From positions 51,646,567-51,691,201 of the forward strand of contig NC_068987.1 of assembly GCF_001194135.2 (NCBI RefSeq): a stretch of 44,635 bases of DNA. Reading direction: 5' to 3'. Made by a program: the position numbers and the translations under genes. The stretch comes from Octopus bimaculoides (lineage: Eukaryota). This document shows, piece after piece, positions 1-44,635 of the stretch; the first letter of the stretch is position 1; each line of letters opens with the position of its first letter. Below the pieces are notes generated by a model that worked only from the letters and a program-made list of their open reading frames with translations, searched no databases and was not told the origin of the DNA.

Positions 1-47
1 TATATATATATAGATCGATAAATAGATAGATAGATAGATAGATAGAT
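1..47. repeat. (TA)n/(GATA)n microsatellite
   Basis: Direct reading: tatatata...gatagatagata. Confidence 0.95.
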
Positions 48-85
48 AAATGGAATTAAACGTAAATATTATTCAAATCTGTTTA

Positions 86-174
86 CTTCCGACATATGTT
101 TCGAAGAAAACATTGGTATTATTCCAGAAGAAATAAAATGGTGTAAAACAATGCAATCTTCTGATCATGGAAAC
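86..174 (-). ncRNA. Degenerate type-I hammerhead ribozyme motif (left arm, minus strand)
   Basis: Minus strand reads GTTTCC-ATGATCA-GAAG...CTTC-GAAA-C-ATAT-G-TC-GGAAG. The stems are intact and the core has two mismatches to CTGATGA. Confidence 0.55.
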
Positions 175-643
175 AAATAAATCAAACACATCAATAAGAC
201 ATTTTTAAAGAATGTGATGACTGCGTATATGTTGAAGGGGACGCTAGCAAATTTGTATTAAAAATTGTTTGTAGATACTTCGTCAAGGTAGTTTATAGAA
301 AGCGGAGGAGAAAGAAAGAAATTAGCAGAGAACTAATAGTGGAGTGATAACTGATTTCTACCATTCTATAAAATTCCACTTCTGACTGTCTTGTTACATC
401 TCACTTCCACTAAATATATCTACTTCCATACCTTTAAGCTTTATTCTAATTTACCAATCGCTCTGCACTCTCCAATATTAGTTTTCTGTTAATGTCTTTC
501 CTTCCCCCCCCCTCCTCGTTCTATGAACTACCTTGATGTTGTATCTACTAAGGTTTTTTTTTTAAACTTGCTAGCGTTCCCTTCATCATATACGCAGTCA
601 TCGCATTCTGTAAAAATGTGTTATTGATGTATTAGGTTCCATT

Positions 644-732
644 CTTTCTCTAATGAGAAGATTGAATTGTTTTACACCATTTTATTCCTTCTGGAATAAT
701 ACCAATGTTTTCTTCGAAACATATGTCGGAAG
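644..732 (+). ncRNA. Degenerate type-I hammerhead ribozyme motif (right arm)
   Basis: Stem I TTTCT(645-649)/GGAAG(728-732); core CTAATGA (650-656, one mismatch to CTGATGA); stem II GAAGA(657-661)/TCTTC(711-715); GAAA (716-719); palindromic stem III C-ATAT-G; GTC cleavage triplet (725-727). Confidence 0.6.
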
Positions 733-910
733 TAAAAAGCTTTAAATAATACTTGCGTTTAACTTCATTTATTTATATTATTTAAGAACATTTCACCTAA
801 ACCTGGAGTTTTTACCTTTATAAGTAGGCTGTCACATCCTTGGTATCTGTGTGAAATTTTGCTACCCTATTAAGTATTTAATTTTTCCGCGTTATTTGTA
901 AACGCTGAAA

Positions 911-1097
911 ACACATACACACACACATATATATATATACATATGTGTGTGTGTGTGTATGTGTGTTTGTGTTTGTGTGCGTGCGTGCGTGTGTGTGTGN
1001 NNNNNNNNNTATATATATATATATATATACATATGTGTGTGTGTGTGTATGTGTGTTTGTGTTTGTGTGCGTGCGTGCGTGTGTGTGTGTGTGTGTA
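911..1097. repeat. Compound (CA)/(TA)/(TG) microsatellite, duplicated on both sides of a 10-N gap
   Basis: About 50 bp are identical on each side of the gap at 980-989, which is probably an assembly overlap. Confidence 0.9.
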
Positions 1098-1395
1098 GAC
1101 ATGAGTGTAACTATGTATGTCTATGCTAAAGTAAATCGCAGTTTAATAAAACATAAGTTATGAACTTAAAACTCGTCATTGTAGTAACTAAATTATATAT
1201 TGCGTAACAACCAATTATAACAAGCTTTACATCATTATCCTGGAAATATGTCTCGAATCAACGTTCGAAATGTTATAGATAAGATATCAGTTGTTATAAT
1301 TGCACGTATGCAATGAAATGCTACTTAACAAATCAATTATTGAATATTTAGTATTATATAAGATATGCAATTATAATGATATACAGACACGTACA

Positions 1396-1440
1396 CTATG
1401 GTAGACTGAACTATGGTAGACTGAACTATAGTAGACTGAA
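1396..1440 (+). repeat. 15-bp tandem repeat, three copies (CTATGGTAGACTGAA)
   Basis: Units at 1396, 1411 and 1426; the third has one substitution. Confidence 0.9.
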
Positions 1441-1779
1441 TTCTGATTTCAAATCATGCAAAGTATGTCTTATGTAGATGAAGAGATCATTAAATATCTA
1501 AGAAATTCCTGAATATCAGAAGACGAATCAGTCACGAATCACAAACTGTTAACATGAACACATATATGATAACAGCGACATATATAGGCATACATATATA
1601 TGTGTGAATGTTTTGAACACAGCGTGTTCCAGTTTAATGGACGTCATATATGACAGTGAAATATTCCACGCTACACTCGCACGCACGCACACACACATTC
1701 ATGTGCCCTTATGCATACATGCTTATATGTATATAAACATATTTGTGCAGAAATGTTCCTGCAATGTATAAATATATAT

Positions 1780-2290
1780 GTATGTCGTGAAGCTTAGAAT
1801 TTCTACTAATCTTAATACTACTCACAACACCAACTATAATAACGAACCTAACACCGGTTTCTCACTAAATAGCAATCCCTTCAAAAGTTCATCCGGACTA
1901 CCCCCTGCAAAACCTGTGCAGCTTCAGACTCCCACCTTCCTGTCTTTAGATAACCACCGTCTCACAAAAAAACAATGTCGATTATAAGCGTACGATATCA
2001 ACTGCCAACTGTAACTACATATATATCGGCTCATGTAGCACCACCTAAAAAGCCAGACTGAACAACCTCTACTCCAATTTCAAGTTCCAAACAAACTTCA
2101 ACAGTTCATCATTATTTCAGCTTATCAATAGACTCCTTACACTCTCAAGTGGTCCATAGTCACCCACACCTAGCTATACAGCAGGTATAATAACAAGTGT
2201 GATCTCTGCATAACTTAGGTCTTAGTTATTTTGCAATCCTAAATCGTCTTCATGAACGCAGCAATATAATATTTACCTGCAAACATCGAT
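1780..2290 (+). mobile_element. Penelope-like element (Neptune-type) remnant covering the GIY-YIG endonuclease and C-terminus
   Basis: Frameshifted translation CSFRLPPSC/LDNH..VDYKRTISTANCNYIYIGSCSTT*KARLNN..YNNKCDLCIT..NRLHERSNIIFTCKHR. This matches the CxC-x-CPL, YIG, CxLC and C-terminal S/TKCRH pattern of PLEs. Confidence 0.75.
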
Positions 2291-2895
2291 CACTAAATCT
2301 ATTCTCAAAATACAAATAACAACTCCACACCTCCTTGCATTCAACCTTTGTAAATTTGTCCTCGTATCTACCCTCGCTACCACTATAATTTACATACTTC
2401 TCTCTGTATTTTTCCTTATCATTAAAAAGAAAGAATTTCTCTTATTTCACCTGTCTCTCCCTCCTACCCCTCCCTTCGTAAAATTACAAGTACATGCGCC
2501 AACATACACCTCAACTACTTCATACTATAAACACGTACACAACACACAATATACATTCCTCCAATGAAAACCATTAGAAGCCGTCGCACTTCTTCCCCTT
2601 CCTCTCTTGTTTTCTTCATGCATAGACATTTTTCTCCCCCTTGACCCAAAACATTTTCCCACCTTCTTTCCTCCACGTTATCTTTTCCTGAAATATAACT
2701 CCCCTTACTAATTTCCTTGATTCGGCCAAAGCAGCCCCATTAAATACTACCGGTCAAAAGGCTTTGATTAAATTCCTCATTCGTCTCACTCCCTTATATT
2801 TTTCTTTATTCCTTATATTTTTCTTTATTCCTTCTAATTCTTATTTCTCTCTATATTTATATTCTCCTCTCCTACTGTGCTCTCTACGTATTTTG

Positions 2896-2897
<2 letters not shown>

Positions 2898-2949
<52 letters not shown>

Positions 2950-3025
2950 ATTATGTATGTAAGCATATATGTATGTATGTATTTATATGTGTGTGTGTGT
3001 GTGTATGTGTAGGCGCGCGCGCGCA
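2898..3025. repeat. (GATA)n + (TATG)/(TG)/(CG) compound microsatellite
   Basis: Direct reading. Confidence 0.95.
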
Positions 3026-3959
3026 CGTTTGCACTGAGATATGAATAAAAACTATTTCTTCTATAAATAATTGAGCACGTTTTGCAATATTGCGCAATTC
3101 AAACTTCCAGCTGCTGCTTGTTATTCAAGAAAATGTTTTATGAAAGTAACAGATGGTATGAAACATCACCAAGGACCACGGGAGAAAGAAAATAGGAAAA
3201 AGGATGACAGCTCTTTTGTACAAGAATCAGATAACAGCGCTAGAAATGATTTACTGTGTTCTGATCATGCTTATACACTAAGAATGACACCTGCTGCGTC
3301 AATGCAGAAATCAATATAACAGTTTCTTTTTCTCATACAGTTAAGCTAGGAAGGATGTATTTGATGCCACCAATGCATACGTCTATCAAAGATATTTTTG
3401 TACGGAGTGATATATTTGAGGATAAAGAGGAAATGTGTATTATGAGAAATTAACAGAGTAGGAAGAATACATGTAGAAGGAAGCCAGATATTAAATGAAT
3501 GAATATCTGTCCTCTTTTTTTATGCATTGAAACTATGTCATATTCTTTGAATTTCCTCTTCTATCTTAATTTGTCATACAGTAACATACCCTTTACTGAT
3601 ATACGAAATGATACATCTTTATTCGTAGAAAAGTTGTAACATTTCTGCTGAAATCGACAGTATATAAAATACACAAACACACACACGTACACGCTCAGAA
3701 GCATTAGACGCGGAATATACACGCATGCACGTGTCTAATCCTTTATGTATTCGATATAAATATTTACTCATTATTGTTATAATAATTGATTAGTAAGTAC
3801 TTTGGTGCGTGATTAAAAACTACTAAGTCTCAGATTTCACACTGATACCTGTGGTAATCTAGAAGAAGTTAAATAGTTCTTTTTACAAGGCGTCACTTTT
3901 GGCAACTCTGTTTTCAACCCATTATTACATGTCAATTTGAGAGTGTGGAGACTAGCCTG

Positions 3960-3970
3960 CATATACGCAA

Positions 3971-4041
<71 letters not shown>

Positions 4042-4080
4042 AACACGCACATATATGTATATGAATATGTGTATATATAG
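3960..4080. repeat. (CA)n microsatellite
   Basis: Direct reading. Confidence 0.95.
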
Positions 4081-4539
4081 GAGCACACAAACATACAAAC
4101 ATGAACAAAGATGTAAATCAGGCAAATCACTGCATTTGATATAAAGAGATGATAACCAATGGCTAGAAGGACACGGAATAAAGATAGTAGATCTAGTAAG
4201 AAGGGTTTCATCTCAGTGAAGAGGGGTAGCGGTACGTAATAACGCCGTCGAAAAGATGACTCCAAAATGGCACGAATTCTCTCCTGTAATCCGTTACTTG
4301 CAAATATTACAGAATACAAGATGAAAAATCATCAATTTAACTTGTATTGTATACTTTCCTTCGTTTGTGTTAAATATGTTGCCTTTAAAGATTGATTTTG
4401 TATACTATGGAACGGTATACAGAAAGGGCGAACTTGAAGTTACTGAAAGCTGATAACCTGTTGGAGCTGAACAACGTGTTATTAAATTGAGCTCTTACTG
4501 TGAATTTATTCGATGATGAGTATTGAACACCACTGTATA

Positions 4540-4555
4540 TGTGTGAGTATGTGTT

Positions 4556-4594
<39 letters not shown>

Positions 4595-4651
4595 NNNNNN
4601 NNNNNNNNNNNNNNNNNNNNNNNNNNNNNNNNNNNNNNNNNNNNNNNNNNN

Positions 4652-4705
<54 letters not shown>
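4540..4705. repeat. (TG)/(TA)n - gap - (GA)n microsatellite
   Basis: Direct reading. Confidence 0.9.
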
Positions 4706-5344
4706 GGAGATCCACAATTTAGGTTAGTTGAAATTTGTATGTTTGTCACATATTTCAATTGCTAAAGGCAAATACACTGCAGTTACCGTGGAGAAGAACT
4801 TTCTCTCATGGTAAAGATGTGTGAAAACATCTCGTTCGTTCAGTGTCGCCCATTCTTGAGAATCTCAGACATAGATGTATCGAGTTTATTGACTCTTGTC
4901 GATGAGATGTACATAACAGATGATTGTTTATTACGGTAATTATCTATCGTAATATAATTATATAGGACGTCACAGACAAATAGTACGTTTATGAGTTCTT
5001 TTTAAAGTGTTTTTAAAGATATGATGACGAACGTTATATTTTAAAAATTTACAAGTTGTACAAGTTTACCCTTGACCATGAAGCCCAGCGGTTACACCAT
5101 ACTTTTCTATAATTGATAGATTAAGTAGGGTCATTCATACCCAACTTCTTTGCCACTCCCTTCCATCTTCTCCCAATATACTTCGTGACAGATGTCTCTT
5201 CCCCAGCCCTATCTTGTTCTTCGGCTGATATCTGAAGTAATATAGCATACGAAGAAAATTTCCGTCACGACTCCTTTCATTCTAGTTTTCAATATACACT
5301 CTTTCAATACTGCGACTGTGCATGAAAAACGATGCCTCACCTTC

Positions 5345-6780
5345 CTTTCATAGTCTGGGTGGCGGTACAGTCTCGATCATGAACCCAGAAGATAGCTGTA
5401 TTCTTCCTAGATGAGACAGCACCTGTTCTACGTAAATTGTCATGCCCGAAATCTCCTGGCACTGTACAAGAGGTTTCATCGTCCTGTCTGCACCTTGGGC
5501 ATGCCAGTGGCACAGAATTCCATGCCTAGACAACTTGTGGCGAACTGTTAACGCACTCCTATAGCGCTGCTAAGTCAGGGATTTCTAGTAGTTATCCAGG
5601 TACCCTGGCCTCAAAGTCCTTTGAAGCAGCATGGCTAGCTGGCCCTCATCGATTCACGGACCTTCTCCTAGGACGTCATCCCTCTTAAACTCTACCAGTC
5701 CTCTATAGAATATCGAGGTGGTATTCCTGCTGCCGTCCTTGCACGCCTTATGCCTGTCGACACTCCTTTTGCCACTCAGTCGTGTTACGTCTTTTGATGA
5801 AGTCGTGTTTGAGTTCTCCAAAGAGGCCAGTCGTGGAAAGAATTCCTCCGCCAACGAATTTCTCACTTGGTCACCACCCGGATAGGGCCAGAGTTGCTTT
5901 AGCTTCAGCGCATGACTGCACAGCATTAGCCACGGCATCCCTAACCCACTCTTTAGCGGTTCTTGGCAGAAAACAGAGTGCCTTACAAGCAAATTTTCTC
6001 CCCTCCACAAAAAGCGGAAGAAAAGACGTGCCAACTAGCTAAGTCATGTATCAGAGCAAGTAGGTGGTAACAGATGCAATATACAGCTGCACCACCTCCC
6101 CCTCCCTTTCAGGGATAGCGCCCTTGCAGACAAGGTCCAGATTAGGACCTATCTTCTACCTCACTCCAATTCTCCTTCGTCTGGTAATCCTGTCCAAACC
6201 AGACTCCAAGCAACTTAACAAGACCATCTGTCCAGCGCCCCAGGACACTGGATGTTATCGTCTAGCTACTCCAGGTGCGGAGCCACAATCCAATGGACTT
6301 TTCCTTGTTTACTTTTACCCCTGCCACCGCCTCGTATCCTTTGATTGCATTCTCTACACAAGGTAGCTGAGCTTTATCGGTCACGGTGATGTTGACGTCA
6401 TCCGCATATGCAGAAACAGACTTACAACATCTCAATTCTTTGGGGATACCCCCAAACTCTCCAGCCTCCGCAATGGCTCAAGAGCTAGTACACACATACG
6501 TGGAGACAGCGGTCATCCCTGATTAATCGAGCGCTCGATCCTAAGCGACTCCGACAGGTAACCGTTTATCTCGATTGTGCCTCCATAAATGGCAGTGATC
6601 CAACCACGGAAATCTGGGCCTAGCCCAGCTGCCTCGAGTACCGCCGCCAGGTATTTGTGGTCTACCCAAGCAAAAGCTCTACTCTGGTCTAAATGGACCA
6701 GTGTCCCACCTATACCGGATAAATTTCTCACCCTCTCTAAGGTGGCTTGTCTGTTTTCCTATGTGTTCATTCTGTTGTCC
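5345..6780 (-). mobile_element. L1/Tx1-clade LINE fragment covering the ORF2 reverse transcriptase and post-RT region, decayed
   Basis: GGTLVHLDQSRAFAWVDHKYLAAVLEAAGLGPDFRGWITAIY..INGYLSESLRIERSINQG resembles the Tx1 LDQEKAFDRVDH..RQG motif. AYADDVNITVT occurs at ~6380-6410, and LFFRFLWRGENLLVRHSVFCQEPLKSGLGMP follows. There are multiple stops and frameshifts. Confidence 0.9.
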
Positions 6781-7618
6781 GTAAATTTGTATATATATAT
6801 ATATATATATNNNNNNNNNNNNNNNNNNNNNNNNNNNNNNNNNNNNNNNNNNNNNNNNNNNNNNNNNNNNNNNNNNNNNNNNNNNNNNNNNNNNNNNNNN
6901 NNNNNNNNNNNNNNNNNNNNNNNNNNNNNNNNNNNNNNNNNNNNNNNNNNNNNNNNNNNNNNNNNNNNNNNNNNNNNNNNNNNNNNNNNNNNNNNNNNNN
7001 NNNNNNNNNNNNNNNNNNNNNNNNNNNNNNNNNNNNNNNNNNNNNNNNNNNNNNNNNNNNNNNNNNNNNNNNNNNNNNNNNNNNNNNNNNNNNNNNNNNN
7101 NNNNNNNNNNNNNNNNNNNNNNNNNNNNNNNNNNNNNNNNNNNNNNNNNNNNNNNNNNNNNNNNNNNNNNNNNNNNNNNNNNNNNNNNNNNNNNNNNNNN
7201 NNNNNNNNNNNNNNNNNNNNNNNNNNNNNNNNNNNNNNNNNNNNNNNNNNNNNNNNNNNNNNNNNNNNNNNNNNNNNNNNNNNNNNNNNNNNNNNNNNNN
7301 NNNNNNNNNNNNNNNNNNNNNNNNNNNNNNNNNNNNNNNNNNNNNNNNNNNNNNNNNNNNNNNNNNNNNNNNNNNNNNNNNNNNNNNNNNNNNNNNNNNN
7401 NNNNNNNNNNNNNNNNNNNNNNNNNNNNNNNNNNNNNNNNNNNNNNNNNNNNNNNNNNNNNNNNNNNNNNNNNNNNNNNNNNNNNNNNNNNNNNNNNNNN
7501 NNNNNNNNNNNNNNNNNNNNNNNNNNNNNNNNNNNNNNNNNNNNNNNNNNNNNNNNNNNNNNNNNNNNNNNNNNNNNNNNNNNNNNNNNNNNNNNNNNNN
7601 NNNNCCGTAAACGCTTTC

Positions 7619-7623
7619 TTTAC

Positions 7624-7693
<70 letters not shown>

Positions 7694-7800
7694 GTCTATC
7701 TGTCTGTCTATCTGTTTGTCTGACTATCTGTCTATCTGTCTGTCTGTCTGTCTGTCTGTCTATATATCTATGTATCTATCTATCTATGTATCTATCTACG

Positions 7801-7836
<36 letters not shown>

Positions 7837-7870
7837 AACATATCTACCTACTTATATTTATATCTATCTA
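7619..7870. repeat. (TATC)n/(TGTC)n microsatellite
   Basis: Direct reading. Confidence 0.95.
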
Positions 7871-8064
7871 TCACTATTGTCAGTAGAACCTCATCCCCAA
7901 AAAATGCAAAAACAATGTTCTCTTCTTGTAAAGAAAAGCCCTCAAATCTTCTGTTTTATATAAATGAACAACCTGTTTGTACATTAACAAAATTTTATTT
8001 GACAATTTCGAGAAATGAACGAAACCCCTTGCACTAATGAAAAAATAAACAGATCTTTTCCCAA

Positions 8065-8215
8065 ATTCCATTGGGGTTAGGTTAGTTAGATTCTTAGCTA
8101 TATTTTATCCAGAATGTTGTTGCTTATTCTTCCCAGGTCAGGGCATATGGGGCGTATCGATGGTTTTGTTATGAAGTCTTTCGTATGACTCTTGATGTTG
8201 AAGTGGATTTCGCTT
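8065..8215 (-). mobile_element. Penelope-like RT N-terminal fragment
   Basis: The minus strand gives SEIHFNIKSHTKDFITKPSIRPICPDLGRISNNILDKI..KNLTNLT(QW), resembling the PLE motif AxITLKDHKxNFxxKPxCRLINP..LGRISKxILDKI. Confidence 0.6.
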
Positions 8216-8383
8216 CGCTGTCTCGTGCCTTGGCTTTATTGTTTCATTTTATTTAACATATACACGCCTGCGTTAGTATTCTCATAATATTTTCCAACCG
8301 AGTGTCTAAATACGGTCCTTCTGTGTCACTTATATAGCCTTACCTGCCATTTGGGGTTTTCTGGATACCAAAACCTGTTTCAT

Positions 8384-8444
<61 letters not shown>

Positions 8445-8725
8445 CATACATATGTACATATGTATATANNNNNNNNNNNNNNNNNNNNNNNNNNNNNNNN
8501 NNNNNNNNNNNNNNNNNNNNNNNNNNNNNNNNNNNNNNNNNNNNNNNNNNNNNNNNNNNNNNNNNNNNNNNNNNNNNNNNNNNNNNNNNNNNNNNNNNNN
8601 NNNNNNNNNNNNNNNNNNNNNNNNNNNNNNNNNNNNNNNNNNNNNNNNNNNNNNNNNNNNNNNNNNNNNNNNNNNNNNNNNNATATATATATATTTATAT
8701 ATATGTATATATATATATACATATG

Positions 8726-8756
<31 letters not shown>

Positions 8757-8979
8757 GTATGTATGTATATTTATATGGAAACCGTTCAATCTCATGCCAA
8801 CGTTAAAACGATAACACTTGCAGTATAATCTTTAATATTTTATGACCACATTTTCTAAGTTAATAAACAGTGCAATAAATAATTTGATGTATCCATCGAC
8901 TGAAAGCTACTGGCAGCAGAAATGTCGGATCTGCGTGGATAGTACAAAGACTGAAATTCAAAGATAGATTACATAACAG

Positions 8980-9910
8980 GAATATAAGAATTTAGATATA
9001 CGACGGCTCATAGAGCGTTTCGCCATGCGTGGTTTTAAGATGGACAATTTCAGAAAGATGTTAATCAATCCTTTCTATGAGTTGGAATAAGAAAATTTCT
9101 GATAAACATTAGTGACGATAGTAAATTGCATAGAAAATTTATAAGCACAAATATCAAGGCTTCGAACAACACAATCAAGAATCGATAATCGATAGAAATA
9201 AATAAGAGTTCCAGTTCACCGATAACGGTCATACATCACATTAAGATGGCATTCGCAGATTCATGGAAGGGTTATCCTCAAGCAAAGAAATACTGCATTT
9301 AACAAACTTGAATGAAGATGATGCCCTATATACTAGAACCTCTTCACGTCTACACGAATTGCTTAAAGCAATGAAATGGAAATATACGGAAAATGAAAAA
9401 TATGAAATAGTGTATATATGAATTACATACACACACACGAACGCATGCACACACACATACACACACATATATTGTTTACTTATCATGAGGGCTGAAATGA
9501 TGGCACTCAAGGATATAGGTGAGGGTCTCACCTATACTTAAACAGAGCGCCACCCACAGCTTCAAAAGTACCACAAGATATTTTGCCAAAATTCTCTAAA
9601 GTCAAGCTAAAATTCGATGGGTAACATTGGTTTAAAAATAATTCATATACAGGAGAGATGTTGTATCGCAATGACACAAAATTAAAGATATATATTGGGT
9701 TTCTCCAGCAATTTTAGAGGCCAGTTTTGGAGAGCACATTCATTTTGTTAGATCAATAAATAATTGACACATAATGTAATTAATTTGTAAAAATGGTATA
9801 TGTTTGGAACGGTTAAATTATGAAATAGGTGAGGCTGCTATTGTAATCAATATGATTCTTGCATCTTAATCATTTTATTGTATATCGTGCATGTGAGAAT
9901 TCACGATTGC
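8980..9910 (+). mobile_element. Highly decayed PLE/GIY-YIG-like remnants
   Basis: Fragments in shifting frames: LINPFYEL, GIRKFLINISDDSKLHRKF, RRFMEGLSSSK..TSSRLHELLK..KYEIV and KIYIGF..FGEHIHF. The resemblance is weak and judged by eye. Confidence 0.35.
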
Positions 9911-10491
9911 TTTTCACAACTTCAAATACTGAATTATAAATTACTATAGACAAGTTAAGTACAAGGTGTTTCACCGTCCCAGAAAAAGGATCTGTTGGGC
10001 ACATGGGAAGATAACAAAAAGCAACCGAGCAACAAGGAAAGGTTTTTCTACCAAGCCAAACAAAAACTTGTTTAAGACATTTGCAAGGTATTTCTTTTTT
10101 GGATAGTTTACATTAACATATTAGAATTATTTAACTTTTTAAAACATTATCAGGAGCATTTCAAACTCATATTTAACAGAGCCTCCACCCGTATGAAGAA
10201 TATTTTCTTCCAATTACAATTTTCCCACGATTGCTAGTAATTTACATGTTTTTTTGTTAGAATATGTAAGCCTCAGCGTTGTGTAATATAGAGGCAAGTA
10301 CCTCGAAATGTAATATTTAAGCAAATTCATACAAATTTTGCCTAATGCCCTAATAGATGCTTTTATTATCCACTATACTGAGTATTGTATACCATCTCCT
10401 CATCATAAACGATACGAATACATTATACACATATGTACAACCATCCATCCATCCATCCATTCATCCATACGCACATTGATATATAGATATA

Positions 10492-11763
10492 CAGGGGTTG
10501 GACAAAATAAAGGAAACACCTAGCATCATAACATCATAATTTTGAAATATCTATAAAACCATCAAAAGCTTGCTTATTTATATATTTTTTGATTAAATAT
10601 TAGTCCTTCTTAATATGTTTTGCCAAAATTGCTGTTTCTTTTCATATATCATCAGAAAAAAGGTTGTTGAAATTCATTAGAATACAGATCTATCAGACTT
10701 TCAAAGAGGTCAAATTGTTGGTGCTCGTATGGTAGGCGCTAGTGTAACGAAAACATCCGAAATGTTTGTTGTATCAAGAAGTACTGCCTCGAAAGTAATT
10801 ACAGCCTTTGAGAAAGAGCGATAAACCTCCTCGTCGAAACAAAACTCCAGAAGAAACCAACGCTTTCAGATAGGGACCGTTGGACTCTTACGCGAATTGT
10901 TAGGAAGGATCGCAAGGCTACAGCTCCCAAATTTACTGTGGAGCTTAATGACCACCTCGAGAACCCAGTTTCCACAAAAACTGTTCTCCGGGAGCTGCAC
11001 AAACCGGATTTCACAGAAGGTCTGCAATCACCAAAACACTACTTTCAAAAACAAACGTTGCAAAGCGATTAGAGTGGAGTAAAAACGTACAAAATTGGTG
11101 CCTAGGGCAGTGGAAGAATATTATTTTCTCGGACGAGTCATCCTTTACCTTATTTTCGACCAGCGGCCGAGTATACGTGTGGAGACAGCCAAAAGAAATA
11201 TTTAACCCAGACTGCCTTCTTCCAAGTGTTAAATATGGAGGATGATCTTTGATAAATTGGGGTGGGTTGGGCTATATCTTGAAAATATGCCGGCCCAATG
11301 GTTTCCCTTTATGGTAGAATTAATAGTCAAGACTAAGCATTTTATCTGATCAAATTCTGGTTGCAGAACAGTTTCCGGAGGGAAGCGCAACCTTTCAGGA
11401 TGATATTGCACCAAATTTTCAGGATGATAATGCACAGCTAAAGTTCTTACTGAATGGCACGATGACGATACTAGTGAAGTTGAATATCTTATCTGTCCAC
11501 CACAGACCCCAGATCTCAATATTATTGAACATGTATGGTGCATTTTAGAAAAGCAAATAATGAGTCGATATCTTCCACCATCATCACTACAAGAACTGGA
11601 GACAATTTTAGTTGAAGAATGGACAGAAATTCCTTTGCAAACAATTCAAACTTTGTACCTCGTAGAATTCAAGCTGTGATTACTGGCAAAGGTGGTCCTT
11701 CCCCATATCAAAATATATTTGTTTGAAATTTTAAGATGTTTCTATTATTTTGTCCAACCACTG
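10492..11763 (+). mobile_element. Tc1-family DNA transposon, full length (1272 bp) and inactivated
   Basis: 27-bp TIRs CAGGGGTTGGACAAAATAAAGGAAACA (10492-10518) and TGTTTCTATTATTTTGTCCAACCACTG (11737-11763) match at 24/27 positions. TA flanks both ends and there is an internal transposase pseudogene. Confidence 0.95.
10682..11700 (+). pseudogene. Tc1 DDE transposase pseudogene
   Basis: TDLSDFQRGQIVGARMVGASVTKTSEMF (HTH), IIFSDESSFTLF, FQDDNA, CPPQTPDLNIIEHVW; stops and frameshifts are present. Confidence 0.92.
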
Positions 11764-12362
11764 TATACATAAAGATATGTGTATATATGTATGTGGATAA
11801 TATATGTATATATGTGTATATGTGAAAAATATATATATTATTTATTTATTTACCTGTAGTTATATAACTTGTTAAAACTTGGCGCTAACAAGAGTCAAAG
11901 CGTCAAACATTTTCTAGTATCTCGTCTGCGACACGAATGGGGAAATGTGTCATAAATGCGAGCACATTATTCCATATCTTAATACATATATCTACCACAG
12001 TATGTTTACACTACTCTGTATAAACTGTTGGAGCACTACGCAATGGGGAAAATTTCAATTGATCAAAGATATACAAGATTTTCAGTCAAGTGTATTTCGT
12101 TTTGAGGCGTATTAACTCCATGTACAATTCATATTTCCAATTTCTAAGGAAGCGAGGAAAAGAATAACTCTACAGTTAATAACGGTAGTGCAGAAAAAAT
12201 ACCATACTGTTAATAATTGTGATAAATATAGATCTAGCCTTAGTTTGATATATAATTGGGCAACGCACCCCGACATTGCCCAGGCGTATTTTGTGTTCCC
12301 TTCTTATGGGCAGAAACAGCACACGAGGATATTTATAGGTTATTTTCTGATGAAAAATTCAG

Positions 12363-12479
12363 CAGTTTCCGACTAAGTCAGAGGTCTGCGTCAGGCCTAG
12401 AAAACACTTGCTCAGGGTACCATGCAGAGGGACTGAACGTGGAACCATGTGGCTGGGAAGCAAACTTCTCAAGTACACA
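12363..12479 (-). mobile_element. tRNA-derived SINE 5' fragment
   Basis: The minus strand reads ...gaagtttgcttcccagccacatggttccacgttcagtccctctgcatggtaccctgagcaagtgttttct..., homologous to the SINE heads at 39874-40033 and ~39170-39227. Confidence 0.75.
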
Positions 12480-14912
12480 AACATTCTTGCACCTAATATG
12501 TGAGTGTGTGTTTACATTTGTTATTTCATCGTGTATTTTGTACCATTGTGTCTCAAAGTTCACCAAGCAGAGATCTGTAAAATAAATGCTAGATTGAAAT
12601 ACGCACTGAGGTCTGTATGATCAATTAAATTTTTTAAGGTGATACCGCATCATGGTGACAGTCGAAAAACTAAACCCAGTAAAATAACGTTTAAAGAATT
12701 AATGGCTTCGAATTTAAGGAAATGGATTATTAACCACAAGATAATGGGTTCAAAACTTCGTATTCAACTTGCACTCAATAAGATAACACTATATGTACCT
12801 CGCAGTCAATTTGACACCCAACAAATAACAATTGTAATTTGGAGTTGTAATTTGCAGTAACAAACATGTCCAGATTTCTTTAAAAATTATTCTGCAAATT
12901 ATTCTGAGAAAATTATTTTTCACCACAGCAAAACATACACACACAAACACTCACAAAACCGCATGCGCCTGCACACACACACACACGCGCGCACACTTTC
13001 ATCAAAATAAAGACACAGATTNNNNNNNNNNAAAATAAAGACACAGATTTACAGTATGTTCAGTAAAAAAAAAAATGCGATGGAACTGCTACAACAGATT
13101 CTACTCTAGACTAAGCAAAACACAGGCAAACATACTTCACATTAAAACATTTTCAATTAAATAATAGTAATAAAGTTGGCATTATCTTCTACGTTTCATT
13201 CCCTGGTAAAACTCAATGTATTTTAAACATTTTCTCATTATGATCTATCTAAGGCATAAGATTTGTGGAATCCGAGTTGCTTCCTTAAGCTAAAAACCTC
13301 AAAACTGTGCGACCCGAATTCATTTTTGAGGTTATTCGTGTAGTAAAAAAGATATTGTGCAAAAAACTAACTTCATTTGGTAGCTGAAAGGTTACTGAAT
13401 TTTTCGATACCTGACACGTCAAAATCGGCAACTCAGTTTTCGAATACATAAGAACATACGCGCACAGACAAACAGAAACATACGCACAAATACGCACATA
13501 CACACGCAAGCGCGCGCACACAAACCCCACCCCACATACAAACTCCGTATTATTATATCAGATTACTCTTCGATGCAATTTAGTTGTCACGCAACACAAG
13601 CAGGAATATATACAAATAGATGGAATATGAATAACACGTGAAAATCCCTTTAACAAGATTAGGAGAGCTCGTGAATTTTGTGAGGAATATTCCATCGAAA
13701 TAATAATTTCTTTTGTAAAGGTACCTGATATAAAAAAAATATTATTGAGGTTTCATTCAATTGAATCGATGCCAATAGGTCATTAACGAATGACAATTAT
13801 ATTTGCATTTTACAAATCATAAAATCTATATTATGAGTGATGAAATCAATTCAGTTTATTCTTTCTTTAGATTAAAAACCCTCAAAAAGAGTAGTTAAAT
13901 AAAAATTAAAGGTTTATAGACATATTTTTATGTTATCTCCATGTTCTTTATTAAATATGTGACTTCATATGCCATAGCATGAAAACATACAACAACCTTT
14001 AAAAACTTTCCTTTTTCGTGTTTTGATTCTGTGAAAAACTCTTCATAGATCTGTGTCTCACTTAAGTGAAATGCACTGTACAGAATGTATATTTCTAACA
14101 GAAGCATAAAGAAAATCATTGTCACTATGTCATGTTGAGCGATGGCAGCTATCGCAGGAAATATATTATTTGTAACTAATACACCTGTATATAGGCCATG
14201 AATATCAAAACAATATCGTAAGATTCAACGTTAAAAATTTATATGAAATACTGAAATTGTTTAGTAGGCGAGAATTATCAAAATATCAAAATATTAAATT
14301 GAAATATTTCAATTTAATATGAGATTAAATTATTAATAATTTCCTTCCCTGTTTGAGAATATACACGGTAATGTATTTCTCTTTAAGTATCAAAGGTTAT
14401 CACGGAGTAGCTGATTACACGAAGGAGTCAAATATCTGAGATAACAGACTGCATTTTACTACCGTTTGTTCGAAATAATGATCATGTTTTAGTTAACACA
14501 AATTTGATTTGAGTAAATGTAGGTATATACAATCAGAATAAAATCCAGTATGTTAACGGTGTCATATTGACTTACGAAACGGCATATACATATATGATTA
14601 ATTTGTAACAAAAATCATGTTAAAACGTCTTTATTCCAATATGTCGACAACATTTACCTTTACAGTTAAGGATTTTACAAAGATAGATAAATGATTCCAC
14701 CGAACCAGTTTTGTGCTGATCTGTTGTAATTATCCTCGTTGACATGTCTATATTCTGACTCCTTGGCGTAGAATGAATAAATGAAAATAATACCCAGTCA
14801 CATATGTGTTTCTTAAACGTGTAATTTGTTCTATTTTTATGCTAATATATCAATTAAATTAACAACAAATAGCTAATTTGACATGTGAGGTTGTGTTGTA
14901 ACATAATTTGTT

Positions 14913-15446
14913 ACGTGCAATAAATATAACCAGACAACAGGAAAAACAATGTAACAAACTAACAAATCTCTTTACGAATCAGCATTCAATATTCCATATA
15001 AAATAACCAATCGACACCTTCCAACTTCACTGCGAACAAACACGAACTTCTCTCTACTCAGAAATTTGAACTTTTGAACTTCCTCGGATGGTTACTATAT
15101 ATACTTTACTCGGACCGGTCTATATCTCGCAAGGAGACGTCATAACGCTCATTACAACATCTCTCCTTTTGAGATTTCGTCTACTGTGAGGAAGTGGAAT
15201 TTTTTTTATTTTCATTGTTTTCTCTCCAACATCTTTTCCTCCTTTTTTAGCTGTTGTACCTTAAATGTTGCCCGACATTTAAGTTAGTATTGTTCGTTGC
15301 ACGCGGCACTTTTTCTTTTCGTTGTGAACTAACGACAGACAGATGCTACATCGTAATTTGCAACGTACAATAAATAAGATAACGAGACAACCGTAAAAAC
15401 AATGTAAATAACTAACAAATCTCTTTACGAACCAACGATTAAATAC
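14913..15446 (+). repeat. Diverged ~80-bp direct repeat pair (14913-14992 and 15363-15446)
   Basis: The copies share acgt(g/a)caataaata, aaaaacaatgtaa and an exact 21-mer actaacaaatctctttacgaa, with a 450-bp offset. Confidence 0.8.
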
Positions 15447-16509
15447 TATGCGCCGTTCACTGGTTCAGCGTAGTCGATATGTATCATGGACCGTTGTGCA
15501 TAGACCTAGTTTCTCCGAGAGTACTTGCAGAATTAAAAAAAAAAAATTCCATTTAACTCTTCAGACCAATTATTTTTAGAGGGAAAATCATTTAAGTTTT
15601 TACAATAGAGATTTATGGGAAGGTCCCATAAATCAAATAATTCTAACTAATCGAGACCCGACAGACCGGTTGCATTTTTAATGACGAAGACTTTAACCTT
15701 GCATGTTTTCCTTCGGAATGTGACATTAGTTTAAATTTCACCTATGAAATGTAATTTGTCACGTGTCACCCTACGAGCAGATTTCGCTATTTTTCTCAAC
15801 ATAGGTTTCCCTATTTTCTTCTGTATGTTCATATCTATTATTGAAATATCCCTTGCACTATCCATATGAAATTTAATATGCATTCCCTTTGTTTTTACGC
15901 ATAAGAATTGTAAGAATTTTCTTATTTGGGGCTCAAATTTCATTTCTGCTGAGAGCGCTCGGGGATTTTTAACGTTTGACATTCGTAATTTTGTTCTGCT
16001 GTGTGAACTCTTGCGACCAGTTCTTTTGCAACTCTAACATTTACTCGAAATAGCAGTCGATAATATACGACGCTATAGCAAAGCATCACTGTATATANNN
16101 NNNNNNNNNNATATATATATATATATATATATACTGGTAAAATGTTATCGGGCGGTGAGCATCAAACATGTTGATCTTACCTCTAGGAAGAACATTAAAT
16201 GTGCACCCATATGTGGATAATCTAGGACCTAGGATATGAAATTTCCAAATTATGTTTGTCAACGTAAATTTAATCAGTCCTCACCGCCTATATTTACCTC
16301 AATAAAATCTCATATGTCACTACATCAATACCAGTTACACTATTTAATAATTTTTTCTTTGAATTCATACATACATACATTCATACATACATACATGCAT
16401 ACATATATACAGACATATGCATATGTGTGTGTGTATTCTACGATATAAATAAGATGATATGTTTACGGACGCAAAATTGCAAATAAAACAGCAGAATTAC
16501 TGGAAATTA

Positions 16510-17580
16510 CTCTTACAAGTCTGAGAAACCAGCCTATTTATATTGTAGAATACAAGTTTTCGACGCTTCTAATAAACAACAAATATCAGTCTGTTTACGT
16601 TGATACATACATGGTAATTCTATAATTAAAAACAATTTATACAAATCGTTTAAAAGATATGGTCAGTGTATTACTATCAAGAGAGATAATAACTCATAAA
16701 TTTTTTTGAATGCTAACTTTATTTTAGCAACTGCTTTACATGAACCTTTTACAAAACCCAACTGCAACTTAAGATACATAAATCGATAAAAAGTCACATT
16801 AGTAAAGAAATAAATTATCTATCTTCCAATGAAGATGTATTCAATAAACATGCTCAACACTAAAATATAGCCTTATTTAACGCTGGATATAAAAATAAAA
16901 TACGATATTGCAAACGTAATAGTATTAATGATATGAACATAACTAAATACAAGCTAAAAAATAAAACTGATAACATTTATAATTCCGTAAATAATAAACA
17001 GAATACATATGAAAATGAAATAGATATTGGTAATAAACATGACATCATTGCAAACAAAATTAATATCTCTAAACATAAAGATGGAAAAAACTAATACTAC
17101 ATCAAATAATAAACCTAAGATATAGATAATAACAAATTAATTCATAATAAATACTATGATAATCAAACAGTTAATAAGAATTGCGTACGCACTAACTCAA
17201 TTAAAAATAAGAAATCTAAAACAGATTATAATACACCTATAATTAATAATAACACTGATAAATCGACTAAAATTTGGCTTATTATTCCATATGAAATAAA
17301 ATTAAAGACAATATAATTAAATCAATATTCAAGATTATTCATAACACGTTAATAATGCTAATAAGTGATTTAATGAAATAATTAAATATAAAACCATTAA
17401 TATTGGATTTAACCTAACCCATAACTTATTTACTATTATATCTTCCATGAATAATACGAAACTAGATAAATTTTACTTAAATAGAAACACCCATAATAAT
17501 AACTAGATTACCCCTCCCCCGAGCTTAATGCACCCCTCACTAATTCTAATAAACCTTGTAATTGTACTGATATATCTCCT
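16510..17580 (+). mobile_element. Penelope-like element (Neptune-type): RT C-terminus/thumb, Asn-rich linker and start of the endonuclease region, decayed
   Basis: FKRYGQCITI, HEPFTKPNCNLRYIN, ISKEINYLSSNEDVFNKHAQH*NIALFNAGYKNKIRY, EIIKYKTINIGFNLTHNLFTIISSMNNTKL, NKPCNC. Confidence 0.65.
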
Positions 17581-17619
17581 AAGAATATAAACATAAAAAA
17601 TAATACAAAAACCACTAGC

Positions 17620-18860
17620 GATATTCCCACTTCTAAAACACTTCAAACATATAATAGCACATATAATGATTGATTATTTATTTAAGAAGTCATGTAAAAG
17701 GAAAAAAAATGTAATATACCAATGTATAGTCTACTTGACTTCGATGACACTATTTACAAACAAATATCTGTGGCTGCGACAAAAGCTGGTTAATGATAAT
17801 ATTTACAAACAAACATCTACGGCTGCAATAAATGTTGCTCCGACTTACGCCAATCTAGTCACGGCATAGACAATAATATCAACTTCACCATGGAATGCAG
17901 TAAAATTCAGGTACCATTCCTGAATATATTAATCATCAAAATAGATAAAAAGCATTGAAACAGAGATTCACTACAAACAAATTCGAAACAACACCTACTA
18001 TTCTCCTCATGCCACCCTAAACATACGAAAAATAATATTCGCTTTAATCTACCAAGAAGAACCAGCACAATTTTCTTAAACTATGTAAGTCACAATAGAT
18101 AACTCCGGGACTTAATAGACGACTCCAAGAATTAATAGATGACTCCGGGAATTAAAATAAATACTATTTAATGGACTATAAGCCTTAATGCTAATAGACA
18201 ACGGTATACAACTGCCAAAAGAGATATTCAAGAACTACGTAAAACGAAGAAACCTCCAGATACATGCAATACTGTACACAACCTAGCACACAACCTAAAA
18301 ACACAGAAGCTTGCAACATTATCCATCAGAACATTCAGCTACTAAAACAAGACCCAAAAATGAAACAGGCATTCGAAATACACACAATAATCAAAAGCAG
18401 AAGAGAATGGATGTCTATCCAAAATTTCCTCACCAGCGCTTACTACCTTCCACAATTCCGACCCTAACAGCGAAAGAGTATTGCTGACCCAGTTGCTGGA
18501 CTTGTACCAACCTTATTGACGACGCAACACAAATTCAAATACGGACGAATTGTTATCATGAAAAAATCATTTTATATGTTCATCAGAGAATTTAATATAC
18601 GCTATTCAATGTCAAAGACGTAACGAAGATTACGCAGGTCAAACAAAGCGTACTCTCAGAAATAGACTGACCATCCTCCGAGAACAAATATGAAAATCCA
18701 GTACTAGACAGATTCCACTAAGTAGACATTTAGAGATATGTGCGAAAAGTAAGTTCCTCAAATACCAGGTCATCAAATTCTAAATTGATTAGTGAATACC
18801 ACAAACGAAGCACGAATAAGCAGCGAAAACACATTCATCCAAAAATACAAACAAGTACTT
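17620..18860 (+). mobile_element. Penelope-like element (Penelope/Poseidon-type): RT, thumb and GIY-YIG, decayed
   Basis: DFDDTIYKQIS, NVAPTYANLV, NINFTMECSKIQVPFLNILI, HLLFSSCHPKHTKNNIRFNLPRR, LIYAIQCQRRNEDYAGQTKRTLRNRLTILREQI (18591-18690). Confidence 0.8.
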
Positions 18861-20005
18861 AACAAACTTTAATAGAGAACATACGTAAATATCTATTCAT
18901 ACACAAAATTCATTCTGTCATTTAACATGAGGAATCTACACAGCTAATAGCCTAAACTTTACACACTGGACTACATACAAACGACAACTCTCCACTCTCC
19001 TACCTGGCATATTAAATTCAGATTATCTTGACTTTAACTAAACATGTTCACTCAAAGTTTTCGGGCTTAACTTTAGTGCAAAATATGCTATCAGGTGATA
19101 ATATCGCATGGACCTAGCGGGAAACATACAAAAGATTCTTAACTTAATCACCCGATCATTCTCTACAGCACTTGACAGAAAACATTCATAGCATTCATTG
19201 ATTGGTACTGTCACTAGCCATGTTCACTCAACCGTGCCAGCCTTAACTTACGACGCCAAACACAAACACAAGGACGTAGATGGGGACACGAGAAAATTTC
19301 TAAAACCAGTCATGTGACTACCCTATGCACATCAATTTCTATCAAGAACATAAAAAATACGAGAAGCTCCGAGAACTTGTCAGAAGCAAGACAGATGCGA
19401 CGGCATAACCCACGTCTTTTGTAAATCAGTGTTCACTGTGAAGGCGGTCAAATCAATCATAAAATATAATTACGAAAATTAACTATTCCCAGTGTATTTC
19501 AATTATTTTTTTGTATCTCTATCCCCGTGGAACAAACTAACTTTGTTTATTATACATTGTATATATATATAAATGGAAGTGGAGAGACAAGTTACTGAAG
19601 AGATTGCAAGAGTGCAATGAAATAATTTAACAAAAAAACTATATAAATTAATAAAGGACTGAACCTGTGCGTGTGTTTATTACCGGCATAATGCCTCTCC
19701 CAAGGTTTAATTATATTTCTTTCAACACACGNNNNNNNNNNGTATATTCATGTACATAAGTATATATATATATACACATATGTGTAGATGTACATTTACA
19801 CAGATATACACATGTGATGTGTGTGTGTGTACATTCATATATATGTATGCGTGCACACACACACACACATATGTATATGTATACAGATAGATAAATGGTC
19901 GCACTCAATAATATATATTATATATCTATATCTATGAATCTCCCAAAATGTATATAGTTGTAGATAGAGTTGCATAAGTATATATGAATTTTGATAAACG
20001 TATTT

Positions 20006-21226
20006 ATGTAGTTTATAAAGTCAATACAGGTTTCAGAGACAACCAACCTCTCTCTGTATGCGTAAGTGTGGAAGATTGTGTGGTGAGTGCATTTGTATGT
20101 GAACGTCTGTTTCGGAGCAATTATTGAAGTATTTATTTATTAACTATAGAATTAAAACAGAACTGCAGGAAATGTATACACACACACATGTATATACAAA
20201 CATATATGTGTATATATATATATATATNNNNNNNNNNNNNNNNNNNNNNNNNNNNNNNNNNNNNNNNNNNNNNNNNNNNNNNNNNNNNNNNNNNNNNNNN
20301 NNNNNNNNNNNNNNNNNNNNNNNNNNNNNNNNNNNNNNNNNNNNNNNNNNNNNNNNNNNNNNNNNNNNNNNNNNNNNNNNNNNNNNNNNNNNNNNNNNNN
20401 NNNNNNNNNNNNNNNNNNNNNNNNNNNNNNNNNNNNNNNNNNNNNNNNNNNNNNNNNNNNNNNNNNNNNNNNNNNNNNNNNNNNNNNNNNNNNNNNNNNN
20501 NNNNNNNNNNNNNNNNNNNNNNNNNNNNNNNNNNNNNNNNNNNNNNNNNNNNNNNNNNNNNNNNNNNNNNNNNNNNNNNNNNNNNNNNNNNNNNNNNNNN
20601 NNNNNNNNNNNNNNNNNNNNNNNNNNNNNNNNNNNNNNNNNNNNNNNNNNNNNNNNNNNNNNNNNNNNNNNNNNNNNNNNNNNNNNNNNNNNNNNNNNNN
20701 NNNNNNNNNNNNNNNNNNNNNNNNNNNNNNNNNNNNNNNNNNNNNNNNNNNNNNNNNNNNNNNNNNNNNNNNNNNNNNNNNNNNNNNNNNNNNNNNNNNN
20801 NNNNNNNNNNNNNNNNNNNNNNNNNNNNNNNNNNNNNNNNNNNNNNNNNNNNNNNNNNNNNAAACAATGATGTATGAATCCTTAGAAATTTCTGTGCTGA
20901 AATTACAAGCAAAAATATAAGTAAGGAAAGAGATATTATATTTATAGAAGATTAAGAAACGAAATATAGACATATAATAAAGGAAACTTGTTGTAGAAAT
21001 CCCTATTGAATTCTTTGCAATTTGAATAATTTGAACCTTACTTGATACAATAAAATCATTTATTAATATATGCAAACATAAAGAATAGCAAAAGAGTTTA
21101 AAATATGTAATGGTTCTTATAAGCTGCAATTCGGAGAAATGAATTGTGCAAAATGTGATACAATCGTTGGTAACGTTGATTTAATGCCATACATTTGTGC
21201 AGAGAATATAATTTTCCACACACACA

Positions 21227-21257
<31 letters not shown>

Positions 21258-23208
21258 CCACACACACACGCACACACACACACACAAACATATTTACATA
21301 CGTATACATACAGACAAATACATATACCTGTATGTACATATATGTTGTATTCTTTTCTCCCCCACACATATATTCCTATTATATATACATCACTAGGTAA
21401 GCATATTAATCGTTATTGCGAAGCTAACATGGTAGTCCAGAAAAATAACACGAATGCTGCCATTGCTTAGCTCGAAGAGGTCATCGCCTCTACCTAGCTA
21501 TGTGACACACGAAGCTGTGTCCATTATAACCTTCGAACAAGGGAGGTCAGCCGCTTCCCCTTCTTTGTCTGGCATCTACAGACTTGTTTCAGGTTATTTG
21601 CCCCTTATCAATGCAGTTTATAAAGTCAATACAAGTTTCACAGACAACCAACCTTTGTGCGTAAGTGTGTAAGATTGTGTGGTGAGCGTGTTTGTTTATT
21701 AACTATAGAATTAAAACAAGACTGCAGGAAATGCATACACACACATATGTATATACAAACATATATGTATATATATGCATATACATGTATATATATATAT
21801 ATCGATATACATATATATATACATATACATGCATATATATATTTATATATATGCATGACTATGTATAACAATGCATATATACATACATATATAAATATAT
21901 ATGCATGTATATATACAAGCATATATATATATATGTATATATACATATATATACATATACATGTACATATGCGCTCATATTTACACTCTCACCTACACAC
22001 ACGCGTACATACATACGCACACACACACACATATATATTTATATATGACTATATATATANNNNNNNNNNNNNNNNNNNNNNNNNNNNNNNNNNNNNNNNN
22101 NNNNNNNNNNNNNNNNNNNNNNNNNNNNNNNNNNNNNNNNNNNNNNNNNNNNNNNNNNNNNNNNNNNNNNNNNNNNNNNNNNNNNNNNNNNNNNNNNNNN
22201 NNNNNNNNNNNNNNNNNNNNNNNNNNNNNNNNNNNNNNNNNNNNNNNNNNNNNNNNNNNNNNNNNNNNNNNNNNNNNNNNNNNNNNNNNNNNNNNNNNNN
22301 NNNNNNNNNNNNNNNNNNNNNNNNNNNNNNNNNNNNNNNNNNNNNNNNNNNNNNNNNNNNNNNNNNNNNNNNNNNNNNNNNNNNNNNNNNNNNNNNNNNN
22401 NNNNNNNNNNNNNNNNNNNNNNNNNNNNNTACACATTACAGGAGGTTTCCGATATCGTATAAAGGTATATAAAACAAATAGCAATCATATATAAATCCTT
22501 ACAAATTTCTGTGCTGCATTTGAAGTAAAAATATAAATAAGGAATAAGATATTATATTTATAGAAGATTAAGAAACGAATTATAGACATACAATAAATGA
22601 AACGTGTTCTAGAAATCCCTATTGAATTCTTTGCAATTTGAATAATTTGAACCTTACTTGCGACGATAAAATCATATAATAATATATGCAATCATAAAGA
22701 ATACCAAAAGAGATTAAAATATATAATGGTTCTTATAAACTGCAATTCAGAGAAATGAATGGTACAAACTGTGATACAATCGTTGGTAACCTTGATTTAA
22801 TGCCATACGATTGCGCATAGAATATAATTTTCCACACACAGACAGACACACACACACACATACACACACACACGCACAGAAACATATGTACATACGTATA
22901 CATACAGACAAATACATATACCTGTATGTACATATATGTTGTATTCTTCCCCCCCCCCCACATATTCCTATTATATATGAATCAGTATATAAGCATATTA
23001 ATAGTTATAACGAAGCTAACATGGCAGTCGAGAAAAATAGGACGAATACTGCCGTTGCTTAGCGCGAAGAGGCCATCGCCTCTACCTAGCTATGTGACAC
23101 ACGAACCTGTGTTCATTATAACCTTCGACCAGGGAAGGTCAGCCGCTTCCCCTTGCTAGTCTAGCATCTACAGAATAGCTTCAGGTTATTTGCCCCTTAT
23201 CAATGTAG
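20006..23208 (+). repeat. Diverged ~1.6-kb tandem duplication (20006-21610 and 21611-23208)
   Basis: 20012-20220 matches 21617-21775, 20875-21410 matches 22490-23005, and 21410-21613 matches 23000-23205. There are many substitutions, so this is not a simple assembly duplicate. Confidence 0.9.
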
Positions 23209-23716
23209 AGCAGAAGAACCAAGCAGGAATCGCTACTGACCGAGTCTGCGAAGGATTATTTACCTAAATTCCGTGGAATACGTCCACTGGTTTTCAAAAA
23301 TAGAAATATTAATATTTCTAAATCTCTCTAAAGGATACTACGGCAGGCGTACTGGATATTAATAGTTATCGCCAAGCTAACATGGCAGTCCAGAAAAATT
23401 GAAGGAATGCTGCCGTTGCTTAGCTCCAAGAGGACATCGCCTCTAGCTTGCTATGTGAACACGAAACTGTGTCCATCATAACTTTCGAACAAGGGAGGTC
23501 AGCCGCTTCCCCTTGCTTGTCTGGCATCTACAGACTATTTTCAGGGTATTTGCCCCTTATCAGTGTAGAGCAGCTGAACCAAGCAGGTGTCGCTACTGAC
23601 CGTGTTTTCGAATGATTATTTGAGTAAATTCAGAGAAAATCCAGTGGTTTTCAAAAACAGAAATATTAATCTGTCTAAATCTTCCTAAAGGATCCTACGG
23701 CAGCGGTATTGGATAT
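22995..23716 (+). repeat. ~361-bp diverged tandem duplication (hairpin module + left part of the MITE)
   Basis: atattaatagttat occurs at 22995 and 23356. The units are collinear through to ...aaggat(a/c)ctacggcag...tggatat. Confidence 0.9.
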
Positions 23717-23798
23717 GTATTCCATTGAATTTAGGTAAATAATCCTTCGAACACACGGTCAGTTTGCGACGCCTGCTTGCTTGGGGTGCTCTACATTG
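23561..23798. mobile_element. MITE-like element of 238 bp with ~80-bp imperfect terminal inverted repeats; a truncated duplicate lies at 23201-23355
   Basis: Left end CAGTGTAGAGCA..CAAGCAGG..ACTGACCGTGTTTTCGAATGATTATTT; right end (reverse complement) CAATGTAGAGCA..CAAGCAGG..ACTGACCGTGTGTTCGAAGGATTATTTACCTAAATTC. No clear TSD. Confidence 0.65.
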
Positions 23799-24020
23799 AA
23801 TAGAATACAGTAATACAGTAATAAATAAGTAAAAAAAGAAAATGACGTAATTTTCTCAAGTTGCACACATTTTCATTTATAAAGTGAACAAGTGGATACC
23901 AGTAAGGATATGAAATAAGGATAAACCTGTTATAGGCTTTTTTGTGAGACGGGGGGAGAGCGGGAGAGAGAGGGAGAGAGAGAGTATATGTATATATATA
24001 TATCTATCTATCAATCTATC

Positions 24021-24104
<84 letters not shown>

Positions 24105-26213
24105 TATNNNNNNNNNNNNNNNNNNNNNNNNNNNNNNNNNNNNNNNNNNNNNNNNNNNNNNNNNNNNNNNNNNNNNNNNNNNNNNNNNNNNNNNNNNNNN
24201 NNNNNNNNNNNNNNNNNNNNNNNNNNNNNNNNNNNNNNNNNNNNNNNNNNNNNNNNNNNNNNNNNNNNNNNNNNNNNNNNNNNNNNNNNNNNNNNNNNNN
24301 NNNNNNNNNNNNNNNNNNNNNNNNNNNNNNNNNNNNNNNNNNNNNNNNNNNNNNNNNNNNNNNNNNNNNNNNNNNNNNNNNNNNNNNNNNNNNNNNNNNN
24401 NNNNNNNNNNNNNNNNNNNNNNNNNNNNNNNNNNNNNNNNNNNNNNNNNNNNNNNNNNNNNNNNNNNNNNNNNNNNNNNNNNNNNNNNNNNNNNNNNNNN
24501 NNNNNNNNNNNNNNNNNNNNNNNNNNNNNNNNNNNNNNNNNNNNNNNNNNNNNNNNNNNNNNNNNNNNNNNNNNNNNNNNNNNNNNNNNNNNNNNNNNNN
24601 NNNNNNNNNNNNNNNNNNNNNNNNNNNNNNNNNNNNNNNNNNNNNNNNNNNNNNNNNNNNNNNNNNNNNNNNNNNNNNNNNNNNNNNNNNNNNNNNNNNN
24701 NNNNNNNNNNNNNNNNNNNNNNNNNNNNNNNNNNNNNNNNNNNNNNNNNNNNNNNNNNNNNNNNNNNNNNNNNNNNNNNNNNNNNNNNNNNNNNNNNNNN
24801 NNNNNNNNNNNNNNNNNNNNNNNNNNNNNNNNNNNNNNNNNNNNNNNNNNNNNNNNNNNNNNNNNNNNNNNNNNNNNNNNNNNNNNNNNNNNNNNNNNNN
24901 NNNNNNNNNNNNNNNNNNNNNNNNNNNNNNNNNNNNNNNNNNNNNNNNNNNNNNNNNNNNNNNNNNNNNNNNNNNNNNNNNNNNNNNNNNNNNNNNNNNN
25001 NNNNNNNNNNNNNNNNNNNNNNNNNNNNNNNNNNNNNNNNNNNNNNNNNNNNNNNNNNNNNNNNNNNNNNNNNNNNNNNNTACTGTATAAAGGTAACGCG
25101 TGCGTTCTGTCGTGATACAAACAATATATGAGTATATGCATATATATGTACATGTATGTATATACGTTCATCTACATGTACATATAGATACATAACTGGG
25201 TACATGACGTGGCAAAAGAACAAGGACAAAATGGTAAACAAGGTGCAACAAACAAGCAGGCCACATAGAAACATCCCCTTCATCAGCTGCCACCATTAAA
25301 ACTCCGGCGTTTCGAAGAATCAGAGCAGTACGCATCGTTAAAATGGTTCTTCCCACGAATACAACTTAAATTGTTTTCGTGGAGGGTAGTAGCGGACGGA
25401 AAACAAGGCAGGAAAACGAAACGGTGAAATAAACAAACAAAAAGGCTGTACAGCCATATATATATATATATAACGCCATATGTACACAAACCTAAGTTTG
25501 TTTTTGAAGTGTTGAAATGTATTATAGAACAATTAGAAAGATATATTTTTTCAACACTGTTAGATCATTTTATATAGGATAAAATCCTTTAAGAGCAGAA
25601 AAATTGGTCGGCAACCAGCATATATATATAAACACAACATATGATGCGAGCATGTTAGACTGTATTTTGAACACGTCTTGTGTTTCAGTGCCATCTTCAG
25701 GTTTCAGGCAGTGGCCACATGGTACAAAACCCTAAAAATGGTACGATAGCGTAAGAGAAAAACTAGAAAATGCGGGTAAGATGTTGATATAAAACATGGA
25801 AAGTTGTAAAACCTCAAAAATATAAAGAAAACTGAAAGAAGCAAAGCGGCGTTAATTAGAGTTATTTCCTCTTTGACCGTAACATATAAAACTGAAAAGA
25901 TAATGTCTGTTCAATGCGGAGAGGGTAGCACTTTCCAATTTGTCCACAAGAACTCAACCATAAGCTTACAACCACTTAAAATTTCAGATGTAGAATTCAG
26001 CAATGTGTTGAAATTCTTAGATCTGAAATGTATCTTAGTTTTTTTCAGCTACGAATAGTTTACATTTTTTTGATCTGTTAACATATGGTGTGGAGTTTTC
26101 GTCTAGTTTCTATATTATCCTATGTGTTATGGCGTTTGAGTTGAATCACCATACGTTGCTAGCCAACTTAGTAGCCTTACTTTTGTCCTTGCGTAGGCAG
26201 TTTTCTTTTGTCC

Positions 26214-26271
<58 letters not shown>

Positions 26272-27986
26272 TGCACCCACGGACACATGCATGCGCGCAC
26301 GCACACACATATGTATGAACTGGTAGATAAGGACTAATTATTCTGGTGAGTGCAGTTCGAGCACCAACATCTGGTTTATATGCATTCCATACATTGTTTT
26401 TTTTCCGGCATTGAGAATCTGGATATGAAGATGGAAAAGATGGATGTTCGATTTATACATTGAACTTAAAACCACCACCCGGTAATGACGTACTTTTCTG
26501 CAAGTATTCAGATTAATGTTCGGTTTTGAAGAAATCTTGCTAGCTTCTCGCTTATCCTCTGTAGTTCATTAAAACTTCATGGGCACTGACCTTCTCTGTT
26601 GTCAACCGAAGGAAACATTCCATAATATGTAATAATGTATAGTTCCATATGCATCATATTGAATTACTATGATTAGTCCTTCCTACTCTTAAAGATGCCA
26701 GTGTGTGTAATTAAAGAAATACTGCTTTTGATTTATAGATGAAAGTTTTACGATGCACAGGACACTCACTGGAATGTTTAATCAAAAATGATTACGTTAA
26801 GGTATCAATTGAATTAATGAATCACTAGAATATCTATTATGATTTGGTTGGCTCGCTTTTATTGGATATGTTTAAGTTGAAGCTGGAGGAAAATAAAATG
26901 AAAATCTCTGTGATGAGAATTTGGGTAAACACAGTTATTGAAATTAATTAAATCTAATTTAAATTAATTATGCATCACAATTAGGTAATTATATATTTGG
27001 TAGTTTTCATCTTGATGAAACAGCTGTTAAACACAATTAAAGTAGAAACGATATTTAAGCTTTTCTGTTTTTATATTACATAAGTAAGAAAAAAATAGAG
27101 AATTCATGCTTTTTTAGCATAAAAGTATAACAGGCTTATGATTTTAGAACTACTACAGCAATTTTTCGGCTTTACATTTTCAGCAAAAGCTCAAATGCTT
27201 TCATTTATGCACGTGCCCTTACAACCTGTACATTCTTAATGCGAAAACCAACACCTGATACCACTCATTTTTAAATAATCTTTATTTTTCTAAGGTATTT
27301 TACAATATGATATTTAAAAAATATTCCTATTCTCACTAAATTAGATTTTTGCAAGTCATTAACGTCAGCTTTTGAATTCTAACAGCGGTTTTGGTGTCAA
27401 CAAAACAACAAGTTATTCTCGATCCTTTGTTTTACATATAAAACTGTGCTTTATGTGGTAATGTCTATAAAATATTTTAAAACCACGCTGTAAATTAACA
27501 GAGAATCGACAATTATACTATCACCTATAGCGGTTAGCATGATGGTGATGGTGATTTTCTTTTATTTCTTTCTCACAAATATTTTACTTTTGAGTAATTA
27601 GTTAATGTGATAATCTTTTTATTTTAGATTATCATTTTTTTTCCATTGTGCATAGATTGCCACAATAGATTGTTGGCCATACAATACATTAATTTAATTA
27701 AAACAAGTTAATTCATTATTCTTCTTAAATTTATTGACTACCTAATTTACTCTCTTCCCATAAGCGTAGTCTAATGTTCTGCATGACACAAGTGGATGTA
27801 AGATGAAAGACTTCACTGCTTGGATAAACAAAAAAAGCGAGGTGAGGCACGAGACTTTACATCTGGAATGCATTAGAAAACTTGGCATATAAAGTATAAC
27901 GTGCTGTTTCTCCTTGAAACACTCGTAAATATTAGGCGACACATTTGTTATGAGAATATTGTACAAATATCTACGCTCAGATAATA

Positions 27987-28043
<57 letters not shown>

Positions 28044-30759
28044 CATTACATTCCTTGACCGAATTTCAAAATTTAGCAAGGGTTAGTAATAACTGTAATT
28101 TCAACGAATGTGTTCTGCAATTCTGCAATTTATGTGTAAATACTCATCATCCGATGCAAAGTGGAATTATTTTATACTTATGCTGAAATTTCGGAGATTT
28201 ATGGTACATTCCATTGTGGCATTAACGCAAATCGAATGAAGCCAATGTTGGTCAGGAATCTATGTGAACAATATATTCTGTCTTTGGTTTGCTATTCCTT
28301 AGAAATTATTTTAACCAGATCCATAATACATATCCGGAGGGAACTTGAATATATTATGCTAGATACAATATATAAAGTTCACCTTAGCTGCACTATTTTC
28401 AAGTAGGCATATTTCTCTTCATCCGAACTTTGCAAGATTGAGATATTCAGTAGTATATTGCAGAAAATAAAGGATTTGATTTCTAGAAAAGTAACATTTA
28501 TGTGTTAGACTACGGATATCGGGTACATATATAAAACACAATATTCTTCAGCGCACTCGCTCAGAATTATATAATTTGTAACATAGTGATGTCACAAGGT
28601 GAAAACGTGGGACGTTGTTAACTATCTGATCAATAAGGCATTCCACATTCAATAGTTGATGAGTTGTACGATGCAGAAATATACCCTAGATATTGATTGA
28701 TACTCATATTGAATTAAAAGCTGCAATGTGTTGCATACTTTGATTAGCAATCATACTTTACGTACAGTTATTTGTAAAGAGCACGACAAAGTTGTTTTGT
28801 TGGTACATATAAAGCATCTATTGCAATATATGAGAAACGAAATTTTACTGTACATCTGACAAGCAATTGTAAAAAATACAATGTGTACTAGAACGTTGTA
28901 TTTTAGATATTTTCAAAAGCACTTTTAATATTCCACTTTAAAAGAGTTCCTTTTTTTTTTATTAGCAATGCTTTAATTTCAATTGACTGTTATATACAGG
29001 GTGAAGAAAAATTCCCTGATTAACAAACAAGGCAACGAAATATATAAATATAAAATAAACTAAAACCTTCAATCAAAATTATGCGTTTGCTTCTGCTCAA
29101 GACAAATAACATGTAAAGAAACGATCAGTAAAAATGACGCCATTAAAACATATAAAACAGAAAAGGAAATCCTTCAACTTTTCATATTTCGAAGTTCATT
29201 AAAAGAATATTTAAAATTCATCAAACGTCTTTTTTTTTTAACAAAGGAAAAATTTAATGTCTTAATCTCTTACTTCGAAGCAGACAATCGATTTTATGCC
29301 ATTGTCTGCATGCATATATGTGCACATTTTATCGATTTATTTGCAAAAGTTTGAGTCGAGACAAACTCAACGGAAGGAGAGAAATTTGATTTGTGTATAT
29401 TATTTGGAGAAGTTAGTAGATATACGTGAGAATAAAGGTAATTGATTCACAGAAAACACTTTTATCTTCAATATAAATATGTTCACACAGATTCACATAA
29501 ACATTGTTGATAAAATTTGCGATAGATTATTCTATTTGTTTTGTTCATATATGTTTAAAATTAAGGATTGATATTAAGCAAAAGCACATTCATGTCCGAA
29601 ACAAAATACAGTCACATTCGTTGTGCCCGCTCTAACATTATTTTTTTTTCATTCTGAGCTGCAATATAGTTATCACAGACTCAAGAAAGATGAAGCTAAA
29701 ATCTAATGATTTCAGTCAAATGACTTTTTATTGATTATCTTTCTCCGAACGCACAGTACGTTTTAAATAATGTTTAGTATTCTGAGATGCACGTCGAAAG
29801 CTATTTTTTTCTTGTAAATGAATTGAGTTCAAGCCTCACAATTCTAACTAATCTATTCACTTATGATAGTTGATAAGAATCTTGAGAAAGGAACATCTTT
29901 CTGCCGCTTAGCTCTGAAAGTTAACTAATTTTACCTCGAAACAAATTCAAACTTGTTTATGCATTTACGAACTATATCATTACAAACATCTCAATAAGTT
30001 AATAGTGAATTTAATTACTTTAAATATAAGCGTCTAGGCAATAATTTCGCTGATATATATCTTTGAACTAGCAGAAGGTAAAAGAAACAATGCGTAAAAA
30101 TTGTCTTCTTACTAGAAGAAACTCACATAAGAACTCGTTAATTAGAATGTAATAGTGACATATAATTTCCAATAATAACCTACAGAAAAGTGCATACAAT
30201 AACGATATTAAAATTGAATAATACATGTAAAAATAAAAACCTTTCTTTACTAGCCACGAGGGTTCCAAAGGAAACCAAAAATACAATGTAAATTTAAACG
30301 GAGGCTTTAATGATAAGACTAAGTGTTCCTTTTTTTTTTGTTTGCTGTGGTCGGTATATTGTTGGGTCGGATACATTTTACCTTGAGTTTGTATCTTATG
30401 TTTTTCAAACTGTAACTGTATTTGATATAAAGAAATAGATTAGACAGATACTTCTCCAAACAAGAACATCATGTATGGTGATGATGACAGCAACTTGGAT
30501 ATATATTCCAATATTGACGTATTCGTCAATGGGAGGGTGAAAGCATGCATGAAAGGCTTCGAAAAATGATCAAACAAAAGTATTCTATCTAATTTCCTCT
30601 GCAAGTTAATGAAGCTTTTTATTACAAAGTAATAGAAAGAAGCCGTAGCTTTAAGTCTAAAACAAGATTCACGTCAAGTTTTTTCAAAAACTAGCGTTGA
30701 GGTTTTGGACACAAAAGTCAAGTTTTCTGGCGGCAGAATAGTAACAAAGATATTTTACA

Positions 30760-33611
30760 AGACCCTATTCCAGTAACTTCTAGTAACCGGGTCTCTGTCT
30801 ACGAATCCTATCTAACTCGACTCTGCAGATCACAAACTTGTCGTCAGTGTAGCCGACCAATTTAAATTGTGGACAACCTACTCTACCCCTCTTCTCTGAC
30901 CTACCAAATGCTCTATCTAGATACGATTTGGGTGTCGCATTGTCAGTCATCCAAATCAATACTGGCACATCAGAGAAATTCAGTCGATACCTATTAGACA
31001 ATTGGAAGTCCCTGAATAGGTTTACGAGTGTTTCGCATACCCTTCTGCATACCCTACTAGCCCCACACAGTCCTTACGCGCGTCCAAAATTCCATTCCAG
31101 TCCGCTACTAGTACTAAACAGCGAGACGTTCCCAGGAAAGTTTCTAAACTCCTGTAGAATTCTGGTCTTTCAACTGCTGTCGGGGCATAAAAGACCACCA
31201 ATCTAAAGGCGCCACTTTCGCTACTGTTCACATCTATGACCACCACCCTGCCGAGCGAGTCCAAGAAGTTTGCCGTTACTTCGATATCTAAGGATTTTCG
31301 GAATAACACTGCGGACCTGCTGCCAGCTCCCGACAGAATACCTCGCAGTCATCGAAAATGGGCGCTAATCTTTGTCTCGATAATTGCAGCCACATCTAAA
31401 TCGAGCAACCTAAGATCGTTTAGCGTGTGACCGTGCTTCCAAGCTGAACCCAGGCCACGAATATTCACACACTCTACTCTGAAAACAACCATGTTTATCG
31501 GAGAAACAAAGGGAGAGAAGGTCACTTACCTTGGATTTTGAAAGGGTCGTCTGATTCAGCTGTCTCATCTGAGGCATTCTCATTAATGAAGGGCTTTCCT
31601 AAAATCCTCTTATCCGGCTCTAGACTAAAAGGCCCAATGTCTTTTGGATATCTTTAAAAGTTCTAGATAATTATTACTCTCTGTTTTTATCAGCGAGTTT
31701 TTGACAGAAATCAGTCTAACTACTCCTTTTGTGTGAATGTTTGTGTTTTCCCTTATTTCCTGTATCACACGCTGTTGCTATTGCGAACGACTGTGAAGTA
31801 AATGAAGCGTTCGGGTTCTGTAGTCAGTTTTATGGGTTGTTCTTGTGAATGGTGTTTCTCTTCATGTATTTATTTCTGTTTTGGTGCTTTTTATAGTTCT
31901 GGTTGTGGTTGAATGGGTGTGTTTTCGCTTTTGTTGTTGGGATTTGGGTTGGTGTGTCGGTGTTGTTAGTGTAGCTGATGGATTAGGTGAATTTTCCTCA
32001 ACCTGTCTTTTTCCTTTCAGTTTAGGACGGCCCTTTGTGGAACTAGTTTTCGCTTTTCCCCAACACAGGTCATTCTTGGGGGACTTAGTTCGTTCTCGTC
32101 GCATGATAAGGCTTGTGAATCGCCCGTGTCGGGTGTCTGTGGTGAACCTATTTCACCCGCCGGTAGGGATGGTCGGTTGTTGCTTGTTTCAACTGCTACA
32201 GTTGTTGGTGCCATTGTGGTGGTGGCATTCTGTTTAGAGAATTTTGCTTTAATGGCTGTTGCTGCATTGGTTGTTGCTGCAGGTTTTGGGCTTCTTGTGA
32301 TACTGGTCTCAGAGCCGCCGTTCCTCGAGCTCGCTTTTGTTGATTTGGTTTGGAGTTGACTTTCAAATGGGCGTTGGACCCACAAGTGTAACACCTTGGC
32401 TTTCTGCCTTCCACCATGATTTGGAGTTGTGCTCCGTTGGGCAGCTCCAGTACCTTGTGCAGGGATGTCGGTTATACCTGTATCAAAATTTCCAACCCGA
32501 TTCCGGACCAGTTCTCCTTCCGATATTTATCAATTTTGAGAAGCAAATCCGAGCCTTCAACTACAGCGTACGCAATCAACCACCAAATGTCTAATTCCGG
32601 TGGCGCATCTGATATTTTAACTTTCACCACATGCAGTCCTAGTTATGTGGGAAATAGAAGAAGACCCTCGTGTTTGCACTGGAACCGTGAGTATTTTTGG
32701 TCCAGTGCCTCTGTGAGGAACTTCACATCCACAGAACCATATTGTCTCCCTCGTGTGAGGAAATTAATATAAGTCCAAATGCCCTTCTAGCATTTTCCTA
32801 CTTGGATGTGTGACGCATTGAAGATTTTCCTCGTCTTTAGCGACACACATTTGTATATGATGGTCTCTCTGGCCGTCTTCTCCATCAAATCTGAAGGAAT
32901 AGTATGCTTCATTTTCCTATCCACTCTATTGGTGATTGGTGAGTTTTTCTGCTTCACTCAGGTACGGATGTTTTCCTTCTAGGGAGATTTGCTCCTGCGA
33001 TTTAGTTACTCCTGCAAAGGAGTTGTTTTAATCGTTACTGTTATTGATTATATCGTTTTTGCTGCTGGTGTTGTTCCTGTCGTTGTTGGTGTTAATCAGA
33101 GCCAAAATGACCCTATCGTTTCTGGTGGTTTTCATATCGTTGACTGAAGTAGCCAAGGTCCTTGATAACGTGGGGTGGGATCATTTACATCGTATTTGTA
33201 CTGCTCATATGTGTCTCCTGCCAAAGCTTTAATGTTGCTGTTGCTGTTGCTGCTGCTGCTACTGCTGTTACTGCTGTTGTTGCTGCTACAGTTGTTTTTG
33301 TTGTTCCTCCTAGTAGTACTGGCAGAGGTGATAGTGGCGGTGGTGTCGGAGGTGTTGTTTGTGATTGGGCCAGTCATTTTGTTTTGCCTGCTTGCTTGTC
33401 TAGTAGTCACGCCAACAGGCGAAGAAATGTCACCCTCCCAAGACAATGAGAGAATTTTAACGAAAAAGGAACTCACCTACAGAAGGAGGATCCCTTATTC
33501 TCCATCCTGGGTCAAAATGACAGGAAAACACCGAAATTTTCTGGAGAAAACTGACGATTTACGAAAACAGAATATGGAGCCGAGGTCAAGCGTGGCTTCT
33601 TTGGATGACGG
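30760..33611 (-). mobile_element. L1/Tx1-clade LINE 5' portion: 5' UTR, ORF1 with zinc knuckle, and ORF2 APE endonuclease; truncated after the endonuclease
   Basis: ORF1 runs from an ATG at 33377 (MTGPITNNTSDTT..) to VEGRKPRCYTCGSNAHLK (CCHC-like). Endonuclease motifs are DSLGRVVVIDV..FRLVVFYAP..LVLVADWN, SYLDRAF and YTDDKFV..RPGY*KL. Confidence 0.88.
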
Positions 33612-33612
33612 C

Positions 33613-33677
<65 letters not shown>
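33613..33677. repeat. (AAT)n microsatellite
   Basis: Direct reading. Confidence 0.97.
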
Positions 33678-33678
<1 letters not shown>

Positions 33679-34159
33679 CTATATACACTGGAAGCTATGC
33701 CAACATTATGGAATAACAACAGAAAAAAGATGGTATAAACACACGCTAGAAAAGGTCAGAGAAAACGAGAAAGCAACCATAATCTGGGATATGCCAATAC
33801 ACACAGATAGAGAAATTAAGGCAAATAGACCAGATATAGTTGTCAAAGTATATCAATACTAGCAGATGACAACGTTTCTCTAAAAGAAATGGAAAAACTT
33901 TCAAAATACAAAGACCNNNNNNNNNNNNNNNNNNNNNNNNNNNNNNNNNNNNNNNNNNNNNNNNNNNNNNNNNNNNNNNNNNNNNNNACAAATATATATA
34001 ACATACAGAAAATTGCACTACTGGGTACTGCACACATTCTACGCAAAACACTTTCAATACAGTAAACATAAGAGCACCACAGCAAACCACAGCACATACC
34101 CAAGGCGCACAGAGCTGCGCTCGGTAGTGAAGTGAAAGCACGTTATAAAAATAAAACTA

Positions 34160-34162
<3 letters not shown>
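33678..34162 (+). mobile_element. R4/Dong-clade LINE 3' fragment (restriction-like endonuclease end + 3' UTR), 5'-truncated
   Basis: YIHWKLCQHYGITTEKRWYKH..ATIIWDMPIHTDREIKANRPDIVVK..NIQKIALLGTAHILRKTLSIQ*; flanked by (AAT)n on both sides. Confidence 0.9.
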
Positions 34163-34230
<68 letters not shown>

Positions 34231-34263
34231 TATAATAATAATAATAATAACAATAATAATAAT
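34163..34263. repeat. (AAT)n microsatellite
   Basis: Direct reading. Confidence 0.97.
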
Positions 34264-37200
34264 GGGAAGAGCGATAAAAGTAAAAAGGGTGGTTAATAGA
34301 CACAGAAATAGAAGATATAAAAAGGGATGTAGAAGATAGGAATAATACTTCACCAACAGGTAATGTGCCCAGTGAGAATAGAAAAATGAAATGTGGCAGT
34401 GAAGAAGTAGAGCAAAGTGTAAATGTAAATGCGTTCTCAGCAATTGAAGCAGAATAGGAAGAGCTATATCACAAGAATACGATGATGACCAACAAGACAT
34501 AGTGAGGACGCTGTGCCGATATATAAGACGAGAAATATAATTGAAACTAACAGATATAATTTGGGCTTCAGCTATGGTTGCTGCACATAATGCTGGATGC
34601 AAAAGAAAAGAAGAAGCAGAAGGTAAAGGACCATACTGACGTAGACGAATTTGAGAGGAAATGTATAAAAGGACATTTGCGAGAAGTTGATAGATTAAGA
34701 AGTAGAGAACTATAAAAAAGAAGCATAAGAATAATGCTGGAAAGAACATATAGAATGAGAAGTAAAGGTTATGATGTGATATCGGAAGAATTGAAGCTGA
34801 GTAGTAGCTATCAAAACAAAGCTGGAAAGATTTGCCAATGGAAAAAGACAGTTCGGGCAAAACAGATAGTTCGAAGCAAATCAGAAGAAACTGTTTCAAG
34901 CACTAGATGGGCAAATACACGTAACAATAATACCAGATGCAGAAGAAAGCAAGGCGTTCTGGAGAGGAACCTTGGACAAAGCTGTAGAGCATTATGATGA
35001 AGCAGAGTGACTGCATGAAATCCAAGATAGGTTAAAAAATATAGAAACCCAAGATGACATGAAGATATCTACAGAAATAATTAAAAAGAGCAGTTAAGAA
35101 AATTCCTAAATTGGAAGAGCCTAGGACCGGATAAGATCCAAGGGCATTGGATGAAAATGCTGAGAGGGCTCCATGAAAGGATAGCACAACAGTTAGATGA
35201 ATGCTTTTAGAAAGGCGCTGTTCCTCGTTGAATAACAAAAAGAAAGACATTGGTATGTGCCAAAACGCCTGACAAGGGAAATGTATCCAACTTTAGAACA
35301 ATAAAATGTCTTCCGCTAATGTGGAAACTAATGTCAGGTACTTTGGCTCGTGAACTGTACAAATACTTGGAAAAAAGTGGACTGCTACCCATTGAAAAGA
35401 AAGGATGTCAAAAGAGGTGCCGGATAACGCAGGATGAGCTCTTAATTGATAATCTAATTATCAGGAACTACAAGAGAAGACATACAAACCTGAGCATGGC
35501 ATGGGTTGATAATCCCAGAGCATACAACATGATACCACACACCTGCATAATAAGAACAATGAAAATATATGGAGTAGCAGAGCATATGAGAAGCCTTATA
35601 TGGAATAGCGTGAAATACTGGAGAACGGAATTCACAGCAGCGAATCATATACAAGGAGAGGTGAAAATAAAGAGAGTAATCTCCCAAAGAGACTGTGCAT
35701 CTCGACTGATATTCGTAATGGGAATGGTGCACTTGAGTGAAATACAACAGAAAACAAAGTTGGGGTATGGTCTGGAAAGAGGTAAGGGAAAACTAAGCCA
35801 CTTGCTATACATGGATGACATGAAGCTATTCACAAACGTGATCAGTACTGGACTTCGTAGACCAATCTGTGCATATTTTCTCCAATAATATTGAGATGAA
35901 GTTTGGACTCACAAAATATGCTACGATGGAAAGCTTGGCAGGACAGAAGGCATGTGGTTACCAAATGGTGAAATGATGAAGGCAAATCAACTTCAATCCG
36001 GCTATAAATACTTGGAAATAGTGGAGGCAGAAGGAATCAGACATTATGACATGAAAGAAAAGACAAAATAGAGCACCTGCGGCGATGAAGAAAAATATTG
36101 TCTTGTAAGCTGAATGCAAGAAACATGATTTCGGCAATAAACTCTCGCAGCACAGTCGCAGTAGTTTGGTATGGCGCTGGAATCCTGAAGTGGAGAGAGG
36201 ATGAGCTAAAGGATATGGACATGAAGTCAAGAAAGCTCCTAACGATGCATGGAACCCATCATCAACGAGCAGACACTGATCGCCTATACATAAAGAGAGC
36301 AAATAGAGGAAGTGGACTGATAAGTGTGGAAGATTGTGTGCGTATCGAACTCGAGAGCTTAATGAGATACCTAGTCCAAAGTAAGGAAACCTTTCTAGTG
36401 ACAATTAGGAAGGAGGGAGTATTGGGAGCAGAGAAGAAAGGGAAAACAAATGAAGAAATACAAGAAGGATATGACGAAGAATTACGCAAGAAGTTTCTAT
36501 TCAATCAATTCCATGTAGCCAAAACGAAAGTTTCTGGAAAAGATAGGTAGAATTGGCTGATGAAAGGCACTATACCGGCAGCGCAGGACCAAGCGCTGGC
36601 CACGAGAGTCAGCCTGAGGACTGAGTAAGTGTCTCCGCTGTGCCGCATCTGAAATAGAGGAGATGAAACCATTGCCCACATCACGAATGAATGCCCTAGA
36701 CGTGTCCAAAACCACTACATGTTGTGGCGACACGATCAGGTAGCGAAAGTGCTACATTGGAAACTGTGTGAAATGCAGGCTCTAGAGAGAGGTTAGACGT
36801 GGTATGAGCACATACCGCACACGATAAAGTGGCCGAGTCGTGGACTAACAAAATCCTCTGGGATTTCCGAATCGAAACAGATCAGATGCTAGAGCATAAC
36901 AGACCAGACCTAGTAGTTGTCGACAAGGTGCACCATATACGCTAGTTGACGTTGCATGCTACTTTGACCAACGAATAATGAAGAAGGAAGGCGAACAGAT
37001 AGATAGTTGCAACCCGCTTAAGTCCGGACTATCGAATATGAAGAAGGTGAGCTTAGTGCCAATTATTACCGGTTGCTTGGGGACAATATCAGAAGGAATC
37101 AAGAGGAATATATGGGAATTTGGAATAGAATGCCCAGTGAGACTATTACAAATGCTTTGCCTCCTTGGCACGGCCAGAATAATCAGAAAAGGATTAGATA

Positions 37201-37290
37201 GCTGAAAAGAACGAATAACAAGATACCGTAGGTTACAGGTAGTAAGCTGGCTACGGATGCAAGACTCCAGGAGCTCCAACAAACGCTGTG
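34264..37290 (+). mobile_element. R4/Dong-clade LINE, ~3 kb and decayed (RT, CCHC and RLE domains)
   Basis: SNFRTIKCLPLMWKLMSG, LSMAWVD..AYNMIPH, KLSHLLYMDDMKLF, KLNARNMISAIN..YGAGILKW, DTDRLYIKR..GLISVED, DETIAHITNEC..RHDQVAKVLHWKLC, EHNRPDLVVVD, LLGTARIIRKGLDS* (stop 37203-37205). Confidence 0.92.
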
Positions 37291-37312
37291 ATAATGAGAT
37301 AATAATAATCAT

Positions 37313-37404
37313 AAGGATTTAAAAGTTCGGTACAAGGCCAGCAACTTTGGAGAGGAGGTAAGTCGATTGCATCGACCACAATCCTCAGCTGGTACTTATT
37401 TCGC
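37313..37404 (-). mobile_element. SINE 3' fragment (MetaSINE-like family)
   Basis: ggtaagtcgattgcatcgaccac..ctggtacttattt is homologous to 39290-39335. Confidence 0.65.
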
Positions 37405-37509
37405 GGAGAATCTCCATATGCAGATTGTTTTAACAAAATCCAGATTAAAATAGTATCAATGATAATCTGTTGCGTTAAAATGTTCTGCATAAATGACAAG
37501 GTATACACA

Positions 37510-44635: not shown

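What the first reader, a model, noticed from the sequence alone, without database searches (positions are those of the whole stretch)
21423..23535. Three-copy ~200-nt multi-hairpin module with pairing-preserving substitutions (candidate structured RNA)
Seen in sequence: copies begin at 21423, 23015 and 23376, each folding by eye into up to five consecutive hairpins on the + strand. H1 is GCTAA..ATGG(C/T)AGT / (A/G)CTGCC(G/A)T..TTAGC. H2 is AGAGG-Ncatcg-CCTCT, with only the loop base varying. H3 is GACACA-cgaaNc-TGTGT(C/T). H4 is AC(C/T)TTC-7 nt-G(A/G)AGGT. H5 is GTCTG-gcatcta-CAGAC. Six stem differences between copies interconvert Watson-Crick and G-U pairs, which works only on the + strand. 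One position covaries (TCG/CGA in copy 2, TCC/GGA in copy 3, C-C mismatch in copy 1). Counter-evidence: H5 is broken in copy 2 and H3 has a 1-nt deletion in copy 3. It does not resemble tRNA, spliceosomal snRNAs or hammerhead/HDV cores as I recall them. Inference: an unrecognised ncRNA, or a structured transposon-derived element, amplified twice by independent local duplications. The stems were chosen post hoc from three sequences, so significance is unproven.
Basis: partly seen in the sequence, partly recalled or inferred. Interest (0 to 1): 0.7.

Follow-up and report, generated by a model that had tools for sequence, protein, structure and literature searches.

The report
Tandemly duplicated non-coding DNA segment
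The three ~214-base copies are real, but they were copied together with their flanking DNA by two nested local tandem duplications, and their small hairpins and substitutions are not convincingly different from neutrally decaying DNA, so this is most likely ordinary duplicated non-coding sequence and not a new structured RNA.

Summary
The copies are not independent. Copy 1 and copy 2 belong to a ~1.6 kb tandem duplication, and copies 2 and 3 to a 361-bp tandem duplication. Both junctions sit in short microhomologies. An 82-nt piece just 3' of the module is also present inverted, forming a ~240-nt hairpin.

Evidence against a selected RNA structure:
- The module is no better conserved than its co-duplicated flanks (88.8% vs 90.4%; 87.3% vs 83.8%).
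- RNAalifold finds no compensatory pair on the + strand.
- Consensus energy, structure conservation index (SCI) and conserved-hairpin counts match simulated neutral decay (P 0.2-0.4).
- Hairpin density and fold z-scores fall within the window's background.
- Rfam and ARAGORN find nothing, there is no coding signal, and the window holds no further copy.

One weak signal remains. On the + strand only, substitutions break fewer predicted pairs than random placement, with P from 0.001 to 0.5 depending on how the structure is defined.

No tool here reaches this genome or its relatives, so copy number and transcription are untested. Verdict: ordinary, low interest.

The parts
21403..21616 (+). Module copy 1. 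It is truncated at its 3' end by the junction of the 1.6 kb duplication.
   Evidence: BLASTN 88.9% to copy 2 and 88.8% to copy 3; alignment A1
22995..23208 (+). Module copy 2
23356..23568 (+). Module copy 3, with a 1-nt deletion in H3
20006..21610 (+). Unit A of the ~1.6 kb tandem duplication. It contains assembly gap 20228-20861 and ends in module copy 1.
   Evidence: 20006-20227 matches 21611-21786, and 20865-21616 matches 22482-23208 (86.7% over 752 nt)
21611..23208 (+). Unit B of the ~1.6 kb tandem duplication. It contains assembly gap 22060-22429 and ends in module copy 2.
   Evidence: flank identity 90.4% against module 88.8%
21608..21616 (.). Junction J1 of the 1.6 kb duplication, in the microhomology ATG(T/C)AG. 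That motif is shared by the unit end (TCAATGTAG|AGCAG) and the unit start (TTTATGTAG|TTTAT).
   Evidence: read directly (sequence 19940-20140) and alignment A1
22995..23355 (+). First unit of the 361-bp tandem duplication: module, arm and loop
   Evidence: 22995-23359 matches 23356-23716 at 84.7% over 365 nt
23356..23716 (+). Second unit of the 361-bp tandem duplication. Junction J2 lies in the microhomology ATAT at 23352-23359.
   Evidence: sequence
23200..23281 (+). Arm A2, the 82-nt segment directly 3' of module copy 2
   Evidence: 83% identical to the reverse complement of 23717-23799
23560..23632 (+). Arm A3, the left arm of the long hairpin
23717..23799 (-). Arm A4, an inverted copy of the arm. 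With A3 it forms a ~240-nt hairpin with a ~93-nt loop.
   Evidence: DNA fold -60.7 kcal/mol, z = -11.3; inverted repeats I1-I4
22060..22429 (.). Assembly gap between copy 1 and copy 2. It follows a TA/CA microsatellite.

Best explanation
A single ancestral stretch of non-coding DNA was multiplied by local DNA-level rearrangements in a microsatellite-rich region. That stretch held the ~214-nt 'module' followed by an 82-nt arm and a ~75-nt spacer.

Three rearrangements are shown:
- A ~1.6 kb head-to-tail duplication produced copy 1 and copy 2. Its junction lies in the 6-nt microhomology ATGTAG, at the foot of the arm.
- A 361-bp head-to-tail duplication produced copy 2 and copy 3. Its junction lies in ATAT.
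- An inverted copy of the arm was laid down next to them, creating a long hairpin.

Inferred steps:
- All pieces are about equally diverged (81-90%), and the breakpoints reuse the same few positions. I infer from this that replication template switching or slippage made them in one complex event or in quick succession.
- The copies have since decayed neutrally. The five small hairpins are short inverted repeats inherited from the one ancestor, at a density normal for this sequence. The 'G-U preserving' differences are ordinary transitions that happen to fall in them.
- No RNA function is needed to explain what is seen.
For: Shown:
- Co-duplicated flanks and unit structure.
- Junction microhomologies, read.
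- The module is no better conserved than the flanks. It is 88.8% vs 90.4% (Fisher P=0.50) for the 1.6 kb duplication and 87.3% vs 83.8% (P=0.36) for the 361-bp duplication.
- RNAalifold on the + strand gives 0 compensatory pairs, 8 one-sided changes, 9 broken cells and a covariation term of +1.23 kcal/mol, which is a penalty.
- The same transitions and transversions were placed at random on the inferred ancestor. Consensus energy, mean MFE (minimum free energy) and SCI were as good as the real values in 20%, 31% and 27% of trials on the + strand.
- An objective hairpin picker finds 38 conserved pairs in the real triple against 36.7+/-4.2 in neutral triples (P=0.38).
- Hairpin counts and z-scores fall within background.
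- There is no Rfam hit on the module even at E<=10, and no tRNA.
- Stops occur in all six frames of every copy. The consensus open frame has no Pfam match, no protein homologue and no codon-position bias.
- Profile nhmmer with filters off finds no further copy of the module, arm or flank in the window.
Against: A + strand-only trend remains:
That structure was chosen after seeing the data.
- Cross-validation folds each copy and counts the pairs broken in the others. It gives 32 broken against 49+/-7 (P=0.012-0.017), with nothing on the - strand (P~0.5).
- The signal weakens to P=0.09 when the single gap column is dropped.
- With structures predicted from the inferred ancestor it ranges from P=0.001 to 0.53.

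Limits of the data:
- Copy number elsewhere in the genome and transcription are unknown.
- The scaffold order across two N gaps is taken on trust.
Confidence: 0.75

Rival explanations
1. The ancestral copy is a relic of a non-autonomous mobile element. The module might be a SINE-like body, and the arm-loop-arm part a MITE or foldback-like unit. It was later caught up in the local duplications. This concerns the origin of the sequence and is compatible with neutral decay afterwards.
For: - The size fits: ~214 nt for the module plus ~240 nt for the hairpin.
- The hairpin has long terminal inverted arms (z=-11.3).
- The 82-nt arm behaves as a discrete unit, because both of its ends are reused as breakpoints.
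- 19-nt inverted repeats lie at 23716-23734 and 23791-23809.
- On the - strand the module is followed by a degenerate (TG)n/(TATG)n tract.
Against: - There is no second, independent copy of the module, arm or flank in 44 kb, even with profile search and filters off.
- ARAGORN and Rfam find no tRNA-like head.
- There is no clear target-site duplication around 23560-23799 (read).
- A resemblance to the CORE domain of MIR, recalled from memory, is not significant: score 26 against shuffles 22.4+/-3.6, with 16% of shuffles as good, and nhmmer finds no hit.
- Microsatellites are everywhere in this window, so the 'tail' may be incidental.
Confidence: 0.2
2. The module encodes a lineage-specific structured RNA of ~180-200 nt read from the + strand, held in a small local gene cluster. 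Selection keeps H1, H2, H3, a hairpin at H4 and H5, tolerating G-U.
For: - The + strand-only deficit of pair-breaking substitutions.
- + strand folds are more stable than shuffles for copies 1 and 2 and for the consensus (z -3.3, -2.3, -2.5).
- H1 keeps 13 pairs in all copies through three one-sided changes.
Against: - The module and its stems diverge as fast as the co-duplicated spacer DNA. That is not expected for a constrained RNA or for small-RNA gene arrays.
- No compensatory double change exists.
- The signal is fragile (P=0.09; 0.08-0.53 with the ancestor's MFE structure), and several statistics were tried.
- H5 is doubly broken in copy 2 and H3 carries a deletion in copy 3.
- There is no Rfam relative.
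- z-scores lie within the top ~10% of background tiles, not beyond.
Confidence: 0.06
3. The apparent tandem arrangement is a scaffolding artefact. Short contigs from paralogous copies of a dispersed repeat were joined across N gaps.
For: The region consists of three short contigs (19742-20227, 20862-22059, 22430-24107) separated by estimated gaps. Both 1.6 kb units break at the same microsatellite.
Against: - The head-to-tail junction (module copy 1, then the start of the next unit) and the whole 361-bp duplication with the inverted arm each lie inside a single contig.
- 10-13% divergence excludes collapsed or duplicated alleles.
- No other copy exists in the window.
Confidence: 0.07

Closest known systems
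Microhomology-mediated tandem and complex duplications (replication slippage, FoSTeS/MMBIR; duplication with an inverted segment)
   Same: - Head-to-tail copies include their flanks.
- Junctions have 4-6 nt of microhomology (ATGTAG, ATAT).
- An inverted segment lies next to the duplicated block.
- Breakpoints cluster at the foot of an inverted repeat and beside microsatellites.
   Different: The mechanism is inferred from the end product only. The events are old (10-19% divergence), so junction details may have drifted. Whether there was one event or several cannot be told.
tRNA-derived SINEs and CORE-SINEs (for example octopus OR1, listed as a CORE-SINE in PMC4824008)
   Same: Length of a few hundred bases, non-coding, hairpin-rich. 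A simple-repeat tract lies next to one end.
   Different: - No A/B-box or tRNA-like head detectable.
- No significant match to a MIR consensus recalled from memory.
- No target-site duplication.
- No dispersed copies in the window.
- The copies carry their flanks with them, so they spread as DNA, not by retroposition.
MITE / foldback elements
   Same: The 23560-23799 part has ~75-83-nt inverted arms around a short loop with its own central palindrome.
   Different: This concerns the neighbour of the module, not the module itself. There is only one instance, no clear target-site duplication, and the arm also occurs alone, in direct orientation, at 23200-23281.
Tandem arrays of small-RNA genes (5S rRNA, U snRNA, spliced-leader RNA units of ~0.3-2 kb)
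   Same: A ~200-nt hairpin-rich segment recurs once per ~1.6 kb unit.
   Different: In such arrays the RNA-coding part is far better conserved than the spacer, and units are homogenised. Here the module is 88.8% identical against 90.4% for the spacer. There are only two units, and no Rfam family matches.

Membership tests
Any described RNA family (Rfam 15) | Covariance-model match at or near the family's gathering score | tested here: not met
   There were 0 hits at gathering over the whole window. At E<=10 nothing lies on the module except 13-17-bit chance hits (SNORD78, sR12, mir-1205) far below threshold.
Conserved structured RNA (generic) | Compensatory (both-sided) base-pair changes beyond chance | tested here: not met
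RNAalifold on the + strand finds 0 compensatory pairs. That pair is two independent single changes from an ancestral C.C mismatch.
Conserved structured RNA (generic) | Substitutions avoid breaking pairs, compared with neutral placement | tested here: inconclusive
   + strand: P=0.012-0.017, 0.09 without the gap column, and 0.001-0.53 with ancestor-derived structures. - strand: P~0.2-0.9. Consensus energy and SCI are not different from neutral.
Conserved structured RNA (generic) | The element is better conserved than the surrounding neutral DNA | tested here: not met
   Module 88.8% vs flank 90.4%; module 87.3% vs extension 83.8%. Fisher P=0.50 and 0.36.
tRNA-derived SINE | tRNA-like 5' head with A and B boxes | tested here: not met
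   ARAGORN finds 0 genes. There is no tRNA (RF00005) match at E<=10 on either strand.
tRNA-derived SINE | Many dispersed copies, each with its own flanks and target-site duplication | tested here: inconclusive
   The window holds no extra copy, and the three copies share their flanks. The rest of the genome could not be searched.
CORE-SINE (MIR-like) | Similarity to the ~60-bp CORE domain | tested here: inconclusive
   Only a MIR consensus recalled from memory was available. The best local alignment is 21 nt with score 26, and 16% of shuffles score as well. nhmmer gives no hit on the module. The octopus OR1 sequence was not obtainable.
MITE / foldback element (for 23560-23799 only) | Terminal inverted repeats | tested here: met
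   Arms 23560-23632 and 23726-23799 are 82-87% complementary, z=-11.3.
MITE / foldback element (for 23560-23799 only) | Target-site duplication and multiple genomic copies | tested here: inconclusive
   The flanks CCCCTTA| and |ATAGAAT show no clean direct repeat. There is no other copy in the window, and the genome was not searchable.
Protein-coding exon or pseudogene | An open frame with homologues, or codon-position bias of substitutions | tested here: not met
   Stops occur in all frames of every copy. The consensus 92-codon frame has no Pfam hit and no homologue. Variable columns fall 11/6/14 by codon position, P=0.21.

The most novel reading that the evidence does not exclude
The module is a lineage-specific, previously undescribed ~180-200-nt RNA read from the + strand. 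It would have a long 5' hairpin (H1) followed by four short hairpins, sit in a small local cluster, and have its structure weakly maintained through G-U-tolerant substitutions.
Probability: 0.05. Interest if true: 0.5.

Novelty: already known. Interest (0 to 1): 0.1.

Why it matters
As it stands it matters little. Locally duplicated non-coding DNA next to microsatellites is commonplace in large, repeat-rich animal genomes.

The case is useful as a caution. Three ~88%-identical paralogues from one ancestor will nearly always allow several short hairpins to be drawn that 'survive' in all copies. About half of all transitions look pairing-preserving on one strand. Only a comparison with co-duplicated neutral flanks and with simulated neutral decay shows this.

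If the residual + strand trend were real, it would point to a new small-RNA family restricted to this lineage.

The clustered, microhomology-bearing breakpoints around an inverted repeat are a tidy natural example of palindrome-associated complex duplication.

Tried and rejected
- Known RNA families: Rfam at gathering and at E<=10, on the window and on sub-regions, found nothing on the module. The mir-297/mir-466 type hits are TA/CA microsatellite. The MIR447/MIR8562 hits (33-36 bits against gathering scores of 200-211) only reflect the long hairpin.
- tRNA or tRNA-like head: ARAGORN found none.
- Coding: six-frame translation, Pfam, and a word-indexed search of 5.8 billion proteins with the 92-aa consensus frame found nothing.
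- More copies outside the window:
  - Exact-pattern scans of metagenome (two), GTDB genome and IMG/VR collections gave 0 hits.
  - Window ORFs are not in the protein collection.
  - The window's reverse-transcriptase ORF has only 43-44%-identical relatives there.
- Literature: full-text search for 13-21-mers of the module and of the MIR core gave no relevant paper. SINE papers hold no sequence supplements.
- CORE-SINE/MIR resemblance, recalled from memory: not significant.
- Homology of 23800+ to the start of the 1.6 kb unit, which would imply a third unit or an empty site: only an 18-20-nt match, P~0.02-0.07. Not accepted.
This is too few events to decide.
- A first background z-score run timed out and was repeated smaller.
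Full report
**What is there**

The sequence at 21000-24200 and BLASTN of the three units against the window confirm three + strand copies at 21403-21616, 22995-23208 and 23356-23568. They are 88.9%, 88.8% and 87.1% identical pairwise. There is no fourth copy in the window, by BLASTN with 7-nt words or by profile nhmmer with all filters off.

**The copies are not independent**

A self-comparison of 18000-27000 shows two nested tandem duplications.
- The first has a ~1.6 kb unit. 20006-20227 matches 21611-21786, and 20865-21616 matches 22482-23208 (86.7% over 752 nt). Copy 1 and copy 2 are therefore the last ~214 nt of two successive units.
- The second has a 361-bp unit: 22995-23359 matches 23356-23716 (84.7%). 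It gives copy 2 and copy 3.
- Copies 2 and 3 continue 3' into an 82-nt arm (23200-23281 and 23560-23632). This arm is also present inverted at 23717-23799 (81-83% identity).
- Arms 23560-23632 and 23726-23799 form a ~240-nt hairpin (DNA fold -60.7 kcal/mol, z=-11.3).

Read directly from the sequence, the 1.6 kb junction lies in ATG(T/C)AG. That motif is present at both the unit end (TCAATGTAG|AGCAG) and the unit start (TTTATGTAG|TTTAT). The 361-bp junction lies in ATAT.

The breakpoints cluster.
- The 1.6 kb junction falls in the first 9 nt of the arm.
- The inverted copy is exactly the arm.
- The donor point ...GGATAT is used both for the 361-bp junction and for the start of the inverted copy.

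Pairwise distances between the three modules are star-like, with 6, 11 and 11 private changes. I infer one complex replication-template-switch event, or several in quick succession. This is inference from the end product.

**The assembly gap**

The gap at 22060-22429 lies between copy 1 and copy 2, and none of the copies spans it. Copy 1 is inside contig 20862-22059, and copies 2 and 3 are inside contig 22430-24107. The other 1.6 kb unit has its own gap (20228-20861) at the same internal position, just after the same TA/CA microsatellite. The two units therefore cannot bridge each other's gaps, and continuity is unproven.

Order and orientation are the same in both units. The offsets on the two sides agree (1605 and 1617 nt), but both include estimated N lengths. 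The head-to-tail junction itself, and the whole 361-bp duplication with the inverted arm, lie within single contigs. No reading frame is involved.

**Is it a known RNA, a tRNA-like element or coding?**

- Rfam gives no hit at gathering in the whole window.
- At E<=10 the module region gives only 13-17-bit chance matches. The stronger sub-threshold hits are microsatellite-driven miRNA models and long-hairpin plant miRNA models on 23558-23802.
- ARAGORN finds no tRNA.
- Every frame of every copy has stops.
- The three-copy consensus has a 92-codon open + frame. It has no Pfam match and no relative among 5.8 billion proteins. The variable columns fall 11/6/14 over codon positions (P=0.21).

**Are the hairpins unusual?**

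- H2-H5 are 5-6-bp stems worth -5.3 to -6.4 kcal/mol, and H1 is worth -11.8 to -15 kcal/mol.
- Shuffled 181-nt sequences of the same dinucleotide content carry 3.2+/-1.2 hairpins of stem >=5 bp and loop 3-8. The copies have 4, 5 and 5 (P=0.36, 0.07, 0.17). Of the window's 181-nt tiles, 43% have >=4 and 18.5% have >=5.
- Whole-module z-scores are -3.3, -2.3 and -0.9 on the + strand, -0.7, -1.0 and -1.5 on the - strand, and -2.5 for the consensus.
- Background tiles of this window have mean z -0.46 and sd 2.4, and 10% reach -2.5.
A GGGAGG/CUUCCC hairpin of -9.7 to -11 kcal/mol wins in all copies and in RNAalifold.

**Is the structure under selection? Evidence against**

1. RNAalifold on the + strand gives -44.7 kcal/mol with a covariation term of +1.23. 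It finds no compensatory pair, 8 one-sided changes and 9 broken cells. The - strand gives -40.9 kcal/mol with 2 both-sided changes.
2. The one 'covarying' pair (columns 19/32) is C.C in copy 1, G-C in copy 2 and C-G in copy 3. That is two independent single changes from a mismatch.
3. The module is no better conserved than DNA duplicated with it. The figures are 88.8% vs 90.4% (P=0.50) and 87.3% vs 83.8% (P=0.36).
4. I placed the same numbers of transitions, transversions and deletions at random on the inferred ancestor. Consensus energy, mean MFE (minimum free energy) and structure conservation index (SCI) were as good as the real values in 20%, 31% and 27% of trials on the + strand, and in about 40% on the - strand.
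5. An objective picker of conserved local hairpins finds 38 pairs in the real triple against 36.7+/-4.2 in neutral triples (P=0.38).

**Is the structure under selection? Evidence for**

P(broken<=3) is 0.003, 0.001 with the mutation spectrum preserved, and 0.003 with clustering preserved. Those helices were chosen from these very sequences.
- Replacing H4 by the favoured hairpin gives 4 kept and 4 broken: P(kept>=4)=0.39, P(broken<=4)=0.003.
- A cross-validation statistic folds each copy alone and counts the pairs broken in the other two. Its null is simulated from the ancestor. It gives 32 against 49+/-7 on the + strand (P=0.017, 0.012, 0.014) and about 52 against 52 on the - strand.
- That P rises to 0.09 if the one gap column is removed. 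The pairwise versions give 0.26, 0.09 and 0.11, and co-duplicated flank tiles give 0.5-0.9.
- Using structures predicted from the inferred ancestor only, the + strand gives P=0.08-0.53 (MFE) or 0.001-0.105 (centroid). The - strand gives 0.2-0.85.

I read this as a weak, + strand-only trend. It is not robust to the definition of the structure or to the number of statistics tried. It is also at odds with the neutral rate of change in the stems.

**Origin of the ancestral sequence**

A transposon-derived origin cannot be excluded. In its favour are the long inverted arms, the reuse of both arm ends as breakpoints, 19-nt inverted repeats at 23716-23734 and 23791-23809, and a degenerate (TG)n tract next to the module.

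Against it, the window holds no independent copy, no tRNA-like head is detectable, and no clean target-site duplication is seen. A resemblance I recalled between the module (GCCTCTACCTAGCTATGTGAC) and the CORE region of mammalian MIR is not significant. The alignment score is 26 against shuffles of 22.4+/-3.6, with 16% as good, and nhmmer finds no hit.

**Limits**

- The source organism is not verified. The window is an AT-rich, microsatellite-rich eukaryotic scaffold with 13 N gaps and a reverse-transcriptase fragment.
- None of the collections reachable here contains the source genome or close relatives.
- Genome-wide copy number, orthologues and expression therefore remain untested.

**Verdict**

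The structured-RNA part is not supported. The most likely account is neutral decay of a locally duplicated non-coding segment (confidence about 0.75). I give about 5% to a genuinely new + strand RNA, and about 20% to the ancestral sequence being a mobile-element relic, which is compatible with neutral decay.

Noticed in passing
window 23560-23799 (arms 23560-23632 and 23726-23799; related arm 23200-23281): A ~240-nt near-palindromic hairpin lies directly 3' of module copy 3. Its arms are 82-87% complementary, the loop is ~93 nt, and the DNA fold has z=-11.3. It is far more striking than the module's hairpins. It could be a foldback/MITE-like unit or a source of hairpin RNA.
   Followed up: partly
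window 21608-21616, 23200-23281, 23352-23359, 23716-23717, 23799: Breakpoints cluster. Both ends of the 82-nt arm, and the point ...GGATAT, are each used in more than one rearrangement junction, with 4-6-nt microhomologies (ATGTAG, ATAT). This suggests one complex template-switching event or a discrete mobile unit.
   Followed up: partly
window 23301-23320 (and the degenerate copy at 23659-23677): A perfect 20-nt palindrome, TAGAAATATTAATATTTCTA, lies in the spacer. In the second unit its degenerate copy falls near the centre of the long hairpin's loop.
   Followed up: no
window 23716-23734 and 23791-23809: 19-nt inverted repeats (84% complementary) bracket the inverted arm and reach 9-10 nt beyond it. 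This gives a ~94-bp mini-element-like unit.
   Followed up: no
window 20228-20861 and 22060-22429: Both 1.6 kb units carry an assembly gap at the same internal position, right after the same TA/CA microsatellite. The assembly probably failed there for the same reason in both. The true unit length is not known.
   Followed up: partly
window 35250-35885 (+): A 212-aa ORF contains a reverse-transcriptase domain (Pfam RVT_1, E=2.5e-7, YMDD motif), probably a LINE fragment. The best database relatives are only 43-44% identical (one from Amphimedon queenslandica, the others unnamed).
   Followed up: partly
consensus of window 21393-21616 / 22985-23359 / 23346-23716: The three-copy consensus has a 92-codon stop-free + frame. 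It is interrupted by a stop in copy 1, an earlier stop in copy 2 and a frameshift in copy 3. It has no Pfam match, no protein homologue and no codon-position bias, so it is judged to be chance.
   Followed up: yes
window 33175-33738 and 41602-42087: Long trinucleotide-type simple repeats give poly-Leu, poly-Asn, poly-Ser and poly-Ile pseudo-ORFs. Together with the many (CA)n and (TA)n tracts, they show how repeat-rich the window is.
   Followed up: no
window 19031-19073 and 19207-19249: A 43-nt direct repeat, two copies 176 nt apart at 74% identity, lies upstream of the duplicated block.
   Followed up: no
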